64,000 nucleotides of DNA from Escherichia phage UGJNEcP3, in the sequence record OV876907, one strand, 5' to 3'. A program made the position numbers and the translations under genes. This document shows positions 1 through 64,000 of the stretch, one piece after another (positions within the stretch are counted from its first letter, which is position 1; each line of letters begins with the position of its first letter). Under the pieces are notes generated by a model. That model saw only the letters and a list, made by a program, of their open reading frames with translations, made no database searches and was not told the DNA's origin.

Positions 1-1
1 T

Positions 2-976
2 ATTGTTACTTCAAAATTTAGAACGGAAAAAATGTACAACTTTTACAGAACAATAGGTGATGGCGAAGACCAGAACACTATGTATGTATCTTTCGGAAGG
101 GCCCGACCATGGGCCGATAACGAAAACGACCCCGGTTTTGCTCCGCCTTATCCTGTAGATGATTCTGAGGGCGTAGAAGACGTCTGGTCAAACATGATGG
201 GATGCGTTAAGGTTTATAAGAGCATGTTGGATTGTGTTGTTCCTCGCAAAGACTGGGGCGATACCTCTTATCCTAATCCGTTTACTTTCCAGATTGGTGA
301 AATTGTAGTGGCGAACAGCCAGCCGCAAAACCGTACTGATGTCGGTGCCGGGTGGATGGTTTATCGTTGTGTAGATATTCCGGAATCAGGTACATGTTCT
401 ATTTTGTCCCTTGACAATAAAACCGAGTGTATTAAACTTGGTGGTAAATGGACTTCAAACGTACAATCGGTTAAAGCCCCAGCAGGACAAGGCGATACGG
501 AAGGTATGGTTGATACAGGTGATGGATATCTCTGGGAATATTTGTATGAGATTCCACCTGATGTAAGTATTAACCGTTGCACTAATGAATATATCGTGGT
601 TCCATGGCCAGAAGAAATTGCCGAAGACCCAGAACGTTGGGGATACGAGAATAACCTTACTTGGCAGCAAGACGATTATGGATTGATTTATCGTATTAAA
701 GGCAATACCATTCGTTTTAAAGCATTCTTAGATTCAGTTTACTTCCCTGAATTTAGTCTTCCTGGTAACAAAGGATTTAGACAGCTTTCGATAATTTCTA
801 ACCCGTTAGAAGCTAAAGCCCACCCATCCGACCCGATCATTAAAGCCGAAAAAGAGTACTATGATGTTATAGACCTCTCCCGCCATTCAGGTGAAATGAT
901 TTATATGGAAAACCGCCCTCCGGTTATTCGTTCCATGGACCAAACAGAAGAAATTAACATTATCTTCGAATTCTAA
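2..976 (+). CDS. 8: baseplate wedge subunit gp8 (5' end lies upstream of window)
   Basis: Frame open from window start, TAA at 974-976; translation collinear with T4 gp8 (FAPPYP, NRCTNEYIVVPWPEE, GEMIYMENRPP); heads the 8-9-10-11-12 block. Confidence 0.9.
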   Translation: MVTSKFRTEKMYNFYRTIGDGEDQNTMYVSFGRARPWADNENDPGFAPPYPVDDSEGVEDVWSNMMGCVKVYKSMLDCVVPRKDWGDTSYPNPFTFQIGEIVVANSQPQNRTDVGAGWMVYRCVDIPESGTCSILSLDNKTECIKLGGKWTSNVQSVKAPAGQGDTEGMVDTGDGYLWEYLYEIPPDVSINRCTNEYIVVPWPEEIAEDPERWGYENNLTWQQDDYGLIYRIKGNTIRFKAFLDSVYFPEFSLPGNKGFRQLSIISNPLEAKAHPSDPIIKAEKEYYDVIDLSRHSGEMIYMENRPPVIRSMDQTEEINIIFEF

Positions 977-979
977 TAA

Positions 980-993
980 GGGCCGCAAGGCCC
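980..993 (+). terminator. GC-rich GNRA-loop hairpin after gene 8
   Basis: GGGCC-GCAA-GGCCC then TTTCGGGTTT; weak U-tract. Confidence 0.45.
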
Positions 994-1037
994 TTTCGGG
1001 TTTAATAAATACAGTATATCAATAATGAGGCATACCT

Positions 1038-1898
1038 ATGATTAAGCAAACTGGTAAAGAACTAATTGACGTCGGTGAAATTGGTAATGCCAGCACCGGC
1101 GACATTCTTTATGATGGTGGTGTTAAACTGAACACTGACTTAAACAACATCTATAATACTTTCGGCGACCAACGCAAAACTGCTTTAACTGGTGAATTAA
1201 CCGGTCAGAAATTACACGCTACAGGTTATTATCAAAAATTTGGTGATATGGACCAAGCAAGCTCGGTCGATTTAGGCTCTTTGGTGGATATCGATGCTTC
1301 TAGCGGTTCTATCGTGTTAACCACTGTAAAGGGTGCAGTTGGTGAAGGAATTGAGATTATCAACTCTAACGGAAGTATTTCATCTACCAACTATCTTGAA
1401 ATACGTATATTAGATACTTTTGCAAGTCATCCTACTTCAACCCTGCGTATTGTAACACCTTATACCAGAGTTCTTTTATGGTGTGTATCAGATACAAACG
1501 GTGTTGCGGTATGGGATTATTCAATTGAAAGCATGTTTGGTGATAAACGAGTTCCATTAAATAAGACATATAATATATCTTCTGTCGCTCGTGATATTCC
1601 GGTGGTTTATTCAGGTCAGTATTCATTGGTCAAACTTTTAGTTACTGCAGTGAATGCCAACGAAACCATTTACAAAGCTTCAGAATATCTTGTGTTTATC
1701 GATAACCAAGCTAAAAAGATTTATTCCACTGAATACGCAGTTATTAAACGTGGACAAACTTCAGATGATGACGAAATTTATTCTCTAGATTTTAAATTCG
1801 ATACATCAAACTATATTATCGCGACCGCTTCTTCTGTCAATCCTATGAGGCTTGCAATTAAGGTCGTAGAAACCCAAACTATTGGAGTTCCAGTATAA
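1038..1898 (+). CDS. 9: baseplate wedge / long tail fiber connector gp9
   Basis: ORF track; ATG 1038 after GAGG; position and size match T4 gene 9 between 8 and 10. Confidence 0.85.
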   Translation: MIKQTGKELIDVGEIGNASTGDILYDGGVKLNTDLNNIYNTFGDQRKTALTGELTGQKLHATGYYQKFGDMDQASSVDLGSLVDIDASSGSIVLTTVKGAVGEGIEIINSNGSISSTNYLEIRILDTFASHPTSTLRIVTPYTRVLLWCVSDTNGVAVWDYSIESMFGDKRVPLNKTYNISSVARDIPVVYSGQYSLVKLLVTAVNANETIYKASEYLVFIDNQAKKIYSTEYAVIKRGQTSDDDEIYSLDFKFDTSNYIIATASSVNPMRLAIKVVETQTIGVPV

Positions 1899-3709
1899 TG
1901 AAACAAGACTTAAAAGTAGGTTCCGCTGTTGATGACGGGTCCGGTGATTACCTGCGTGCAGGTGGTCTTAAAATTAATAACAACTTCAATGAGCTTTATT
2001 ACCAATTAGGCGACGGCAATAACCCACATGCCGCAGGCGCTTGGAAACAACATTCTACTGAAGACGGTGCTTTGTTGAATGCCGTAATGGGCCATAGCTA
2101 TACCCTTAATACCCAGGGTGGGCGTATTAACGTCCAGCTTCCTAAAGGCTCTCCTGAAGAATATAACTTTGTTATCCGTGTACGTGATGTGTATTCTTCA
2201 TGGCAAGCTAACCCAGTAACCTTAATCCCTGCCACAGGTGATACCATTAAGGGTTCAGCTACTCAAGTTGAAATTGCTCGCAACTTCTCTGACCTTGAAT
2301 TGGTTTATTGTGCGCCTGGTCGTTGGGAATATGTTGAAAATAAGCAAGTAAACCGTATTCCAAATAACGACCTTGCTACCGTAGCAACCAAGCAGTTTAT
2401 TGCTACTGAAGGTCAAACAGATTTTCTAGATGTTTTCCCTGGCCTTTCTTACAACGTAGCAAGTTTAAGCGTTTCGCAACGTGGTAACAATTTGTTCTAC
2501 GGTGTTGATGATATTTTTGATGCTGCTACCGCAGAGTTTGGTTCTCCGGGTGCTCAACCAGGTGAATTGGTTGCCTTGAATGGTAAGGACATCCGTTTAA
2601 AATATCCATGCGAAGCAGGTGATACCGTTATTATCAAATCGTATAATGACGGACTTGCTCAATGGCGCAGTTCTTATAACCGCCGTGATATAACAATCAA
2701 AAGTTCAGAATTGACTAAAGACGTTTCTGTTCCTGGTTCTTCTTTCGTAGGTGATTTGAGTACTTCACATGTTATATCAGCGGCTGATTTGAATATTTCC
2801 GTTAACAGTCCTATCAACCCAAATGCTTGCCAAGTCATGCTTAATAGCACATTACTTCATCAAGCTGGTACTGCTGGCCTTCCTTCGTTTTATTGTGAAG
2901 GTGCCGACGGACGTACTGCTACCGAGTGTTTTAATGCAGGCGGGCAATGGACTCAATCTAAATCAGACTATATTTTTAATTTGACCCCTGAAGATAAGAT
3001 TGAATCCATCGAATTTGGACGTGACTTTGAACATGGTGATATTCTTACGGTAATTTGGTACAATAACGATATCGGCACTACCATGGAAATTGATGAGATT
3101 TTGGATTATACCAATAACATCTATATTTCTAAAGGCCCTTCTATTGATATATCAGGCCAGGTTCGTATCACTGATGTAGATAATCCTTTTGCACCTAACG
3201 TTGAACCTGTCGCCCCATCTAATATTACAATAGATACGGCATCGACATTTTTTGATTTAATTTACCCTATAGGAACCATCTATGAGAACACGGTGAATCC
3301 TAATAACCCTAAAACTTATATGGGCTTTGGTTCATGGAAGCGTTTATCTGATGTGTTCTTGGTAGGTTGGTCTCCTGACGCTAGTTCTTTGTTTAATGCA
3401 AATAATAACGACCTGGATTCAGCGGGTGTTCCACAATCAACTGCAGGTGGGACTGGTGGTGCTCATGTGGCTAATTTGAAATATGAGAATATCCCAGAAC
3501 TTAATACAGATGATAAAGTCCTTATTGCTGATAATGATGGCCCTATTTTTGTAGGTGGATGTTTAGTTGACCCTGATTCGCAAGGACCGGCTTATACAAA
3601 ATATCGTGAAGATAAAGCCAGTATTAATAAGGCTCAAGGGACCACTCCCATCCCGGTTAATACTCTACCACCATACTTAACTGTTCATCGCTGGATGAGG
3701 ATTGCATAA
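1898..3709 (+). CDS. 10: baseplate wedge subunit and tail pin gp10
   Basis: ORF track; ATG overlaps gp9 stop (TAATG); size and position as T4 gene 10. Confidence 0.85.
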   Translation: MKQDLKVGSAVDDGSGDYLRAGGLKINNNFNELYYQLGDGNNPHAAGAWKQHSTEDGALLNAVMGHSYTLNTQGGRINVQLPKGSPEEYNFVIRVRDVYSSWQANPVTLIPATGDTIKGSATQVEIARNFSDLELVYCAPGRWEYVENKQVNRIPNNDLATVATKQFIATEGQTDFLDVFPGLSYNVASLSVSQRGNNLFYGVDDIFDAATAEFGSPGAQPGELVALNGKDIRLKYPCEAGDTVIIKSYNDGLAQWRSSYNRRDITIKSSELTKDVSVPGSSFVGDLSTSHVISAADLNISVNSPINPNACQVMLNSTLLHQAGTAGLPSFYCEGADGRTATECFNAGGQWTQSKSDYIFNLTPEDKIESIEFGRDFEHGDILTVIWYNNDIGTTMEIDEILDYTNNIYISKGPSIDISGQVRITDVDNPFAPNVEPVAPSNITIDTASTFFDLIYPIGTIYENTVNPNNPKTYMGFGSWKRLSDVFLVGWSPDASSLFNANNNDLDSAGVPQSTAGGTGGAHVANLKYENIPELNTDDKVLIADNDGPIFVGGCLVDPDSQGPAYTKYREDKASINKAQGTTPIPVNTLPPYLTVHRWMRIA

Positions 3710-4374
3710 TGACTTTAACTGAAATGAAAAGCGGGTTAAAATCCCGCTTAGCTGACTATTTGGAATTATCTTACACCAGTGACAAGCCCACTGCTGTTGC
3801 TGACCAACGACCTATCGGTGGCCCTTCTGCAAACCAAACCCAGAAGGGTGTTTATTTTCCTACAGTCCAAAGTGCAATAGATGATATTGCATTTAGAACA
3901 GAGCTTCCTGTGAACTCTGTTATTATTACCACAGAAAACAGAGCACCTGGATTTATCCAACAATCTGATAAAATTACATTTACCGGTTCTATTTCTTCAG
4001 GCGGCGAACTTGGCGACCCGGTTATTATTAAAGTGTTTGGACTTCCTGTAGAGGTCTTAGTTGGTGATTCATCTGTATTGGTTGCATCTAAAGTAAATGA
4101 TGTATTTTTAGACGCCATTGCTAATAGCTATATTTTAGCCGAAACGGCTATTGACGCCTTAGACCAATCTACCTTGAATATTAAATACAATGACTATCAG
4201 AATCATATTTTTTCACCATATAAACAATCGGGTTGTACAATTTCCCATACTATAGTCCAGCAGCCAAGGGCCGGATATGGTAAGTGGGAATACTTAGGTA
4301 ACTCTACCCAATCGTTAGCAGGTGGTACAGTTAACGGCACGATTCCTTTATATTACTATAAGAGATTATATTAA
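3709..4374 (+). CDS. 11: baseplate wedge subunit and tail pin gp11
   Basis: ORF track; start overlaps gp10 stop; size and position as T4 gene 11. Confidence 0.85.
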   Translation: MTLTEMKSGLKSRLADYLELSYTSDKPTAVADQRPIGGPSANQTQKGVYFPTVQSAIDDIAFRTELPVNSVIITTENRAPGFIQQSDKITFTGSISSGGELGDPVIIKVFGLPVEVLVGDSSVLVASKVNDVFLDAIANSYILAETAIDALDQSTLNIKYNDYQNHIFSPYKQSGCTISHTIVQQPRAGYGKWEYLGNSTQSLAGGTVNGTIPLYYYKRLY

Positions 4375-5900
4375 TGTCAACAAACACACTAAAACACATT
4401 AGTGATAAATCGGAATTCAAATCATTCGACCCTACTGGGTCGAATTTCCCGCCTGATATTACTAATGTTCAAGAAGCATTGGCAACTATTTCATTAATCG
4501 GCGTCACAGGTAATGTTCCCTCAGCCACAGAAACGTCCCAAGGCATTATTCGTCTTGCCACTACACAAGAAGTAATGGATGGATTGGATGCTTATAGTGC
4601 AGTGACACCGGCAACTTTAAAAGCTCGTTTAGATATTCCTACTCAGGCAACAGAAACTTATGTAGGTATTACCCGTTATGCTACTAACGCTGAAGCCATA
4701 GCAGGCACAGAGCCCCAGGCTGCAATCGTAGCAACTTCTTTGAAAGCGGTAATGGATTATACATTTGAGAACCGTTTATCAACAGAGAACGCCACAGGCG
4801 TTATCAAGATTTCAACTACACCTGCCGCATTAGCTGGTACCGATGATACCACAGCAATGACCCCACTTAAAGTATCTCAGGCAATTGGTGCAGCGACGGC
4901 AGCGTTACCGGTTTATTCTACGGCAACGACTACAAATGAAGGTTTAGTTCGTTTAGCGACCAATGCCGAGGTTGGTAATGGAAGTCTTTCGGTAGGTATT
5001 GCTATTTCTCCAGCCGGATTAGCCACATTAACTTCCACCGAAGCCAGAAGTGGTATTATTAAACTCGCTGGTTGGGATATGGTATCTAATGGTACCGACC
5101 ATACCGCCGCAGTTACACCGGCTTCTTTGTTAGCTCGTACAGGTAATACTGGACGTATTGGGTTGGTTCGTTTATCTACTACGGTAGGTCAAGGTGATGG
5201 TAATACAGCACTGGCTTATAATGCTAACGTTATTTCTACTTCAGGTGGTGAAATATGGGGTACTTTAAACGTTAATGGAGCATTACGTCGTAATGGTGTT
5301 GATGTTGTTACCCATGACCAATTATCAGATAGCGTTCCTGTAGGTACTATTTGCATGTGGGGCGGCAATGAAGGTAATATACCTGGTAAATGGCGTGCTT
5401 GTGTAGGTGGGACTTACACTGGTGGTGCATATTTAAATGCTGTTGGTGGGCGTTGGGGATGGTGGGGTGCTATTCCAGATTTCCGTGGATTATATCCTCG
5501 TGGCGCTAACATGGTTGGTGGATATTCTGAAGGTGAAGTTAACCCACATATTGCTGGTAACCGAGGACAAGACGGTAAAGGTAAGGCCCGTTTAGGCAAT
5601 GGTGTTGGTTCGTTCCCACAATCTTCCGTTCAAGCCCAAGCATTACGTTATCATAAACATGCTGGTGGTTTTGGTGAACATGATAACTATGGCGCTTTTG
5701 GTAACACCGCTAACTCCGGATATGTTGGTACTCGTAAAGGCCTTGACTGGGATAACCGTAGTTATTATACCAACGAAGGTTTTGAGACCACCGATCCTTG
5801 GAACCGTGATGGACATACCACATTGAATAGTGAAGGTCTTATTGCCAACGAAACACGTCCATGGACAATGTCCGTTCTTTTTATTATTAAAGTAGAATAA
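4374..5900 (+). CDS. 12: short tail fiber gp12
   Basis: ORF track; Thr/Ala/Gly-rich repetitive fibre-like N-terminal half and Gly/Trp-rich C-terminal head; position after gene 11. Confidence 0.85.
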   Translation: MSTNTLKHISDKSEFKSFDPTGSNFPPDITNVQEALATISLIGVTGNVPSATETSQGIIRLATTQEVMDGLDAYSAVTPATLKARLDIPTQATETYVGITRYATNAEAIAGTEPQAAIVATSLKAVMDYTFENRLSTENATGVIKISTTPAALAGTDDTTAMTPLKVSQAIGAATAALPVYSTATTTNEGLVRLATNAEVGNGSLSVGIAISPAGLATLTSTEARSGIIKLAGWDMVSNGTDHTAAVTPASLLARTGNTGRIGLVRLSTTVGQGDGNTALAYNANVISTSGGEIWGTLNVNGALRRNGVDVVTHDQLSDSVPVGTICMWGGNEGNIPGKWRACVGGTYTGGAYLNAVGGRWGWWGAIPDFRGLYPRGANMVGGYSEGEVNPHIAGNRGQDGKGKARLGNGVGSFPQSSVQAQALRYHKHAGGFGEHDNYGAFGNTANSGYVGTRKGLDWDNRSYYTNEGFETTDPWNRDGHTTLNSEGLIANETRPWTMSVLFIIKVE

Positions 5901-5909
5901 GGGTAAAAA

Positions 5910-7499
5910 ATGATTAACAAATTGGAACTTAGTGAGTTACCATTTGTTGACGGCGTACCTGATGCTCCTCAAAAGCGTATCCAATGGATACGCGAGGGTG
6001 ATTGTATGTCTGCAGCAAAAACAAAATACGGCAATGAAGGTAATTTGAACGCTGCTGCTTTAGGAGTTCAGAAAAACGTTGAAGCTCTTGATGCGAATGA
6101 TTTGAAAACCGCAGATAAAGTTAACGAACTGGTAGAAAACGTTAATAATATCAATGATGCCTTAGAAATGGCTACGGATATTTCCGCCATCCAACAAATT
6201 GAGAAAAACCGTGTTGATATCGTAGAGCTTAAGAGAGTAGAAGGCGAAACCACTGTCGGGCTAAACAATTTAACCATAAATTTAGACCACCTAAAAGAAG
6301 ACGTTGGTTACCATGACCCTTTACAAGACGGCCCGTATTTAACTGTACGTGAAAATATTGTTCTTCTTAAAACCGAAATAGGTCATTATGAAAACCAGGA
6401 TATAAATGGTAATCCGTTGCCTCCTGGTGAAACCAGTGAAGCCACCGGTATGAAACGACGCATCATTGATAATACCACTCAATTGGTCGACCATCGTCTT
6501 CGCATTGATACCCTTGAAAGGAATTATGAAGATTCTGACGTCGGGCAACTAGGTATTAAATTAAATGAAATTCGTGCTGAATTAGGTCCTCATTCCGATA
6601 CGGTAGGTAAACAACAGGCTTATACCCGAATTTCTGTATTAGAAACGGCTGCAATTAATTTCAATACATCTATCGACGAAATTAAGGCTGATATTGATTT
6701 CTCCGGTATGCCTATAAAGGACCGAGTAACTACTTTAGAAAGCAAAACTCTTACCCTAGAAAATTCGGTCACCGTTGATTTAAAACCTCGTGTAACATCA
6801 ATTGAAACCCAAATAGGTTCTGAATCAACTCCTACTTCTATTAATGGACGTTTAAGCGGTCTTCGTACTGATGTAAATGACCTTAAAACCATAGTGGGTG
6901 TTAGTTCAAGTGATGGCTTACGTTTCCAAGTTACTGATATCAACCGCCGTTTAGGTAGTGAAGTATCTCCGGCAGCTGGGACCATTAATAAGCGTTTAAA
7001 TGACGTTATTATCCAAGCAAACCAATCTACTTCATCTATCCAGGATATTCAAGTAGAAATTGGAAATAACCAATCCGGTATTAAGGGTACTTTACTTAAA
7101 CTCACCAATAAGGTTGACGGGACAAACCCTAACGGTACTACTGTAGAAGAACGTGGTCTTATTAACGCGGTTACTTCTTTAGAAACCCAGATGTTAGGTA
7201 AGTTGAATGATGCCCCTTCCGATGGTAAGCTTTATGCTCGTCGTAATGCTACGTGGACCGAAGTTCCTAACGTTTCTACTGAAATAGGGACCGTTAAAGC
7301 TGATTTAGTTGTTACCGATGGTAATGTAGCAGCTTTAACTTCTAGAGTTACTACAGCAGAAGATAAAATCACTGCATTAGAAACTGAACTTGCTAAACGT
7401 CCGCCGGTGGCTCCAGTTGCTGATGGACTTCCGTATGTTCTGGTTGATAATGCGTGGGTGCTATTGTCAGATTTTGTGACTTTAAACCCGGGACCATAA
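5910..7499 (+). CDS. wac: fibritin (whisker/neck fibre) Wac
   Basis: ORF track; long coiled-coil-like repetitive sequence; position between 12 and 13; followed by terminator hairpin. Confidence 0.85.
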   Translation: MINKLELSELPFVDGVPDAPQKRIQWIREGDCMSAAKTKYGNEGNLNAAALGVQKNVEALDANDLKTADKVNELVENVNNINDALEMATDISAIQQIEKNRVDIVELKRVEGETTVGLNNLTINLDHLKEDVGYHDPLQDGPYLTVRENIVLLKTEIGHYENQDINGNPLPPGETSEATGMKRRIIDNTTQLVDHRLRIDTLERNYEDSDVGQLGIKLNEIRAELGPHSDTVGKQQAYTRISVLETAAINFNTSIDEIKADIDFSGMPIKDRVTTLESKTLTLENSVTVDLKPRVTSIETQIGSESTPTSINGRLSGLRTDVNDLKTIVGVSSSDGLRFQVTDINRRLGSEVSPAAGTINKRLNDVIIQANQSTSSIQDIQVEIGNNQSGIKGTLLKLTNKVDGTNPNGTTVEERGLINAVTSLETQMLGKLNDAPSDGKLYARRNATWTEVPNVSTEIGTVKADLVVTDGNVAALTSRVTTAEDKITALETELAKRPPVAPVADGLPYVLVDNAWVLLSDFVTLNPGP

Positions 7500-7500
7500 T

Positions 7501-7522
7501 AAAAGGGCTTCGGCCCTTTTTT
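7501..7522 (+). terminator. intrinsic terminator after wac (UUCG tetraloop)
   Basis: AAAA-GGGC-TTCG-GCCC-TTTTTT. Confidence 0.7.
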
Positions 7523-7524
7523 GC

Positions 7525-7532
7525 TATAAATA
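7525..7532 (+). promoter_or_regulatory. T4-type late promoter TATAAATA (gene 13)
   Basis: Exact TATAAATA about 20 nt upstream of gp13 ATG, just after the wac terminator. Confidence 0.6.
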
Positions 7533-7553
7533 CGGTTATTAGAGGAATAAACC

Positions 7554-8489
7554 ATGGCAAGTGAATCATATAACCCTAAGCAACTCAAGGACGCAATCCT
7601 GCGCCGCCTGGGTGCACCGATTACGAATATTGAAGTAACTACAGACCAAGTATACGATTGCATCCAGCGCGCCCTGGAGCTCTACGGTGAGTATCATTAT
7701 AACGGCTATAACAAAGGTTATCAGGCTTTTTATATAGGCCATGATGACGAAGAAAAATTCCGTAACGGCGTATTTGACCTTAAAGGCCGTAATATATTTG
7801 CGGTAACACAAATTTTGAGAACTAATGTAGGTTCTTTAACATCTATGGATGGGCAAGCGACTTATCCGTGGTTTACTGATTTTGTATTAGGCTTGGCCGG
7901 TATTAATGGTGGTCTTGGAACTTCTTGTAACAGCTTTGGACCTAATGCCTTTGGTGCTGACCTTGGTTATTTTACACAATTAATGCAATATCGTTCTATG
8001 ATGCAGGACCTTTTGGTTCCATTGCCTGATTATTGGTATAACGATGCCACCGAACAATTGAAAGTAATGGGTAACTTTGTTAAAGGCGATTTTATTGTAA
8101 TTGAAGTTTATACTCGCTCTTTTAATGGGGTTGATTCTATGGTAGGAAATACAGCAGGGTATGGTTATGCTTCAGGCGGTTGTGATGAAAATGAATGGAG
8201 CCCTGGAGCTATTTGGGATAACCCTGCACGTCGTATTTCGGGTATGAGAGCAGGTGAAGACCTTGGTTTGCAAGATGGTTCGTATAATAACCGTTGGGTC
8301 AAAGATTACGCCACGGCATTGGTTAAAGAAGTCAATGGTAATATTTTGGCCAAACACCAAGGCATGCAACTTGCAGGTGGAACCACTGTAGATGGTATTC
8401 GATTGATTGAAGAAGCTCGTTTAGAAAAAGAACGTCTTCGCGAAGAATTAGATTTACTCGACCCACCAACACCTATTTTAATTGGATAA
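7554..8489 (+). CDS. 13: neck protein gp13
   Basis: ORF track; TATAAATA late promoter about 20 nt upstream, GAGG RBS; position as T4 gene 13. Confidence 0.85.
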
Positions 8490-8491
8490 TT

Positions 8492-9265
8492 ATGGCCACT
8501 TTCGATTCGAGTTTATTTGCCAAGCTGGAAAATAACACCGGCTATGCTAACACGAACGAAACTGAAATAATGAACCCGTTCGTCAACTTCTACAAGCATG
8601 AGAATACCCAAACATTGGCTGATGCTTTAGTTGCTGAGTCTATTCAAATGCGTGGTATTGAGCTTTATTATATACCACGTGAATATGTTAAACCTGACCA
8701 GCTATTTGGCGAAGACCTTCAGAACAAATTTACTAAAGCCTGGAAATTTGCAGGTTATTTGGATTCCTTTGAAGGTTATTCCGGCGACAATACTTATTTC
8801 AGTAAGTTCGGTATGATGGTTAATGATGAAGTAACAATCACAATTAACCCTAACCTTTTTAAACATCAATGCAATGGCACTGAACCTGTTTCAGGTGATT
8901 TGATTTATTTCCCAATGGACAACAGCCTATTCGAAATTAACTGGGTACAACCTTACGACCCATTCTATCAAGTAGGAGCTAACGTCCAGCGGCGCATCAC
9001 CGCTACCAAGTTCATTTACAATGGTGAAGAACTTCGCCCTGAATTACAGAGAAATGAAGGTATTAATATCCCTGAGTTTAGTGAGCTTGATTTAATGCCT
9101 GTTAAGAATATCGACGGATTGGCTGATATCTCTGACATTCAATACGAAGAGGTCAATGAGATTAATGCTGAAGCGGCTGAATTCGTACATCCTTATGTTG
9201 TAATTAATGGACGAGGAGAGGATGCTCCTCCTACAGCATTTGATGATGCTTTTTTAGATGATTAA
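8492..9265 (+). CDS. 14: neck protein gp14
   Basis: ORF track; immediately follows gene 13; size as T4 gene 14. Confidence 0.85.
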
Positions 9266-9272
9266 ATAATAC

Positions 9273-9291
9273 ATGGCGCATGGTGCGCCAT
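9273..9291 (+). promoter_or_regulatory. stem-loop spanning the first ATG upstream of gene 15
   Basis: 8-bp stem (ATGGCGCA / TGCGCCAT) with 3-nt loop immediately 5' of the AGGAGG RBS. Confidence 0.4.
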
Positions 9292-9303
9292 TTAGGAGGT
9301 TTG

Positions 9304-10166
9304 ATGTTTGGACATTGGTATAATAGTTCGCTACGTCGCTATATTGTTTTGATGGGTGATTTATTTTCCCATGTTCAAGTAGCACGTCAAAGAGAAGATA
9401 CGGGGCTTAAATTTATTAAAGTTCCTATTACGTATGCTTCTAAAGAAAGATTTATGGCAAATTTGGGTAAATGGACGGCAGTACAGAATATTCCAAACCC
9501 TAATATGTCTCCTAAAGAACGAGCTGAACAAAAAGCTAAAGTGGAAACAGTTCTTCCACGTATGAACCTTCAAATGGTTGATATGCTTTATAACTCACAA
9601 TACAAAACGGCTCTTCAGAACAGAACACAAATTCAATTTGAGAATGGTGACCCGAGAAAACGAGTTAGCCAATATTCTCCTACTCCAGTAAAAATGATTT
9701 TCGAACTGGGTATTTACACTAGAACCCAAGATGATATGTTCCAAATTGTGGAACAGATTATGCCTTATTTCCAACCTCATTTTAATACTACAATTACCGA
9801 ACTCTATACAAACGAGATTAAATTTGACCGTGATATTCGTATTGTGTTCCAGTCTATTGCAATGGACGAACAATTAGAAGGTGATACCACTTCTCGTCGT
9901 CGTTTAGAATGGTCCATGATGTTTGAGGTTAACGGGTGGTTATATCCTCCAGTTAAAGAAATGGAAGGCGAAATTAAAACCATTTATCTTGATTTCTTTG
10001 CTAACTCAAAGGAACTCGCTCCTGAAGGTAATTTCGAATCGGTTGATAGCGAAGTGGTTCCTAGAGGCGTAGAACAAGCAGAATGGGATGGAAGTTCCGT
10101 TCAAACATATTCACAAGATATTCCAGTGCCTGTCGAGCCAGCGCCTCCAGCACCAAGGAGAAACCC

Positions 10167-10170
<4 letters not shown>
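9304..10170 (+). CDS. 15: tail sheath stabilizer / tail completion gp15
   Basis: Second in-frame ATG (9304) chosen: preceded by AGGAGG and matches T4 gp15 N-terminus (MFG..YNSS); track start 9280 sits inside a hairpin without RBS. Confidence 0.85.
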
Positions 10171-12480
<2,310 letters not shown>

Positions 12481-12509
12481 ACAATAAAGCATAACCAAGA
12501 GGATTCAAA

Positions 12510-14492
12510 ATGGCTTTATTATCACCGGGCATTGAGCTCAAAGAAACGTCCGTACAGAGTACTGTCGTTCGTAACGCAACGGGTCGTGCAGCGCTGGTTG
12601 GTAAATTCCAGTGGGGCCCTGCTTTCCAGGTAACTCAGATTACTAATGAAGTTGAACTGGTCGACTTATTTGGAGGTCCTAATAACGAAGTTGCTGATTA
12701 CTTCATGTCGGGTATGAACTTCCTCCAGTATGGTAACGACCTTCGTACTGTTCGTGTTGTTAACCGTGAATTCGCTAAAAACGCGTCTCCGGTAGCAGGT
12801 AACGTCCAAACCACTATTACTACTGCAGGTTCTAACTATGCGGTAGGCGATAAAATTAATATCAAATATAACCAGACTGTTGTTGAATCTGAAGGTCGTG
12901 TAACTTCGGTTGATACCGACGGTAAAATTATGTCGGTGTTTATTCCTACCGGTAAGATTATTTCTTATGCTCGTTCTGTCAACCAATATCCAGACCTTGG
13001 CCCTGCGTGGACGGCCGAAGTAACTTCTGCCTCTTCAGGTGTTTCTGGTACTATTACTGTCGGTAAAATCGTAACCGATTCTGGTATTCTGTTGACTGAA
13101 GCAGAGAACAGTGAAGAAGCTATTACTTCCCTGGAATTCCAAGCATCTCTTAAACAGTTTGCTATGCCGGGCGTAGTTGCTCTTTATCCTGGTGAAATTG
13201 GCAGCACCTTAGAAGTTGAAATTGTTTCTAAAGCAGCTTATGATGCCGGTTCTACTAAAATGTTGGATATTTATCCAAATGGTGGTTCCCGTGCTTCTAT
13301 TGCCAAGGCAGTATTTAACTACGGCCCACAAACAGATGACCAATATGCAATTATTGTTCGTCGTGACGGTGCTATCGTAGAATCCGTCGTACTTTCTACC
13401 AAAGAAGGTGAAAAAGACGTTTATGGTAATAACATTTATCTCGATGACTATTTCGCTAAAGGCACTTCCAACTATATTTTTGCTACCTCTTTGAATTGGC
13501 CTAAAGGCTTCAGTGGTATCATTAATCTGATGGGCGGTGTTTCTGCTAACGATAAAGTTACTGCAGGTGATTTGATGCAGGGTTGGGATTTGTTTGCCGA
13601 TCGTGAAGCACTCCATATTAACCTTTTGATTGCCGGTGCTGTTGCCGGTGAAGGTGATGAAGTTGCTTCTACCGTCCAGAAACACGTGGTGAGCATCGCT
13701 GATGAACGTCAGGATTGCTTGGCATTTATTTCTCCTCCTAAAGGACTGTTGGTTAACGTTCCGTTGACTCGTGCAGTAGATAATCTTATCGACTGGCGTA
13801 CCGGTGCAGGTACTTTCGATGCCAACAACATGAACATTAGCACCACTTATGCTGCTATTGATGGTAACTATAAATATCAGTATGACAAATATAATGACGT
13901 AAACCGTTGGGTGCCTCTGGCCGCTGATATGGCTGGTTTGTGTGCACGTACTGATGATGTTTCTCAGCCTTGGATGTCTCCGGCGGGTTATAACCGTGGC
14001 CAGATTCTTAACGTTCTGAAATTGGCAATTGAACCACGTCAAGCTCAACGTGACCGCATGTACCAAGAAGCTATTAACCCAGTTGTTGGTTTTGCTGGTG
14101 GCGATGGTTTCGTATTGTTTGGTGATAAGACTGCAACTAAAGTTCCATCTCCGATGGACCACATTAACGTTCGCCGTCTGTTCAACATGCTTAAGAAAAA
14201 TATCGGTGATGCCTCTAAATATAAACTGTTTGAATTGAACGACAGCTTCACTCGTTCAAGCTTCCGTATGGAAGTTTCTCAGTACTTAGATGGTATTAAG
14301 GCACTTGGTGGGATTTATGAAGGACGTGTGGTTTGTGATACTACGGTGAACACCCCTGCGGTTATCGACCGTAACGAGTTTATTGCTAATATATACATCA
14401 AACCGGCGAGATCGATAAATTATATCACTCTTAATTTCGTGGCTACTTCTACCGGTGCAGATTTTGACGAGTTGATTGGACCACTAGTTTAA
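12510..14492 (+). CDS. 18: tail sheath protein gp18
   Basis: ORF track; TATAAATA at 12473-12480 upstream; size and position as T4 gene 18. Confidence 0.92.
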   Translation: MALLSPGIELKETSVQSTVVRNATGRAALVGKFQWGPAFQVTQITNEVELVDLFGGPNNEVADYFMSGMNFLQYGNDLRTVRVVNREFAKNASPVAGNVQTTITTAGSNYAVGDKINIKYNQTVVESEGRVTSVDTDGKIMSVFIPTGKIISYARSVNQYPDLGPAWTAEVTSASSGVSGTITVGKIVTDSGILLTEAENSEEAITSLEFQASLKQFAMPGVVALYPGEIGSTLEVEIVSKAAYDAGSTKMLDIYPNGGSRASIAKAVFNYGPQTDDQYAIIVRRDGAIVESVVLSTKEGEKDVYGNNIYLDDYFAKGTSNYIFATSLNWPKGFSGIINLMGGVSANDKVTAGDLMQGWDLFADREALHINLLIAGAVAGEGDEVASTVQKHVVSIADERQDCLAFISPPKGLLVNVPLTRAVDNLIDWRTGAGTFDANNMNISTTYAAIDGNYKYQYDKYNDVNRWVPLAADMAGLCARTDDVSQPWMSPAGYNRGQILNVLKLAIEPRQAQRDRMYQEAINPVVGFAGGDGFVLFGDKTATKVPSPMDHINVRRLFNMLKKNIGDASKYKLFELNDSFTRSSFRMEVSQYLDGIKALGGIYEGRVVCDTTVNTPAVIDRNEFIANIYIKPARSINYITLNFVATSTGADFDELIGPLV

Positions 14493-14522
14493 GTTTACTT
14501 GCTCTAAGCTTTATGGTATAAT
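14493..14522 (+). promoter_or_regulatory. early-type promoter GTTTACT-N17-TATAAT driving the HNH gene
   Basis: GTTTAC right after gp18 stop, 17-nt spacer, perfect TATAAT; hairpin and AAGGA RBS follow. Confidence 0.55.
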
Positions 14523-14544
14523 GCGCGTATACACAATACGCGCA
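14522..14544 (+). promoter_or_regulatory. stem-loop in the HNH gene leader
   Basis: Perfect 9-bp stem TGCGCGTAT / ATACGCGCA with ACACA loop, between promoter -10 and RBS. Confidence 0.45.
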
Positions 14545-14556
14545 AGGATTTCTAAA

Positions 14557-15177
14557 GTGATTATTACTAAATTTGTTGATGTAAAAATAAATACTAACAA
14601 TTACAGTTATTTCTTAGACTTAGGGTATGAGTTGGAACCTCTAGGAGCACCGAAGCATGGGCATAAGTGCCAAACTATTCGAGCAAAAGTTTCTGATTTA
14701 AAGGATGGTTCTAATAAAGAAGTTCAATGTATCTGCGATAAATGTGGCACAGAATTCAAACAAAGGATTGCTAGAAATACCGATGTATGTTATCCTTGTA
14801 GGCGTCATGAAGCTCTTATAGGTAACACCCACGGTAAAGCTAATAAAGGTAAAACTCTACCTCATATGCAAGGTGAAAACCATCCAAGATGGAACCCTAA
14901 TAAATCTGAATACTTTGCTTATGCAGCAAAGGTCAGAGCTGTTACTTATGCTTGTAAAGACGAGTGGATGGCTTGGGAAAATGCCGATAAAATAGGGCTA
15001 TGTGGAGTTGAAGGTGCTTACCAATTAGACCATAAGGTTTCAGTAGCTTATGGGTTCTATAACCATATCCCGGCAGAGATAATTGGACAATTATCAAATT
15101 TAGAAATAATCACTTGGGAATCCAATAGAGCTAAAAGTAAGTCTAGTTCAATAGACTTATGGGACTTACTATCCTAA
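14557..15177 (+). CDS. free-standing HNH endonuclease (putative homing endonuclease)
   Basis: Zn-ribbon CxxC...CxxC then HNH-like LDHKVS...NL...NRAK; no T4 gene at this position; GTG 14557 follows AAGGA; ATG 14521 lies inside a hairpin so start is uncertain. Confidence 0.65.
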   Translation: MIITKFVDVKINTNNYSYFLDLGYELEPLGAPKHGHKCQTIRAKVSDLKDGSNKEVQCICDKCGTEFKQRIARNTDVCYPCRRHEALIGNTHGKANKGKTLPHMQGENHPRWNPNKSEYFAYAAKVRAVTYACKDEWMAWENADKIGLCGVEGAYQLDHKVSVAYGFYNHIPAEIIGQLSNLEIITWESNRAKSKSSSIDLWDLLS

Positions 15178-15324
15178 ATAAATTATATTATTAGTATAAT
15201 CTATTATCCCAGGCTGTAATATAAAGAACCTAAAACCATTATACCATGTGTTTGGTTACAGCGTACATCACGTAGAATTGCGCCTGGGATTGATTATTCT
15301 CTTGGAATATGATTTATCAACTGT

Positions 15325-15332
15325 TATAAATA
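15325..15332 (+). promoter_or_regulatory. T4-type late promoter TATAAATA (gene 19)
   Basis: Exact TATAAATA upstream of gp19; an 8-bp hairpin (15346-15366) lies between it and the RBS. Confidence 0.55.
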
Positions 15333-15384
15333 AATTAATCAGAACGTTCCTGGTGTGTCCAGGAACTGACTTAAGAGGCATCCC

Positions 15385-15876
15385 ATGGAGTTGACAGATA
15401 TCACTCGTGCGTTTGAGTCAGGTGACTTTGCACGCCCTAACCTTTTCGAAGTGGAAATTCCATTTCTCGGTAAAAACTTTAGCTTTAAATGTAAAGCAGC
15501 ACCTATGCCAGCAGGCATTGTAGAAAAAGTACCGGTTGGCTACATGAACCGTAAAATTAACGTAGCTGGTGACCGTACGTTTGATGATTGGACCATTACC
15601 ATTTATAACGATGATGCTCATGACACCCGTCAGGCAATTGTTGATTGGCAGAATCTCTGTCATGGTATGACCAATGAAATCACCGGTGCAGCACCTGCAG
15701 AATATAAGAAACAAGCAGTAGTTCGCCAGTTCCATCGTGACGGCAAGACTGTGACCAAAGAAGTTACAATTTACGGCTTATGGCCTACTAACGTTGGTGA
15801 AGTCCAGATGGATTGGGACAGCAACAACGAGGTAGAAACTTTCGAATCTACGTTCGCTATCGATTGGTGGGAATGA
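15385..15876 (+). CDS. 19: tail tube protein gp19
   Basis: ORF track; AAGAGG RBS; TATAAATA at 15325-15332; size and position as T4 gene 19. Confidence 0.9.
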   Translation: MELTDITRAFESGDFARPNLFEVEIPFLGKNFSFKCKAAPMPAGIVEKVPVGYMNRKINVAGDRTFDDWTITIYNDDAHDTRQAIVDWQNLCHGMTNEITGAAPAEYKKQAVVRQFHRDGKTVTKEVTIYGLWPTNVGEVQMDWDSNNEVETFESTFAIDWWE

Positions 15877-15877
15877 G

Positions 15878-15885
15878 TATAAATA
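15878..15885 (+). promoter_or_regulatory. T4-type late promoter TATAAATA (gene 20)
   Basis: Exact TATAAATA directly after gp19 stop. Confidence 0.55.
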
Positions 15886-15894
15886 GAATTATCA

Positions 15895-15910
15895 AGGAGC
15901 TTCGGCTCCT
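15895..15910 (+). terminator. UUCG hairpin between gene 19 and gene 20 (no clear U-tract)
   Basis: AGGAGC-TTCG-GCTCCT; lies downstream of the gene 20 late promoter box, so may be a leader structure. Confidence 0.35.
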
Positions 15911-15933
15911 TATCCCATTCATCGGAGACTCTA

Positions 15934-17508
15934 ATGGCAAACTTTAATACAATATTAAGTTTTCTTAAGCCATGGGCTAATGAAGACGAAAAAGAATATA
16001 AACAACAAATTAATAACAATTTAGAGTCTGTCACCGCACCTAAGCTTGATGATGGCGCTCGCGAAATTGAGACACAAGAGCAAAATATTCCTTATAATGC
16101 TCTTATGCAACAGATGTTTGGTAGTAATGAGCCTGAAGTTAAAAATACCAGGGAACTTATTGATACCTACCGTAATTTAATGAACAACTATGAAGTCGAC
16201 AACGCCGTACAGGAAATTGTGTCTGACGCTATTGTCTATGAGGATGATAAAGAAGTAGTTGCATTGAATTTAGACGGGACAGAATTTAGTCAAGCAATTA
16301 AAGATAAAATCTTGGCCGAATTCAGTGAAGTTTTAAACCTTTTAAATTTCCAACGTAAAGGCACTGACCATTTCCAACGATGGTATGTTGACTCAAGAAT
16401 TTTCTTTCATAAAATTATAAACCCTAAAAAAATGAAAGACGGCGTACAAGAGCTTCGTCGCTTAGACCCACGCCAAGTCCAATATATTCGTGAAATCGTT
16501 ACACGTATGGAAGATGGCGTTAAAGTTGTAGACGGATATCGCGAGTTTTTCGTTTATGATACAGGCCATGAAAGTTATTGCGCTGATGGACGCATTTATT
16601 CAGCCGGGACTAAAGTTAAAATTCCTCGTGCTGCAGTGGTTTATGCACATTCTGGATTATTGGATTGTTGTGGTAAAAACATCATTGGCTATTTGCAACG
16701 TGCTATTAAGCCTGCAAACCAGCTTAAATTGATGGAAGACGCAATGGTCATTTACCGTATTACCCGTGCTCCCGACCGTCGTGTGTTTTATATCGATACC
16801 GGTAATATGCCTTCACGTAAGGCCGCAGCACAAATGCAACATATCATGAACACGATGAAAAACCGTGTGGTGTATGATGCTTCGACAGGTAAAATTAAAA
16901 ACCAACAACACAATATGTCCATGACTGAAGACTATTGGTTGCAACGTCGTGACGGTAAAGCGGTAACAGAAGTTGATACAATGCCAGGTGCTACTGGTAT
17001 GAGTGATATGGATGACGTTCTTTATTTCCGCACAGCACTTTATCGTGCGCTGCGTGTTCCTGAATCACGTATCCCTAGCGAGTCTAATTCCGGTGTTATG
17101 TTTGATGCCGGTACAGCTATAACTCGTGACGAATTAAAATTCTCTAAATGGATTCGTCAACTACAAAACAAATTTGAAGAAATTTTCCTAGACCCGTTAA
17201 AAACAAACCTCATTCTTAAAAAGATTATTACAGAAGATGAGTGGGAAAAGGAAATAAATAATATTAAAGTTACGTTTAACCGTGATAGCTATTTCAGTGA
17301 AATGAAAGATGCTGAAATCATGGAACGCAGAATCAATATGCTAACGATGGCTGAACCATTTATTGGTAAGTACATTTCACATCAAACGGCTATGAAAGAT
17401 TTCCTCCAAATGACTGACGAAGAAATTAATCAAGAAGCTAAGCAAATTGAAGAAGAGTCTAAAGAGGCTCGTTTCCAAAACCCAGATGAAGAAGAAGAGG
17501 ATTTCTAA
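15934..17508 (+). CDS. 20: portal vertex protein gp20
   Basis: ORF track; TATAAATA at 15878-15885; size and position as T4 gene 20. Confidence 0.92.
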
Positions 17509-17762
17509 TGGAAGATTTAATCGAAGCTATTAAATCAAACGACCTCGTAGCAGTTCGTAAAGCAGCAGGCCCGCTTATCGAATCTCGAGTAGCCGCTTTG
17601 ATTGAAGCCCGTAAAGCAGAAATTGCTCGCTCCGTTATGATTGAAGGCGAAGAAGCTGACGAAGATGACGAAGACGAAGATGACAAAAAATCCGATAAAG
17701 CAGATAAGAAAGACAAAAAAGAATCTGACGATGCGGATGATGACGACGAGGACGACGAATAA
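17508..17762 (+). CDS. 67: prohead core protein gp67
   Basis: ORF track; small protein with strongly acidic Asp/Glu C-terminal tail; overlapping start/stop in the 20-67-68-21 cluster. Confidence 0.8.
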
Positions 17763-18190
17763 TGTTCCTTATCCCTGATGATTACGAATTAACTCTAGAA
17801 AGCGTAGAGGCCAAAATTCCAGAAGCACAGGGACGTTTTGCTGCTCTTTCTGAAGCGCTCGAGAAAAGCGATATAAATAATCTTGTAGAGAACATGATTG
17901 CTGAAGGCGATATCGAATGTGCTATCGCTCTTGGTTCTTTAAATGAATCAATGGCTCTTAACGAATTTATCGTTAAACACGTTTCCTCTAAAGGTGTGCT
18001 TACTCGTACTAAAGATATTAAAACCCGTCAGCGTAACGCATTCCAAACGACGGGTTTATCTAAAGCAAAGCGCCGTCAGATTGCTCGCAAAGCATCTAAA
18101 ACCAAACGTGCTAATCCATCTACTCAAGTACGTGCCGAACGTAAGCGTAAGAAAGCCCGTTCTAAACGTAAAGCTTTTGGACTTAACTAA
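17762..18190 (+). CDS. 68: prohead core protein gp68
   Basis: ORF track; basic C-terminus; position between 67 and 21. Confidence 0.8.
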
Positions 18191-18825
18191 TGAAACCTGA
18201 ATTGCTCATCGAACATTGGGGACAACCAGGTGAAATTATCAATGGGGTTCCTATGTTGGAATCTCATGATGGAAAAGATTCTGGACTTGCCCCAGGCCTT
18301 TATATAGAAGGCATTTTCATGCAAGCAGAGGTAGTTAACCGTAATAAACGCCTTTACCCAAAACCTATTTTGGAAAAAGCCGTTGCCAACTACATGGCGG
18401 AACAAGTTGCTACTAAACAAGCTTTAGGAGAATTAAACCATCCACCTCGTGCTAACGTTGACCCTATGCAAGCTGCTATCATTATTGAAGATATGTGGTG
18501 GAAAGGTAATGATGTTTATGGACGTGCACGTATCATCGAAGGTGACCATGGCCCTGGTGATAAACTAGCCGCAAATATCCGAGCTGGCTGGGTTCCTGGT
18601 GTTAGTTCTCGTGGTCTAGGTTCTTTAACCGAAACCAACAAAGGATATAAGCGTGTAAACGAAGGTTATAAATTAACCGTCGGTGTTGATGCAGTATGGG
18701 GTCCATCTGCTCCTGATGCTTATGTAACTCCTAAACAAATTACAGAATCACAAACGGTAGATACCGATACCAGTGCCGATGACGCCTTTATGGCTCTCGC
18801 AGAGGCCATGAAAAAAGCGTTATAA
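18190..18825 (+). CDS. 21: prohead core scaffold protein and protease gp21
   Basis: ORF track; size and position as T4 gene 21. Confidence 0.88.
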   Translation: MKPELLIEHWGQPGEIINGVPMLESHDGKDSGLAPGLYIEGIFMQAEVVNRNKRLYPKPILEKAVANYMAEQVATKQALGELNHPPRANVDPMQAAIIIEDMWWKGNDVYGRARIIEGDHGPGDKLAANIRAGWVPGVSSRGLGSLTETNKGYKRVNEGYKLTVGVDAVWGPSAPDAYVTPKQITESQTVDTDTSADDAFMALAEAMKKAL

Positions 18826-18828
18826 ATA
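18821..18828 (+). promoter_or_regulatory. T4-type late promoter TATAAATA (gene 22)
   Basis: Exact TATAAATA overlapping gp21 stop, 27 nt upstream of gp22 ATG. Confidence 0.55.
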
Positions 18829-18855
18829 TTATTATCTAAACAACAGGACTACAAA

Positions 18856-19671
18856 ATGCTTAAAGAACAACTGATCGCCGAAGCACAGAATATTGATGCT
18901 TCCGTTGCTCTTGACAGTATTTTCGAATCAGTTAATATTTCTCCGGAAGCAAAAGAAACTTTCGGCACTGTATTCGAAGCTACCGTCAAGCAACACGCCG
19001 TGAAACTGGCTGAATCTCACATCGCTAAAATCGCTGAAAAAGCGGAAGAAGAAGTCGAGAAAAATAAAGAAGAAGCTGAAGAAAAAGCTGATAAGAAAAT
19101 CCAAGAAGCTGCCGGTCGTTTCCTTGACCACGTTGCTAAAGAATGGATGGCTGAAAACCAGCTGGCTGTTGATAAAGGTATTAAAGCCGAACTGTTCGAA
19201 TCCATGTTGATGGGTATGAAAGAACTGTTTGTTGAACACAATGTGGTTGTTCCAGAAGAAGCAGTAGATGTTGTTGCTGAAATGGAAGAAGAACTCCAAG
19301 AGCAGAAAGATGAAACCGCCCGTCTGTTCGAAGAAGTTGGTAAGCGCGATGCGTATATTAATTACGTACAGCGTGAAGTTGCTGTTACGGAAGCAACTAA
19401 AGACCTGACCGAATCTCAAAAAGAAAAAGTCAGTTCTCTGGTAGAAGGCATGGATTATTCCGATGCATTCGGTAAAAAAATTGGCGCTATTGTTGAAATG
19501 GTTAAAGGTCAGTCTGACGTTGAAAACCCAATCACCGAAGCCGCTATAAATAAAAATGTAGACGATGCTGCGGCACTGAATTACATTTCAGAAGCAGTTG
19601 AAGAAAAAGGCGCTAAGCCTACCCTGTCCTTCGCGGACCTGTCTGCAATCGCAGCATCACGAATTTCTTAA
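18856..19671 (+). CDS. 22: prohead core scaffold protein gp22
   Basis: ORF track; Glu/Lys/Ala-rich coiled-coil-like sequence; TATAAATA at 18821-18828. Confidence 0.88.
   Translation: MLKEQLIAEAQNIDASVALDSIFESVNISPEAKETFGTVFEATVKQHAVKLAESHIAKIAEKAEEEVEKNKEEAEEKADKKIQEAAGRFLDHVAKEWMAENQLAVDKGIKAELFESMLMGMKELFVEHNVVVPEEAVDVVAEMEEELQEQKDETARLFEEVGKRDAYINYVQREVAVTEATKDLTESQKEKVSSLVEGMDYSDAFGKKIGAIVEMVKGQSDVENPITEAAINKNVDDAAALNYISEAVEEKGAKPTLSFADLSAIAASRIS
19545..19552 (+). promoter_or_regulatory. candidate late promoter TATAAATA inside gene 22 (possible gene 23 promoter)
   Basis: Exact TATAAATA about 140 nt upstream of gp23 ATG; no consensus box in the short 22-23 spacer. Confidence 0.3.
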
Positions 19672-19692
19672 TTTAATAAGGTTATACAACAC

Positions 19693-21252
19693 ATGAAAAA
19701 GAATGCATTAGTTCAAAAATGGTCCGCTCTGCTGGAAAACGAAGCCCTTCCTGAAATCGTGGGTGCTTCTAAACAAGCTATCATCGCTAAAATTTTCGAA
19801 AACCAGGAACAAGACATCCTGACTGCCCCGGAATACCGTGATGAAAAAATCTCTGAAGCATTTGGTTCTTTCCTGACCGAAGCTGAAATTGGTGGTGACC
19901 ACGGTTATGATGCTACCAATATCGCAGCTGGCCAGACTTCTGGTGCTGTAACTCAGATTGGGCCGGCAGTAATGGGTATGGTTCGTCGTGCTATTCCTCA
20001 TCTGATTGCTTTTGATATTTGTGGTGTTCAGCCTCTGAATAACCCTACCGGCCAGGTATTTGCCCTTCGTGCAGTTTATGGTAAAGACCCTATCGCTGCT
20101 GGCGCTAAAGAAGCTTTCCATCCGATGTATTCTCCGGACTCTATGTTCTCTGGTCAGGGTGCTGCTGAATCTTTCGAAGCACTGGCTGCAAGCAAAGTTC
20201 TGGAAGTTGGTAAAATTTATTCTCACTTCTTCGAAGCTACCGGTGCTGCACACTTCCAGGCTGTTGAAGTTGTAACCGTTGATGCTGCTGCTACCGATGC
20301 CGCTAAACTGGATGCTGCTGTTACCGCTTTGATTGAAGCAGGTAAGTTGGCTGAATTGGCTGAAGGTATGGCTACTTCTATCGCTGAACTCCAGGAAGGC
20401 TTTAACGGTTCTACCGATAACCCGTGGAACGAAATGGGCTTCCGCATCGACAAACAAGTTATCGAAGCTAAATCCCGTCAGCTGAAAGCAAGCTACTCTA
20501 TCGAACTGGCACAGGACCTTCGTGCAGTACACGGTATGGATGCAGATGCTGAACTGTCTGGTATCCTTGCTACTGAAATTATGCTCGAAATCAACCGTGA
20601 AGTTATCGATTGGATTAACTACTCTGCACAGGTTGGTAAATCTGGTATGACCAACACCGTTGGCGCTAAAGCTGGTGTGTTTGACTTCCAGGACCCGATT
20701 GATATCCGTGGTGCTCGTTGGGCCGGTGAGAGCTTTAAAGCCCTTCTGTTCCAGATTGATAAAGAAGCAGCCGAAATCGCTCGTCAGACCGGTCGTGGTG
20801 CTGGTAACTTCATCATCGCTTCCCGTAACGTAGTTAACGTACTGGCTGCAGTTGATACTTCTGTAAGTTATGCAGCTCAAGGTCTGGGTCAAGGTTTCAA
20901 CGTTGACACAACCAAAGCAGTATTTGCTGGTGTTCTTGGTGGTAAATATCGCGTTTACATCGACCAGTATGCACGTTCCGATTACTTCACCATCGGTTAT
21001 AAAGGCGCTAACGAAATGGACGCAGGTATCTACTACGCTCCGTACGTTGCACTGACCCCGCTGCGTGGTTCCGATCCGAAGAACTTCCAACCGGTAATGG
21101 GCTTCAAAACTCGTTACGGTATCGGTATCAACCCGTTCGCTGACCCGTCTGCACAGGCTCCTACCAAACGTATTCAGAGCGGTATGCCTGACATCGTTAA
21201 CAGCCTTGGTCTGAATGGTTACTTCCGTCGCGTATATGTTAAAGGTATCTAA
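19693..21252 (+). CDS. 23: major capsid protein gp23
   Basis: ORF track; strongly biased codon usage; size and position as T4 gene 23; terminator hairpin downstream. Confidence 0.95.
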   Translation: MKKNALVQKWSALLENEALPEIVGASKQAIIAKIFENQEQDILTAPEYRDEKISEAFGSFLTEAEIGGDHGYDATNIAAGQTSGAVTQIGPAVMGMVRRAIPHLIAFDICGVQPLNNPTGQVFALRAVYGKDPIAAGAKEAFHPMYSPDSMFSGQGAAESFEALAASKVLEVGKIYSHFFEATGAAHFQAVEVVTVDAAATDAAKLDAAVTALIEAGKLAELAEGMATSIAELQEGFNGSTDNPWNEMGFRIDKQVIEAKSRQLKASYSIELAQDLRAVHGMDADAELSGILATEIMLEINREVIDWINYSAQVGKSGMTNTVGAKAGVFDFQDPIDIRGARWAGESFKALLFQIDKEAAEIARQTGRGAGNFIIASRNVVNVLAAVDTSVSYAAQGLGQGFNVDTTKAVFAGVLGGKYRVYIDQYARSDYFTIGYKGANEMDAGIYYAPYVALTPLRGSDPKNFQPVMGFKTRYGIGINPFADPSAQAPTKRIQSGMPDIVNSLGLNGYFRRVYVKGI

Positions 21253-21268
21253 GATATAACCTTATTAT

Positions 21269-21286
21269 GGGAGACCGAAGTCTCCC
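21269..21286. terminator. terminator between gene 23 and the convergent minus-strand gene
   Basis: GGGAGAC-CGAA-GTCTCCC followed by T-rich ATTCTTGTTTCT. Confidence 0.6.
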
Positions 21287-21301
21287 ATTCTTGTTTCTGT
21301 A

Positions 21302-21568
21302 CTATGCAATCTTAACTCGGCGGTTGATGATATCACGGAAGTCGATACGATTTTCTTGGATTTTCAGCCAGTTACCAGATTTGTCTTTGGTATGGGCAGA
21401 GTATTCACCGTTCCACCAGAAGTCAGTTTCATAAGCCAGAGCTTCGTATTTCTTAACCAATGCATTAACTGCATTACCGTTAGGATTGGTACCGAATTTT
21501 TCTACCAGAGCTTTGATGTCTTTGTCAAGGTTAGAAAGCGTGGTACGGATAAAGTTTAATTTGTTCAT
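21302..21568 (-). CDS. hypothetical protein, minus-strand early-type gene between 23 and 24
   Basis: ATG 21568 preceded by GAGGAG and a GTTTACA-N17-TACTATAG promoter; track start 21583 lacks an RBS; not recognised. Confidence 0.6.
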   Translation of the reverse strand: MNKLNFIRTTLSNLDKDIKALVEKFGTNPNGNAVNALVKKYEALAYETDFWWNGEYSAHTKDKSGNWLKIQENRIDFRDIINRRVKIA

Positions 21569-21597
21569 TTTTAATCTCCTCATGTTTTGATAGGTCT

Positions 21598-21627
21598 ATA
21601 GTAACACGACGCTTTTTGTGTGTAAAC
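21598..21627 (-). promoter_or_regulatory. early-type promoter GTTTACA-N17-TACTATAG
   Basis: Upstream of minus-strand gene 21302-21568. Confidence 0.5.
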
Positions 21628-21633
21628 CACTTT

Positions 21634-21641
21634 TATAAATA
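21634..21641 (+). promoter_or_regulatory. T4-type late promoter TATAAATA (gene 24)
   Basis: Exact TATAAATA 29 nt upstream of gp24 ATG. Confidence 0.6.
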
Positions 21642-21670
21642 AAATTATATTCTCAATAAGGAAAATAGCA

Positions 21671-22951
21671 ATGGCTAAAATTAACGACCTTTTAAAAGAG
21701 TCGACCATTACTTCGAGTTCTTCGATTGGTCGTCCAAATTTAGTAGCTTTAACCAGAGCTACGACCAAACTGGTTTATACCGACCTTGTAGCTCAGCAGC
21801 GTACTAACCAACCTTTGGCTGCTCTATATGGTATCAAATATCTTACAGAAAAAGACGAATTATCTTTCCAGACGGGTGCTACTTATTCCGGCGCAGTATC
21901 CGCTAAAGACCGTGCCACTATCCCAGTTTTCACTGCAGGTGCTGTTTATGCTAAAGATGATTTGTTCCAATTTGAAAACGTAGTTTATAAAGCTTTGGTA
22001 GCAACCCCATTTGCCGGTGCTACTGGTGATGAATACGAACAACTTCAAGAAGCTATTGTTAAGTTGACTATCCGTATTATGTCCGAAGCCGCACTGACTG
22101 AGCGTTTTGAAGGCCCTCAGGATGTAGATATTTCTGAAGCTAAATTCATCGTTAATAAATGGAACGCTCCGGTTAAATCCCGTAAGTTGAAGAGTACTGT
22201 TACCGTAGAACTGGCTCAAGACCTCGAAGCAAATGGTTTCGATGCCCCTAATTTCTTAGAAGACCTCCTGGCTACTGAAATGGCTGATGAAATCAACAAA
22301 GATATTCTTCAGTCCCTGGTTACGGTTTCTAAGCGTTATAAAGTTGAAGGTTTGTGTGATGATGGCTTAATTGACCTGAGTTATGCTAACTCACCGGAAG
22401 CTTCTCGCAAGCTTTATGAATTGGTGTGTGAAATGGTTTCTCATATCCAGCGCGCAACCTCTTATACGGCAACTTATGTAGTAGCGAGTACTCGTGTAGC
22501 TGCTGTTCTGGCTGGTTCCGGATGGTTAAGACATACCCCACAGAACGACAAATATCTTTCTGCAAGTGCATACGGATTCCTGGAAAATGGTTTGCCTCTG
22601 TATTGTGATACTAACACGCCGATTGATTATGTTACTGTAGGGGTTAAAGAGGAATTTGGTGGGAAGGAAGCGGTAGGTTCTCTGTTCTATGCACCTTATA
22701 CCGAAGGCCTTGATTTGGCTGACCCTGAACATGTGGGTACGTTTAAAGTGGTCGTTGACCCGGAAAGTTTACAACCTTCCATTGCATTAATGGTTCGTTA
22801 TGCATTGGCTGCCAACCCGTATACAGTTACTGCCGATGATAAACAAGCCCGTATTATTGATGCAACTAATATGGATTTGATGGCGGGACGTTCTGATATG
22901 TCTGTATTGCTTGGTGTGAAACTTCCTAAAGTTTTGACTGAATTAAATTAA
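21671..22951 (+). CDS. 24: capsid vertex protein gp24
   Basis: ORF track; TATAAATA at 21634-21641; size and position as T4 gene 24. Confidence 0.9.
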   Translation: MAKINDLLKESTITSSSSIGRPNLVALTRATTKLVYTDLVAQQRTNQPLAALYGIKYLTEKDELSFQTGATYSGAVSAKDRATIPVFTAGAVYAKDDLFQFENVVYKALVATPFAGATGDEYEQLQEAIVKLTIRIMSEAALTERFEGPQDVDISEAKFIVNKWNAPVKSRKLKSTVTVELAQDLEANGFDAPNFLEDLLATEMADEINKDILQSLVTVSKRYKVEGLCDDGLIDLSYANSPEASRKLYELVCEMVSHIQRATSYTATYVVASTRVAAVLAGSGWLRHTPQNDKYLSASAYGFLENGLPLYCDTNTPIDYVTVGVKEEFGGKEAVGSLFYAPYTEGLDLADPEHVGTFKVVVDPESLQPSIALMVRYALAANPYTVTADDKQARIIDATNMDLMAGRSDMSVLLGVKLPKVLTELN

Positions 22952-22952
22952 C

Positions 22953-22979
22953 AAAAAGGGACCTCACGGTCCCTTTTTT
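22953..22979. terminator. bidirectional intrinsic terminator between gene 24 and rnlB
   Basis: AAAAA-GGGACC-TCAC-GGTCCC-TTTTTT; A-run and T-run on either side. Confidence 0.75.
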
Positions 22980-22982
22980 CAT

Positions 22983-23990
22983 TTATTTGGATACTAGTTC
23001 AATCCATACTGCTCGTAAGGTATCTTTTACGCACTCAACGAGCTGCTTTTTAACTTCAACAGGATTTTCCGCATCAGTTAATTCTAATTCTTCACGGGCA
23101 GCTTCTTCTAAGATATCTTGGACGGTCAAGCCCATTACCTTTCCAAAATCCTTCGGCGTTACTTCACCAATCTTACTGATAACATTGTTAATACGGTTAA
23201 CAGTCACATAATCAGTGAATTGCCACATCAAGTCCATATCATCTTGGGATAAAACCACTGCAACTTTAATAGGCTTATCAGACTTTTTCTTCTCGCTGAA
23301 TTTAGAGTTCTTACATTTAATTGCTACACGATTTCCATTAGGAAGCCAGATCGGAACATCAGGTTTAAGTACAAAGCCTTCAGCCGTAAATACTTTACCT
23401 TCTACCTTAGGAATAAAGTCTGTAGAGTTTGCAATAGTTAAGCCAGCGTTATCTACTGCAAAATTATAATCAGGAACAACAGAATCAAAATCATTAGGAA
23501 GTTTAATAAGGTCTTCAAAGCTACCAGTAGCCAAACATGGCGCAACCTTAAACTTATGGATAATGCAAAAAGCTTCCATCAACGTATCAGTCAGAACAGA
23601 TTCAGTGCCATCTTCCTTAGTAACTCGGATATCGAACACATAAAAGTCTTTATCACCGTAGTCCACATTCTTCTGGATACCTGTCCCAGCGAATTCGCCA
23701 TAAATCTGGTATGACCGGTAATTAATCGATTCAATTAGATGTTGAACGGATTTAATAGAATCAGCATAGTTCTTAAGTACAATTTCATAACCATAGAAAT
23801 CTTCAGCAGGGAGGATAGGGCCAGTGCGCTTGGCGCATGTGACGCAGTCACGTTCTATGATTAAACTAAAGTTGGTTCCATGAATCTTCTCACGTGCTAC
23901 CCATTCACCGCCAGTCAAACCATTAGTACGGAGTTTTTCGATAAACTTACTGTTGTAGTGGTTTTCGAGACTGCTATATTTCTTGAACAT
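22983..23990 (-). CDS. rnlB: RNA ligase 2 (RnlB)
   Basis: ORF track; [21 protein letters not shown]-terminus and nucleotidyltransferase motif EKIHG as in T4 Rnl2; convergent terminator shared with gene 24. Confidence 0.9.
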
Positions 23991-24104
23991 AAATCACCAT
24001 AATAAATATAATTAAATAGAAGAGCTAGTAGTCTTCTGTCACCAAGCCAAATGGTTTAACGGAAGGACCTAGACCCATTATAACACATCTAAATTTAAAG
24101 CATA

Positions 24105-24314
24105 TTACTTTGAACCAGAATGCTCTTTGCGCCGAACCTTGTTGTTCAATCTTTTACGATAAACAACCTTTTCTTTCGCTTTAAATTTGACCTTGGCTTG
24201 TTCTACATCAACCCATGCTTTGGCCATGTCCTTAGCGGTCCCGCCCATTTTTTTAGCAATTTCTATAAAATTCAACCCAGATTCGTGTAAAAAATGTACT
24301 TTAACCTTATCCAT
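24105..24314 (-). CDS. small helix-turn-helix protein, hypothetical
   Basis: ORF track; HTH-like segment GLNFIEIAKKMGGTAKDMAKAW then basic tail, resembling IS-family HTH proteins by eye. Confidence 0.5.
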   Translation of the reverse strand: MDKVKVHFLHESGLNFIEIAKKMGGTAKDMAKAWVDVEQAKVKFKAKEKVVYRKRLNNKVRRKEHSGSK

Positions 24315-24401
24315 AACAATTCTCTCGTTGAGTTGGTAAAACCCATCTTAACATAGAATTTTTAACTTGTAAACAGGAATTTTTGTACTTTAATGCAAAA
24401 T

Positions 24402-24415
24402 GGGCCTTGCGGCCC
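24402..24415 (-). terminator. hairpin terminator downstream of hoc
   Basis: Minus strand GGGCC-GCAA-GGCCC then ATTTTG; same 14-mer as the hairpin after gene 8. Confidence 0.45.
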
Positions 24416-24419
24416 GTAA

Positions 24420-25268
24420 TTAATAAACGTAATCGTATATAATACCAGCTTCTAAAGCGGTGCGATGAATAATTCGACCATTACGAGATTCTTGTACATC
24501 AACCTCTGGATAGTCGGTAATCATTTTTTGAAGTGTGTATCGGTGCAAATAATACGGGCTATCTGGGTCATCGGTTTTCCAGTCTTGCCCTGCAAGAGTC
24601 ATTTTCTGAATTTCATCCATAACCCACCAACCACACCAGATATAAGCTGAATTACGTACTGGCAATGGGTGTACATAAGGCAGTTCACCATCAGGGGTAG
24701 GTGCTACTTTAGCCGTGACTGTTACATTACCGGGTTTTGTGACAGTCGTGGGGTTATAATCAGTCGCTGAAACCACAACAGAAACTTCAATTACCTGGGA
24801 ACCTTCGGTGCTTGTATCGATTGCTAAAGTATCCGTGGTGCCAACTACAGGAGAACCGTCTTTCTTCCAAGAATAGGCAAAAGTAGCTCCACTCGGTGCG
24901 CCGACTACATCCGCTTTAAAAGAAGCTGGAGTGCCTTCCGGAACATTAATTGATTCTGGGGTTAATGTAACAGAAACACCAGACATTGTTTTATTCTGGA
25001 TAGTTAAAGTCGTCTCAGCTTCAGCAGTTTCCGGTTCGCCGTCCGCTGGTGTAGTTGTTGCAACAACTTTAATGGTCTTGCTGCCTGCTGGACCAACAGC
25101 AACATAATCCATTGCAGCAGTCACAGAAGATTGAGGAACACCATCAACGGTCCAGACAAATGATTCGGTACCTTCAGCTGCAGAACCGGAACCGGTCGCA
25201 GTGAAATTGGTTGTTGCTCCAATAACGGCCGTAGCCGCCAAAGGAGAAATATCTACGGTATAAGCCAT
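24420..25268 (-). CDS. hoc: outer capsid decoration protein Hoc
   Basis: ORF track; Thr/Val-rich Ig-like repeats plus C-terminal capsid-binding-like segment (YVHPLPVRNSAYIWCGWW); position next to inh; shorter than T4 Hoc as I recall it. Confidence 0.8.
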   Translation of the reverse strand: MAYTVDISPLAATAVIGATTNFTATGSGSAAEGTESFVWTVDGVPQSSVTAAMDYVAVGPAGSKTIKVVATTTPADGEPETAEAETTLTIQNKTMSGVSVTLTPESINVPEGTPASFKADVVGAPSGATFAYSWKKDGSPVVGTTDTLAIDTSTEGSQVIEVSVVVSATDYNPTTVTKPGNVTVTAKVAPTPDGELPYVHPLPVRNSAYIWCGWWVMDEIQKMTLAGQDWKTDDPDSPYYLHRYTLQKMITDYPEVDVQESRNGRIIHRTALEAGIIYDYVY

Positions 25269-25277
25269 AATAAACCC

Positions 25278-25949
25278 TTATTTTAAAGTGACAAAAGATG
25301 AGTTACGAGTTTCTCGTACTAGAACAGACCCATTACGATTGATGTAATAAATCAAACTGAATAGAGTTTGGTGCGCAGTGGGATGTGGGAAAGCAGTTGG
25401 ACGTTCTTTCCAATCTGGAGTCTCGGCAATCCACTGATAAATCCACCAAGGAACGGTGCAATAACCTGGGTTCTTACCGATAAGCAAAAGATTAGGACTG
25501 AAGTTTTCAGATAAAGAGAATACAGGTTTTTCAGATTCGATAACCTTGGTTACAGCCTCTTTGAATTTCTCTTCGTCAAATGGAACATCCTCTTCAATAA
25601 TCTCTACCTTAGGAAGTTCGGCTACCTCTATTACTTCAACAACTGCCTCAGGGGCATCGAACAACAGGGTTGCTTCTTCTTTAGCTGGTTCTACACCTTC
25701 GATAAAATCGTTATCACCGGTGAGTTCGTCAGCAGCATCAATCAAATCAGAAATAGACAAACCTTCAGTTTCTGGGAGTGGTTCGTCAGCCAAGGCTTTA
25801 AGGCCCTCAGAGATATCGATAATCAAATTATCAAACGAACGGGTTTTCTTAAGTTTTAAACCGAACTGTTCGCCGTATTCGATTAACTTAGCTTTAGCTT
25901 CTTTTTTATCTTCGAGTGCACGAAGCTCTTCAATATATTGAGTATCCAT
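25278..25949 (-). CDS. inh: prohead protease inhibitor Inh
   Basis: ORF track; acidic protein at the T4 inh position between hoc and uvsW; minus-strand TATAAATA upstream. Confidence 0.7.
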   Translation of the reverse strand: MDTQYIEELRALEDKKEAKAKLIEYGEQFGLKLKKTRSFDNLIIDISEGLKALADEPLPETEGLSISDLIDAADELTGDNDFIEGVEPAKEEATLLFDAPEAVVEVIEVAELPKVEIIEEDVPFDEEKFKEAVTKVIESEKPVFSLSENFSPNLLLIGKNPGYCTVPWWIYQWIAETPDWKERPTAFPHPTAHQTLFSLIYYINRNGSVLVRETRNSSFVTLK

Positions 25950-25968
25950 AATTAGTCTCTTGTTGGTG

Positions 25969-25990
25969 TATAAATATAACTATATTTATA
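25969..25990. promoter_or_regulatory. divergent late promoters: TATAAATA for uvsW (plus) and for inh (minus)
   Basis: TATAAATA at 25969-25976 (plus) and its reverse complement at 25983-25990, each about 30 nt from its ATG. Confidence 0.55.
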
Positions 25991-26004
25991 ACTGAGAATT
26001 ACTT

Positions 26005-27501
26005 ATGCAAATTCAAGTACATTTTGATAATTTTAGTCATGTCCGTATTGAATGCGATGAATCCACATTCTACGAACTCAGAGACTATTTTAGCTTTGAA
26101 GCTGATGGATATAAATTCAACCCTAAATTTCGTTATGGGCAATGGGATGGACGTATTCGTCTTCTAGATTATAATCGTAAACTTCCTTATGGATTGGTTC
26201 CTCAAATTAAAAAGTTCGCTGAACAATTTGAATACTCTCTGTGGATTGACCCACGTATTCTTGAACAGGAAGATATTTCTCGTGAGGATTTTGACTCATG
26301 GGTGGCTTCTCAAGAAATTTATTCAGGGTCTACCAAGATTGAGCCTCATTGGTATCAGAATGAAGCCGTATACAACGGCCTGACAAAACGTCGTGCAATT
26401 CTGAATTTGCCTACATCCGCAGGTAAATCATTGATTCAGGCACTCCTAAGTCGATATTACGTTGAGAACTACGAAGGTAAAATCCTTATATTAGTTCCTA
26501 CTACTGCACTTGTCGACCAGATGATTAATGACTTCATCGATTATCGATTGTTCCCTAAAGCAGCAATGCTTGGTATTCGTTCAGGTACTGCTCGTGATTC
26601 GGATGCAATGATTTATGTTTCAACCTACCAAACGGCAATTAAACAACCTAAAGAATGGTTTGCTCAGTTCGGTATGTTTATGAACGACGAATGCCATTTG
26701 GCTACAGGTAAATCTATTTCTACTATCATCGAAGGCCTAACCAACTGTATGTTTAAATTCGGTTTGTCTGGTTCTTTAAAAGATGGTAAAGCTAATTTAA
26801 TGCAATATATGGGTTTGTTTGGTGATGTGTTTAAGCCAGTATCCACCTCCCAGTTAATGGAAGAAGGACAGGTTACTGACCTTAAAATCAACAGTATCTT
26901 CCTTCGATACCCAGACGAATTCACGGTTAAGATGAAAGGTAAAGATTACCAATCAGAAATAAAGGTCATTACTAAGGCTACTCGCCGTAATAAATGGGTT
27001 GCTAATTTAGCTGTTAAACTCGCTAAGAAAGAAGAGAACGTATTCCTGATGTTTAAAAACATCGAGCACGGTAAAACTCTTTTTGAAATGGTTAAAGAGC
27101 AACATAAAGAAGTTTATTACGTATCAGGTGAAGTTAATACCGAAACGCGTAATGCTCTGAAAGTAATGGCGGAAAATGGTAAGGGTATTATTGTTGTGGC
27201 AAGTTATGGTGTGTTCTCTACTGGTATTTCCGTTAAGAACCTTCACCACGTTGTATTTGCTCACGGCGTAAAATCTAAAATCATTGTTCTGCAAACAATT
27301 GGGCGTGTACTCCGTAAGCATGACAGCAAACAGGTGGCCCAAGTCTGGGACCTCGTGGATGATATGGGAGTCCGCCCTAAATCTAAAGATTCTAAAAAGA
27401 AATATGTTCATTTAAATTATTGTCTGAAACACGGATTGGAACGTATTCAACGGTACGCAGACGAGAAATTTAATTATGTCATGAAAGAGGTACAGCTTTG
27501 A
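26005..27501 (+). CDS. uvsW: UvsW DNA/RNA helicase
   Basis: ORF track; helicase motifs PTSAGKS and DECH; TATAAATA at 25969-25976. Confidence 0.9.
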   Translation: MQIQVHFDNFSHVRIECDESTFYELRDYFSFEADGYKFNPKFRYGQWDGRIRLLDYNRKLPYGLVPQIKKFAEQFEYSLWIDPRILEQEDISREDFDSWVASQEIYSGSTKIEPHWYQNEAVYNGLTKRRAILNLPTSAGKSLIQALLSRYYVENYEGKILILVPTTALVDQMINDFIDYRLFPKAAMLGIRSGTARDSDAMIYVSTYQTAIKQPKEWFAQFGMFMNDECHLATGKSISTIIEGLTNCMFKFGLSGSLKDGKANLMQYMGLFGDVFKPVSTSQLMEEGQVTDLKINSIFLRYPDEFTVKMKGKDYQSEIKVITKATRRNKWVANLAVKLAKKEENVFLMFKNIEHGKTLFEMVKEQHKEVYYVSGEVNTETRNALKVMAENGKGIIVVASYGVFSTGISVKNLHHVVFAHGVKSKIIVLQTIGRVLRKHDSKQVAQVWDLVDDMGVRPKSKDSKKKYVHLNYCLKHGLERIQRYADEKFNYVMKEVQL

Positions 27502-28280
27502 ATTATCAGAAAATTTACGATGATTTAATAGAGAATGCTAGGTCCAGAGGATGGACCAAAGCTACTGCACCCTGTAAAATCGAAATTCATCATATTATTC
27601 CTAAGTCGATAGGTGGTTCCGATGACCCTAACAATTTAGTTGCATTGACTATTAGGGAACATATTTTGGGTCATATAATCTTGGCTAAAGCTCAAGGTGG
27701 AAAATTATGGCGTGCTGCATTTGGTATGACATGCGGTAAAAGATTAAATGAGATAAGCTCTAGGTCTATTTCCATTTTAAAAGAAAATGCTTCTAGATTA
27801 ATAAGCGAAGCCATGATTGGTAATACAAACGGCTCTTATGAATGGACCGATGAACGGAGAGAAATACACCGAAAAGCTATGGCTAAAGTTGGATTAACAG
27901 AAGCCAAATTAAAAGCTTTAGAAAAGGCTTGGACCAAAAATAAAGGTTCCAAGCAATCCAAAGAGACCATAGCCAAAAGGTCCAAAGCAATGAAAGGATT
28001 TACCCCTGTTAAAGCCGGAGATTATGAAACGTGTTCAAAAGCTGGCAAAGCCAATAAAGGTGTAAAGAAATCATTTAGGACTGAGGACCATTCTAAAAAT
28101 TGGCAAGCTACTTTGGCTAAGAAATATCCACACTGGTTAATGTACGATGAGCTTAAAGAGCTTTGGATAAATACAGGAAAGCTTAAAGTTGGTAAATTTA
28201 CAAAAGAAGCCATTAAAGCTGGTTATCCTAATGTGCATTACGGTAAAATGGTTACCAAATTTTTCGAGGAAATATTATGA
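27498..28280 (+). CDS. free-standing HNH endonuclease (putative homing endonuclease) inserted between uvsW and uvsW.1
   Basis: Classic HNH motif EIHHIIPKSIGGSDDPNNLVALTIREH; no in-frame ATG near 5' end, so TTG 27498 after GAGG is the likely start, overlapping uvsW stop. Confidence 0.7.
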   Translation: MNYQKIYDDLIENARSRGWTKATAPCKIEIHHIIPKSIGGSDDPNNLVALTIREHILGHIILAKAQGGKLWRAAFGMTCGKRLNEISSRSISILKENASRLISEAMIGNTNGSYEWTDERREIHRKAMAKVGLTEAKLKALEKAWTKNKGSKQSKETIAKRSKAMKGFTPVKAGDYETCSKAGKANKGVKKSFRTEDHSKNWQATLAKKYPHWLMYDELKELWINTGKLKVGKFTKEAIKAGYPNVHYGKMVTKFFEEIL

Positions 28281-28504
28281 AAACCTTTAAAGAAGTTATT
28301 CAAGAAGCATCTATTGAAAGCTTCATGGCTAAAATTGGTTCTTGTCAGACTATGGATGGTCTGAAGGAATTGGAAAAGTATTACAAAACTCGTAGTAAGG
28401 AAGCTGAACTTCGTGATTCGGACGATATTAGCGTGCGTGATGCATTGGCTGGTAAGAGAGCTGAATTGGAGTCGATGGACGACGAGGAAGAGGAAGATTT
28501 CTAA
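28277..28504 (+). CDS. uvsW.1: UvsW.1 small acidic protein
   Basis: ORF track; 75 aa with acidic DDEEEEDF tail; ATGA overlap with upstream stop. Confidence 0.75.
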   Translation: MKTFKEVIQEASIESFMAKIGSCQTMDGLKELEKYYKTRSKEAELRDSDDISVRDALAGKRAELESMDDEEEEDF

Positions 28505-28505
28505 A

Positions 28506-28534
28506 CAAAAAAGGCCCAACCTTTCGGAAGGGCC
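28506..28534 (-). terminator. terminator at the end of the uvsY-side minus-strand unit
   Basis: Minus-strand GC stem with internal loop followed by TTTTTTG; lies between uvsW.1 stop and the small minus-strand ORF. Confidence 0.5.
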
Positions 28535-28563
28535 AATAACCATAAATGGCTATACACACTAGA

Positions 28564-28731
28564 CTAAAGTAGTAATTGGGTTTCGTTCAGCTGTTCTTCA
28601 GTGTTTTCCGTAACCGGCAAGCTTTGAACGTAATTATAACATGAGCCCGGATGAACCGGACCTTTTTCTGTTTCAACAACCAATGCAGCATCGATTGGAG
28701 TTTTACAGACAACACAAATCTTATCTGACAT
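28564..28731 (-). CDS. small CxxC protein (about 55 aa), hypothetical
   Basis: Below ORF-track cutoff; hand translation MSDKICVVCKTPIDAALVVETEKGPVHPGSCYNY...; AAGGAG RBS 6 nt upstream; terminator follows; coordinates approximate. Confidence 0.45.
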   Translation of the reverse strand: MSDKICVVCKTPIDAALVVETEKGPVHPGSCYNYVQSLPVTENTEEQLNETQLLL

Positions 28732-28759
28732 GATTGTCTCCTTAGTTTAACTTACATAT

Positions 28760-28864
28760 CTATTTATTACTTGCTAAAGCGGCATTAATGAATTCTTGGA
28801 GTTTGTCCATCCGATCTTTAGATGGTTTAGGGCATTTATTGATGACTGGTTTACGATAACTCAT
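28760..28864 (-). CDS. very small ORF (about 34 aa), hypothetical
   Basis: Hand translation MSYRKPVINKCPKPSKDRMDKLQEFINAALASNK; ATG overlaps uvsY stop (ATGA), AGGTGA RBS; coordinates approximate. Confidence 0.3.
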   Translation of the reverse strand: MSYRKPVINKCPKPSKDRMDKLQEFINAALASNK

Positions 28865-29298
28865 TTTTCACCTGCTTCAAATTTCCTGAGCTCCAACATA
28901 TTCTTTAGCGAGAACCCTCTAGCTTTTACTGCATCAAGTGCTGAACTACAAAAGTCTTGTAATAAAGCCCAATACTGAATTGATGTGTCGATTTTAATTA
29001 CACTAGAATCCGCAGCCATAACAGTCTTTAATTCAGACTTCTCGTACTGGTCCATACAAACCTCATCACCAGGCTCTCCACGTCCCGTGTAGAAATCTAA
29101 TCGCTTCTTAAGAGAGGTCTTTTTCTGGATTTCTAATCGCATTATCTCTTTCTTACAATTCGTATACAGCCTTAGCCATTTGCTGTGCAGCAAAACGTTG
29201 TTCTGTACTTCATACTGTAAACGAGTCCCATCAATCTTTAAATCCTCGTCTAATGCATCTTGGAATGATTCCAATTTATATTCAATCTCTTTACTCAT
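28861..29298 (-). CDS. uvsY: recombination mediator UvsY
   Basis: Internal ATG 29298 (MSKEIEYKL...) preceded by AGGAAA; collinear with T4 UvsY (TKLQYE, KSE.KTV); track start 29331 rejected. Confidence 0.85.
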   Translation of the reverse strand: MSKEIEYKLESFQDALDEDLKIDGTRLQYEVQNNVLLHSKWLRLYTNCKKEIMRLEIQKKTSLKKRLDFYTGRGEPGDEVCMDQYEKSELKTVMAADSSVIKIDTSIQYWALLQDFCSSALDAVKARGFSLKNMLELRKFEAGEK

Positions 29299-29316
29299 AG
29301 CACGTTTCCTGTTGAA

Positions 29317-29345
29317 TAACCATAGGACCATTATACACTATTAAT
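29317..29345 (-). promoter_or_regulatory. candidate promoter for uvsY (TATAAT -10 with TGCTG upstream)
   Basis: On minus strand: TTGCTG, about 15 nt, then TATAAT, about 20 nt upstream of uvsY ATG; reminiscent of T4 middle promoters; approximate. Confidence 0.3.
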
Positions 29346-29356
29346 TTGAACAGCAA

Positions 29357-29746
29357 TTAACCACTCTGTGAGAGCTGGATTCTAATTTGCTCTAATGTAT
29401 CTGGGTCATCAACTATACTAAACTGAACCGTTACTATAATCGAGTTATCATCGTACACAGGAGTGACACCTACAGCCAAGGCAGAGATTCGAGGCTCGAA
29501 GTTCCGCACTGCGGAAACTATATTACGCTTAATAGTATCCGTGATTAATGGAGTAATATTCTCAAACAATTGGTTACTGATGTCACAACCAAATTCAGGC
29601 ATAAAAGGGCGTGAACCTTTGCGAGTAGTAATAATGCCTAACAAACTATTTTTAACTGCACGAGCACCTGTAGCTTTAGCGACGTCTCTATTCCAAGACG
29701 TCCTCATTTCAGGGTCTAAATCTGAATACATTTTATTGATATTCAT
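29357..29746 (-). CDS. 25: baseplate wedge subunit gp25
   Basis: ORF track; TAATG overlap with gp26; size and position as T4 gene 25. Confidence 0.85.
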   Translation of the reverse strand: MNINKMYSDLDPEMRTSWNRDVAKATGARAVKNSLLGIITTRKGSRPFMPEFGCDISNQLFENITPLITDTIKRNIVSAVRNFEPRISALAVGVTPVYDDNSIIVTVQFSIVDDPDTLEQIRIQLSQSG

Positions 29747-30369
29747 TACATCACCTTAAAGAACTCTTTAAGTCCCTCAATAACGTGGACGGTATGTTCA
29801 CCACATTCACAAGAAATAGGTATAGCCAAAATAGGCTTAGGGGCAACTAGTGCATCATAAACTTCTTTTATGTCTTTTTCTGTTATCACAGAATAAAGGT
29901 CATCAAGTTCCGCATCGCTTAAATCGGAAAGAAAAAGCTTTTCGCCTGCAGAAGTTAAAATATAATCGATACACCCTGCGACCGTCATAGCTCTATTTTT
30001 ATCTTCAAAGAGTTTAGGATATCTGAAAATAATTTTAAAGTTGCCAAAGTCTTTAATAACATCCGGCTCTTTACCTAATGTTGCGCGAGTTAGTGTCATA
30101 GGAACAACCTGTGAGCGACCACAACTACAACTCCACTCACGTTCTATATTCACTTCAGCTAATGAATGGGCCCACAGGTTTATCACCAGGAGCTCAGATT
30201 CTTGCTTGTTTAAATCACGAGCATCTGTGCAATTCGAAATGAGTTCATTGATAAAGGACTCTATTCTGCCTTCTAATTTAGCTTGGAGCAAGTCCTTATA
30301 CTCTCTGAGGGTAAATGCTCTGCATTTTATGGTTTTGTTTTTAATTTTTACGTCAAAAGTATAATTCAT
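29746..30369 (-). CDS. 26: baseplate hub subunit gp26
   Basis: ORF track; AAGGAG RBS; divergent from gene 51 as in T4. Confidence 0.85.
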   Translation of the reverse strand: MNYTFDVKIKNKTIKCRAFTLREYKDLLQAKLEGRIESFINELISNCTDARDLNKQESELLVINLWAHSLAEVNIEREWSCSCGRSQVVPMTLTRATLGKEPDVIKDFGNFKIIFRYPKLFEDKNRAMTVAGCIDYILTSAGEKLFLSDLSDAELDDLYSVITEKDIKEVYDALVAPKPILAIPISCECGEHTVHVIEGLKEFFKVM

Positions 30370-30387
30370 TGTCTTCTCCTTTAAGCT

Positions 30388-30399
30388 TATTTATAAATA
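30388..30399. promoter_or_regulatory. palindromic divergent late promoter TATTTATAAATA (gene 26 minus, gene 51 plus)
   Basis: 12-bp palindrome holding overlapping TATAAATA boxes on both strands between divergent genes 26 and 51. Confidence 0.5.
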
Positions 30400-30419
30400 C
30401 ATCAATAAGAGGACACCCT

Positions 30420-31172
30420 ATGGCTAATATAGTACGTTGTGAAATGCCTGATGGAGTCCACCGATTTAAACCTTTTACAGTAGCTGATTATCGTGATTTT
30501 ATTTTGATTCGAAATGACATGAATAATAAATCACCTGAAGAGCAAAAACAAATTTTAGATGAGTTACTGGAAGAATACTTCGGTGAATATCCTATGTCAT
30601 GGCGTCCGTACATGTTCATTGAACTTTACACGTCATCACTCGGCAAGACTAAAATTCCTATCCGATATACATGTAGCAAGTGTGAAAAGGATAGACAAGT
30701 TTTATTTAATTTGAAACAGACCAAGTTAGATAACCCTACAATCGAAGTGGCAGGCTTGAAGCTAACATTCAAATTTCCGGAAATAGAATATCACGACAAA
30801 TCTGAATTGATTTTGAACACCCTCCAAACCGTAGAAGATGAAAACGGAAAATATAATTGGTCAGACCTTTCTGAAGAGGACCAATTAGCCGTAATAGATG
30901 CTATAGACTTATCCACTTTAGAGGATATAGTTAAACAAACTAGCCCTATTCATTTCGAACTCAAATATGGATGCTGTAATCGTAGAACAATTACGTATAC
31001 CGATATTTTAGAGGTGTTTAAGCTTATAGTCAATCCGGATGAGATATTTTTATTCTACCAAATAAACCATTTACTGGTAAAGAACAATTATTCATTAGAA
31101 AGCATTATGCAGATGATTCCAATCGAACGCGGTATTGCTTTGTCTTTGGTTGAAAAGGACCTTAAGAAATGA
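30420..31172 (+). CDS. 51: baseplate hub assembly catalyst gp51
   Basis: Internal ATG 30420 ([12 protein letters not shown]..., as T4 gp51 MANIIRCELPNG) after AAGAGGA and TATAAATA at 30392-30399. Confidence 0.85.
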
Positions 31173-32338
31173 GTTCAAAAACTATGCAACGTGAAGGCTT
31201 TCCTAATATTAGTATACGCCTTTACGAAGATTATGACGCCTGGTTAGAGCATCGTTTTGTTGAACTAGGCGCGACATTTACTACTCTAACAATGCGAGAT
31301 GGGCTTTACGGTAGTAATGAAGGGTTGCTTCAGTTTTATGATGCAAAGAACCTTCATACTAAAATGGACGGTGAGCAGATTATTCAAATTTCTGTTAAGA
31401 ATGCTAACTCTGAACGTACCCAATCAAGAATTTATGGAAGTAAACACTTTGCTGTAGGAGTGGATTCGAAGGGCGACAATATCATAACAATACAACTCGC
31501 CCCAATCCACTTTTTAGAGAATCTTAAATTTAGTCGTATGTTCTTCCCGAGTGTTCAAGAAACATTAACTGAAATGATTGGTGTTATTTATCAAGACCGC
31601 CCATTACTTGCTCCTCCTTTGAACGGGATAAACGTTTACGTTCCTAATGTTCCTTGGTGCGATTCAATGGACCGTTATATGGAATTTGTACGAGAAGTAG
31701 GTATGGCCGTTGAATCTGATAAATTTGTATTTGTCTGGGAAGATATAGATGGTATTTCTATTATGGACTACGAATTTATGGTTAATCAAGAGCCAATTAA
31801 TTTTGTGGTAGGCGAGCCTCGTTTAATAGGCCAATACGTCCAAGATATGGACACTCCTATCGCATTTGATTTTGAATGGTTAACTAAAGCCAACCAACAT
31901 TCTCGTAAGCCATACGAAAACGCTACTGTATATGCCCACTCTTTCTTAGACAAAAACGCTACCCGAATTACTTTTGGCGACGGGCAAAACAGTATATTGG
32001 TTTCTCGCTCCGGTGGATATTCTGATTATACCTACCGAAACGGATTTGAAGAAGCTGATAGATTAGTTACTATGGCCCAATACGATGGCTATGCCCATTG
32101 TAAGGTATATGGTAACTTTGAACTAACTCCAGGTGATAAGATTAATTTCTATGACCCTAAAAACCAATTCCAATACGATTTTTATGTAGACGAAGTTATT
32201 CATGAAGTGAGTAACAATACATCAATTACAAACCTTTATATGTTTACTAATGGTAAGCCTATTAAGATTGAAGAACCACCGAAGGTTAAAAATGAACTTA
32301 AAACTGATACTCCCGATCAAGAAAATAACGCTGGGTGA
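31169..32338 (+). CDS. 27: baseplate hub subunit gp27
   Basis: ORF track; ATGA overlap with gp51; size and position as T4 gene 27. Confidence 0.88.
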
Positions 32339-32819
32339 CAAAGAGATTTCCATTCCTAAATTGGGTCTTAAACACCAGAAATTGGTTAAAGATGAAAAGG
32401 ACCCTTACAAGGCTCTTCATATATTAATGAATTCCATTTATAAAGGTTTATCCGCGGCAGAGACTGATTTTGCCGCTCTCCACCTTTTAGAATTCAATGG
32501 AAGATTAAAAAGTAAAGTAACCAAAGACGGGTTTACTTATAACTTAAATGACCTTTATATCTGCCAGCGACTTGAATTCCAATTCCAAGGTAAAACATTT
32601 AAATTTAAATCACACGAACCATTTCAAACATTTGGGCCTGTTGATAGTGTATTACAATCCCTTTACCTTGGCGATAATGTACCAGATTTTCTGGATATGC
32701 CTGCCTTTGTTGCTACATGGGCCGACGATATAACTTCTACTATAGCTATCCCTGGTCCTAATGGTCCTATCAAAGGATTGCTTAAAATCATGGATATCTT
32801 AAATGAAGAACGAATCTAA
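32292..32819 (+). CDS. 28: baseplate hub distal subunit gp28
   Basis: Internal ATG 32292 after GAAGG, overlapping the gp27 3' end; position as T4 gene 28. Confidence 0.75.
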
Positions 32820-34539
32820 TCAGAATAGTTTTCGTCGCAATAAACTGATTGAAGAAATGGCTCCTCAGCGTCGTGCTGAGGCGCTAGCCCAAACTCAGAA
32901 CGACGAATTAGGAAATATATCAGATGTTTTATCCGATTCCCAGGCGGCGTCTGAATTGCTCTCTGAAGTTGTTGAGACAAAGTCTAACCAGATTATTAAT
33001 TCTGTAAACCGAGTAGACAAAAGCGTCCAAGATGTTGTCGCTGGAACAGAATTAACGGCCGAAGCTATATCAGAACAAACCCAACAGTCTAAAGCTCTTT
33101 CGGATGCATTAAACGAAAAGATTAATAAGCTTTCTAATATGTTGGAGGCTAAATTTTCTGGTATTTCTATTCCACCGGAAGGGGGTTCATTAAAGGTTAT
33201 TGAAGACTCTATTCCGGAAGAACCTAAGGCCGAAACCCCTAAAGTTCCTGCTGTTGTTGAAGATATTCTTCCACCTGAAGATAATAAACCTGACGCTGAA
33301 TTTATGCCTGAGTCTCCTAAAAATTCAGATGAAGGTAAAGAAGGTGATAAGACTTCTCTTTCCGAGAAAATCGAAGCCCTTACTAAAATAACTGAAAAGG
33401 GATTTAAAGCTTCTATAGGCGTCGCTGATAGAATTTCAGGCATGCTTTTTAAGTATACCATTACCGCTGCCGCTGAAGCTGCTAAACTCGCAGCAGGTTT
33501 AGTCCTTTTAATATTTGGTATAGATGCCATTCGCGTATACTTCCAATATTTCATGGACCAATTTGAGTCAGGGTGGAAAGAATTTAACGATAAGTTTAAA
33601 GAGTGGGGACCATTACTTGAAGGGCTAATGACATGGGCCAAGAATGCTGAAGCCATGTTTAGTGAAGGAAACTGGTTAGGTCTGGCTGAAGCTATTATTC
33701 GTGGTATGGTTAATCTTACCAAAAATATGGCACAACTTTTAATGCTTGGTATTTCTAAGTTGATTTCTGCTATTTTAAGCAAAATACCTGGTATGGGTGA
33801 GTTGGCCGAAAACGTAGAGGCTTCCGCCTTAATGTCGTATCAACAAAATACCGGAGCCACTTTGGACGATGAAGACCAAACTAAAGTGGCCAAGTACCAT
33901 GATAGACGTTCAGCCGAGGCTTTAGAAACAGCCGAGAAAATGAATAAGAAGTATAAGGATAAACCTGAGCTTATAAACCAGGCAGAGAAATACGGTAATC
34001 TTACTAAAGAACAAGCCGACCAATTACGCGCCGGTGGAATTGACACAAGCTTCCGTGACCTCCCTGAAGAAGAACGTTTAGAGTATTTCAAGAAACGTGA
34101 TAAAGCTCAGGCTGATATTATTCGTTTGACACAAACCGCTGATAATATAATGAAGCCTGATTCTAAAGATATCGAAAATGCTAAAGCATTTAAAGCTGAT
34201 ATCGAGAAACAATTGGCTGACCCTATTATGGCTAAAGGTGGAGCACCGAAGGACCTTAATATCCAGCAATTACTCGATAAGATGAATAAATCTTTAGAGA
34301 AATTTAATGAAGCTGAAAAGCCTAAACCTGCTTCTGTAGCGGAATCTCCTGAAAATACCCAGGTTAAAAAGGTTGATGAGCAAATGAGAGCAAAGGAAAA
34401 TGCTAAATATAGTCAGCAAGCTCCAACTCAAATAAATCAGCAAACGAATATCAAGAAAACGAGTAAGACAAGCTATAATATGCCTCCACAGTCCTCTACT
34501 CCTGCTCCTGGTATGCGTCAAGCTACTAAAGTTAATTAG
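32803..34539 (+). CDS. 29: baseplate hub subunit / tail length determinator gp29
   Basis: ORF track; long low-complexity helical protein typical of tape-measure-like gp29. Confidence 0.85.
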   Translation: MKNESNQNSFRRNKLIEEMAPQRRAEALAQTQNDELGNISDVLSDSQAASELLSEVVETKSNQIINSVNRVDKSVQDVVAGTELTAEAISEQTQQSKALSDALNEKINKLSNMLEAKFSGISIPPEGGSLKVIEDSIPEEPKAETPKVPAVVEDILPPEDNKPDAEFMPESPKNSDEGKEGDKTSLSEKIEALTKITEKGFKASIGVADRISGMLFKYTITAAAEAAKLAAGLVLLIFGIDAIRVYFQYFMDQFESGWKEFNDKFKEWGPLLEGLMTWAKNAEAMFSEGNWLGLAEAIIRGMVNLTKNMAQLLMLGISKLISAILSKIPGMGELAENVEASALMSYQQNTGATLDDEDQTKVAKYHDRRSAEALETAEKMNKKYKDKPELINQAEKYGNLTKEQADQLRAGGIDTSFRDLPEEERLEYFKKRDKAQADIIRLTQTADNIMKPDSKDIENAKAFKADIEKQLADPIMAKGGAPKDLNIQQLLDKMNKSLEKFNEAEKPKPASVAESPENTQVKKVDEQMRAKENAKYSQQAPTQINQQTNIKKTSKTSYNMPPQSSTPAPGMRQATKVN

Positions 34540-34547
34540 GATTAATA

Positions 34548-35636
34548 ATGAAAGTAAAAGAACTTGACTTTGATGTAGCCTCCTTGTTTAAAGGAGGTTC
34601 AAAGACCTCCGCAGGTCAATCTAAAACACCACCAATAAAAACCACGGTAACCGCTCAGTACCCAGCTGAGCGTGCTTCAGGTAATGATACCTCAACCGAT
34701 ATGGTATTAAACGACCTCTATAAAAATGGATTGCTTTTTACTGCATATAATTTTAGTTCTCGTGTATCTCCGGATTTGCGTAACGACCGTTCGAGTCAAA
34801 TGACTAAAAAGTTCTCAAAAGCTGCTAGTAAACTTACCGGCAATACCGGAGGATTCAGCGCGGTTAAAAACTTGTTTAGTAATAACTCTAAGGGAGTTAA
34901 ATTTGACAACCAAGCTTTGGCAAATATTTTACTCCCACGTTCTAAATCTGACGTAGATTCAGTGTCGCATAAATTTAATGATGTCGGTGAATCATTAATT
35001 ACTAAAGGTGGCGGTACTGCTACAGGTATTTTAAGTAACGTTGCAAGTACTGCGGTATTTGGTGCATTGGAATCTGTAACTAATGGCGTAATGGCTGATT
35101 CAGGTGAACAGATATACACCACCGCCCGTAGTATGTACGCCGGCCCGGATAACCGTACTAAGGTATTCACTTGGGAAATGACCCCACGAAACGCCCAAGA
35201 CCTTATCCAGATTATTAAAATATACGAAATCTTTAATTACTATTCTTATGGTGAAACCGGCAACTCAGCTTTCGCTGGTGAATTAAAAGAGAAGATTGAT
35301 ACCTGGTATCGTTCTACGTTTAAAAAAGAAGCTATTGACAAGTTTGACGGTAAGCTATTAGGGGAAAGTATTACAAGCTTCCTTTCTAATGTTATTGTGG
35401 TAAGTAACCCGACCATTTGGTATATCCGAAACTTTGGCGATAGTAGTTCATATGATGGTCGTGAAGATATTTTTGGTCCATGCCAAATCCAGAGTATCCG
35501 TTTTGATAAAACCCCTGATGGCCAATTTAATGGATTGGCTATTGCTCCTAACTTACCATCTACGTTTAGTTTAGAAGTTACTTTCCGTGAAATTATTACT
35601 CTGAACCGTGGCTCACTTTATACGGAAGGATTCTAA
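34548..35636 (+). CDS. 48: baseplate tail tube cap gp48
   Basis: ORF track; size and position as T4 gene 48. Confidence 0.85.
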   Translation: MKVKELDFDVASLFKGGSKTSAGQSKTPPIKTTVTAQYPAERASGNDTSTDMVLNDLYKNGLLFTAYNFSSRVSPDLRNDRSSQMTKKFSKAASKLTGNTGGFSAVKNLFSNNSKGVKFDNQALANILLPRSKSDVDSVSHKFNDVGESLITKGGGTATGILSNVASTAVFGALESVTNGVMADSGEQIYTTARSMYAGPDNRTKVFTWEMTPRNAQDLIQIIKIYEIFNYYSYGETGNSAFAGELKEKIDTWYRSTFKKEAIDKFDGKLLGESITSFLSNVIVVSNPTIWYIRNFGDSSSYDGREDIFGPCQIQSIRFDKTPDGQFNGLAIAPNLPSTFSLEVTFREIITLNRGSLYTEGF

Positions 35637-36589
35637 TGTATACTTTACAAGAATTTCAGAACCAGGCAATTAATATTGACCTACAGAGGAATAACCTGTT
35701 TAGTGTAGTATTTGCTACAGTTCCTTCTTCTAAATCCCAGGCGCTCCTCGACCAGTTCGGTGGAGCTTTATTTAACAATATCCCATTGAATACCGATTTG
35801 TTTGGTATTACACAAGGAGAGTTGACCCAAGGTGTTACGACATTAGTGACAGCGGGCACTCAGAAGTTGATTCGTAAGTCAGGCATAAGTAAATATCTGA
35901 TTGGAGCTATGTCATCCAGGGTTGTGCAGAGCTTACTAGGAGAGTTTGAAGTAGGTACATATCTGATGGATTTTTTCAATATGGCCTATCCTACGGCAGG
36001 TCTTTTAGTCCACGCCGTTAAAATCCCGGATAATACTTTGAACTACGAAATGGATTTGAACCATAACTCACCTAACATCAAAATTACTGGAAGGGAATAT
36101 TCCCCATTGGTATTAAGCTTCCGTATGGATTCTGAAGCTGCTAACTACCGTGCTTTTAATGATTGGGTCAATAGTGTCCAAGACCCTATTACACAATTAA
36201 GAGCATTGCCTGAAGATGTTGAAGCTGACATCCAAGTCAACCTTCATTCTCGTAATGGATTGCCACATACAGTAGTAATGCTTAATGGATGTGTTCCTGT
36301 AGGTGTTTCATCGCCGGAATTATCTTATGATGGCGATAACCAGATTGCTTCGTTTGATGTTACATTTGCTTATAGAAGTGTACAGACGGGTGCAGTTGGT
36401 AAACAAGCTGCTTATGAATGGCTGGAAGATAAAGTCCTTAAAGGCGTAGCAGGCATAAGTGAGAGTAACTCATTAAGTTCTTCTGTAGCTAAATTAAGTA
36501 GACTTTCAGGAGCTTCTAGTGGATTGACCGGATTGGTTAATACGTTTGGTGGGCGTGCTATTAATAATGGAATATCGAGGTTGCTATAA
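35636..36589 (+). CDS. 54: baseplate tail tube initiator gp54
   Basis: ORF track; ATG overlaps gp48 stop; size and position as T4 gene 54; strong terminator downstream. Confidence 0.85.
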   Translation: MYTLQEFQNQAINIDLQRNNLFSVVFATVPSSKSQALLDQFGGALFNNIPLNTDLFGITQGELTQGVTTLVTAGTQKLIRKSGISKYLIGAMSSRVVQSLLGEFEVGTYLMDFFNMAYPTAGLLVHAVKIPDNTLNYEMDLNHNSPNIKITGREYSPLVLSFRMDSEAANYRAFNDWVNSVQDPITQLRALPEDVEADIQVNLHSRNGLPHTVVMLNGCVPVGVSSPELSYDGDNQIASFDVTFAYRSVQTGAVGKQAAYEWLEDKVLKGVAGISESNSLSSSVAKLSRLSGASSGLTGLVNTFGGRAINNGISRLL

Positions 36590-36590
36590 C

Positions 36591-36618
36591 AAAAAAAGGA
36601 GAGCGTACGCTCTCCTTT
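36591..36618. terminator. bidirectional terminator between gene 54 and the end of the alt-side minus-strand unit
   Basis: AAAAAAA-GGAGAGCG-TA-CGCTCTCC-TTT; 9-bp stem. Confidence 0.7.
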
Positions 36619-36624
36619 AGGGGT

Positions 36625-36915
36625 TTATTTACGGAACGAAATGAAACCTGCTGTGGTCATTAGTGGTTGCTTTTTAACAAACACCGTGACCGAAATAGGA
36701 GCTTCAGATTCGAGTTGTCCTGTCACTACACCGTTAAAAATGTTTTCGGTTTGTTCTGGATAAGAAAAATTCTCAACAGGTCGGATATCAAACTGTTTGT
36801 CTTCACCAAAAACTCGACGTAATTCATTACCTACGGCACTGTCAAACTCTTCGGAAGCAGGGATAACGTTTTCAACTACCAGTTCTTGACCATTAAAACG
36901 GAATGCAGATTTCAT
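36625..36915 (-). CDS. hypothetical protein downstream of the alt array
   Basis: ORF track; GAGGAG RBS; own GTTTACA-N17-TACTAT promoter whose -35 overlaps the Alt-A stop codon. Confidence 0.6.
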   Translation of the reverse strand: MKSAFRFNGQELVVENVIPASEEFDSAVGNELRRVFGEDKQFDIRPVENFSYPEQTENIFNGVVTGQLESEAPISVTVFVKKQPLMTTAGFISFRK

Positions 36916-36943
36916 AATGTTCTCCTCATGTTTGTGTAAGGTA

Positions 36944-36973
36944 ATAGTACCACATCCTTGTGGTGTTGTAAAC
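36944..36973 (-). promoter_or_regulatory. early-type promoter GTTTACA-N17-TACTAT
   Basis: Upstream of the 36625-36915 gene; -35 overlaps the Alt-A stop codon. Confidence 0.5.
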
Positions 36974-39096
36974 TACATTTTGAATTTATTTGATAAAGAA
37001 GAGATATCCAAAGACGCGGCAAGGATTTCCATAGCTTCATTGCTTTCAGAAATGGATTCACTAATCAAGAACTGACTGAATCCATCCATCAGGCGAACTT
37101 CGCCAGTTTCCATCAAATGGTCACCATCGTAAACAGATTCGCTGAGCTCTGAAGGAGGTGTTACGGTAGCTTCCATAAGGTATTTGTGAGATACTCTATC
37201 ATTCATGGCAAAAGACGCTACTTTATCAACCTTCAACAATAATCCACGCGGAAGGATAATTTCTGCTTCTTCAGCATATTCTGTAAGGTCGCCAGGAGCG
37301 ATAACTTTAACTGCTTCAGCACCTCGAATAACCATACCAATTTCAGCAATTCTATCCGCAGGGCCTTCAGGTGCAATTGGATTACCAAACTCGTCTTCTT
37401 CCCATTCCACCTCTTCGTCATCGACTTCACCCACATCAGATGAACTACCACTAGCCAATTTAAACAACTCATCGGCTGAGGATAAAGAACCTTCATCACC
37501 AACAAAAACTGCTTGGTTGTCGAGGGCCATATAATTTTTACCAAATTCGCCAAAGATGTTAGGCTTTAATGAGGCCGACACAAAGTTCTTAAAGTAAAAT
37601 GTTTTGTTATCGATATTATGACGCAGAATTTTGTATGGTAAATCCTGACCACGATACAAAATAGTACCCTTAGGAAGTTTAATACCCTTAGTAAATGCTG
37701 AGTCTAAATCCTTAATCAATTTAATAGCCGTTGTATTGTTTTCGGATTCAGGTTTACCTAAAAGGAATAAGTTCATAGGAGCATATTCAGCTGCGCAATA
37801 TTCAATAATAGCATTGCTTTCGTCTTTGGTTAAGTCCTTAGGTTTAATGAGCTCACCTGAATAAGCATATGCATCACTAATAGAATCGTTAATTAGTTTA
37901 TAAACGGCTTCCATAGCGAAAGCAATTCGAGAGGCCTTTTCTGAAGGGGAGCCTTTAAAACGAGCGCTCAAGTTATTAACAATTTTCTTAATAATATCCA
38001 GACTATTGGTGGTATTGATTTGCGAAAGGCCACTTAAAAGTCTATCGACTTCTGTATTAAAAAATGCCATATTATTAGAGTAAATTTCAAACCCTTGTTT
38101 ATCTCTATTAGCATAATTTAGTTTAAATTTACTATCAGTCATTAAAGCGTGTGTGAGAGCAATAGTGTATCTAAAGTTGGCAAGGTCCTCGCTCTTAGAT
38201 TTAAACTGAGAAGCCTGGCGCATTTTGGTAATAGCACCTTTTTTAAAGTTCTGACTAATCTGTTCAATACCTTCATTCTCAGGGCCTTCAGCCGTGTGAA
38301 CCGGTACAGAAGCTTCAAACTCGTTATAAACCTGCAATTCTTTAGGGGACAAAGTTTCAGGCTCAGCAGTAGAATACTGCGCGGCCGCTGCCATACGACG
38401 CGAAATCTTAGTACGAGTAATGACAGCCTTATCAGTACGTTTCTCTTCAACTTGTGCAATAGATGCCGCTACGGCTTCTACTTTACTTACGGCCTGGCCG
38501 GTTTTCTTAGAAACATACACTTCGCCAACTTTAGACTCGACTTTAGTATAAAGATTGGCATCAATTTCAGGCATACCCTTGATATCTTCAATATTAGCAC
38601 CACGACGTACTAAAAGAACGTAGGTATGTTTTCCGCTGAATTGGAACATGTGGTCAACAACTTTAAACTTACCACCGGTACGGGCCATAGCCAAACGAGC
38701 TAATACGCGCTGAACGGTAGGGCCTTTACCTTTCATTTTCTTAGTAGGGAAACGGAATAAAACCGCGTCCATTTTAAGTTTGTTTATTTGTTCATATATG
38801 GTATCGAAAATGGTGTTCAGTGTACCGAGTGGATCGGTACCCAAACCACCCTTGAGTTCTGCCGGAGCGCCTTTAGCAGATAAACTCATTAAGATAACAT
38901 GGACGTACTTATCGCCATTTTTAACCATCTTAATAGCGTCGCCTTCAGACGCATAAGATACCATACGCGCTACTAAATTGTCATTACCAGGAGCATGTAC
39001 CGCAAAAATCTGCGGTACGCCTGAGCCAGGTTTAAGATTTGTTACCGGATAGTTTTTAGCGGAATCGCTATCAAAAACTTCGTTTAAATTTTCCAT
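36973..39096 (-). CDS. alt: Alt-like ADP-ribosyltransferase, paralogue A (third in transcription order)
   Basis: N-terminus MENLNEVFDSD...; ART motifs YRGQ / VSASL / EIILPRG in the C-terminal third; central segment unlike the other two copies. Confidence 0.8.
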   Translation of the reverse strand: MENLNEVFDSDSAKNYPVTNLKPGSGVPQIFAVHAPGNDNLVARMVSYASEGDAIKMVKNGDKYVHVILMSLSAKGAPAELKGGLGTDPLGTLNTIFDTIYEQINKLKMDAVLFRFPTKKMKGKGPTVQRVLARLAMARTGGKFKVVDHMFQFSGKHTYVLLVRRGANIEDIKGMPEIDANLYTKVESKVGEVYVSKKTGQAVSKVEAVAASIAQVEEKRTDKAVITRTKISRRMAAAAQYSTAEPETLSPKELQVYNEFEASVPVHTAEGPENEGIEQISQNFKKGAITKMRQASQFKSKSEDLANFRYTIALTHALMTDSKFKLNYANRDKQGFEIYSNNMAFFNTEVDRLLSGLSQINTTNSLDIIKKIVNNLSARFKGSPSEKASRIAFAMEAVYKLINDSISDAYAYSGELIKPKDLTKDESNAIIEYCAAEYAPMNLFLLGKPESENNTTAIKLIKDLDSAFTKGIKLPKGTILYRGQDLPYKILRHNIDNKTFYFKNFVSASLKPNIFGEFGKNYMALDNQAVFVGDEGSLSSADELFKLASGSSSDVGEVDDEEVEWEEDEFGNPIAPEGPADRIAEIGMVIRGAEAVKVIAPGDLTEYAEEAEIILPRGLLLKVDKVASFAMNDRVSHKYLMEATVTPPSELSESVYDGDHLMETGEVRLMDGFSQFLISESISESNEAMEILAASLDISSLSNKFKM

Positions 39097-39099
39097 TAT

Positions 39100-41148
39100 T
39101 TACCCTTGGGTGAATTTTTCTGGGGTTTCGTCAAAATTAATACATGAAGCTAAAATAGGCATTATATCCACCTTGGTCGATTTGACGAATGAATCAAAAG
39201 ACACACGGTTGTCGGTCTCTGTTTCTACGCCTTGGTAAACAACCAATTCGCCGGTTTCCATCAATGCATCACCATCATAGATAACCGCATTTTCTGCTAG
39301 TTGGTCTGTGGTCTGGATATCAGCTTCCAATAATTTGGTGTTGTAGTTTCCTTTATATGAGGCATCTGTAATTTTAGTAATCTTAACAGTAGTTCCACGT
39401 GGAAGAATAACCTCTTGTTCTGTTGGAGAACCTGACAATTCACCGGGCACAATTACGTTAATAGAGTCTGCACCGGAAATTTTCCAACCGATGTTCATCA
39501 TTGTATTTTCGGAACTCGTCAGCATACTTGGAAGAACAATTTCATTATTGCCTTGGAAAGATGTCCCAGCGCGATAGTCCTGATGAACTGCGGCCATTGC
39601 GACGTTTGATACCCAGCCGCCAAAGATAATCGGCTTAAGGGACGTTGATACATAGTTCCTGAAATAAAACAATTTTGAGTGTTTGATTTTATCAAAAGTG
39701 TTAACATTTAAATATTGACCACGCCAAAGTGTAATATCAGGTGGCAATTTATGGCCAATTTCAAATGCCGCATCCATATCATTAATTACTTCAATTACAC
39801 GATAACTATCAATAAATTCTGCATCCTCTTCATAATAATTACCCAACAAATAATTATTAACATCGGTATAATATTGGCCACAATAAGAAGAAATAGCCTC
39901 ACGCTGCCCATACTCAAATCGATTATCGCTATAACTGGCTGTAAAATGCATAACACTTTCTGACGCTTCATTAGCAAAGTCGGTAACAGCAGCACTTATA
40001 CGTTGAGCATACTCTTGTTCCCAAAGCTCTGCTGCATATTCTGCCGCATCCATATTAGGAGGAGCCTCATTCATTTTTCTTTCGATAAATGCAGCTTTGC
40101 GAAGGTTAAGAACCTCTGCACATGATTCGGCAAAAATCTGCATCTGCTTCATACTGCCGACAGGAGCACGTTTAAGTTCACGATGCATACGGTTAAAAAT
40201 TGGGTCAGAGTCTTCGACTCGAATTTCTTCTTTCCAAACACCGTTTGCTCGCATAGCCATATCTGCCGCGCGCATACGCTCCATAGTATTCGTTTCAGAA
40301 GGCTGAATAAAAATTTCCAGTTCTTCATAATCATCGATAAGTTCTGCTGTTGCTGGGGCACTAAATTTTGATGCCTCTGCATCAATCTCATTCCAACCTT
40401 CCGGAACTTCATCTCGAGGAGAATACTGGGCTGCGGCTACAGCACGCCTAGAAATCTTGGTAGTAGTAATAACGGCCTTATCCGTACGTTTTTCTTCGAC
40501 TGCCGCTATACTAGCAGATAGTGCTTCTATTTTGGTTACCGATTGGCCTGTTTTCTTGGATACATAAACCTCACCAACTTTAGACTCAACCTTAGTGTAA
40601 AGGTCTGCATCAATTTCAGGCATACCTTTTATGTCCTCAATATTAGCTTGTTTACGGACCAGTAAAACGTATGTATGTTTGCCTGTAAATTGATACATAT
40701 CATCGACAACTTTAAACTTGCCGCCAGTACGAGCCATCGCCAAACGTGCCAATACACGTTGAACAGTAGGACCCTTACCTTTCATTTTCTTGGTAGGGAA
40801 CCGGAAAAGAACTGCATCCATTTTAAGTTTGTTTACTTGTTCGTATACAGTATCAAAAATGGTATTCAGCGTACCAAGTGGGTCAGAACCTAACCCACCT
40901 TTCAACTCGGCTGGGCTACCCTTAGCAGACAAACTCATCAAAATAACATGAACATATTTGTCACCCGGCTTAACCATTTTAATAGCGTCTCCTTGAGACG
41001 CATAAGATACCATACGAGCAACCAGATTATCATTACCTGGTGCTTGGATAGAGAAAATCTGTGGAATACCGGGACCCGGTTTAAGATTTGTTACTGGATA
41101 GTTTTTAGCGGAATCACTATCAAAAACCTCATTTAAATTTTCCATCAT
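39100..41148 (-). CDS. alt: Alt-like ADP-ribosyltransferase, paralogue B
   Basis: N-terminal about 230 aa near-identical to paralogue A; motifs WRGQ / VSTSL / EVILPRG; start may be the second ATG (41145). Confidence 0.8.
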   Translation of the reverse strand: MMENLNEVFDSDSAKNYPVTNLKPGPGIPQIFSIQAPGNDNLVARMVSYASQGDAIKMVKPGDKYVHVILMSLSAKGSPAELKGGLGSDPLGTLNTIFDTVYEQVNKLKMDAVLFRFPTKKMKGKGPTVQRVLARLAMARTGGKFKVVDDMYQFTGKHTYVLLVRKQANIEDIKGMPEIDADLYTKVESKVGEVYVSKKTGQSVTKIEALSASIAAVEEKRTDKAVITTTKISRRAVAAAQYSPRDEVPEGWNEIDAEASKFSAPATAELIDDYEELEIFIQPSETNTMERMRAADMAMRANGVWKEEIRVEDSDPIFNRMHRELKRAPVGSMKQMQIFAESCAEVLNLRKAAFIERKMNEAPPNMDAAEYAAELWEQEYAQRISAAVTDFANEASESVMHFTASYSDNRFEYGQREAISSYCGQYYTDVNNYLLGNYYEEDAEFIDSYRVIEVINDMDAAFEIGHKLPPDITLWRGQYLNVNTFDKIKHSKLFYFRNYVSTSLKPIIFGGWVSNVAMAAVHQDYRAGTSFQGNNEIVLPSMLTSSENTMMNIGWKISGADSINVIVPGELSGSPTEQEVILPRGTTVKITKITDASYKGNYNTKLLEADIQTTDQLAENAVIYDGDALMETGELVVYQGVETETDNRVSFDSFVKSTKVDIMPILASCINFDETPEKFTQG

Positions 41149-43236
41149 TTACCCTTGGATGAATTTTTCTGGGATGCCATAGAGGTCTATGCATGAAGCC
41201 AAAAGAGACAGTACATCAACCCGTGTAGATTTAACAAATGAATCAAAAGATACAGGGCTTTCGGAAGTATCGAAATCATCTTGATATACGACCAACTCAC
41301 CGGTTTCCATTAGTACGTCACCATCATATACCACAGATTCTTGAAGCTCATCTGATGTCATAACTTCAGCTTGAATAAATTTATTGTTAGACACCGTCCC
41401 GGAACCAGTATTGGCTGATGCATCCACGATTTTATCTATTTTTACAAGTAGCCCGCGTGGTAAAATTATTTCCTTTTCGTTGGCATGCATGCTTAATTGG
41501 CCAGGATAAATCACGTTAACCTTATGAGCGCCACTAATAGCCCAGCCAACATCAACACGGATTTGATCCGGCGCATACATATGTGTACGCACTTGACTAT
41601 CAGAGATGGTAACGCCTTCGTCATTATTATCAATGTTTAATTCTTTTCGAACATCATCGGAAGCAAGACCAATAGCCGCATTCTCTTTAAAGCCACCAAA
41701 AATGATTGGAGCTAATGAGGTTGAAACATAGTTTCTAAAATAGAATACCTTATTTTTAACTAATGCTTCGTAGATAGGCGCGCGCAAAGATTGTGCTCTA
41801 TAAACCATTATTCCTTCAGGTAAACGGTCTCCATTTTTAAAGGCAGAATCCATTCCATCAATAGCACGTTTAACTTCGCTTTCGTCCAAAACTTCATAAA
41901 AGCCTGGTTTATAACGACCAAGAAGGACATTGTTAATATCAATATAAGCTGAAGAGGCGTATTCTCTGATAGCTCGTTTTTCTGCAAGTGTATATTGTTT
42001 AGGGTCTCGAGATGTTGTTATATTAAGAATTTCTCTAGTTGATTCTATAGCGTATGTATACATTATCTTAGACAAGAATGAAGACTTACGTTGTTTCCAT
42101 ACTATTTCACTGTTTTCATTCAATATCTCTTTTTCCAAATGGAAATTGTCTTTTCTATAATCTTCAAACCAATCACTTTTAATAGATTCTGCGATTTCAT
42201 TAGCAACTTCAACAAAGGCAGCTAAAGCTTTAACTGACGTGGTTTTTTCATTTTTAATTTTTTTGACAAATGTTTCTAAAGAAGAGTTAATTTTATCACC
42301 GTAAGAAACTTCATCCGCAAATTTAAATGAATCATCCATAGTATTATAAATTTTAAAATCAATAGCCGTAGCCAACTTATCCTTAGCTGTTTCAGATGAT
42401 AACGATAGTTCAACTTCGGCCGCTTGTGGAATTAATTCTGCCGTAGCAGGCGCACTGAACTCACTAGCAGTTTGCTCGTATTTCTGAAACAATTCACCTT
42501 CATTACGATCTGATTCTAATGACTGGCTTGCTGCAATAGCACGTCGCGAAATCTTAGTCTTGGTTATAACCATTTTATCGGTGCGACGTTCTTCAACCTT
42601 AGCAATACTGCCGGCAATAGCAGTTTCTTTAGTAACCTGCAGGCCTTCTTTTTTAGAAATATAAACTTCACCAACATCAGAATCTACCTTAGTGTATAAT
42701 TCGGAATTAATTCCTGGCATACCCTTAATATCTTCAATGTTAGCTTGTTTACGAACTACTAGGATGTAAGTATGTTTACCGGTAAATTGGTACATAGCCG
42801 GAACTACTTTAAAACGTCCACCTGTTTTCTGTGCTACCAAACGTTGGATAATCCGTTGAACAATAGGCCCTTGACCTTTCATTTTCTTAGTAGGGAAACG
42901 GAACATCACTGCATCCATACGAAGCTTTTTAACTTGGTCATAAACCACATCAAAAATAGTATTAATCGCATCTACGGGAGTAGGGCCAAGGCCACCCTTA
43001 AGTTCGGCTGGAGTACCTTTAGCTGAAAGGCTCATAAGGATAACGTGGGCATATTTATCGCCTAATTTAACTTGTTTAATAGCATCACCTTCAGAAGCGT
43101 AGGATACCATACGCGCTACTAATTGGGATTCTGCATCGCCAATCTTCCAAATCTGAGGTACTTTAAGTTTTGGGTTCAAGTTTACTGTAGGCAGAGTGCC
43201 TTCGGACTCAAACACTTCATTTAATTGTTCGGTCAT
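41149..43236 (-). CDS. alt: Alt-like ADP-ribosyltransferase, paralogue C (first in transcription order)
   Basis: N-terminus MTEQLNEVFESE...; motifs YRAQ / VSTSL / EIILPRG; C-terminal tail shared with paralogue B; AAGAGGAA RBS. Confidence 0.8.
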   Translation of the reverse strand: MTEQLNEVFESEGTLPTVNLNPKLKVPQIWKIGDAESQLVARMVSYASEGDAIKQVKLGDKYAHVILMSLSAKGTPAELKGGLGPTPVDAINTIFDVVYDQVKKLRMDAVMFRFPTKKMKGQGPIVQRIIQRLVAQKTGGRFKVVPAMYQFTGKHTYILVVRKQANIEDIKGMPGINSELYTKVDSDVGEVYISKKEGLQVTKETAIAGSIAKVEERRTDKMVITKTKISRRAIAASQSLESDRNEGELFQKYEQTASEFSAPATAELIPQAAEVELSLSSETAKDKLATAIDFKIYNTMDDSFKFADEVSYGDKINSSLETFVKKIKNEKTTSVKALAAFVEVANEIAESIKSDWFEDYRKDNFHLEKEILNENSEIVWKQRKSSFLSKIMYTYAIESTREILNITTSRDPKQYTLAEKRAIREYASSAYIDINNVLLGRYKPGFYEVLDESEVKRAIDGMDSAFKNGDRLPEGIMVYRAQSLRAPIYEALVKNKVFYFRNYVSTSLAPIIFGGFKENAAIGLASDDVRKELNIDNNDEGVTISDSQVRTHMYAPDQIRVDVGWAISGAHKVNVIYPGQLSMHANEKEIILPRGLLVKIDKIVDASANTGSGTVSNNKFIQAEVMTSDELQESVVYDGDVLMETGELVVYQDDFDTSESPVSFDSFVKSTRVDVLSLLASCIDLYGIPEKFIQG

Positions 43237-43258
43237 AATAATTCCTCTTTAATAACCT

Positions 43259-43266
43259 TATTTATG
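43259..43266 (-). promoter_or_regulatory. near-consensus late promoter (CATAAATA) upstream of the first alt paralogue
   Basis: 7 of 8 match to TATAAATA, about 23 nt upstream of the Alt-C ATG, just after a terminator hairpin. Confidence 0.35.
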
Positions 43267-43272
43267 CCAGAA

Positions 43273-43288
43273 AAGGCCCGAAGGCCTT
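43273..43288 (-). terminator. UUCG hairpin between the small post-ligase ORF and the first alt gene
   Basis: Minus strand AAGGCC-TTCG-GGCCTT then TTTTCT. Confidence 0.45.
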
Positions 43289-43290
43289 TA

Positions 43291-43473
43291 TTAAAGTACT
43301 AACAACGTACGGTACACTTCAAATTTAGGACCCTTTTCATAGCGGTCGAAATTATCTTTGAAATCGGCGAACGCGATTTCATTTTCAAATTCAAGGACAA
43401 TTTGGGACACTGCGGTGGAGACATCGCCACCTTCTTTATATCCAATAACCACGGTTTCTAAATAAACTTTCAT
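43291..43473 (-). CDS. small hypothetical protein between gene 30 and the alt array
   Basis: ATG 1 nt after gene 30 stop (TAAtATG); 60 aa; track start 43572 would overlap gene 30; terminator hairpin follows. Confidence 0.45.
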   Translation of the reverse strand: MKVYLETVVIGYKEGGDVSTAVSQIVLEFENEIAFADFKDNFDRYEKGPKFEVYRTLLVL

Positions 43474-43474
43474 A

Positions 43475-44995
43475 TTATAACCCAGTTTGAGACCAATCAC
43501 CGAATACATCTTCAAATGTATCAGCTTCTGTTTTATCGAAACGCCAACCTTTAATGATAAGTAAGAAAACACCTACAGTATCGGTACGCCCTTTAGAATG
43601 AACCCAACCATTACATTCACAATCAGCGATACGTCCAATCAATTTACCTTCACGTGCTTCCTTCATCAGTCGTTCACGGTCCATATCAGGACGGTCTTCT
43701 AAAGGAATCAATATTTTCTTTTTAGTCTTAAAGTCTTTAGTGTGAGTTGTGTCTTTAAAGCCTGAACCACAGTCACTTGTAATTCGACGACACCGCGATA
43801 CTAACTCAACACCACCAATCTTGTTAGGGTCTTTAGAGTGTTCATAATAACCTACTACTTCTAAAGCGATATCGATTACTTCTTTGAACTTGATAAGATT
43901 CTTAGAACGGCGGTTTTCCCAATAGGAGTCCATGTTCTTAAGGATAATGCCTTCCAGACCTTGGTCGACATATTTCTTATAAACTTCACGAGCTTCTTTA
44001 AGATTATAGACCCATTGGTTTTCAATTGCTTCAACACGAGTTTTACCATGCAATACGACATTATGCCCTACCATATGTTCTAAGGCGGCAAAACGTACGT
44101 CGTATTTCTCGCCTTTAATTTTACCTTCAGAGTACACCACTTCAAGAGGAACATAGTCCCATGCCTGAAGAACCATACCAGCGGCTTCAGTAGCTGAAAT
44201 AGTACCATTCAGGGATTTGTTAGCTAATCCGTTTGAAGTGCTACGGTCTACAGCGAATTCTTTAGCCTTGCTTAGTTCAGGCATGTCTTCTTCAAACATA
44301 CTAAACAAGTCATTAGCTTCAGGTTGCTTAACCACCGGTTCATGGTAAACTAATTCACCATCAATTAATACGCCACCGGGATGTTTCTGACGTGCATCTT
44401 CAGTCATAACCATGAGCTCTTCAGCCAATAGATTAAGCCCTTGATATTCGTTACCGCCACGTGTAAGGAATGTTACGCCGTCGTTACGAACTTCAGCAAA
44501 ACATCGAGCCCCATCAGCTTTTAATTGAGCGAACGCTGGCCATTTAATATTTTTCTTAATCAGAGCTTCGTCATAAGAACTAGCCAACATTTGAGGTTGT
44601 TCAGGGATTAAACCTTTCCAAACCTTGTTAGCAATAGAAATTGATGCGCCACATTCAAGGTCACGCATCATTACGCGACGTAATACCTCAGCGTCCGGAC
44701 CTTTAGCATCAGCAATGATTTGGGCTAGTTCTTCAATAGCCGCATTACCTGTAATCTTACGGGTGGCTAGTGTGAACTCAGCGAAATCAAGAAGGTCTTC
44801 AAGTGTAATCATACCAAAGGATTGAGACGTAAATCCAGGTTCTGGCCACTTTTTAATGCCGTAATTCAGACGACGGGTATAGGCCATACGATAAACACGT
44901 TTCAGAAGCTCATTGTCCTTTTCACGAGCAATAATAGCTTCTTTAGCTTTAGTAGAATCAATAGCAGCAATTTCGTTTAAAATATCTAAAATCAT
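43475..44995 (-). CDS. 30: ATP-dependent DNA ligase gp30
   Basis: ORF track; MILDILNEIA N-terminus and adenylation motif KADGARC collinear with T4 DNA ligase. Confidence 0.93.
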   Translation of the reverse strand: MILDILNEIAAIDSTKAKEAIIAREKDNELLKRVYRMAYTRRLNYGIKKWPEPGFTSQSFGMITLEDLLDFAEFTLATRKITGNAAIEELAQIIADAKGPDAEVLRRVMMRDLECGASISIANKVWKGLIPEQPQMLASSYDEALIKKNIKWPAFAQLKADGARCFAEVRNDGVTFLTRGGNEYQGLNLLAEELMVMTEDARQKHPGGVLIDGELVYHEPVVKQPEANDLFSMFEEDMPELSKAKEFAVDRSTSNGLANKSLNGTISATEAAGMVLQAWDYVPLEVVYSEGKIKGEKYDVRFAALEHMVGHNVVLHGKTRVEAIENQWVYNLKEAREVYKKYVDQGLEGIILKNMDSYWENRRSKNLIKFKEVIDIALEVVGYYEHSKDPNKIGGVELVSRCRRITSDCGSGFKDTTHTKDFKTKKKILIPLEDRPDMDRERLMKEAREGKLIGRIADCECNGWVHSKGRTDTVGVFLLIIKGWRFDKTEADTFEDVFGDWSQTGL

Positions 44996-45255
44996 TTTAC
45001 CGTCCTTACAGTTTGTGTACTTCTATTATAAGCTACTTCATCTAAAAGCTCATTTAAAGTTTTGTGATACGATATAATACGCTTATCTTTAATATCGTAT
45101 TCAGTAACATACATAAATCCACGCCGAACACATTGGATAAAGATATCTTCATCTTTGGCTTGGAAATATACAGGGTTCAATCGAAGGAATTGTCTAACGT
45201 TTCCATAATCATGGGATTTAGGGGTCCCATCAGTAATTGTATGAACAACAAACAT
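44992..45255 (-). CDS. hypothetical protein (30.x cluster)
   Basis: ATG 45255 in TAAtATG arrangement with upstream stop; track start at 45279 is TTG; 3' end overlaps gene 30 start. Confidence 0.55.
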   Translation of the reverse strand: MFVVHTITDGTPKSHDYGNVRQFLRLNPVYFQAKDEDIFIQCVRRGFMYVTEYDIKDKRIISYHKTLNELLDEVAYNRSTQTVRTVK

Positions 45256-45256
45256 A

Positions 45257-45895
45257 TTAACCTCGTGCAACCCATTCAACAGCCGTATTATTACGAAGGG
45301 ATTCTATAGCTGCAATATCGTCCCATGAATTAACCTTTACTGCCAAATTGGGTTTAAAGTCGCGTTCACCACGGGCTAACCAATAAACTTGGATATCCAT
45401 GAGAACATTAGATGCAGCATCACAGTGGTGGGCCAAATCATCAACATAAAACTTAATATGTTTGCCATACGTATTTTTAGCTCTTATGAACAGGTCTTCT
45501 TTTGATTCTGAATGACCACACATCAGAATCTCTTTGAATGCGCCAGGGAACAAAGCATTCAAATTGAATTGTCTATTCAGCAGAGCATCAATTGAGTCGC
45601 CTAGCGCAGTCACGGCTACAAAATCGAAGTCTTTTTTGAGCTTGTTGATGTGTTTTAATGCGTCCATGTAAGGAGACAGATAACGAATGAAATCTGACTG
45701 GTTATATTTCTCAATTAAACGAGCGCCTAATTCATTATCACAATTAAACAGCTCGCCAGGAGATAAGAAACGTTCGTCCTGAATCATATTCAAAATATGT
45801 TCTAAAGGCAAATTATATTTCTGTGCGAAATAAGGCAAGCCGGACTGCCAACTTAAACATACTCCATCGATATCTGTTAAGATAACTGGTTTCAT
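45257..45895 (-). CDS. HAD-superfamily hydrolase (nucleotidase/phosphatase-like)
   Basis: N-terminal HAD motif I ILTDIDGV; further acidic motif YVDD; ATGA overlap with upstream gene. Confidence 0.6.
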   Translation of the reverse strand: MKPVILTDIDGVCLSWQSGLPYFAQKYNLPLEHILNMIQDERFLSPGELFNCDNELGARLIEKYNQSDFIRYLSPYMDALKHINKLKKDFDFVAVTALGDSIDALLNRQFNLNALFPGAFKEILMCGHSESKEDLFIRAKNTYGKHIKFYVDDLAHHCDAASNVLMDIQVYWLARGERDFKPNLAVKVNSWDDIAAIESLRNNTAVEWVARG

Positions 45896-46350
45896 AATAA
45901 ATCTCTCAATTTGTTTAGGATGTCGATAAACTCTTTTTCAGTTAGTATTGTATCACATTCTGTAAGGTGGCTCGCCGTTGAATGCTTTAAAACCTTACCT
46001 TTAGTGGCTTGTAAAGCTTCTCGGAATCCTTTGTTCTGGAGCGCTGCTTCAAAATATGCACTTGTATACAACTCTTTCCATGATTCAGAGTATCTTGAAA
46101 AGGGAACTCCCATCCAAAAGAGGGTCCCACGGTCTTGAGCTCTTGCATAAGTTCGTCCAGCTTGCATTGCGGCCAATCCGGAGAGGCTAAATATACGTTT
46201 TTGTTGTTCATGATTTCTCACCTTACATCCTTGGAGGAATCCTTCGAGTCCACCAAATTGGATACTATCCATAACGAAAGGCCATTTAGCAAAGTTACTT
46301 AATGCACATGATGGCCATGGGAAATTACTTCTTATCTCTAACTCAGACAT
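45892..46350 (-). CDS. NADAR / YbiA-like (DUF1768) domain protein
   Basis: Segments LSNFAKWPF and LSGLAAMQAGR resemble E. coli YbiA FSNFAAWPI and SSPMVAARMGR as recalled from memory; start taken at ATG 46350 (track start is GTG 46359). Confidence 0.55.
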   Translation of the reverse strand: MSELEIRSNFPWPSCALSNFAKWPFVMDSIQFGGLEGFLQGCKVRNHEQQKRIFSLSGLAAMQAGRTYARAQDRGTLFWMGVPFSRYSESWKELYTSAYFEAALQNKGFREALQATKGKVLKHSTASHLTECDTILTEKEFIDILNKLRDLL

Positions 46351-46555
46351 CTTTAACACTTATAATGTCAACATCAGCCCAATGGCCATAAGCAGGTAGA
46401 CGGTCTGCAATGGATAAACCGCCATCATATTTCAACATTTTAATTGTTTTAGTATACGGTTCAACATTTCGGGCCCATGGACTTACATCAGTCACACGAT
46501 ACGTAACTTCAACCATTTCTGTACCCAACAATTTCTGAATTAATTTCTTAAACAT
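46343..46555 (-). CDS. hypothetical protein (30.x cluster)
   Basis: ORF track; TAAcATG coupling with upstream gene. Confidence 0.5.
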   Translation of the reverse strand: MFKKLIQKLLGTEMVEVTYRVTDVSPWARNVEPYTKTIKMLKYDGGLSIADRLPAYGHWADVDIISVKDV

Positions 46556-46556
46556 G

Positions 46557-46751
46557 TTATCCTCGACGGAGCATTTTAATTAATGAAAGCTCTTCAGCCA
46601 TACGTACATCTTCAGTACCATCTACCCATAAAACTGCATAGGCTTCTTTAATTACTTTACCGTTAATTTTAAAAGCAGGTAACACCTTAGAAATCATTCC
46701 TGGGATACCTATACCTTTTAGCTGAACGGTTTGAGATAAGAATAAATGCAT
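46557..46751 (-). CDS. hypothetical protein (30.x cluster)
   Basis: ORF track; TAATG overlap with upstream gene. Confidence 0.5.
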   Translation of the reverse strand: MHLFLSQTVQLKGIGIPGMISKVLPAFKINGKVIKEAYAVLWVDGTEDVRMAEELSLIKMLRRG

Positions 46752-47038
46752 TAGAACCTCATCTGAAATCCATGTGATTTAACATTACCACCGTAGATGT
46801 CAGAAGTATTGACTTCGCGGGCAGCGCTAGGGTCGATATTAATATCATGGTTGAGCTTAGTGATTGCTAGGGTGTCACGACCATTAACTGTACGGAATTC
46901 TACCGGACAAACCACATCAGCATAAGCCTTAATGGATTCGCGAGTAGGCTGTTTGTCAGCAGGAACATCTTTACCTGCCTTAGAGAAAACAACTTCACAG
47001 AAATTTTTACGAGTATCGAAATAAGTGGTCATAAACAT
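46751..47038 (-). CDS. hypothetical protein (30.x cluster)
   Basis: Start moved to ATG 47038 (MFMTTYFD) after GAGGAAAA; track ATG 47071 is inside a GC hairpin. Confidence 0.5.
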   Translation of the reverse strand: MFMTTYFDTRKNFCEVVFSKAGKDVPADKQPTRESIKAYADVVCPVEFRTVNGRDTLAITKLNHDINIDPSAAREVNTSDIYGGNVKSHGFQMRF

Positions 47039-47079
47039 AATATTTTCCTCAATGGAGGCCGAAGCCTCCATTTTTAAGA

Positions 47080-47445
47080 TTAGATATCAAATTCGTTAAG
47101 AACTACATCAAAGATTGCTTCCAGGTGTTCAGGTTTAGCACGGTTGCTCAGGATGTGACGAATCCAAGTTTTAACCAGAAGCTTACGATTATCGCCGTTC
47201 CAGCAAGGATGGGTACCTAAATCACGTTGACGGAAATCGTCATCTAAAGCGATTTTAAAAGTAGAACCTTCCATAGTGATTGAAACCGTAATACCATTTT
47301 CAAAGCGCATGTAAACGTAGTTAGGAGTCATGCACTGTTCGATTTCACACACTGTACCGTTTTCGTGTTTCCACAGGCAAATAACTTCGGAAGAACCAGC
47401 GATACCGTTAGAAACATATTTACGTTCGAAGTTGATGTAGTTCAT
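47080..47445 (-). CDS. hypothetical protein with duplicated promoter-leader (copy 1)
   Basis: ORF track; GGAGAA RBS; leader about 45 nt near-identical to that of the 47519-47851 gene. Confidence 0.6.
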   Translation of the reverse strand: MNYINFERKYVSNGIAGSSEVICLWKHENGTVCEIEQCMTPNYVYMRFENGITVSITMEGSTFKIALDDDFRQRDLGTHPCWNGDNRKLLVKTWIRHILSNRAKPEHLEAIFDVVLNEFDI

Positions 47446-47485
47446 TTTATTCTCCAGTTTGTTTTCGTATTATTTGGTACAGGTC

Positions 47486-47514
47486 TATAATAACACAACC
47501 TGTACCAAAGTAAA
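47486..47514 (-). promoter_or_regulatory. early-type promoter TTTACT-N17-TATTAT within duplicated leader (copy 1)
   Basis: Upstream of 47080-47445; 10-bp inverted repeat TTGGTACAGG / CCTGTACCAA flanks the -10. Confidence 0.45.
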
Positions 47515-47518
47515 ACAT

Positions 47519-47851
47519 TTATTTCACAACATTCCAATTTTTCATATCAAGTTTACCAACTTTTTTCATCTGAGCAATCAGACGTTCAGCACGTTTGCGG
47601 GCATTAACATAATAGAATTCACCAATTTCGTTTTCTTCAATACGGCCGGTAATTACAGTTTTCAGTTCATAAATCCAACCTGTAAAGAAGTTATGAAGCT
47701 CGATGGTAAAGGTGAAATCGGTACCCATACCTTCTGTTGTTTCAACTTCGATGATATCACCTTCAACTGCAGTCAGGACCCACATGGTTTCTTGATATTC
47801 ACCGTTGAAACATTTAGCTTTAACAGATGCATTCAGGTTTACAGTTTTCAT
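47519..47851 (-). CDS. hypothetical protein with duplicated promoter-leader (copy 2)
   Basis: ORF track; GGAGAA RBS; TGTACA-N16-TACTATAG promoter; shares an EG..T.F..I.L motif region with the neighbouring gene. Confidence 0.6.
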   Translation of the reverse strand: MKTVNLNASVKAKCFNGEYQETMWVLTAVEGDIIEVETTEGMGTDFTFTIELHNFFTGWIYELKTVITGRIEENEIGEFYYVNARKRAERLIAQMKKVGKLDMKNWNVVK

Positions 47852-47892
47852 TTTATTCTCCGGTTTGTTTTCGTATTATTTGGTACATGTCT

Positions 47893-47920
47893 ATAGTATC
47901 ATGCCTACCGGAGATGTACA
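47893..47920 (-). promoter_or_regulatory. early-type promoter TGTACA-N16-TACTATAG within duplicated leader (copy 2)
   Basis: Upstream of 47519-47851; downstream 45 nt near-identical to copy 1. Confidence 0.45.
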
Positions 47921-47949
47921 CCCTTTTTTTAAGATTTAGAAACAAAAAT

Positions 47950-47967
47950 GGGACTCCGAAGAGTCCC
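47950..47967 (-). terminator. intrinsic terminator after the small basic ORF (UUCG tetraloop)
   Basis: Minus strand GGGACTC-TTCG-GAGTCCC then ATTTTTGTT. Confidence 0.6.
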
Positions 47968-47972
47968 ATAAC

Positions 47973-48134
47973 TTATACAATCACTTTACCGAAGCAAGCA
48001 GCATCTGCACGCAATACTGCACGAGCACGAGCTTGAAGCTTATCAACTACCTGATTGATACGCTTGTTAGACGCACGCTTGTAACCAGCGCGTTTAGAGG
48101 TACCGTCAACTACTTTAACTTCTTTCTTAGCCAT
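47973..48134 (-). CDS. small basic protein (about 53 aa), hypothetical
   Basis: Below track cutoff; hand translation MAKKEVKVVDGTSKRAGYKRASNKRINQVVDKLQARARAVLRADAACFGKVIV; highly-expressed-style codons; UUCG terminator follows; coordinates approximate. Confidence 0.4.
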   Translation of the reverse strand: MAKKEVKVVDGTSKRAGYKRASNKRINQVVDKLQARARAVLRADAACFGKVIV

Positions 48135-48392
48135 TTTTAAATCTCTTAAATTAGGATGCAGGACTTATTGGCGTTGCCTGCGCAAGCCCTCAAGGGAACA
48201 TAGGTTTTGGATATTTAACGACAGGATAACCATAAACCTCGTCATCATACCAACCACGACTTAGACAGATAACCTTTTTCTGACGCGTGATAGTACAAAA
48301 TACATTCAAGAGGTACACCGTAAAACTGCCGGGGTCTTAAAACTATAATGATTCGCAAATCATTAATCAGACAGTTCGACGGCTCCTCGATT

Positions 48393-48641
48393 TTACTTCA
48401 GGGTAATAATAAAATGACGTACTGCTTTACGAGCTGCTGAAGCCAAAGGCTTAGCATATTTCAGTTCATCTTTTGCTTCCAGTTCAGCCGCCAGTGTGGC
48501 CTGTGCTGGGTTCAGATGTTTGAAATAACGCAGGATTTCCAGTGCTTCGGCTTCAACATCAATAGATGCGCCGTAGTTTTCATGACCGTTGTTCCAAGCG
48601 TTGCGTTGCAGTTCAAGAGCGTGATTCAGTTGTTTGTTCAT
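48393..48641 (-). CDS. rIII: lysis inhibition accessory protein RIII
   Basis: ORF track; 82 aa, matching T4 rIII in size and position between 31 and the 30.x cluster. Confidence 0.7.
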   Translation of the reverse strand: MNKQLNHALELQRNAWNNGHENYGASIDVEAEALEILRYFKHLNPAQATLAAELEAKDELKYAKPLASAARKAVRHFIITLK

Positions 48642-48779
48642 TTTAGTTTCTCAATTCGAGATAAAGATTGGTGGACACGTTCTTCTGAATTTCACTTCCT
48701 TTCGGCAAGTCTCTCAGTTGTAGTCCACCGCTTAGGATTCTCCGGTTAACTAACTAGTCCGGCAGCCAATCCATATTAT

Positions 48780-48787
48780 TATTTATA
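48780..48787 (-). promoter_or_regulatory. candidate late promoter TATAAATA (rIII, long leader)
   Basis: Reverse complement of TATAAATA abutting gp31 stop; about 139 nt upstream of rIII ATG. Confidence 0.3.
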
Positions 48788-49111
48788 TCACTTATAAAGA
48801 CACGGAATTGCCTTGTAGTGACAAGTAACGAATTTTTGTTTAATTTCTTTAGGTTGTTTAATACCCAATGCAACCAACGGATGAGGCACGTTAGCAATCT
48901 TACCAACAGGAAGTGGAGTCAAATCGCCTACTTCACAAAAATCTTCAGGGACATCAGGTCCTACAGAATAAATTTCACAAAGTTCAGGGATTTCACCTTG
49001 ATGAAGTTTGCCAATAACGATACCAGATGCAGTAGTTTCTTCATCACCAGCTTGTTTTGGTTCGGAAACGAGAATAACATATTCTCCGACCGCTTTAATA
49101 GGAAGTTCCAT
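48788..49111 (-). CDS. 31: co-chaperonin gp31 (GroES analogue)
   Basis: ORF track; collinear with T4 gp31 ([25 protein letters not shown]). Confidence 0.92.
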
Positions 49112-49169
49112 ATTTAATCCATATTGTTTTGTTGATAGATTAATAATAACACGCTATTCTTAAAGCATA

Positions 49170-49469
49170 TTACAGGACAAGCAGAGTTTCAGTCTGGAGC
49201 CCGTTAATAGAAATCAGTTTATCGAAACGGAACGAGCGCCAGTCATTAACCTTGGTATCAAATACACGAATATAATTAACCGGTTCTTTATTAGCTTCTG
49301 GGCCAGGTGCTTGAATTTCTTTATACGGGAGGAGGTCCAGGTCGCGAGTACAAGTCATACGACGAACGCTACCATCCGTCTTTTCAAACAGAACTTCGTG
49401 AAAGCCTACAGACAAGATAGTCTTGACTTTTTCACGGAGCCGAATAGTTTCTTGTTCAGTTAAAATCAT
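49170..49469 (-). CDS. hypothetical protein (31.x position)
   Basis: ORF track; ATG confirmed. Confidence 0.5.
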   Translation of the reverse strand: MILTEQETIRLREKVKTILSVGFHEVLFEKTDGSVRRMTCTRDLDLLPYKEIQAPGPEANKEPVNYIRVFDTKVNDWRSFRFDKLISINGLQTETLLVL

Positions 49470-49471
49470 AA

Positions 49472-49705
49472 TTATTCCAGGATAGTTTTAATAGTGGTTG
49501 CATTACGCTCTTTTAGAGCTCTTAATAGGCTATGGCAATTATCAAGAATAGGTACTGTTTTGTAATTCATGTTGGCATAAACCCACTCGGATTTATAGTA
49601 CGATTTCCATCGAGAGAAAAAGTACTTTTTGTATTCTACTGAATAGGCTACTAAGCTTTCACCTTTTGAGTTCAGACCTGAAAACTTAACTAGTCGAAAT
49701 TTCAT
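49472..49705 (-). CDS. hypothetical protein (31.x position)
   Basis: ORF track. Confidence 0.5.
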   Translation of the reverse strand: MKFRLVKFSGLNSKGESLVAYSVEYKKYFFSRWKSYYKSEWVYANMNYKTVPILDNCHSLLRALKERNATTIKTILE

Positions 49706-50250
49706 TATTCACCACAATAGTTTTGAATTGATTCCCAGTTCAGAGAACGGAGGCCAGTACGGTTATACTGGATAACTTCAATGCCTGATTCGCGGAGGAT
49801 ATCATCCCATCCTTCAGGATTTCGGTCATAGAGTTCAGCATAAACCAGCGTTTTAATTCCGGACTGCGCAATAGACTTAGCACAATCTGCACACGGGGAC
49901 AGTGTCACATACATCGTAGCGCCGTCAATAGAACTTCCTGTACGAGCTGCGAACAGGATAGCATTCAGTTCGGCATGGATTTCATTTTTGGATGACCATG
50001 CGGCATGAGCCATACGATGTTCTTTAAGAAGAATCGATTTATGGGTCATTCGTGCTGGGTCATACACAACACGAGTCCAGTCCTGTTCCACAGCGTGGTC
50101 ACAACAGTTAACACCGCCGGATGGTGAACCGTTATACCCTGTAGAAATAATGCGGCCATTCTTTTCAATAACCGCGCCTACTTTCCATGAACAACATTTT
50201 GATTCCTGAGAAATCAGATAGGCAATCTGAAGATATGTGCTTGCTTTCAT
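49705..50250 (-). CDS. cd: dCMP deaminase
   Basis: ORF track; cytidine/dCMP deaminase zinc motifs HAE and PCADC. Confidence 0.9.
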   Translation of the reverse strand: MKASTYLQIAYLISQESKCCSWKVGAVIEKNGRIISTGYNGSPSGGVNCCDHAVEQDWTRVVYDPARMTHKSILLKEHRMAHAAWSSKNEIHAELNAILFAARTGSSIDGATMYVTLSPCADCAKSIAQSGIKTLVYAELYDRNPEGWDDILRESGIEVIQYNRTGLRSLNWESIQNYCGE

Positions 50251-50480
50251 TCTACGTACACTCGCTGCGCTTCGACCAGACCATCAGAACCAAGTTTTAA
50301 CTGGGTAATCTGGTCCCCATCTTTAGGGTTGACAATCACCAGCACTGCCCGTGGTGTTTCCTGGATTACTCGCAGAGTTGCATCAGGAAAACGTACAGAA
50401 ACCTTATTAATCAGGGCCTGAGCAAATTCTTTAACTTTAACTTGGAACTGCTCTACAGTAATAGGTTGTTCGCTCAGCAT
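50247..50480 (-). CDS. hypothetical protein (cd.x cluster)
   Basis: ORF track; ATGA overlap with cd. Confidence 0.5.
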   Translation of the reverse strand: MLSEQPITVEQFQVKVKEFAQALINKVSVRFPDATLRVIQETPRAVLVIVNPKDGDQITQLKLGSDGLVEAQRVYVE

Positions 50481-51034
50481 TAGATGGTCTCCAACTTAAG
50501 TTGTTTGGTAGTGGTAGCTTGGGTAACGTCGCCTTTAACAATATAACACACTTGTTGGAACGAACTGGTCAAAAGCTCTTCGGCTTGTCGATCGGCTTGT
50601 TCCTTTGTGTTATGGCGAGAATGAACTTCAATCTTACCATTTTTAACAATAAGCACTTTCCAATCGGCTGTAGCTTTTACTGGCTTAGGTTCGTCATTTT
50701 CAGGAATACTTACCGATACCAGTGGACGTACTACTTCAATAAAGTATTCGAATTCATGGCCAAAAAAGCCTGATGAATTAAAAAGAACACTATTTGCATC
50801 ATCAGGATTGCCTGTGAGTTTGCTCGGGTCCACAAACATCATCTCGTCATATACACGAATTCGGCTTACGCGTTCGCGCCCATTATGGTAATCAATTTCA
50901 ACTTCAAATGGGTTCATACCTACATACTTGGCAAAAGCTGTATTGAGGCCATAAGAGCCGTTATTAGTGAATTTGTTTTTAGTGTATTCACTAATGAACT
51001 TGTAAAACTTACGCTCTTCAAAGAACTTACTCAT
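50480..51034 (-). CDS. hypothetical protein (cd.x cluster)
   Basis: ORF track; GAGGAA RBS; GTTTACT-N17-TATGAT promoter upstream. Confidence 0.55.
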   Translation of the reverse strand: MSKFFEERKFYKFISEYTKNKFTNNGSYGLNTAFAKYVGMNPFEVEIDYHNGRERVSRIRVYDEMMFVDPSKLTGNPDDANSVLFNSSGFFGHEFEYFIEVVRPLVSVSIPENDEPKPVKATADWKVLIVKNGKIEVHSRHNTKEQADRQAEELLTSSFQQVCYIVKGDVTQATTTKQLKLETI

Positions 51035-51064
51035 TTCGATTTCCTCATTTGTTTCGGTAAGGTC

Positions 51065-51093
51065 ATCATATCACCGTCCTTGGTGAAAGTAAA
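51065..51093 (-). promoter_or_regulatory. early-type promoter GTTTACT-N17-TATGAT
   Basis: Upstream of 50480-51034. Confidence 0.45.
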
Positions 51094-51102
51094 CACCTTT
51101 TT

Positions 51103-51381
51103 TTAAATTGCTTCGACAACCACCGTTTGTTTCTGGAAGTCCATTTTGCATGAAATAGCCAAAATGTGGTTATCAATTTTAAATGGAACGATTGCAAATG
51201 CTGCACCTGGCGTGAGTTGAACAGTGATTGCATCAACTGCATCAGGGAACATGATTTCCAGAATAGCAGACAAACGACCATGCACCTTTAGTTCAGTCGA
51301 CACGTCGACGGGTTCGTATAGGTAATCAGATACAATCTGACTAAAAATGGTTTTAACAATTTCAGAATAAGTAGGGAACAT
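51103..51381 (-). CDS. hypothetical protein (cd.x cluster)
   Basis: ORF track; GAGGT RBS. Confidence 0.5.
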   Translation of the reverse strand: MFPTYSEIVKTIFSQIVSDYLYEPVDVSTELKVHGRLSAILEIMFPDAVDAITVQLTPGAAFAIVPFKIDNHILAISCKMDFQKQTVVVEAI

Positions 51382-51388
51382 AATTACC

Positions 51389-51604
51389 TCAGTGTACTGT
51401 ATGGACCTTCACGTTAACAATAAACCGGTCAACGACTTCAGTCAGAGGAACGAACTCAACATAGTACTCGCCTTTGTAACGTTCATTGAGGTCATTACGA
51501 AGGGCCGCTAGTGAGTTAATGAGGGTAGGAGACATATTCTGACCTACCAGTTTCTGAAGCTCTTTATAAGCTTCTTCTTCAACTTCATGGTGTTTGTTAT
51601 ACAT
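51389..51604 (-). CDS. hypothetical protein (cd.x cluster)
   Basis: Start placed at internal ATG (MYNKHH...) overlapping the stop of the 51597-51794 ORF; track start 51709 would be nested in that ORF. Confidence 0.4.
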   Translation of the reverse strand: MYNKHHEVEEEAYKELQKLVGQNMSPTLINSLAALRNDLNERYKGEYYVEFVPLTEVVDRFIVNVKVHTVH

Positions 51605-51793
51605 AGTGTTCTTCCAAGAAGGCAAGGAGTTCAGGAGCGGATTTAAAAATACCACCATCGACCTTGTCTTCATCTTTATAGTCCATAACATCCAGGCCAA
51701 TACGTCCATCAGTTAAAGGCCATACGCCGAAGAAAAAGCATTTACGTTTTTCAATTTCTTCGATTGTACGAAAAATCTTTTCGATATTATTCA

Positions 51794-51794
<1 letters not shown>
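51597..51794 (-). CDS. hypothetical protein (cd.x cluster)
   Basis: ORF track; start overlaps pseT stop. Confidence 0.45.
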
Positions 51795-53012
<1,218 letters not shown>

Positions 53013-53016
<4 letters not shown>

Positions 53017-53495
53017 ACACCAAGCTCCTTATAAAGTTCTTCGCGACAGGTTTTCAGAAGTTTACCACTTTCATATGCTGATTTTTCATCAACATCACCT
53101 AAAGCCACAGCTTGCTGCATCTGGCCGTGGCGTTTAGCTGCGTATTCAAAACTTTTTACTAGCTCACGAATACGTTCTTTTTCATTGTACTCTTCAATGA
53201 ATTCAGGGTATTCCCAAACAGGTCGCATCATACGATACCACTGTTGGATGGTAATATAATTACTTCCGTTCAAATTAATAATCTGTGAAGGCTCAATAGA
53301 CCCTGGAGCATAAAAAGTTACCTGTCTTACTACATCAATACCGTCCACAATAGCCCAAGCAAAATCGAAAGTTGCCTTCTTTTCAATAGGAGTGCTTGCA
53401 CAGGACCCTAGTTTAAGGAGCTTTTGTAATACAGGAGATTTAATACTTGAAATGTATTCTGGCTTAGCCACAAAACTGTTATCACGTAATGTCAT
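53013..53495 (-). CDS. hypothetical protein (pseT.x cluster)
   Basis: Start at internal ATG 53495 (MTLRDNSF) after GAGGAAA; track start 53531 falls inside the promoter -10. Confidence 0.5.
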
Positions 53496-53529
53496 AATAA
53501 TTTCCTCAATTTTTATAATCCGTAGGAGC

Positions 53530-53559
53530 ATTATACTCTGCTCCCAAGAGTTTGTAAAC
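53530..53559 (-). promoter_or_regulatory. early-type promoter GTTTACA-N17-TATAAT
   Basis: Upstream of 53013-53495; perfect -10. Confidence 0.5.
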
Positions 53560-53659
53560 TACTTTCCGAAAAGACCTTGGACACATAAAGTGGCCGCAAT
53601 TCCAAAACAAAAACAGAATGCACCAAATCTAACAATACCCCAACCAAGACTACACTCAA

Positions 53660-53950
53660 TCATTTGCACTTCTCCTCTTTCAGCCCGGAACGATAATAAC
53701 ATACCATAGATTTCTGGTCTTGTACATATCTTTTTACGTCATTCAACCAAATACGATGTTCTTGGGAATCTTCAAATGGCATTCCAACCCAGGCCTTACC
53801 ATCGATAACCTTAACCTGCCATTTAACCGAATGTTCGGCAATAGGTTGCGGCCATGAAGGGTGGAGTTGTTGTTTAGGCACTACAGGAACATCCTGGGCA
53901 CACCCAACTAACAAGCCAATAGATAACATTACTGCAGACAATTTAATCAT
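53660..53950 (-). CDS. pseT.2: o-spanin-like outer-membrane lipoprotein
   Basis: Signal peptide with lipobox LLVGC; small; directly downstream of the i-spanin-like gene. Confidence 0.65.
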   Translation of the reverse strand: MIKLSAVMLSIGLLVGCAQDVPVVPKQQLHPSWPQPIAEHSVKWQVKVIDGKAWVGMPFEDSQEHRIWLNDVKRYVQDQKSMVCYYRSGLKEEKCK

Positions 53951-54300
53951 TCTGTGATGCTCCTGAAGTCTTTGGCAAAGGAATCGAAGGACTTGTTGAT
54001 TTGTTTTTCGACCAATCCTGGCTTACTTGCCACCACGTGCGCCTTCTTCGAATCTTTACGGAGCTTTTCATTTTCTACCTTAATTTTATCCATTCGGGCA
54101 TTCATTTCAGTAGTACGGAATTCAATATCTGAGTATTGGCCACGAAGGTCATCAACAGCTTCAGCGTTCTGTTTAGCCGTTTGCTGGGTTGTTTTAAGTT
54201 CTTCAGTTAATGTATCAATACGGCTTGATTGATATGAAATCAGACCATAAGCACCTACTGCAAGAGCTCCGGCTAAAAGGTAAATACTTAATTTAGACAT
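53947..54300 (-). CDS. pseT.3: i-spanin-like membrane protein
   Basis: N-terminal transmembrane helix IYLLAGALAVGAYGLI then charged coiled-coil-like region. Confidence 0.65.
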   Translation of the reverse strand: MSKLSIYLLAGALAVGAYGLISYQSSRIDTLTEELKTTQQTAKQNAEAVDDLRGQYSDIEFRTTEMNARMDKIKVENEKLRKDSKKAHVVASKPGLVEKQINKSFDSFAKDFRSITE

Positions 54301-54788
54301 TTGGTAATAATCTCGATGATATCATCACGTGACAGGGAATTAATAAGAACCGTTTTAGGGTTTTCACACTGAATTTTATACGTTTCAAACATAAAACATA
54401 ATTCTTCAGCGGTATGGTAAGGACTTGAAATGCCGAGGCGATTAAACTTGTCGCTTAATGGGTCGCAAATCAAATAGAAAGTGATTCCTGAGATTTTAAC
54501 ATTAGGCTGACTGATATTAATGAACACCTCGGCATCATACTTAGAAAGGTTGTTTTGGAGAAACTCTACCATAGAGTTAACAGCTTCAGGCATGGCTTCA
54601 CGCTTTTCTTCTGCATAACGGGTAGAGTATTCTTTTTGCTTGATTTTCTTTTTAGCATTTTTAGCTAAAGTAACACGAAGATCGGTCAGGTAACCTACTG
54701 CACGGGAACCTTTAAAAACTTGGATACCGTCAGTAGAATCACCAAAAGCTTTAACAACCATTTCGTTAGTAATCATTTGCATATTCAT
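54288..54788 (-). CDS. alc: Alc-like protein (host transcription shutoff on cytosine DNA)
   Basis: ORF track; call rests on size and conserved position between pseT.3 and rnlA. Confidence 0.6.
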   Translation of the reverse strand: MNMQMITNEMVVKAFGDSTDGIQVFKGSRAVGYLTDLRVTLAKNAKKKIKQKEYSTRYAEEKREAMPEAVNSMVEFLQNNLSKYDAEVFINISQPNVKISGITFYLICDPLSDKFNRLGISSPYHTAEELCFMFETYKIQCENPKTVLINSLSRDDIIEIITKCLN

Positions 54789-54817
54789 TTTGTTTTCTCC
54801 TCATTAGTTGGTAGGTC

Positions 54818-54847
54818 TATACTAACACATCATGAGGAGATGTAAAC
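54818..54847 (-). promoter_or_regulatory. early-type promoter GTTTACA with weaker -10 (upstream of alc)
   Basis: GTTTACA with AGTATA or TAGTAT at the 16-17 nt position. Confidence 0.4.
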
Positions 54848-55995
54848 TACTCTATCACAATTTCTTTCAAATATTTTTCAGGGATTTGGGCCTTATGATT
54901 TTTCAAGAACACAGAGTTAATCTGGTCTACGACCGTATCATAATTAATGCCGCCCACGTACGCCTGCATAAGAATAGAGAACAACCCTGGGAAGTCCTTA
55001 AGGATTAATTGACCTGTAACGGCGTAGTCCTTACGGTCCCGGCCCTTGAGCTGAGAATATGCTGCTTCTAACAAAGCCAGTGATTGTTCTAAGTAATCTA
55101 AATGGATACGTTCAAAGGCATCGATTTTCTCGATAGCAAACGAATCCGTACTGAACAGACCACGAAGGTCATCAGTTCCGCCAGCCACTACAACTTCAAA
55201 CAAACGTTCGTTATTGTTAATGGAATCTTTGGTATGATGTAGTGCACTGTACCATGCAGTTTTGAGTTTAAAGAACGTACCATCTTTCAGTACAAAGATA
55301 AAACCTTCAATAGCCTCTTGTTTACGAATGTTTTCTACGAAATCACCCTCGGTGAGGTCATAGCTTTCAACCAAATGCTTACGCAGGGCGCCGTCCTTAA
55401 ACAATTCCGCATACGGAATATATTCACCCGTTTCATTATTACGAACGTTCAACAGGATAAGGTTTGTTTCTTGGTAAGCCAGCACTATACGGTTGGTAGG
55501 TGCAACATATTCAAGGTTACAGGTGTACCCGGCTTTGGTGATTTCTTCCAGTCGAGCAGCAAAAGCCTCGTTCTCAGGGAGACGAAGGAAACGTAAAGAA
55601 TCATGCACCATTGACGAATGGATAGAGCCTTTAGATTTAACAGAAAGATACTGTCGGTCCATGAATGTAGAAATCAGAGAACCGTCTTCCTTAGCCATAA
55701 CCAAGTCAATATTTTCTGGTGACAAATCTAGACCGATGGTCAACGGGTTTTCATCGAGATTAAAGAACTTTTGCATAGGACGAGCCGCGATACGTACAGG
55801 ACCGTTCTCGTCCATTTCAAACATAATGCCTCGGCACTCTAGGGCGCCGTCTTCCAACCAATCACTGTACGATGCATAGTTATAACTAAAGATGCGATAG
55901 TTGACTCCTAGCGCACTCTGGAAGTCTTTAAAGAAGAACTTAGATTTAGTTGAGTTTTTAACCAAAGTCATCAAGTTATCATATAATTCAATCAT
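54847..55995 (-). CDS. rnlA: RNA ligase 1 (RnlA)
   Basis: ORF track; collinear with T4 Rnl1 (YRIFSYNYASYSDW, adenylation lysine motif KEDGS). Confidence 0.9.
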   Translation of the reverse strand: MIELYDNLMTLVKNSTKSKFFFKDFQSALGVNYRIFSYNYASYSDWLEDGALECRGIMFEMDENGPVRIAARPMQKFFNLDENPLTIGLDLSPENIDLVMAKEDGSLISTFMDRQYLSVKSKGSIHSSMVHDSLRFLRLPENEAFAARLEEITKAGYTCNLEYVAPTNRIVLAYQETNLILLNVRNNETGEYIPYAELFKDGALRKHLVESYDLTEGDFVENIRKQEAIEGFIFVLKDGTFFKLKTAWYSALHHTKDSINNNERLFEVVVAGGTDDLRGLFSTDSFAIEKIDAFERIHLDYLEQSLALLEAAYSQLKGRDRKDYAVTGQLILKDFPGLFSILMQAYVGGINYDTVVDQINSVFLKNHKAQIPEKYLKEIVIE

Positions 55996-55999
55996 TGCT

Positions 56000-56413
56000 T
56001 TATCCTTTTAATCGGTGTTGGGTATTCCAAGGTGGATTAAATTTCTTTATGAACATTGGCTCTTCAAGAGACATGGTCTCAACTGACATAGTTCCAAGTT
56101 CGTTAGTCATCGACAGATTAAAGCACTGCCGTGCATAGAACTCCACCTTTTTACCTGCCATTAATGCTTCATGAATCAGAATGGACTTAGTCGAATCTGA
56201 CGTTTGGTCCTTACGATTAATAGCGGTTCGGTAGTAGTTGATGCGCTTACGAAGATTTTTAGTCTTCCCGATGTAGACTAGTATATCATCGACCGCTATA
56301 GCATATATGACATTTTGTTTATTTGGTACTGTGAGCGGAGCTATGGTGGCGTCATCTTGGAGTTCTAGGGTGACGTACTTGATAAAGCTAAATTCGTCTG
56401 CGATTTCTTTCAT
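56000..56413 (-). CDS. denA: endonuclease II (GIY-YIG family)
   Basis: Start at internal ATG 56413 (MKEIADEFSFIKY...); GIY-YIG-like VIYAIA...LVYIGKTKNLRKRINYYR collinear with T4 EndoII. Confidence 0.85.
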   Translation of the reverse strand: MKEIADEFSFIKYVTLELQDDATIAPLTVPNKQNVIYAIAVDDILVYIGKTKNLRKRINYYRTAINRKDQTSDSTKSILIHEALMAGKKVEFYARQCFNLSMTNELGTMSVETMSLEEPMFIKKFNPPWNTQHRLKG

Positions 56414-56440
56414 AGCAATAAGGGCCCGAAGCCCCATTCC

Positions 56441-57649
56441 TTAAAAATATTTCTTGTACGATGCCATTACTTTTTCATCAACATCGTTATCAATTTGTGC
56501 TACAAGGTAAGAACTGATTTCCACTTCCTGAGGAGCAGCCTGTACAGAATCAGAGTTCAGGTATTCGCGAATCCAAGGATATGGGTGGCGAGTAGGGGCA
56601 TCAGTAATAGGACACGGTAAGCCACATTGCTTCATACGAGAAACTGTCAGGTAATCGACAAAAGCACCCATGTTCTGAGTATTTAATCCAGGGCAAGTAC
56701 CATCTTTGAACAGGTGAGCAGCCCATTCTTTTTCTTGACGGTTAACTTCCATGAAAATATCAACTGCTTCTTGTTCACACTCTTGAGCAATTTTAACCCA
56801 TTCGTCACCGTCAGTACCAAGTTGGAGTTGACGAATAATGTACTGAGTACCTTTAAGGTGAAGCTGTTCATCACGTGCAATGAACTTCATAATCTTAGCA
56901 TTACCTTCCATGATTTCCATGTTTTTATGGAAGTTAAAGGTGCATGCGAAAGATACATAAAAACGAATAGCTTCCAATGCGTTGATTACATGAAGGCAAA
57001 GGTAAAGGGATTTCATTAGCTCACGCTTCCAATACATCTCATGCTCAATAGCATCTTCAATATCGTCTTCGTCTGCATTAATTTCTTTTTGGTATTCGAT
57101 ATCAGCTTTAGCATTCTGCCAATAGCGAGTTTTCTCAATAACGTCGTCGTAATAACGACCAATAGATTCAGCACGTTTCATAATAGCGTCATCTAACAGA
57201 ATTTCATCAAATACCTTTGATGGGTCTGTATAGAGGTTACGCATGATATGGGTATATGAACGAGAGTGAATAGTCTCACTAAAGGTCCATGTAGCCACCC
57301 ATGTATCAAGGCTAGGGTCTGAAATCAAGGCTTGAAGTGCAGCAGAAGGAGCACGTCCTTGGATACTATCCAGAAGTGATTGATACTTCAGGTTATTGGT
57401 AAAAATATTTTGTTGGAATTGTGGAAGCTTATTAAATTGAGCAGCATCCATCATCAAGTTGACTTCTTCTGGACGCCAGAAAAAACTCAACTGCTTTTCA
57501 CAAAGCTCTTCGAATACTTTATGACGTTGGATATCATAACGAGCAATACCCAATCCTGAACCAAAGAACATCGGTTCGGCTAAAACATCAACTGGGGTGG
57601 TATTAAAAACTGTAGACATGTTATTCTCATTTGTTAGTGACTCATCCAT
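56441..57649 (-). CDS. nrdB: ribonucleotide reductase small subunit
   Basis: ORF track; single uninterrupted ORF (no intron); di-iron radical protein-like motifs. Confidence 0.9.
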   Translation of the reverse strand: MDESLTNENNMSTVFNTTPVDVLAEPMFFGSGLGIARYDIQRHKVFEELCEKQLSFFWRPEEVNLMMDAAQFNKLPQFQQNIFTNNLKYQSLLDSIQGRAPSAALQALISDPSLDTWVATWTFSETIHSRSYTHIMRNLYTDPSKVFDEILLDDAIMKRAESIGRYYDDVIEKTRYWQNAKADIEYQKEINADEDDIEDAIEHEMYWKRELMKSLYLCLHVINALEAIRFYVSFACTFNFHKNMEIMEGNAKIMKFIARDEQLHLKGTQYIIRQLQLGTDGDEWVKIAQECEQEAVDIFMEVNRQEKEWAAHLFKDGTCPGLNTQNMGAFVDYLTVSRMKQCGLPCPITDAPTRHPYPWIREYLNSDSVQAAPQEVEISSYLVAQIDNDVDEKVMASYKKYF

Positions 57650-57672
57650 GAGTCAATTATAATCAGATTTTA

Positions 57673-59928
57673 TTAAAGCTTACAAGCTGCACAATCGTCG
57701 GCTTTAGGAGTTTCGATTTCATAGTCATCAGTACCAGAGCCATCACGGGTATTATGATAGTAAAGGTTCTTACCACCGTAGTACCAGAAATACAGCAGGT
57801 CATCAAGCATTACCGACATCGGAACTTTTCCTTTTGGAAAAATCTGTGGGTCATAATATGTATTAGCTGATGCCGATTGACACACCCATTTCAACGCTAT
57901 TGCCACTTGGGTAAGATAAGGTTTATTACCTTTCTTAGCGAGGCTCCAAGCGTAATCGTAGAGTCCTTGGTTATGTTCTACATTAGGAACTACCTGACGG
58001 AAGTTACCTTCTTTAGATTCTTTAATACTTACCGGACCGCGCGGAGGTTCGATACCGTTTGTAGAGTTGGAAACCTGGCTGCTTGACTCGCATGGCATAA
58101 GTGCTGATAATGTGCTATTACGGATGCCATGTTTAGCCAGGTCTTCCCGCAACGACGACCAGTCACAAACGTAGTTCGGAGCTGCGATTTGGTCAATTTT
58201 TTTATTGTACCAGTCGATAGGAAGCTCGCCTCGAGACCAACGAGTGTCTGAATAATACTCGCAAGGTCCTTTTTCTTCGGCCAACTTGATTGATGCTCGG
58301 ATAAGTCCATACTGTAATCTCTCAAACAGTTCGTGAGTTAAATCGTTTGCGTCTTCATAAGAAGCAAAGTTGCTTGCCAACCAAGCGGCGTAGTTCGTAA
58401 CACCAACACCCAGGTTACGACGTTTCTTAGCCTTCAGAGCTTCAGGAACAGGATAATCTTGGTAGTCTAACAAGTTATCAAGTGCACGGACTTGTACTTC
58501 AGCGAGCTCGTTAATTTTGTCTTGGTCTTGCCAATCAAAGTTATCTAACACAAATGCAGACAGCGTACACAATCCAATTTCAGCGTCCGGACTATTCACA
58601 TCAGTAGTCGGGATAGCAATTTCACAACACAAGTTGCTCTGGCGAATAGGAGCTTTCTCACGAATAAATGGTGTGAAGTTATTAGTGTTATCAACGAATT
58701 GAGGATAAATTCGTGCAGTGCCTGAACGTTCGGTCATGAACAATTCAAAGAGGTCACGTGCTTTAATACGTTTCTTACGAATACTAGGGTCTTTTTCTGC
58801 GGCTTCATACAATTCACGGAAACGGTCTTGGTCTTCGAAATAAGAATAGTAAAGCTCACCACCCATTTCATGAGGACTAAACAACGTGATGTAATCATTT
58901 TTACCGAAACGTTCCATCATAAGGTCGTTCATCTGGATTCCGTAGTCCATATGGCGAATACGGTTCTCATCGACACCTTTGTTGTTTTTCAGAACGAGCA
59001 GATTTTCAACTTCCAAATGCCAAATAGGATAATAAGCAGTAGCAGCGCCGCCACGGATTCCACCTTGTGAACATGATTTAACAGCAGTCTGGAAATGTTT
59101 CCAGAATGGAATAACGCCGGTATGTTTGACTTCACCCATGCCAATACGAGAACCTTCAGCACGAATCATACCAACGTTGATACCAATACCTGCTCGTTTA
59201 GAAATGTATTCAATTATTGAGTTAGCAGTTTTGTTAATAGATTTCAGCGAGTCGCCTGCTTCAATAACCACACAAGAACTAAATTGACGGGTTGGGGTAC
59301 GTGCTCCAGCCATAATAGGAGTAGGCAACGAAACCTGACGAGTACTTACGGCATCATAAAAACGAATAATATGTGCTAAACGATTACCTGGCTCGTCTTG
59401 GTGTAAGGCCATACCAATACACATGATAGCGAACTGAGGAGTTTCGTAGATTTTACCGGTTGTTTTATCTTTAACCAGATATTTCTCTTTCAGCTGCATT
59501 GCACCGGCATAAGTCAATTCGAAATCGCGTTCATGCTTGATATGAGATTCTAAGAAAGTAATTTCTTCTGCAGAATATCGAGATAACAATTCAGGGTCAT
59601 ATTTACCTTCGTTAACACAATAGGAAATATGGTCGATAAAACTGCGTGGTTCAAACTGCCCATAAACTTCTTTACGCAGTGCAAACATCAATTCTTTTGC
59701 CGCTACGTACTGGTAATCAGGTTCTTCAACTGAAATAAGGTTAGCCGCAACTTTAACAGTTAGATTCTGGATATCTTTGGTAGTCATACCATCACGAAGG
59801 TGGGGTTTAATTTCTTCGTATAATTCATAGGGGTCGATTTGGGTTCCTTCACATCCCCAAGTCAGAACTTTAATAATTTTTTGTGCGTCAAAATCTTGGG
59901 ATACACCACTACTCTTTTGTACTTGCAT
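57673..59928 (-). CDS. nrdA: ribonucleotide reductase large subunit
   Basis: ORF track; 751 aa with N-terminal ATP-cone-like region and C-terminal CxxC tail. Confidence 0.92.
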   Translation of the reverse strand: MQVQKSSGVSQDFDAQKIIKVLTWGCEGTQIDPYELYEEIKPHLRDGMTTKDIQNLTVKVAANLISVEEPDYQYVAAKELMFALRKEVYGQFEPRSFIDHISYCVNEGKYDPELLSRYSAEEITFLESHIKHERDFELTYAGAMQLKEKYLVKDKTTGKIYETPQFAIMCIGMALHQDEPGNRLAHIIRFYDAVSTRQVSLPTPIMAGARTPTRQFSSCVVIEAGDSLKSINKTANSIIEYISKRAGIGINVGMIRAEGSRIGMGEVKHTGVIPFWKHFQTAVKSCSQGGIRGGAATAYYPIWHLEVENLLVLKNNKGVDENRIRHMDYGIQMNDLMMERFGKNDYITLFSPHEMGGELYYSYFEDQDRFRELYEAAEKDPSIRKKRIKARDLFELFMTERSGTARIYPQFVDNTNNFTPFIREKAPIRQSNLCCEIAIPTTDVNSPDAEIGLCTLSAFVLDNFDWQDQDKINELAEVQVRALDNLLDYQDYPVPEALKAKKRRNLGVGVTNYAAWLASNFASYEDANDLTHELFERLQYGLIRASIKLAEEKGPCEYYSDTRWSRGELPIDWYNKKIDQIAAPNYVCDWSSLREDLAKHGIRNSTLSALMPCESSSQVSNSTNGIEPPRGPVSIKESKEGNFRQVVPNVEHNQGLYDYAWSLAKKGNKPYLTQVAIALKWVCQSASANTYYDPQIFPKGKVPMSVMLDDLLYFWYYGGKNLYYHNTRDGSGTDDYEIETPKADDCAACKL

Positions 59929-60056
59929 AATTTCCTCAATATGTTAGGTTCTACAATTATTCTATCATAGAACCTGTTAAGCATGGACTGATATTTATAG
60001 AATGAAATTCAGTCCGACCATAATAACCAAAAACAGAGTACAGATTATTTGAATTT

Positions 60057-61507
<1,451 letters not shown>

Positions 61508-61840
61508 TTAACTGCATTTTTTAATTGCGGTAAAATCTTTGCGAATATCAAGAACCAATTTGTAAAGATGTTTAATGGTATCAGTATCAAAATAAGCGAC
61601 GGCACAACGTGATTGGCGAATATCTTCTAATGAATATTTGCTTTCGCTAGACCCATATCCAATGATACCACTAATGCACTTGTCATTAAGCGTATATTTC
61701 TGTGGGCCATCAATATTATTTTTAGGATAGATGTAAAGGCTCCAATCAAATTTTTGTTCAAGCGTATTAACCTTAACTTCAAGAATCAGTTCAGGATGTG
61801 GATCATCTTTGGCAAAGCAAGTGTATTCAGTAAGCATTAT
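61508..61840 (-). CDS. hypothetical protein (frd.x cluster)
   Basis: Start at internal ATG 61840 (MLTEYTCFAKDD) after GAGGAAAA; track start 61978 overlaps the upstream ORF. Confidence 0.5.
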   Translation of the reverse strand: MMLTEYTCFAKDDPHPELILEVKVNTLEQKFDWSLYIYPKNNIDGPQKYTLNDKCISGIIGYGSSESKYSLEDIRQSRCAVAYFDTDTIKHLYKLVLDIRKDFTAIKKCS

Positions 61841-61847
61841 ATTTTCC

Positions 61848-62087
61848 TCACGCTTTCTTAGCGACTTTCCAGTCAGCTTTAAATTGGCCGACATCAGAGT
61901 GGTGAATCCAGAAACCAGATGAGCTACCATCTTCATAAAGAGGACACCCGTCGCACTCATCTTTCCAACCCATTTCACACAAAGCTTGTTCGGCTTTTTC
62001 TAAAGCTTCCGGATTGTTACCCTGGATTGTGAAGTACCATTTGCCTTTAACTTCAGAATCGTTGATTGATTCTCGTTGTAATTTCAT
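61848..62087 (-). CDS. hypothetical protein (frd.x cluster)
   Basis: Start at ATG 62087 (MKLQRESIND) after AAGGAG; GTTTACA-N17-TACTATAG promoter upstream. Confidence 0.55.
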   Translation of the reverse strand: MKLQRESINDSEVKGKWYFTIQGNNPEALEKAEQALCEMGWKDECDGCPLYEDGSSSGFWIHHSDVGQFKADWKVAKKA

Positions 62088-62112
62088 TTTATTCTCCTTA
62101 GTTGGTAAGGCT

Positions 62113-62142
62113 ATAGTATCACTACCATAGCCTGGTGTAAAC
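62113..62142 (-). promoter_or_regulatory. early-type promoter GTTTACA-N17-TACTATAG
   Basis: Upstream of 61848-62087. Confidence 0.5.
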
Positions 62143-62144
62143 AC

Positions 62145-62372
62145 TTATTTTTGAATTAAGCCCATATAAAATTTAGTGTCTTCCGGGTGCATACCGTCAC
62201 AATACTCGACAGCCATAAAGCGGGTAAGGTCTTCAAGAGGACCCTGGACTTCAATTTGCATACTACAGAATTGAGTATCTTTAATATGGGTCATAACTAA
62301 AGAAGGATAACGATTACGGATAACTTCGTAAGTGTATTCAAAATCAACGATATCAATATTAACCTTAGCCAT
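62145..62372 (-). CDS. hypothetical protein (frd.x cluster)
   Basis: Start at ATG 62372 (MAKVNIDIV) after GAGGAAAA; promoter TTTACA-N16-TACTATAG upstream. Confidence 0.55.
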
Positions 62373-62404
62373 TTTATTTTCCTCACTCATTAGTTGATAG
62401 GTCT

Positions 62405-62433
62405 ATAGTATCATGTCTACAGACCTTGTAAAC
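62405..62433 (-). promoter_or_regulatory. early-type promoter GTTTACA-N16-TACTATAG
   Basis: Upstream of 62145-62372. Confidence 0.5.
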
Positions 62434-62434
62434 A

Positions 62435-62695
62435 CTATTTTTGAATTTTATCGAGCCATTTACCAAGTTTAATCATTTCTTTGGTAGCTTTTTCCATACT
62501 TCTGAATTTAACCAGTAAAGGTTGTGCATCAACACCCATAACCAAAGTGGTTACAAGACTATGCTCGCCTACAAGCCATAACGAATACGTTTGAATATCG
62601 AGCCCGTAATTTCTGTCTTTATGGACTCGTACACCCATCACTTCAAATTTCTCACTGGCTTTTTCTACTGCATCCAGGAAATCGTCTTTAGTCAT
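62435..62695 (-). CDS. hypothetical protein (frd.x cluster)
   Basis: Start at ATG 62695 in TAAtATG arrangement with upstream stop. Confidence 0.5.
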   Translation of the reverse strand: MTKDDFLDAVEKASEKFEVMGVRVHKDRNYGLDIQTYSLWLVGEHSLVTTLVMGVDAQPLLVKFRSMEKATKEMIKLGKWLDKIQK

Positions 62696-62696
62696 A

Positions 62697-63086
62697 TTAG
62701 GCCTTAAAAGTTTTTTGCAAAAGTTCAATGATTTGGTCAACGTTCTGTTCGGTGACAATGCAATGGATTTGGGTCACGCCGGCCTTAGCAATAGGCTCAT
62801 CGATTTCTTTATCTTCCACAACATATTCACGGAAGCAATAGAACTCGTCTTCATGCAACTCAAAATAATTTGGCACCAACCCAACTGCATTATAAATCTC
62901 GCCGTTAGCGCATTCGATTTCAGTCACAAATTTGTCGCCATCCATAGTCAACATATCCTTTACTTCAAACCAACCACCGTTGTCTTGGATAAGGTCGACC
63001 ATGCTTTTATTATTTTCATATTCGTCCATTTCAATAAAGTCTTTAATGCATTCAGGACGAAGTTCATAAGTTTTACCGATTTCCAT
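62697..63086 (-). CDS. hypothetical acidic protein (first gene downstream of 32)
   Basis: ORF track; GAGGAAA RBS; promoter TTTACA-N16-TACTATAG and the gene 32 terminator upstream. Confidence 0.6.
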   Translation of the reverse strand: MEIGKTYELRPECIKDFIEMDEYENNKSMVDLIQDNGGWFEVKDMLTMDGDKFVTEIECANGEIYNAVGLVPNYFELHEDEFYCFREYVVEDKEIDEPIAKAGVTQIHCIVTEQNVDQIIELLQKTFKA

Positions 63087-63115
63087 TTTTATTTCCTCAT
63101 GTAGTGGATAGGCCT

Positions 63116-63144
63116 ATAGTATCACGTTTAAAGGCTTTGTAAAC
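63116..63144 (-). promoter_or_regulatory. early-type promoter GTTTACA-N16-TACTATAG
   Basis: Upstream of 62697-63086, just downstream of the gene 32 terminator. Confidence 0.5.
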
Positions 63145-63155
63145 CATTAAATACC

Positions 63156-63180
63156 AAAAAGGGAAGACCGAAGTCTTCCC
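63156..63180 (-). terminator. intrinsic terminator downstream of gene 32 (UUCG tetraloop)
   Basis: Minus strand GGGAAGAC-TTCG-GTCTTCCC then TTTTTGG. Confidence 0.7.
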
Positions 63181-63196
63181 ATTATAAATCAATAAC

Positions 63197-64000
63197 TTAT
63201 AGACCAGCTAACAGGTCGTCCAGACCATCGTCATCAGAAGGACTTACTGATGGTTCAGGAGTGGTGGAACGAGCTGGCGTAGATGGTTTAGAGTCGTATG
63301 CATCGAGGTCTGCACTGAATGCGTCCAGGTCATCACCAATCTTATCAGCAGCTGCAGAAGCTTTAGCGGCAGCACCACCAAGAGCAGCAGTACCAACAAC
63401 TTTCTTAAACTTGGCTTCGTTAGTTTCAAACGATTTGAATTCGAGCAGTTTAGAAAGGTCGTGCATTTCTTCCATCAATTTAGCTTGGTAAGCTTCATCA
63501 TTGATGTTAGGAATTTCAGACTGACCCATGAATTTGGAATCGTCGTAGTTTTTGAAGTCGCCAACTTTCTTAGATTTCAGTACGAAGTTAGCACCATCAA
63601 ACGGACATGTTACATCAACCGGCACTTCACCAATATCGGTATCAACTTCAACCATTTGGTTGATTTTATCCATAATTTTCTGACCGAAACGGAATTTAAA
63701 CACTTTACCTTCGTTAGCAGGCACTGCACTATCCTTAATAACAAGGATGTTAGCCCAGAAGGAAGTTTTACGTTTCATCAGTTTGTATTCAGCGTTGTTT
63801 GTATTAAACGTATCGTTCTGGTTCATGTATTTACATACAGGACATGAATCGAAATCGCCGTGAGTAGACGTACAGTTTTCAATGTACCATTGACCATTTT
63901 TCTTAAAGCCGTGGTTAACGAGCTTAATGAATGGAGATGGATTTTCTTCGTTTTTCGAAGGTAGGAAACGAATTACCGCAGTACCAACACCATTGTCGTC
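63197..64000 (-). CDS. 32: single-stranded DNA-binding protein gp32 (5' end outside window)
   Basis: Frame stays open to window end on minus strand; collinear with T4 gp32 ([19 protein letters not shown], zinc-site DSCPVC, acidic C-terminus). Confidence 0.92.

Follow-up and report, generated by a model that had tools for sequence, protein, structure and literature searches.

The open reading frame at 45892-46350 is, with a probability that we put at roughly 93%, the Dhakavirus orthologue of the T4 gene 30.3/adfN, encoding a stand-alone NADAR-fold N-glycohydrolase that counters DarTG1. Membership of its product, gp30.3, in the NADAR superfamily was confirmed by profile comparison, by fold and by the catalytic residues. 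The adjacent gene 30.2 encodes a HAD-superfamily protein; in T4-like phages it accompanies the DNA ligase gene as a quasi-core partner, and it stands outside the anti-DarT mechanism.

Gene layout of the locus

The window (the whole 64,000-nt stretch of phage DNA analysed) matched Escherichia phage UGJNEcP4 with 100% identity; this phage is a Dhakavirus, i.e., a JS98-like T-even phage of the Tevenvirinae. Its gene order was syntenic with alt-30-30.1-30.2-30.3-30.4 of JS98. The locus lies within the classic T4 'gene 30-31' block, in which every gene is located on the minus strand, and the genes follow each other end to end (Table 1). Both open reading frames named in the original prediction, 45892-46350 and 45257-45895, were present on this strand, and the array of ADP-ribosyltransferase (ART) genes reported with them was found to consist of three tandem Alt-like genes at 36973-43236. 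The two frames had also been placed downstream of DNA ligase. In the direction of transcription the reverse holds: the order is 30.4, 30.3, 30.2, 30.1, and then gene 30, which puts both genes upstream of the ligase gene. Genes 30.3 and 30.2 overlap by ATGA (45892-45895), and the stop codon of 30.4 overlaps the ATG of 30.3. A promoter and terminator scan of positions 43000-49500 was uninformative (7 promoter-like sites vs. 17 expected from shuffled sequences).

Table 1. Features of the gene 30 region, with positions in the window
Feature	Position	Strand	Description
Gene 30.4	46343-46555	-	70 aa; phrog_2042; overlaps the start of adfN by its final 8 nt
Gene 30.3 (adfN)	45892-46350	-	152 aa; NADAR-superfamily predicted DNA ADP-ribosylglycohydrolase, phage gp30.3 subfamily; ATG at 46350, TGA at 45892-45894
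Glu36 codon (gaa)	46243-46245	-	Invariant in 49/49 relatives; aligned to YbiA E48
Lys43 codon (aag)	46222-46224	-	Present in at least 90% of 49 relatives; aligned to YbiA K55
His123 codon	45982-45984	-	Invariant in 49/49 relatives; lines up with YbiA E125
C-terminal helix of gp30.3, residues 138-152	45895-45939	-	Helix 138-151 in the model; frame reads to LRDLL-stop
Gene 30.2	45257-45895	-	212 aa; HAD-superfamily predicted phosphatase, C1 cap; PHROG 420; ATG at 45895, TAA at 45257-45259
Gene 30.1	44992-45255	-	
Gene 30, ATP-dependent DNA ligase	43475-44995	-	Pfam DNA_ligase_A_M, E = 4e-23; conserved downstream partner of gene 30.2 (synteny)
Three tandem Alt-like ADP-ribosyltransferase genes	36973-39096, 39100-41148, 41149-43236	-	Beyond the ligase gene

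Family and fold of gp30.3

The window gp30.3 matched the Pfam family Phage_30_3 (PF08010) over profile positions 2-138 of 138 (E = 1.4e-62; 210 bits with a cutoff of 36) and also PHROG 652. Full-length identity to T4 gp30.3 was 84%, with 24 of 152 positions differing and no substitution at an invariant family position. The T4 protein, from a Tequatrovirus, was 151 aa long in the clone compared. The two loci have in common the gene order 30.4-30.3-30.2-30.1-30, the overlaps of starts and stops, the residues E36, K43, and H123, and the C-terminal helix.

Taken alone, the window protein gave no match to Pfam NADAR (PF08719) at E ≤ 1, and neither phmmer against PDB sequences nor a search of NCBIfam returned any match, so the link to NADAR proteins needs profile or fold methods. 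A family profile was made from an alignment of 49 diverse gp30.3 relatives. In an hmmsearch of the PDB with this profile, YbiA of E. coli was the top match (E = 0.021), and hhalign of the same profile against YbiA gave 91.4% (E = 9.3e-7, 97 columns). PF08719 was matched directly by eight of the 49 relatives, the best at E = 1.2e-5. The Pfam NADAR match anticipated by the original prediction was thus obtained at the level of the family, in the YbiA alignment and in these eight relatives, and not for the single sequence. The resemblance to YbiA described in the original prediction was real: YbiA contains both FSNFAAWPI and SSPMVAARMGR, the same segments that the profile aligns. The identity between YbiA and gp30.3 was approximately 19-25%, and the hhalign alignment covers the segment SNFA...E.(F/Y)(L/F)Q..K.

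The AlphaFold2 model of the window gp30.3 had a pLDDT of 94.3 and a pTM of 0.89. When the model was compared with the PDB by Foldseek, only three structures, all of them NADARs, were above noise (2b3w, 8bau, and 8bat), and the fourth match had E > 5; structure prediction therefore bore out the family assignment. YbiA (2b3w) was the top match (E = 4e-5, TM 0.67/0.62). 8bau is the Phytophthora NADAR (PnNADAR) with ADP-ribose, and 8bat is the NADAR of Geobacter lovleyi, matched with a Foldseek TM of 0.62.

Catalytic residues and integrity of the gene

The catalytic segment of the window gp30.3 reads LEGFLQGCK, corresponding to E-x-(F/Y)-x-Q-x(2)-K, and contains both E36 and K43. In T4 AdfN, the substitutions E36A and K43A each abolish function (PMC11257639). 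H123 stands directly after the last beta-strand of the model (residues 120-122). A histidine at the last strand defines the phage gp30.3 subfamily of NADARs; YbiA has a glutamate at this place, and DarT-linked NADARs have an aspartate (PMC11125620). The original prediction had named the lack of a NADAR profile match and the absence of catalytic residues on alignment as grounds for rejecting it; family-level matches were found, and E36 and K43 are in place together with the subfamily residue H123.

The allele of phage RB69 is inactive owing to the loss of the C-terminal helix through truncation (PMC11257639). In the window, this helix is intact; the protein is full-length, with no frameshift. 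The deposited UGJNEcP4 record annotates only a product of 91 aa (276 nt) that starts from M62, in which E36 and K43 would be absent. We regard this annotation as a mis-called start and predict, from the reading frame, that translation begins at M1 (46350).

Function of AdfN as known from T4 and related systems

Gp30.3 was recognised as a phage NADAR by bioinformatic means (de Souza and Aravind, 2012, as cited in PMC11125620 and PMC11825919). In vitro, the purified T4 protein removes ADP-ribose from guanine in DNA by hydrolysis and does not act on thymidine-ADP-ribose (Toxins 2024, PMC11125620). The gene was renamed adfN, for 'anti-DarT factor NADAR', by Johannesman et al. [quoted passage not shown] AdfN(T4) is fully effective only in T-even infection, even with the unmodified DNA of T4-GT7, and it fails to rescue uninfected cells from DarT1; the authors infer that it requires an additional T-even protein (PMC11825919). 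Independent confirmation came from a 2025 transposon-sequencing preprint: on K-12, T4 tolerates insertions in 30.3, with 27 of 28 sites being hit, and on DarTG1 these insertions are lost (log2FC -7.25) (10.1101/2025.11.20.689424). The removal of DarT-type ADP-ribose from guanines by a phage NADAR, which the original prediction had offered as a possibility, is therefore already demonstrated for the 84%-identical T4 orthologue (PMC11125620; PMC11825919).

By analogy with this orthologue, the window allele would have the same enzymatic activity and the same anti-DarTG1 phenotype. For T4 the course of events is established: in an infected cell with DarTG1, the DarT1 toxin ADP-ribosylates guanines in the phage DNA and replication is blocked; AdfN then cuts the bond between guanine and ribose, so that ADP-ribose is released and the DNA is intact again.

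Related NADARs differ from the window protein in residues, length, and genomic context. DarG1, the NADAR antitoxin of the DarT1-NADAR operons (e.g., that of G. lovleyi, 8bat), has the same fold as gp30.3, and it hydrolyses guanine-linked ADP-ribose in DNA (Schuller et al., 2023, as cited in PMC11257639 and PMC11125620). NADARs of the DarG1 type typically possess an N-terminal extension and have the last-strand Asp, whereas the window gp30.3 consists of the 152-aa core only and carries His. No DarT partner gene was present beside it, and its neighbours are 30.4 and 30.2 of the T4 type. Clustering of the flanking reading frames at 80 loci with gp30.3 relatives revealed no family in more than 7 of the approximately 60 loci lacking 30.2. 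With no recurrent neighbour outside T-even phages, gp30.3 fits a stand-alone 'orphan' enzyme. AdfN(Bas32) and AdfN(Bas60), the NADARs of T5-like phages and Vequintavirinae, are also phage-borne enzymes reversing the DarT1 modification; they fall into different NADAR clades as a result of independent acquisition and are active without T-even infection (PMC11825919). YbiA is encoded on the chromosome beside dinG, by a gene of the housekeeping or SOS-operon kind and not by an anti-defence gene.

Gene 30.2 encodes a HAD-superfamily protein

The reading frame at 45257-45895 had been assigned to the HAD family from the motif LTDIDGV, and this assignment was correct. Motif I (LTDIDGV, with D8 and D10), K132 of motif III, and D152-D153 of motif IV were invariant among 34 relatives, and T96 of motif II was at least 90% conserved among them. 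The protein has the Rossmannoid HAD fold with a C1 cap. For the window protein alone, no Pfam HAD model was above the gathering threshold, the only match being NT5C (13.6 bits vs. a cutoff of 24.8, E = 0.064). Pfam PF00702 was matched by 6 of the 34 relatives (best E = 3.5e-4), so the anticipated HAD profile match held for these relatives and not for the window sequence itself. It is thus the fold and the motifs that place the protein in the superfamily. The second Asp of the HAD motif DxD, here D10, points to a phosphotransferase or phosphatase rather than a dehalogenase, and gp30.2 is probably a Mg-dependent HAD phosphatase with a nucleotide-like phosphomonoester as the substrate.

The nearest known proteins are cytosolic and mitochondrial 5'(3')-deoxyribonucleotidases (NT5C; 2jao, 2i7d, 4mum, and 3bwv). 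The lowest Foldseek rmsd values were obtained with these enzymes, and gp30.2 and mouse cdN have a similar DGV..(F/W).SGL context. The best gp30.2 relative matched NT5C at E = 0.0029 and the gp30.2 profile matched 2jao at E = 0.57. The structural likeness does not discriminate between HAD subfamilies, and gp30.2 leans only weakly toward this group. T4-type gp30.2 homologues have a variable C-terminal tail of approximately 70 aa, and the window gp30.2 is without it. A literature search for 'gp30.2' found nothing.

Alternative readings of gp30.3 and its neighbours

The 91-aa annotation could be taken at face value, in which case only a C-terminal fragment would be made and adfN would be inactive in this phage; a defect like that of RB69, which shows that natural null alleles exist (PMC11257639), would have the same outcome. 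We consider an inactive allele extremely unlikely, since no stop codon interrupts the frame that begins with the ATG at 46350 and the protein continues to its full-length C-terminus without a frameshift, residues 1-61 are 85-90% identical to the T4 and C6 homologues and keep every invariant family position, and the start overlaps the stop of 30.4 exactly as in JS98 and T4. Just as unlikely is a metabolic N-glycosidase of the YbiA type, involved in damage control of riboflavin intermediates and not in DNA repair. E. coli YbiA is the best PDB fold match and the RefSeq name is 'N-glycosidase YbiA', but gp30.3 has the phage-type His123 where members of the YbiA family have their defining Glu; the published phylogeny places gp30.3 proteins nearest to DarT-associated NADARs (PMC11825919), and the T4 orthologue and even YbiA itself act on ADP-ribosylated DNA in vitro (PMC11125620). 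The original prediction had also proposed that gp30.3 might tune the phage's own ADP-ribosyltransferases. Three tandem Alt-like genes are indeed encoded by this strand, no more than 9 kb away. However, the known targets of T4 Alt, ModA, and ModB are host proteins or RNA and not DNA guanines, and many of the genomic settings of gp30.3 relatives have no alt gene in the vicinity. The NADAR domain owes its name to a link with NAD and ADP-ribose (de Souza and Aravind, as cited in PMC11125620), in keeping with such a role, but T4 gp30.3 acts on the guanine adduct in DNA and not on the thymidine adduct (PMC11125620), and 30.3 is non-essential on K-12, with its only strong phenotype seen with DarTG1 (10.1101/2025.11.20.689424). 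Evidence in support of tuning was not found, and we judge the reversal of modification by the phage's own three transferases to be very improbable.

The additional T-even protein inferred for AdfN(T4) (PMC11825919) directs attention to the neighbouring genes. The NADAR and the HAD enzyme might form a two-enzyme module in which the translationally coupled gp30.2 is the factor needed by AdfN(T4), e.g., as an enzyme acting on the ADP-ribose set free or on an intermediate that carries a phosphate. The ATGA overlap, the adjacency of 30.2 and 30.3 in all close T-even relatives, and a nearly equal distribution in the phage database (1510 records for gp30.3 vs. 1437 for gp30.2, with the same host spectrum) agree with such a module. 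Synteny and T4 transposon data nevertheless argue against a functional pairing. T4 mutants with transposon insertions in 30.2, at 71 sites, are not depleted on DarTG1 (log2FC -0.12, p = 0.61; 10.1101/2025.11.20.689424), and other phage NADARs work alone (PMC11825919). Gp30.2 was found within 6 kb in only 20 of 80 IMG/VR loci with a gp30.3 relative, and the two genes are approximately 60 kb apart in T4-like phages of Klebsiella, Enterobacter, and Erwinia, several of these genomes being complete. The ligase gene lies directly downstream of gp30.2 in 72 of 76 loci, whereas gp30.3 is nearby in 37 and adjacent in 21 of them. With its adjacency to the NADAR confined to T-even-like lineages, its tracking of the ligase gene, and the null result of T4 transposon sequencing, the HAD protein was rejected as the missing T-even cofactor of AdfN, and the module is in our opinion highly unlikely. 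The T-even-specific helper might instead lie elsewhere in the same operon and could be the 70-aa gp30.4. This protein is a candidate because its gene overlaps the start of adfN with its stop, because its distribution (718 phage records, all of T-even type) closely matches that of the approximately 730 records whose gp30.3 shares 60% or more identity with the window protein, and because T4 30.4 insertions are moderately depleted on DarTG1, approximately 3.5-fold (log2FC -1.79, adjusted p = 0.014; 10.1101/2025.11.20.689424). The simplest explanation of the depletion is a polar effect of the 30.4 insertions on the overlapping adfN start, and a helper role of gp30.4 is unlikely.

Significance of the finding

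Papers from 2012 to 2025 had already described the gene family, the fold, the chemistry, and the role against DarTG1, and with them the main interpretation given here for the window adfN. The call had been made from the letters of the sequence and without database searches, and it was correct, which is informative about the method. The annotation of UGJNEcP4 truncates an anti-defence gene to 91 aa and needs correction. The HAD protein is separable from the NADAR story. The window gene is an already-known anti-defence gene in a new phage isolate, and its product would serve the phage as a carried 'orphan antitoxin' that does not bind the toxin.

Start codons and putative transcription signals around gene 30.3

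In the deposited annotation of Dhakavirus UGJNEcP4, gene 30.3 (adfN, the NADAR gene) encodes a product of only 91 aa, beginning at the internal residue M62 (OV877765.1, positions 132993-133268). The annotated product lacks the conserved N-terminal 61 residues, including the catalytic E36 and K43, and the M62 start leaves an apparent 175-nt gap between genes 30.3 and 30.4. Because the full 152-aa reading frame is open over its entire length and conserved, the annotated start is most likely mis-called. For gene 30.1, the mechanically called ORF begins with TTG; the UGJNEcP4 annotation places the start at ATG 45255, immediately past the 30.2 stop codon, so that the two genes do not overlap and the 30.1 product has 87 aa. 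The annotated length of 30.1 in phage JS98 (264 nt) is equal to that of the gene read from this ATG.

A strong terminator-like hairpin was found between genes 30.9 and 30.8, just 3' of the former and 5' of the latter, and two sets of promoter-like hexamers lie past it. The transcription unit that includes adfN may have its 5' boundary at these elements.

Features of the adfN region and the neighboring Alt-like array
Feature	Position	Strand	Details
Terminator-like hairpin, strong	47948-47969	minus	9-bp stem, 5 GC pairs, T-rich tail
Promoter-like hexamers	47902-47875		
Promoter-like hexamers	47514-47487		
Gene 30.4	46343-46555		
Gene 30.3 (adfN)	45892-46350	minus	152 aa
Gene 30.2 to DNA ligase gene	43475-45895		
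Gene 30.1, mechanical ORF	44992-45279		TTG start at 45279
Alt-like ADP-ribosyltransferase paralogue	41149-43236	minus	695 aa
Alt-like ADP-ribosyltransferase paralogue	39100-41148	minus	682 aa
Alt-like ADP-ribosyltransferase paralogue	36973-39096	minus	707 aa

Neighboring genes

According to published T4 Tn-seq data, insertions in 30.4 are depleted approximately 3.5-fold on DarTG1, the toxin-antitoxin defence countered by AdfN (adjusted p 0.014). Gp30.4 is present in 718 phage records, a distribution matching that of close gp30.3 homologues, which share 60% identity or more with the window protein and occur in ~730 records. The simplest reading is that the 30.4 insertions act on adfN through polarity; a helper role of gp30.4 is the less likely alternative.

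Linkage of the HAD phosphatase gene 30.2 to the ligase gene is conserved: the DNA ligase gene lies directly downstream of 30.2 in 72 of 76 viral loci from very diverse T4-like phages, and 30.1 (DUF3045) is located between them in only 25. In the alignment of gp30.2 relatives (A2), the T4-type protein is ~279 aa long with a variable, low-complexity C-terminal extension, whereas the Dhakavirus form has 212 aa and no such extension. One metagenomic gp30.2 homologue, P0133 (302 aa), is a fusion with a DUF3045/gp30.1 domain.

Each of the three tandem Alt-like paralogues carries a C-terminal ADPrib_exo_Tox domain, whereas in the JS98 reference only two alt genes are annotated at this place.

Spread of gp30.3-family NADARs among viruses

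Many viral contigs in IMG/VR, among them very large ones (250-500 kb), encode gp30.3-family NADARs ~40% identical to the window protein. In T4-like phages of Klebsiella, Enterobacter, and Erwinia, the NADAR gene is ~60 kb away from gene 30.2. Given these many viral contexts and the separation from 30.2, the gp30.3-family NADAR gene appears to be mobile between phage genomes.

Follow-up and report, generated by a model that had tools for sequence, protein, structure and literature searches.

Two adjacent small genes of Escherichia phage UGJNEcP3 (OV876907), 30.8 and 30.7, are preceded by almost the same sequence. The locus raises the question of where this similarity comes from. A preliminary description of the 64,000-nt stretch analysed here (the window) suggests a duplicated, co-regulated gene pair with operator-like sites. 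The present analysis points to another origin. The two units are probably neighbouring early-promoter cassettes of the promoter-early stem-loop (PeSL) type, and homologous recombination would be the source of their identity and also a process that uses it as substrate.

The locus and its predicted promoters

The source phage is a T4-like Dhakavirus, and the locus lies in the variable region from rIII to the ligase gene. All features located below are on the minus strand. The upstream neighbour is gene 30.9 (47973-48134; 53 aa). Past it, and ahead of promoter P30.8, terminator scan and folding find an intrinsic-terminator-like hairpin, ATGGGACTCTTCGGAGTCCCAT (47938-47969), followed by a T run. 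Gene 30.8 (47519-47851) encodes the 110-aa allele of a PF06019 protein and is enclosed by the two cassettes. Gene 30.7 (47080-47445) encodes a 121-aa PF06919 protein. Copy 2 of the repeated sequence lies in the interval from the stop codon of 30.9 to the ATG of 30.8, and copy 1 in that from the stop codon of 30.8 to the ATG of 30.7. Full-text literature searches return nothing specific to the 30.7 or 30.8 promoters.

Each small gene has its own set of promoter, leader, and RBS, in agreement with the preliminary description, and from -10 to ATG the two sets hardly differ. The predicted early promoter P30.8 (47893-47938) comprises an A-rich upstream tract (AAAAAAA), the -35 GTGTAC (47921-47916), a 17-nt spacer, and TGn plus the -10 TACTAT (47901-47893), with a predicted start near 47886. 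The predicted P30.7 (47487-47515) comprises the -35 TTTTAC (47515-47510), a 17-nt spacer, and TGn plus TATTAT (47495-47487), with a predicted start near 47480. The -35 regions differ, as had been described. P30.7 is flagged in the promoter scan, with TG before the -10, and its orthologue in the TuIa record AJ621579 is annotated as a promoter with -35 and -10 signals.

T4 early promoters are composed of UP, -35, TGn, and -10 elements (Hinton 2010, PMC2988021). The A-rich upstream tract, a GTTTAC-like -35, the 17-nt spacer, TGn, the TAYTAT -10, and further conserved positions downstream of the -10 are common to them and to this locus. The predicted P30.8 differs in that GTGTAC, or GTATAC in some relatives, takes the place of the GTTTAC consensus. 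Both promoters would be read by the unmodified host sigma-70 RNA polymerase directly after infection. Transcripts from each would start with an A-rich 5' leader of about 35 nt that is predicted to be unstructured (minimum free energies of 0 and -0.7 kcal/mol), and GGAG stands 7 nt ahead of the ATG in both copies. Good translation of these own-promoter transcripts is expected, since the leader is unstructured and GGAG is well placed. The minimum free energies of all 11 early leaders in the window range from 0 to -3.6 kcal/mol.

Extent of the direct repeat

The near-identical stretch is confirmed as a 55-nt direct repeat with 51/55 identical positions and a spacing of 406. Copy 2 (47847-47901) covers the extended -10, initial transcribed region, leader, RBS, and ATG of 30.8; copy 1 (47441-47495) covers the extended -10, leader, RBS, and ATG of 30.7. 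Both copies contain the pattern TATAGAC.TGTACCAAATAATACGAAAACAAAC.GGAGAATAAAATG, and the two mismatches that it indicates are the only ones.

The similarity could consist of generic early promoter and RBS consensus, the sites having no specific relationship. The window's minus strand has 11 early promoter-leaders, with the common consensus GTTTAC-N17-TGnTAYTAT-AGACCTAYCAAC...GAGGAGAAnAAAATG. The segments TATAGACCT.TACCAA and GGAGAATAAAATG are generic parts of these leaders, the latter being present also at 62087, and the identity from -10 to ATG in the other 54 pairs of leaders averages 0.67 and does not exceed 0.88. This generic portion makes up about two thirds of what the copies have in common, and only about 17-25 nt, AAATAATACGAAAACAAAC, are private to the pair. 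In contrast, the 30.8/30.7 pair reaches 0.94, and its -10-to-ATG distance is 41 nt compared with 25-34 nt in other early leaders. The 25-nt core TGTACCAAATAATACGAAAACAAAC has only two matches in the 64 kb at up to three mismatches, namely both copies, against 0.00 expected. An exact-pattern scan of IMG/VR finds the private leader in six contigs, always paired at this locus, 406 or 443 nt apart. The relationship of the two sites is pair-specific because they are 94% identical and, within the window, the core is confined to them; a purely generic origin is very unlikely. The preliminary description had considered that the stretch might be just generic consensus, and the proteins similar only by chance. 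The proteins and about two thirds of the stretch agree with this, whereas the private central segment does not. A dispersed mobile element is also rejected as the identity of the private leader, as the IMG/VR scan returns only the pair at this locus. A 71-nt blastn query finds at most two places per genome.

Absence of relationship between the two proteins

The preliminary description interprets 30.8 and 30.7 as a tandemly duplicated, co-regulated pair, with a shared protein motif and with the palindromes serving as operators for a common DNA-binding regulator. The genes are adjacent, of similar size, and near-identical from -10 to ATG, and the inverted repeats overlap both promoters. Both predicted proteins are beta-rich, with a helix beginning near residue 84. 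However, the shared motif does not withstand comparison. BLASTP of gp30.7 against gp30.8 gives no match at E<=100, and two profile-profile comparisons with hhalign give a probability of 0.1%. The Pfam families differ (PF06919 for gp30.7, PF06019 for gp30.8). BFVD fold searches with the AlphaFold models return non-overlapping match lists, the gp30.8 model having a pLDDT of 94.7 and the gp30.7 model being weak at 66.6. Paralogy is rejected on these four comparisons, with the weakness of the gp30.7 model applying to the last. The genes show no sequence, profile, or fold relation, and a duplicated gene pair is not what the locus contains.

Variation among relatives

Close Dhakaviruses have two 30.8 alleles, of 110 aa (as in JS98) and 122 aa (as in IME08), and the locus spans about 975 versus about 1012 nt. 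The alternative allele is 39% identical and lies between the same two cassettes. In comparison with dhaeg, the flanks are 95-100% identical, and identity falls to about 45% only from about 47846 to about 47510, that is, from the 30.8 ATG to the P30.7 -35. Several Mosigviruses and TuIa are without 30.8; each has a single chimeric cassette, and the crossovers fall in three different shared patches. The crossover lies in GGAGAATAAAATGAA in AV109 and TuIa, in TATAGACTTGTACCA in SQ17, and just 5' of the -10 in the Mosigvirus JM10, in which a Mosigvirus-type spacer is joined to the leader found here. In phage C6, an extra ORF separates the terminator from P30.8. Depending on the genus, 0 to 3 genes lie between 30.9 and 30.7.

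The duplicated leader is read as both product and substrate of homologous recombination because of the allele swap and the chimeric single cassettes in relatives. The -10-to-ATG identity would have arisen by recombination or gene conversion between cassettes, and not by gene duplication. The generic patches TATAGACYTGTACCA and GGAGAATAAAATGAA, which flank the private segment, would already have been common to both cassettes beforehand. As direct repeats, the two copies would now be linkers for homologous recombination that shuffles the enclosed gene. Evidence for ongoing gene conversion between the copies is thin: copy polymorphisms in relatives are mostly private to one copy, and only IME341 has the copy-1 base in copy 2.

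Among sequenced relatives the locus exists in four states: with the 110-aa allele, with the 122-aa allele, without the gene, and with an additional one. Chimeric cassettes reveal directly where crossovers took place, which makes the locus a convenient site to measure cassette-mediated recombination; assays for the predicted 406-bp circle and for the deletion junctions would be easy. As a natural example of small size, it shows how T4-like phages exchange small accessory genes.

Comparison with PeSL cassettes

PeSLs are promoter-early stem-loop cassettes of T4-type phages (Arbiol et al. 2010, PMC2839356; Comeau et al. 2014, PMC4122927). Both units at this locus have the PeSL order of A-rich tract, GTTTAC-like -35, TGn and -10, stem-loop, GGAG, and ATG. 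Judged by their sequence, TTTTAC-N17-TATTAT (P30.7) and GTGTAC-N17-TACTAT (P30.8) correspond to the T4/PST PeSL promoter consensus TTTACW-N17-TAYWAT (PMC4122927). The stem-loop is represented by an 11-bp repeat around the P30.7 -10, and by a spacer arm and an inner stem at P30.8. A Shine-Dalgarno sequence and a start codon form the 3' end of both copies. The unit recurs in the genome, with 11 related minus-strand promoter-leaders in the 64-kb window, and relatives differ in the flanked ORF by replacement, loss, or an extra ORF, with the junctions in the cassettes.

Published PeSLs (PMC2839356, PMC4122927) and this locus have in common the AT-rich tract, the strong sigma-70-type early promoter, the Shine-Dalgarno sequence, and the start codon. 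In each, a stem-loop overlaps the -10 or lies between it and the -35, and the location is a hyperplastic region ahead of small genes without an assigned function. The flanked ORF is, in either case, replaced, deleted, or inserted in close relatives, and crossovers lie between the -10 and the ATG, where those of PeSL mini-circles have been mapped (PMC2839356).

There are also differences. The two adjacent cassettes are far more alike than PeSLs generally, being homogenised over the whole -10-to-ATG region, including the private leader. The stems are not of the G-run/C-run type of RB49 PeSLs. At P30.8, the 3' arm of the stem is the RBS itself. Mini-circle formation and measured promoter and terminator or attenuator activity belong to the description of PeSLs; here, every functional step of the explanation given is inferred from the sequence. 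As with morons and integron gene cassettes, one small gene moves together with its own expression signals. Morons and integron cassettes differ in that their movement involves a site-specific integrase or illegitimate recombination, while here it would be general homologous recombination between conserved regulatory linkers. The locus is a local, ordinary example of the PeSL cassettes already described, and it leaves what is known of phage gene regulation unchanged.

Predicted RegB/S1 sites and the shared leader

The strong RegB/S1 site consensus is GG*AGRAYARAA (Durand et al., quoted in PMC3014915), and regB is widespread among T4-related phages (review, PMC3014915). The sequence GGAGAATAAAA matches this consensus exactly at 47851-47861, from the RBS to the A of the 30.8 ATG, and again at 47445-47455, ahead of 30.7. 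The window contains 3 matches compared with 0.41 expected. GGA is predicted to be unpaired in both own-promoter leaders (folds at 0 and -0.7 kcal/mol). The matches resemble the RegB/S1 sites of T4 early mRNA (PMC3014915) in being located at the RBS of early genes, in being intergenic, and in being predicted unpaired. The T4 sites differ from them in that those described here are predicted from their match to the consensus. Early RegB/S1 cleavage is expected because GGAGAATAAAA equals the strong consensus; it would fall in the RBS and inactivate the 30.8 and 30.7 transcripts. The two mRNAs are likely to be handled similarly after transcription, since their 5' UTRs are near-identical and both have the exact strong consensus.

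A shared 5' UTR function could itself be under selection. In that case, AAATAATACGAAAACAAAC would serve as a binding site or an enhancer of translation (e.g., for S1, RegA, or a small RNA) giving both genes the same dosage and timing, and recombination would be incidental. The leader exceeds the window's other early leaders in length by 7-16 nt, and is A-rich, predicted unstructured, and equipped with the exact RegB consensus. It is highly conserved in both copies across Dhakaviruses, and is found ahead of 30.7 in the Mosigvirus JM10 too. However, the orthologous leaders of T4, Mosigvirus, Gaprivervirus, and Jiaodavirus diverge freely over this segment although their genes stay conserved, and the ESCO10 leader is a mosaic. 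Furthermore, the leader has no Rfam match and no structure to conserve, and its RBS and RegB part is generic, not private. Selection with incidental recombination is thus considered unlikely, and recombination between PeSL-type cassettes is preferred. As causes of the identity, selection for an identical leader and recombination cannot be separated.

Inverted repeats and possible masking of the RBS

The palindromes reported in the preliminary description are present in both copies. At P30.7, TTTGGTACAGG (47509-47499) and CCTGTACCAAA (47483-47473) form an 11-bp inverted repeat (47473-47509) that encloses the -10. The hairpin has an energy of -20.2 kcal/mol (z -4.3), and 0/200 shuffles are equally stable. 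As RNA it is possible only in read-through transcripts from P30.8. An intrinsic-terminator role is not supported, as the hairpin is without a T run and is uncalled by the terminator scan. Other genera have hairpins at the same position with different arm sequences.

At P30.8, the spacer arm TCTCCGGT (47914-47907) is a long-range complement of ACCGGAGA (47864-47857), together spanning 47857-47914. The RBS GGAG of 30.8 (47861-47858) sits inside the ACCGGAGA arm. The 8-bp helix is paired in both the minimum-energy and centroid folds (z -2.9), and a helix of this length arises in about 0.6% of spacer shuffles. P30.8 also has an inner GCATG/CATGT stem. In the folding of the leaders, which the preliminary description had suggested, leaders started at the own promoters are predicted to be unstructured, and the inverted repeats to pair only in RNA started upstream. 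A known RNA family in leader or hairpin is not indicated, the Rfam search at E<=1 giving only a chance mir-12 match on the hairpin (19.9 bits versus a gathering score of 55).

In 10 Dhakavirus sequences, the TCTCCGGT/ACCGGAGA helix is paired in 100% of cells, with one pair being G-C, G.U, or A-U. Covariation among them does not exceed the shuffle control, with 327/500 shuffles reaching the observed pair count. At P30.8 of Jiaodavirus, Karamvirus, Kanagawavirus, Gelderlandvirus, and Mosigvirus, the proposed masking helix is either weak or missing. Spacer-RBS complements are formed by other sequences at the T4-type P30.8 (TTCCTTTGT/ACAAAGGAG), in the VR26 group (TCCAGTG/CACTGGA), at P30.7 of Karamvirus and Gelderlandvirus (CTCCGTTGTAT/ATACAACGGAG), and at the alc promoter of the window (TCTCCTCAT/ATGAGGAGA). 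Support for masking is taken from these independent lineages with differing arms, and not from the Dhakavirus covariation. TCTCC is present in the spacer of only 2/11 window promoters, and so the complement to GGAGA is not an automatic result of a generic spacer motif.

Every early promoter examined, in the window and in other T4-like genera, has its own inverted repeat in the same place and with a differing sequence. The inverted repeats are read as acting in RNA rather than as a protein-binding DNA site, since their variants in relatives retain Watson-Crick or G.U pairing. This preserved pairing, together with the individual repeat of each promoter and the different arms, positions, and spacings of the two repeats, argues against a shared operator. 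With the proteins also dissimilar, a duplicated pair under a common DNA-binding regulator is extremely unlikely. CTCCGG/CCGGAG is better read, plausibly, as an RNA helix that would mask the 30.8 RBS only in upstream-started transcripts.

Under the preferred reading of PeSL-type cassettes, the inverted repeats would be the stem-loop part, working in RNA read through from upstream. A hairpin of -20 kcal/mol would form at P30.7, on the 3' side of the message of 30.8. Pairing of the P30.8 spacer with the RBS would leave the RBS exposed only in P30.8-started RNA; this is the least certain step. Hairpins that sequester the RBS are found in T4 e, soc, 49, and I-TevI (reviewed in PMC3014915). As in these, pairing of the Shine-Dalgarno sequence is predicted in upstream-started transcripts, and the proximal promoter lies within or after the 5' arm, so that own transcripts are predicted to be open. 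In the T4 cases, the proximal promoter is late, and it is the early or middle RNAs that stay silent (PMC3014915), whereas here the proximal promoter is early. The predicted P30.8 helix also differs from them in having only 8 bp and a loop of about 42 nt.

Spacer-RBS complementarity with unrelated arms is found at 30.8 (Dhakavirus, T4, and Gaprivervirus), 30.7 (Karamvirus and Gelderlandvirus), and alc (window). A tentative and somewhat doubtful extension is that in some T4-like early cassettes the stem-loop is a translational insulator and not a terminator, with upstream RNA being silent and RegB-protected and own-promoter RNA being expressed. If true, the insulator and the upstream terminator would make each gene-plus-cassette unit fully self-contained, which could explain the shuffling of units among genomes without regulatory damage. 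A further hairpin at the locus, without a T run, follows right after the 30.7 stop codon; it has a UUCG loop, ATGGAGGCTTCGGCCTCCAT (47052-47071), and an energy of -16.6 kcal/mol (z -4.0).

Adjacent early cassettes before genes 30.8 and 30.7

The two units are adjacent early promoter-leader cassettes of the PeSL type (the promoter-early stem-loop cassette of T4-type phages), and their 3′ halves are homogenised. The small accessory gene between them, 30.8, appears from sequence comparison to be exchanged, lost or supplemented in relatives by recombination in the cassettes. The repeat noted in the preliminary description is real. Its main interpretation, a duplicated and co-regulated gene pair with operator-like palindromes, does not hold, as the proteins are unrelated and the palindromes are PeSL stem-loops. 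The locus is a new, well-documented example of an already known element type and of modest interest; it is mainly useful as a tidy locus for tests.

Dhakaviruses are T4-like Straboviridae. The 2.2 kb around the repeat pair matches Escherichia phage UGJNEcP4 (OV877765.1) at 100% identity and JS98, IME08, VR5, WG01, and other Dhakaviruses at 93–96%. With names taken from the annotated relative IME08 and from tblastn, the minus strand carries rIII (48393-48641), 30.9 (47973-48134), 30.8 (47519-47851; 110 aa, 79% identity to T4 gp30.8), and 30.7 (47080-47445; 121 aa), followed by genes 30.6 to 30.2 and then the DNA ligase gene 30. The rIII-to-ligase stretch belongs to the variable regions of T4-type genomes. 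Another small, intergenic variable patch lies between rIII and 30.9, where a few dozen bases at window 48252-48300 are inserted, deleted or replaced relative to dhaeg (95–100% identity elsewhere). A UUCG-loop hairpin directly 3′ of the 30.7 stop codon (47052-47071, minus strand; −16.6 kcal/mol, z −4.0, no T run) overlaps the ATG that comes first in the longest ORF called for 30.6, and 30.6 therefore probably begins at the ATG following GAGGAAAATATT instead. The ligase gene (43475-44995) adjoins three tandem ORFs of 707, 682, and 695 aa (36973-43236, minus strand). These look like three Alt-like paralogues, since their DNA repeats with a period of ~2.05–2.1 kb at 66–80% identity and the middle ORF has the ADP-ribosyltransferase domain PF03496.

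Cassette anatomy and extent of the repeat

On the minus strand, an intrinsic-terminator-like hairpin after 30.9 (47969-47948 plus T run) precedes copy 2. Its promoter, P30.8, comprises an A run, the −35 element GTGTAC (47921-47916), a 17-nt spacer, and TGA-TACTAT (47901-47893). With transcription starts predicted from −10 positions, the 35-nt leader begins at ~47886, with GGAG at 47861-47858 and the ATG at 47851. The copy 1 cassette begins right behind the 30.8 stop codon, and P30.7 has TTTTAC (47515-47510), a 17-nt spacer, TGT-TATTAT (47495-47487), a predicted start at ~47480, GGAG at 47455-47452, and the ATG at 47445. The −35 regions thus differ, as originally described. By sequence, both cassettes share the UP/−35/TGn/−10 design of T4 early promoters (PMC2988021), and the TuIa GenBank record annotates the orthologous 30.7 promoter with −35, −10, and stem-loop.

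The repeat finder gives a 55-nt direct repeat (47441-47495 and 47847-47901, minus strand) with 51/55 identical positions and a spacing of 406 nt; the 47-nt string with two mismatches reported initially is exactly this sequence. Within the window, only these two copies of the 25-nt core TGTACCAAATAATACGAAAACAAAC are found at ≤3 mismatches, against an expectation of none. A catalogue requiring a T4-type early promoter, then a ribosome-binding site, then an ORF yields 11 early promoters on the minus strand of the window. Their common pattern is GTTTAC, 17 nt, TGnTAYTAT, AGACCTAYCAAC, and then GAGGAGAAnAAAATG, and hence TATAGACCT.TACCAA and GGAGAATAAAATG of the repeat are the general early-promoter and ribosome-binding consensus of the phage. 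From −10 to ATG, global identity is 0.94 for the 30.7/30.8 pair against a mean of 0.67 and a maximum of 0.88 for the other 54 pairs, and the distance is 41 nt against 25–34 nt in the other early promoters. The private part of the repeat is therefore the central AAATAATACGAAAACAAAC. The alternative of a generic early consensus before proteins alike only by chance is correct for part of the stretch and for the proteins, but not for this centre.

Palindromes, predicted RNA structure and candidate RegB sites

Both palindromes are present as described: TTTGGTACAGG (47509-47499) with CCTGTACCAAA (47483-47473) in copy 1, and TCTCCGGT (47914-47907) with ACCGGAGA (47864-47857) in copy 2. A strong hairpin (−14 to −31 kcal/mol) occurs in every P30.7 examined, with the 5′ arm in the spacer and the 3′ arm behind the −10. 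Arm sequences vary by genus, and one T4-like variant has C to U opposite G. The P30.7 palindrome is the PeSL stem-loop, an element that lies mostly between −35 and −10 or overlaps the −10 (Arbiol et al., PMC2839356). In RNA reading through from 30.8 to 30.7 this hairpin is predicted at −20.2 kcal/mol (z −4.3), and the terminator scan and folding find no T run behind it. For the own-promoter leaders of 30.8 and 30.7 practically no structure is predicted (0 and −0.7 kcal/mol, not more stable than shuffles), and the same holds for all 11 early leaders in the window.

In RNA reading through the 30.9 terminator, UCUCCGGU within the P30.8 spacer is predicted to pair with ACCGGAGA (z −2.9), which covers the ribosome-binding site of 30.8. 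The 8-bp match is reached by ~0.6% of spacer shuffles. All cells of the helix are paired across ten Dhakavirus sequences, one pair occurring as G-C, G.U, and A-U, but the pair count does not exceed the shuffle control (327/500 shuffles reach it). An unrelated 9-bp match (TTCCTTTGT/ACAAAGGAG) occurs at T4-type P30.8, the VR26 group has TCCAGTG/CACTGGA, and P30.7 of Karamvirus and Gelderlandvirus has an 11-bp match; the pairing at P30.8 is absent in several genera. A translational mask is plausible but unproven. Its analogues would be the hairpins of T4 genes e, soc, 49, and I-TevI (PMC3014915), except that the unmasking promoter at P30.8 is an early one. The early promoter (54788-54846, minus strand) before alc (PF17527; 54293-54788, minus strand) shows the same design as at 30.8 in another sequence, its spacer TCTCCTCAT and its ribosome-binding region ATGAGGAGA being perfectly complementary over 9 bp.

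GGAGAATAAAA in both leaders exactly matches the strong RegB/S1 site consensus GG*AGRAYARAA (quoted in PMC3014915). The window has 3 such matches against 0.41 expected, all at starts of small early genes. The third ribosome-binding site with an exact RegB consensus (GGAGAATAAAATG) lies at 62087-62141 (minus strand), behind an early promoter and before a 79-aa ORF. Three early promoters are closely spaced there, at 62141, 62432, and 63143.

Proteins gp30.7 and gp30.8

The two proteins are unrelated, and the motif similarity once proposed is no more than chance. BLASTP gives no match at E≤100, hhalign of profiles from diverse homologues gives a probability of 0.1%, and Pfam places gp30.7 (PF06919) and gp30.8 (PF06019) in separate families. 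AlphaFold models gp30.8 confidently as a beta-rich domain with one helix (pLDDT 94.7) and gp30.7 weakly (pLDDT 66.6). Their Foldseek match lists against BFVD share nothing and contain a named relative for neither. Homologues of gp30.8 (~37–39% identity) also occur in phi92-like Justusliebigvirus phages of a different subfamily, at locus L023 (Escherichia phage PD06, NC_052653.1; 1189-1572) and at two comparison loci, L041 and L042. Their upstream promoters are ordinary TTGACG-N17-TAATAT, pointing to movement of this small gene from one group of phages to another.

Exchange, loss and insertion in relatives

Dhakaviruses dhaeg, IME08, and IME341 have a 122-aa gp30.8 with ~39–41% identity to the 110-aa form, situated between the same two cassettes. 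In a sliding comparison with dhaeg, identity is 95–100% on both sides of 30.8 and falls to ~45% only between its ATG (47851) and the P30.7 −35 (~47510). The locus was surveyed with a synthetic 30.9-cassette-30.7 junction as query. Among the matching records both alleles occur within the clade at 94–97% flank identity, with locus spans of ~975 and ~1012 nt, and allele type does not correspond to flank similarity.

Eight records match the junction in a single piece. The order 30.9, one cassette, 30.7, without 30.8, is found in the Mosigviruses AV109, JM10, and SQ17 and in the older TuIa fragment. Judged against Mosigviruses retaining 30.8 (moskry and metagenomic locus L007), these single cassettes show three kinds of chimerism. 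In AV109 and TuIa the entire P30.8 promoter and 30.8 leader are retained and joined to 30.7 at GGAGAATAAAATGAA; in SQ17 the change from P30.8 sequence to 30.7 leader falls within TATAGACTTGTACCA; and in JM10 the Mosigvirus P30.8 spacer is followed by a −10 and leader that match those of the window exactly. The AV109/TuIa and SQ17 crossovers fall in the two patches common to both cassettes, in agreement with PeSL mini-circle crossovers, which map between −10 and ATG (Arbiol et al., PMC2839356).

Between the 30.9 terminator and P30.8, Dhakavirus C6 (MW679410.1) has an additional, inserted proline-rich ORF of 118 aa that brings its own terminator hairpin (504-860 of locus L030); none of the other Dhakaviruses examined showed it. 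Jiaodavirus, Karamvirus, Kanagawavirus, and Gelderlandvirus have one or two further genes between 30.8 and 30.7.

Origin of the identity

In T4-type phages only GGAGAATAAAATGAA is common to the two cassettes. Those of Mosigvirus and Gaprivervirus share TATAGACYTGTACCA and the ribosome-binding patch and differ in the middle, and in the Dhakavirus group the middle is shared too. The simplest reading of the long identity is that the two cassettes underwent conversion or unequal exchange with each other and that the two generic patches primed it. The Dhakavirus leader also precedes 30.7 in Mosigvirus JM10, which hints at copy 1 as the donor, though the direction is uncertain. In ESCO10, copy 2 is a mosaic (CCAACAAATACGAAAAC), and copy 2 of IME341 has the copy-1 base at the first mismatch; beyond these, there is little sign that conversion is ongoing. 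In other genera the two promoters share lineage-specific stretches from −10 to ~+20, which represent either concerted evolution or a lineage-wide promoter consensus.

Follow-up and report, generated by a model that had tools for sequence, protein, structure and literature searches.

A mosaic of conserved RNA modules between rIII and gene 30.9 of T-even phages includes a structured RNA shared with unrelated coliphages

The window analyzed here is a 64,000-nucleotide stretch of Escherichia phage UGJNEcP3 (sequence record OV876907), a T-even-type coliphage that shows 100% identity with phage UGJNEcP4. We describe the interval between rIII and gene 30.9, every feature of which is carried on the minus strand. 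Upstream in the unit lies rIII (48393..48641), which encodes the lysis inhibition accessory protein of 82 aa and was identified from the ORF list and the annotation of matching phage records. A non-coding spacer of 258 nt (48135-48392) lies between the end of rIII (48393) and the ATG of gene 30.9 (47973..48134), close to the figure of about 260 nt given by an earlier sequence-only reading of this DNA. The gene is followed by a terminator (47938..47969; hairpin and U tract at 47969-47948) that consists of a stem of nine pairs, five of them G-C, a UUCG loop, and a U tract (TTTTTGTTTCT), and is hence of the intrinsic (Rho-independent) type. It is the only terminator-like site between positions 47000 and 49500, which bears out the earlier description of a clean UUCG terminator after a small ORF. 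The interval makes up the distal portion of the rIII-30.9 transcription unit, which ends at this terminator. As cited in PMC9409239, the expression of rIII and 30.9 is dealt with by Driukas & Nivinskas 2003 (Biologija).

The small ORF at 47973-48134 begins with ATG and encodes a basic protein of 53 aa, with exactly the translation originally quoted for it. Judged by homology and position, it is the homologue of T4 gene 30.9: a genuine, conserved, and already known protein gene. Its description as unannotated did not hold, as the identical protein is on record as ‘hypothetical protein UGJNECP4_00221’ and the gene is named ‘30.9’ in T4, RB69, and JS98. Residues 1-50 match the profile of PHROG 1427 (phrog_1427; E = 7.1e-26). 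A tblastn search with 30.9 recovered 999 phage records, i.e. about 1000 T4-like genomes, and the protein search returned 41 clusters, every one of them T4-like and ‘hypothetical’. The reading frame is conserved throughout enterobacterial T4-like phages, which answers the question of whether it persists in related genomes. The family shares the motif G-[TD]-SKRAGYKR-x-SNKRINQ...RARAVLR...FGK, within which the alignment columns SKRA-YKR-SN...AR-V...F are invariant. No Pfam family matched the 30.9 protein and no recognised RNA-binding domain was found in it. An AF2 model of gp30.9, of low confidence (mean pLDDT 69), predicts a basic, disordered N-terminus and one long helix at residues 28-48.

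Gene neighborhoods were compared across T4T, RB69, Merlin, F48, phiR1-RT, Melville, and PG7, and 30.9 lies between rIII and 30.8/30.7-like genes on the same strand. T4 30.9, formerly named ORF 31.-2, shares with its counterpart in the window the motif, the orientation, and the order rIII, spacer, 30.9, terminator, 30.8-like gene. The two proteins differ in length, with 53 aa in the window and 58 aa in T4 when counted from the conserved ATG. The T4T record gives a 72-aa form of 30.9 that starts inside the conserved leader, at a position that is not itself conserved. Comparison of the homologues suggests that this start is probably wrong and that the conserved ATG is the likely T4 start codon.

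The spacer is the most conserved stretch in its neighborhood. It is 95-99% identical to that of T4, whereas the flanking genes are 74-83% identical, and the conservation that had been proposed as a check is thus higher than that of the genes on either side. By component, identity between the window and T4 at the DNA level is 98.9% for the element here called module A, 95.5% for the 30.9 leader, 83% for rIII, 79% for gp31, and 74% for 30.9. By these comparative measures, the spacer is non-coding RNA under strong purifying selection. One-base indels between close relatives destroy all reading frames in the leader, and module A has stops in every sense frame. Small frames do occur: gene-strand ORFs of 30-42 aa lie at 48165-48257, 48190-48318, and 48245-48358, the motif GUAUGAUG at the start of the leader element L1 is conserved across genera, and several GenBank records annotate small ‘hypothetical proteins’ in the spacer. 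We nevertheless regard it as extremely improbable that the spacer conceals any small protein-coding gene, such as a 27-30-aa frame (MMTRFMVILSLNIQNLCSLEGLRRQRQ) read from the conserved UAUGAUG. The annotated small ORFs vary between records, conservation tracks base pairing instead of codon position, and 1-nt indels between the window and T4 shift the frame twice within 60 nt to give unrelated peptides. Save for these inconsistent calls in some of them, the examined records leave a gap of 200-370 nt between rIII and 30.9 without annotation.

Searches for known RNA families returned nothing credible within the spacer. With the 4227 models of Rfam 15, module A, the leader, and a further element, module D, were unmatched in the window and in seven related loci, and at permissive E the spacer stayed without a match in the window region and in ten related loci. 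At E<=10, the best matches between 47000 and 49500 were chance matches to miRNA and snoRNA models that scored 11-20 bits, far below threshold, and fell outside 48135-48392, the segment for which such a scan had been suggested. The impression that the spacer has no tRNA-like features was also confirmed, as ARAGORN found 0 tRNA genes across the whole window and no family of the Rfam tRNA clan matched between 47000 and 49500 at E<=10. A tRNA-like RNA was rejected on these grounds and on the unbranched form of module A. In the library of papers searched, the core sequence was not printed in any paper, and nothing relevant on T4 small RNAs from the rIII-30.9 region came up.

The spacer as a whole has no excess folding stability over shuffled sequences (z = -0.90), and its first ~90 nt are the only part that folds better than shuffles (z = -3.04). 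Neither module C (-0.08) nor the leader (0.15) is supported by folding energy. As a result, the argument for structure rests on comparative data, that is, on covariation and not on energy. On this basis at least three RNA structures that belong to no Rfam family are supported, namely module A, a stem of the likely L1 pseudoknot, and, in relatives, module D. The suggestion that this region is a long structured leader or a small RNA was right in that it is non-coding and has conserved RNA structure on the gene strand, but not in treating it as a single unit. As the comparison of relatives indicates, the spacer is a mosaic of separable modules (A, C, the likely pseudoknot L1, and the hairpins L2), the presence and order of which vary among T4-like genera. 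For example, module order differs between E. coli phages and phages of Klebsiella and Aeromonas hosts.

Module A (48298..48395) is a portable structured RNA of ~90 nt, examined with RNAalifold, a covariance model, and shuffled controls. It is a previously undescribed RNA outside all Rfam families. The rIII stop codon lies 5 nt ahead of its first helix, and its four helices span 48310-48388: P1 (GAGG/CCUC), P2 (GCCGU/ACGGU), P3 (GAACUGUC/GGCAGUUU), and P4 (UAAUGAUU/AAUCAUUA). Sequence in the internal loops does not vary (A versus GUA; UGAU versus UAGUUUUAAGACCCC). P4 and its UGCG loop (48346..48365) comprise eight pairs, four with double changes, and 100% of cells are paired; the inverted repeat AATGATT-(4 nt)-AATCATT picked out by the sequence-only reading is this helix. 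Across the module, RNAalifold predicts 25 pairs, with 98.7% of cells paired and 11 pairs showing compensatory changes. Shuffles gave 3.0 +/- 1.4 double-change pairs and none of 500 reached 11, while slid controls gave <=2. The covariance model has a single match in the window, with 121 bits. The predicted fold is better on the gene strand, with a z of -3.04 for the minimum free energy, than on the opposite strand, with -2.03, and contains G-U pairs, consistent with a gene-strand RNA. Taken together, the comparative data show that module A folds into a predicted four-helix rod, the unpaired nucleotides of which are invariant across four phage families. Likenesses to hammerhead and hairpin ribozymes, the kink-turn, and boxA were dropped after inspection by eye, because key nucleotides misfit and the Rfam models were unmatched. 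Phage KBNP1711 keeps only P1 and P2, so the upper domain of the module is dispensable in at least one lineage. In IMEP8, an unrelated hairpin occupies the site.

The slot between module A and L1 exists in three states. It is empty in T4 and phi92, holds module C in the window, RB69, and A150, or holds the 145-155-nt module D. Module C (48250..48305), recognised by comparing the slot in relatives, is an optional insert of ~53 nt (about 55 nt) that varies little in sequence among relatives and could fold into no more than a weak hairpin (CACG..CAGA-loop-UCUG..CGUG).

Leader-like behaviour toward 30.9 is confined to the promoter-distal ~115 nt of the spacer. The conserved 5' part of this leader, L1 (48199..48249), was found in every T4-like genus examined and comprises stem S1 (GAC(G)AGG/CCUGUC), stem S2 ((AU)GGUU/AACC(U)AU), and an A-rich loop (CGUUAAAUAUCCAA). 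As the 5' strand of S2 sits within the loop of S1, L1 is likely an H-type pseudoknot, one stem of which is well supported. The core pairs of S1 are paired in 13/13 sequences through differing pair types (UA:7 AU:5 GC:1 and CG:6 GC:5 UA:2), and all 13 of its double-change cells are paired (100%). S2, which was drawn partly by inspection, is 82.7% paired in MAFFT columns, with register shifts in 4 of 13 sequences. The shifted sequences (Merlin/PG7, PS49, phiR1-RT, Melville) offer other complementary pairs (GUGAG/CUCAC, GUAGU/ACUAC, GGUGGU/ACCACC; 11 bp in Melville). A naive longest-stem test against shuffles was not significant for most sequences.

Two hairpins and the ribosome-binding region follow L1. 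Hairpin h1 (CCCUUGAGGG, then CUUG; 48187..48196) is near-invariant in alignments across genera. Hairpin h2 (GCAGG-CAACGCCAAUAAGU-CCUGC; 48158..48181) is variable in length and sequence between genera and was not scored as a terminator. The ribosome-binding region of 30.9 (48131..48157) has AAGAG ~9 nt ahead of the AUG. At the equivalent site, other genera have a UCUCC-N5-GGAAGA hairpin, which would mask the Shine-Dalgarno sequence; this hairpin is weak in the window itself. We infer that the leader probably controls 30.9 translation. L1 and L2 would then be the translational operator of 30.9, with the pseudoknot providing a site for nucleation or for the binding of a protein, which may be the basic gp30.9, and the last hairpin masking the weak Shine-Dalgarno sequence.

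Beyond the T4-like phages, module A is present in three unrelated groups of E. coli phages. In the Vequintavirinae W70 and A73, it stands alone in a tRNA operon leader, 15 nt before an atypical tRNA and ~125 nt downstream of a sigma70-like promoter (10/12). In Kuravirus it is again alone, between the stop codon of a gene and an intrinsic terminator ahead of TerL, the hairpin of which lies ~25 nt downstream of the module and is overlapped by a promoter-like site. The module has been relocated jointly with a Kuravirus-type terminator in phage O18-011. In phi92-like phages, module A and the 30.9 leader occur together inside a tRNA cluster. The phi92 copy, which is 99.7% identical to that of AR1/RB27-type phages, is hence a recent transfer, and its 30.9 start codon is fused in frame with the final 27 codons of rIII; retention in phi92 may reflect the fused rIII peptide instead of the RNA. 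Module A is absent from the T4-like phages of Klebsiella, Cronobacter, and Citrobacter, which retain the leader. It moves independently between unrelated phage families and is hence unlike a gene-specific leader.

Wider searches gave no sign of a host origin or of further lineages. At E<=1, blastn matched none of 5,426 complete E. coli genomes, and the only match among 72,556 plasmid records was a 31-nt stretch of a Bacillus cereus plasmid (E = 0.9), attributable to chance. Pattern searches of 185,579 bacterial species genomes gave 24 matches, all of which failed the covariance model and looked random. Four patterns matched 6, 8, 16, and 1 loci in IMG/VR, where the real matches were T4-like, phi92-like, or Kuravirus-related. 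In a metagenome scan, eight of 10 loci fitted the model, comprising T4-like contigs and one Kuravirus-like contig. No additional lineage carrying module A emerged from these two scans.

The distribution also bears on whether selection acts on RNA at all. The near-identity between distant T-even genera and the phi92-like phages shows very recent exchange, modules come, go, and change order with clean junctions, as a recombination hot spot would produce, and the Kuravirus module adjoins the terminase gene. We nonetheless consider it highly improbable that the conservation arises at the level of DNA, from a target of recombination or homing or a signal for packaging or replication, or from a segment exchanged too recently to have diverged. 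Compensatory changes preserve the helices at about 79-83% identity (W70, Kuravirus, Mosigvirus variants), on the other strand, where the module also folds less well, A-C mismatches would replace the G-U pairs, module A is missing from some Kuraviruses that have the same terminase, and its orientation always matches that of the surrounding genes and their transcription.

We place a probability of about one half on a joint reading of the interval, in which it is the distal part of the rIII-30.9 unit, L1 and L2 form the operator of 30.9, and module A is a self-contained RNA domain. The last of these parts is probable in itself. The occurrence of module A in four phage families that share little but their host points to a self-sufficient RNA function re-used by selection. 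Module A would lie outside the 30.9 operator and work wherever it is transcribed, most likely by offering a protein of the E. coli host a site to bind or a decoy. The module may be freed from the polycistronic RNA as a stable piece, like the small stable RNAs encoded in the tRNA cluster of T4. A more tentative possibility is that independent small RNA genes (A, D, L1, and others) are arrayed along the whole spacer, akin to a tRNA cluster, in which module A is horizontally mobile and acts in trans by binding or decoying an E. coli factor. That factor might, for example, belong to the translation or transcription machinery, or be a nuclease or a defence sensor. If true, trans action would explain the capture of module A by unrelated coliphages, in two lineages into tRNA operons.

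The form and position of module A could also be those of a purely cis-acting processing or stability signal, such as an RNase III/E-type site or a protective hairpin, with no function in trans. Such a signal would separate and stabilise the upstream message, whether rIII mRNA, the Kuravirus gene before TerL, or the leader of a tRNA precursor. With about 17 bp plus 8 bp, the module forms a long rod interrupted by asymmetric internal loops and resembles the RNase III sites of phage T7. It directly follows stop codons in the window and in Kuravirus, stands at boundaries of transcript segments in W70 and phi92, and in KBNP1711 still precedes a terminator with its lower stem only. We consider this account unlikely, however, since the invariance of unpaired nucleotides in four families exceeds the needs of a generic nuclease site or protective hairpin. 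In addition, the 3' end in Kuravirus is already protected by the terminator hairpin, and the T4-like phages of Klebsiella, Cronobacter, and Citrobacter do without module A at the same junction.

A quite unlikely alternative is cis-acting processive antitermination in the manner of the HK022 put RNA, with the nascent RNA binding RNA polymerase to permit read-through of downstream terminators and of tRNA genes, which are highly structured. In every context, module A is upstream of, and co-oriented with, terminators or tRNA arrays: the Kuravirus terminator before the essential TerL, the tRNA operon of W70, in which it is a promoter-proximal leader, the tRNA operon of phi92, and the 30.9 terminator of T-even phages. 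Its portability would also fit phages that all use E. coli RNA polymerase. Against this, the module is a single rod with one distal hairpin and lacks sequence similarity to put RNA, and the T-even copies sit about 250 nt away from the unit's promoters, past a whole gene. Likewise, the promoter-like site over the Kuravirus terminator means that TerL need not depend on read-through.

Conserved internal-loop nucleotides between covarying helices, in an RNA of ~90 nt, are also what a riboswitch aptamer would present, with a small molecule controlling a downstream terminator or translation. Kuravirus offers the most suggestive arrangement, with an intrinsic terminator and a gene directly after the module and a P1 3' strand (CCCUU) able to pair alternatively with a downstream GAGGG. 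Yet no mutually exclusive terminator and antiterminator can be drawn, as either pairing of P1 leaves the Kuravirus terminator free to form. Across the four contexts, module A is followed by unrelated elements (tRNA, terminator, module C/D, leader), a variable insert of 3 to 155 nt separates the T-even module from any controllable element, and no Rfam riboswitch matched. A riboswitch is therefore very unlikely, and module A was not assigned to this class given its differing downstream partners and lack of an exclusive expression platform.

T4 is the most intensively studied virulent phage, and yet the gap between rIII and 30.9 is unannotated in the records examined apart from the small-ORF calls. 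If the self-contained domain favored here acts in trans, module A would stand as a rare example of virulent phages exchanging a non-coding RNA and could provide a route to a new host interaction. If it acts in cis, it would amount to a compact and portable element for processing RNA or controlling transcription in E. coli. For gene 30.9, the analysis likely corrects the start codon in T4 and offers the hypothesis of autoregulation via the likely leader pseudoknot.

The leader pseudoknot of T4 gene 32 mRNA is an autoregulatory translational operator. It provides a parallel for the proposed L1 operator, as both are H-type pseudoknots (that of L1 predicted) that occupy the 5' leader of a T4 gene encoding a small protein of nucleic-acid-binding type. 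Both also lie some tens of nucleotides upstream of the ribosome-binding site and are conserved among T-even phages. They differ in that the Rfam scan found no sequence similarity between them and in that S2 of L1 is only partly supported. Module A can be compared with rnaC and rnaD of T4 (species 1 and 2), which are likewise structured phage RNAs, of about 120-140 nt, co-transcribed within a tRNA cluster. The copies in W70 and phi92 share this tRNA-cluster setting, whereas the T-even module A lies outside it. Homology to rnaC and rnaD was rejected, as a forced alignment was poor and the covariance model found nothing in the T4 tRNA region. The put RNA of HK022, about 70 nt long, adopts a V shape built from two stem-loops and includes a short triplex (PMC9378689). 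A put-type RNA was also set aside, since module A is a continuous P1-P2-P3 rod plus P4 and only the W70 copy is promoter-proximal. By analogy, the two would still have in common that they are phage RNAs upstream of terminators, portable among users of E. coli RNA polymerase, with action presumed to need no dedicated protein from the phage. Module A shares with the orphan phage RNA motifs of Rfam the way it is defined, which is from intergenic conservation and covariation alone.

The window comes from a T-even-type coliphage. Over an 801-base stretch enclosing the finding, it shares 100% identity with Escherichia phage UGJNEcP4, 86% with RB69 and 72.5% with T4. All genes at the locus lie on the minus strand. 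They run from the gp31 co-chaperonin gene (48788-49111) through rIII (48393-48641) and a 258-nt spacer (48135-48392) to a 53-aa ORF (47973-48134), whose translation is exactly that quoted in a sequence-only reading of this DNA. The clean UUCG terminator claimed there is also present (47969-47948, minus strand), its 9-bp stem capped by a UUCG loop and followed by a U tract; it is the sole terminator-like site within 47000-49500. rIII, the spacer, the ORF and the terminator form a single transcription unit, with the structured RNAs on its sense strand.

The neighboring regions have features of their own. The 146-nt gp31-rIII spacer (48642-48787), 82.5% identical to T4, contains a late-promoter-like TATAAATA upstream of rIII and a long-range complementary pair (GGUGGAC...GUCCACC), and may be a structured rIII leader. 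Downstream of the terminator, the genes at 47519-47851 and 47080-47445 are started by copies of a 55-nt direct repeat on the gene strand (47847-47901 and 47441-47495, 93% identical). The repeat is a duplicated promoter/leader cassette: each of these two successive genes has in it a promoter-like site, a hairpin, its start codon and a 5' UTR identical to that of the other. Weak Rfam 'mir' matches coincide with its hairpin.

The sequence-only reading took the ORF for an unannotated gene; it is T4 gene 30.9, a real and previously known one. The protein matches PHROG 1427 (function unknown) with E = 7e-26, and tblastn retrieved 999 phage records, all T4-like by name, in which JS98, RB69 and phiR1-RT label the gene 'gp30.9 conserved hypothetical protein'. 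An old T4 entry calls it 'ORF 31.-2'. In the protein database, the identical sequence is a hypothetical protein of UGJNEcP4, and 40 more clusters all come from T4-like phages of enterobacteria; a Pfam search matched no family. Some records name it '1,4-alpha-glucan branching enzyme' or 'baseplate wedge component', evident annotation errors. The protein alignment has indels of whole codons only, and a lysine-rich, variable N-terminus precedes the invariant core G-[TD]-SKRAGYKR-x-SNKRINQ...RARAVLR...FGK. AlphaFold2 predicts, with low confidence (pLDDT 69), a disordered basic N-terminus and a single long helix at residues 28-48. In T4T the gene (L001:2011-2229) is annotated 14 codons longer, at 72 aa versus 58 aa from the conserved ATG; the extra codons, which are not conserved, begin inside the conserved non-coding leader.

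The spacer is a non-coding, highly conserved and modular region, in which a comparison of ten T4-like genera resolves separable blocks. Identity with T4 is 98.9% in module A (48298-48395) and 95.5% in the 30.9 leader (48131-48249), above that of the flanking genes (rIII 83%, gp31 79%, 30.9 74%). Single-base indels among close relatives shift all reading frames; with frames not conserved, hidden small ORFs are barely credible as an explanation. Module A lies immediately 3' of rIII, among T4-likes only in E. coli and Shigella phages. The slot 3' of it is either empty (T4) or occupied by the ~53-nt module C (48250-48305 in the window; also RB69) or by the G+C-rich, 145-155-nt module D. The leader blocks L1 and L2 follow, reaching the 30.9 start codon. 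The order varies with the host, being rIII-X-L1-A0-D-L2 in Klebsiella Jiaodavirus and h1-D-L1-h2 in Karamvirus PS49. Because blocks can be present, absent or reordered, they are independent units. The earlier proposal of a structured leader or small RNA thus stands as to non-coding sequence with conserved RNA structures, but not as to one folded leader.

Module A was aligned from twelve distinct copies in four phage families. RNAalifold predicts four helices, P1 (4 bp), P2 (5 bp), P3 (8 bp) and P4 (8 bp), and MFE folding of a single sequence gives this structure too. Compensatory double changes occur in 11 of the 25 pairs, compared with 3.0 +/- 1.4 in shuffles (0/500 reach 11) and at most 2 when the partner is slid by 1-3 columns; 98.7% of cells are in standard pairs, versus 93.5% in shuffles. 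The better fold on the gene strand (MFE z of -3.04, against -2.03 on the opposite strand) and several G-U pairs point to a structured RNA read in the gene direction. This covariation and strand asymmetry contradict a DNA-level element or mere recent exchange, which is highly improbable. The inverted repeat AATGATT-CGCA-AATCATT, reported earlier, was located at 48346-48365. Invariant unpaired nucleotides comprise GGAGC facing GUGUACC (A opposite a GUA bulge), CUGAU-UA and UAUAGUUUUA. A riboswitch is very unlikely given that there is no exclusive platform, and a put-like antiterminator is quite improbable, the architecture being mismatched with the put of PMC9378689. Searched with the covariance model, the 64-kb window yields a single copy (48298-48395, 121 bits). 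The string GUGUAC of the invariant bulge region recurs in a small hairpin of other phages (L014:~888-925, L016, L073:~545-575), which has a conserved UGUACG loop and GUAAC after the stem; the stem covaries, reading CCAUG/CAUGG in Klebsiella phages and CUUUG/CAAAG in Yersinia phiR1-RT.

Module A is portable, being found in three further, unrelated phage groups, in every context oriented like the adjacent genes. The Vequintavirinae W70 and A73 carry it alone (99 bits), ~125 nt downstream of a 10/12 sigma70-like promoter and 15 nt upstream of an unannotated atypical tRNA heading a tRNA cluster. Kuravirus also has it alone (74-82 bits), between a gene's stop codon and the intrinsic terminator preceding the large terminase gene; O18-011 has module A with its terminator at a different location, KBNP1711 retains P1+P2 only and an unrelated hairpin occupies the site in IMEP8. 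In Justusliebigvirus (phi92, muut, PD06, 'Campylobacter' A150 and others), module A and the 30.9 leader occur in 17/17 records covering the query region, in the tRNA cluster between tRNA-Gly and tRNA-Gln. The covariance model did not find module A in T4-likes of Klebsiella, Cronobacter or Citrobacter. It was likewise not found in 5,426 E. coli genomes or, save one chance match, in plasmids, and pattern matches in 185,579 bacterial species genomes all fail the model. The further contigs that turned up in virome and metagenome scans were all T4-like, phi92-like or Kuravirus-like.

The atypical tRNA (L004:2606-2684 in W70; also L007 in A73) has GCGCGGG/CCCGCGC as acceptor and ACGGU-CUUCUAA-ACCGU (UCU, Arg) as anticodon stem-loop; its T arm is normal and its variable region long, and a normal D arm is lacking. 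It scores 35.8 bits with the Rfam tRNA model and is missed by ARAGORN; by blastn, N4-like, FelixO1-like, phi92-like and jumbo coliphages carry similar sequences, likewise unannotated.

Its 99.7% identity to AR1/RB27-type Tequatroviruses marks the phi92 block as a recent transfer. The T-even segment spans L002:2470-2815, with like segments in L003, L051 and L056. It is circularly permuted relative to T4: it begins directly behind the rIII stop, continues through module A and the leader and reaches the 30.9 ATG, which is fused in frame to the final 27 rIII codons (MEKDELKYAKPLASAARKAVRHFVVTLK). A 13-nt direct repeat, TTTATTGGAGATT, borders the block on both sides; the final 7 bases of this repeat (TGGAGAT) form the 5' acceptor strand of tRNA-Gln in phi92. 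The block looks like a small circle or tandem-duplication product integrated by microhomology. Since the fusion puts 30.9 translation signals in control of a 28-aa peptide from the RIII C-terminus, retention in phi92-like phages is not creditable to RNA alone, and the case for module A autonomy rests on W70/A73 and Kuravirus. The variant of the A150 group includes module C and has lost 1 nt from the RIII peptide frame.

In the 30.9 leader, L1 (48199-48249) is found in all genera examined. Its stem S1, predicted by RNAalifold and supported by shuffle and slide controls, has three core pairs formed in 13/13 sequences, with pair types UA:7 AU:5 GC:1 and CG:6 GC:5 UA:2. GGUU in the S1 loop is complementary to AACC beyond an A-rich stretch, which would give stem S2 of an H-type pseudoknot. 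Where this sequence differs, another complementary pair replaces it, as in Merlin/PG7 (GUGAG/CUCAC), PS49 (GUAGU/ACUAC), phiR1-RT (GGUGGU/ACCACC) and Melville (11 bp); only 82.7% of S2 cells are paired in the MAFFT columns because register shifts in these genera. S2 is likely rather than proven. L2 contains a near-invariant hairpin, CCCUUGAGGG-CUUG, along with another whose size varies. Most genera also have a UCUCC-N5-GGAAGA hairpin, weak in the window, that would mask the Shine-Dalgarno sequence. Folding energy lends no support to the leader (z = 0.15) or module C (z = -0.08).

Module D, found outside the window (L050:~505-645, L047, L014:~1016-1150, L016, L017, L075, L076), is a second undescribed structured RNA at the locus. 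This G+C-rich non-coding element of 137-155 nt lies between module A and L1 or, in Klebsiella phages, between L1 and L2, and 407 T4-like records, spanning many host genera, contain it at 90-98% identity. The fold that RNAalifold predicts has several helices and 39 pairs, 8 with compensatory changes; Rfam has no match. A ~35-nt element, A0 (T4 TTCACTGCCTTAGTGTGAGCTAAAT; L001:1809-1845, L053, L073, L014), is absent from the window; some E. coli phages have it ahead of module A, and Klebsiella phages ahead of module D. It resembles GTTCACTGCCGTATAGGCAGCTAAGAAA, the type I-F CRISPR repeat, although conservation does not extend to the hairpin of that repeat and no Rfam CRISPR-DR model matched at E<=5.

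We consider it very probable that the locus encodes functional structured RNAs together with gene 30.9, and give our explanation overall a probability of about 0.5. Its specific mechanisms are tentative. L1/L2 would be a translational operator of 30.9, the L1 pseudoknot serving as recognition site, possibly for basic gp30.9 itself; the T4 gene 32 leader is an analogue. Module A may be a self-contained RNA domain that works in whatever transcript carries it, most plausibly by offering some component of the infected E. coli cell a binding site or decoy, and would be freed as a stable fragment. That it is instead a cis-acting processing or stability signal is unlikely. Module A is directly testable. 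The ORF is ordinary; an ultra-conserved, covariation-backed RNA in T4 that three unrelated coliphage families also carry is notable to specialists.

ARAGORN found 0 tRNAs in the whole window, in line with the sequence-only reading, which saw no tRNA-like T-loop or D-loop in the spacer, and a permissive Rfam scan gave nothing credible; no Rfam 15 model matches the spacer RNAs. The core sequence appears in none of the papers searched, and targeted literature searches on these RNAs found nothing; the single related title is Driukas & Nivinskas 2003. The RNAs belong to no described family, although structured RNAs conserved in the intergenic regions of phages are, as a general kind, familiar.
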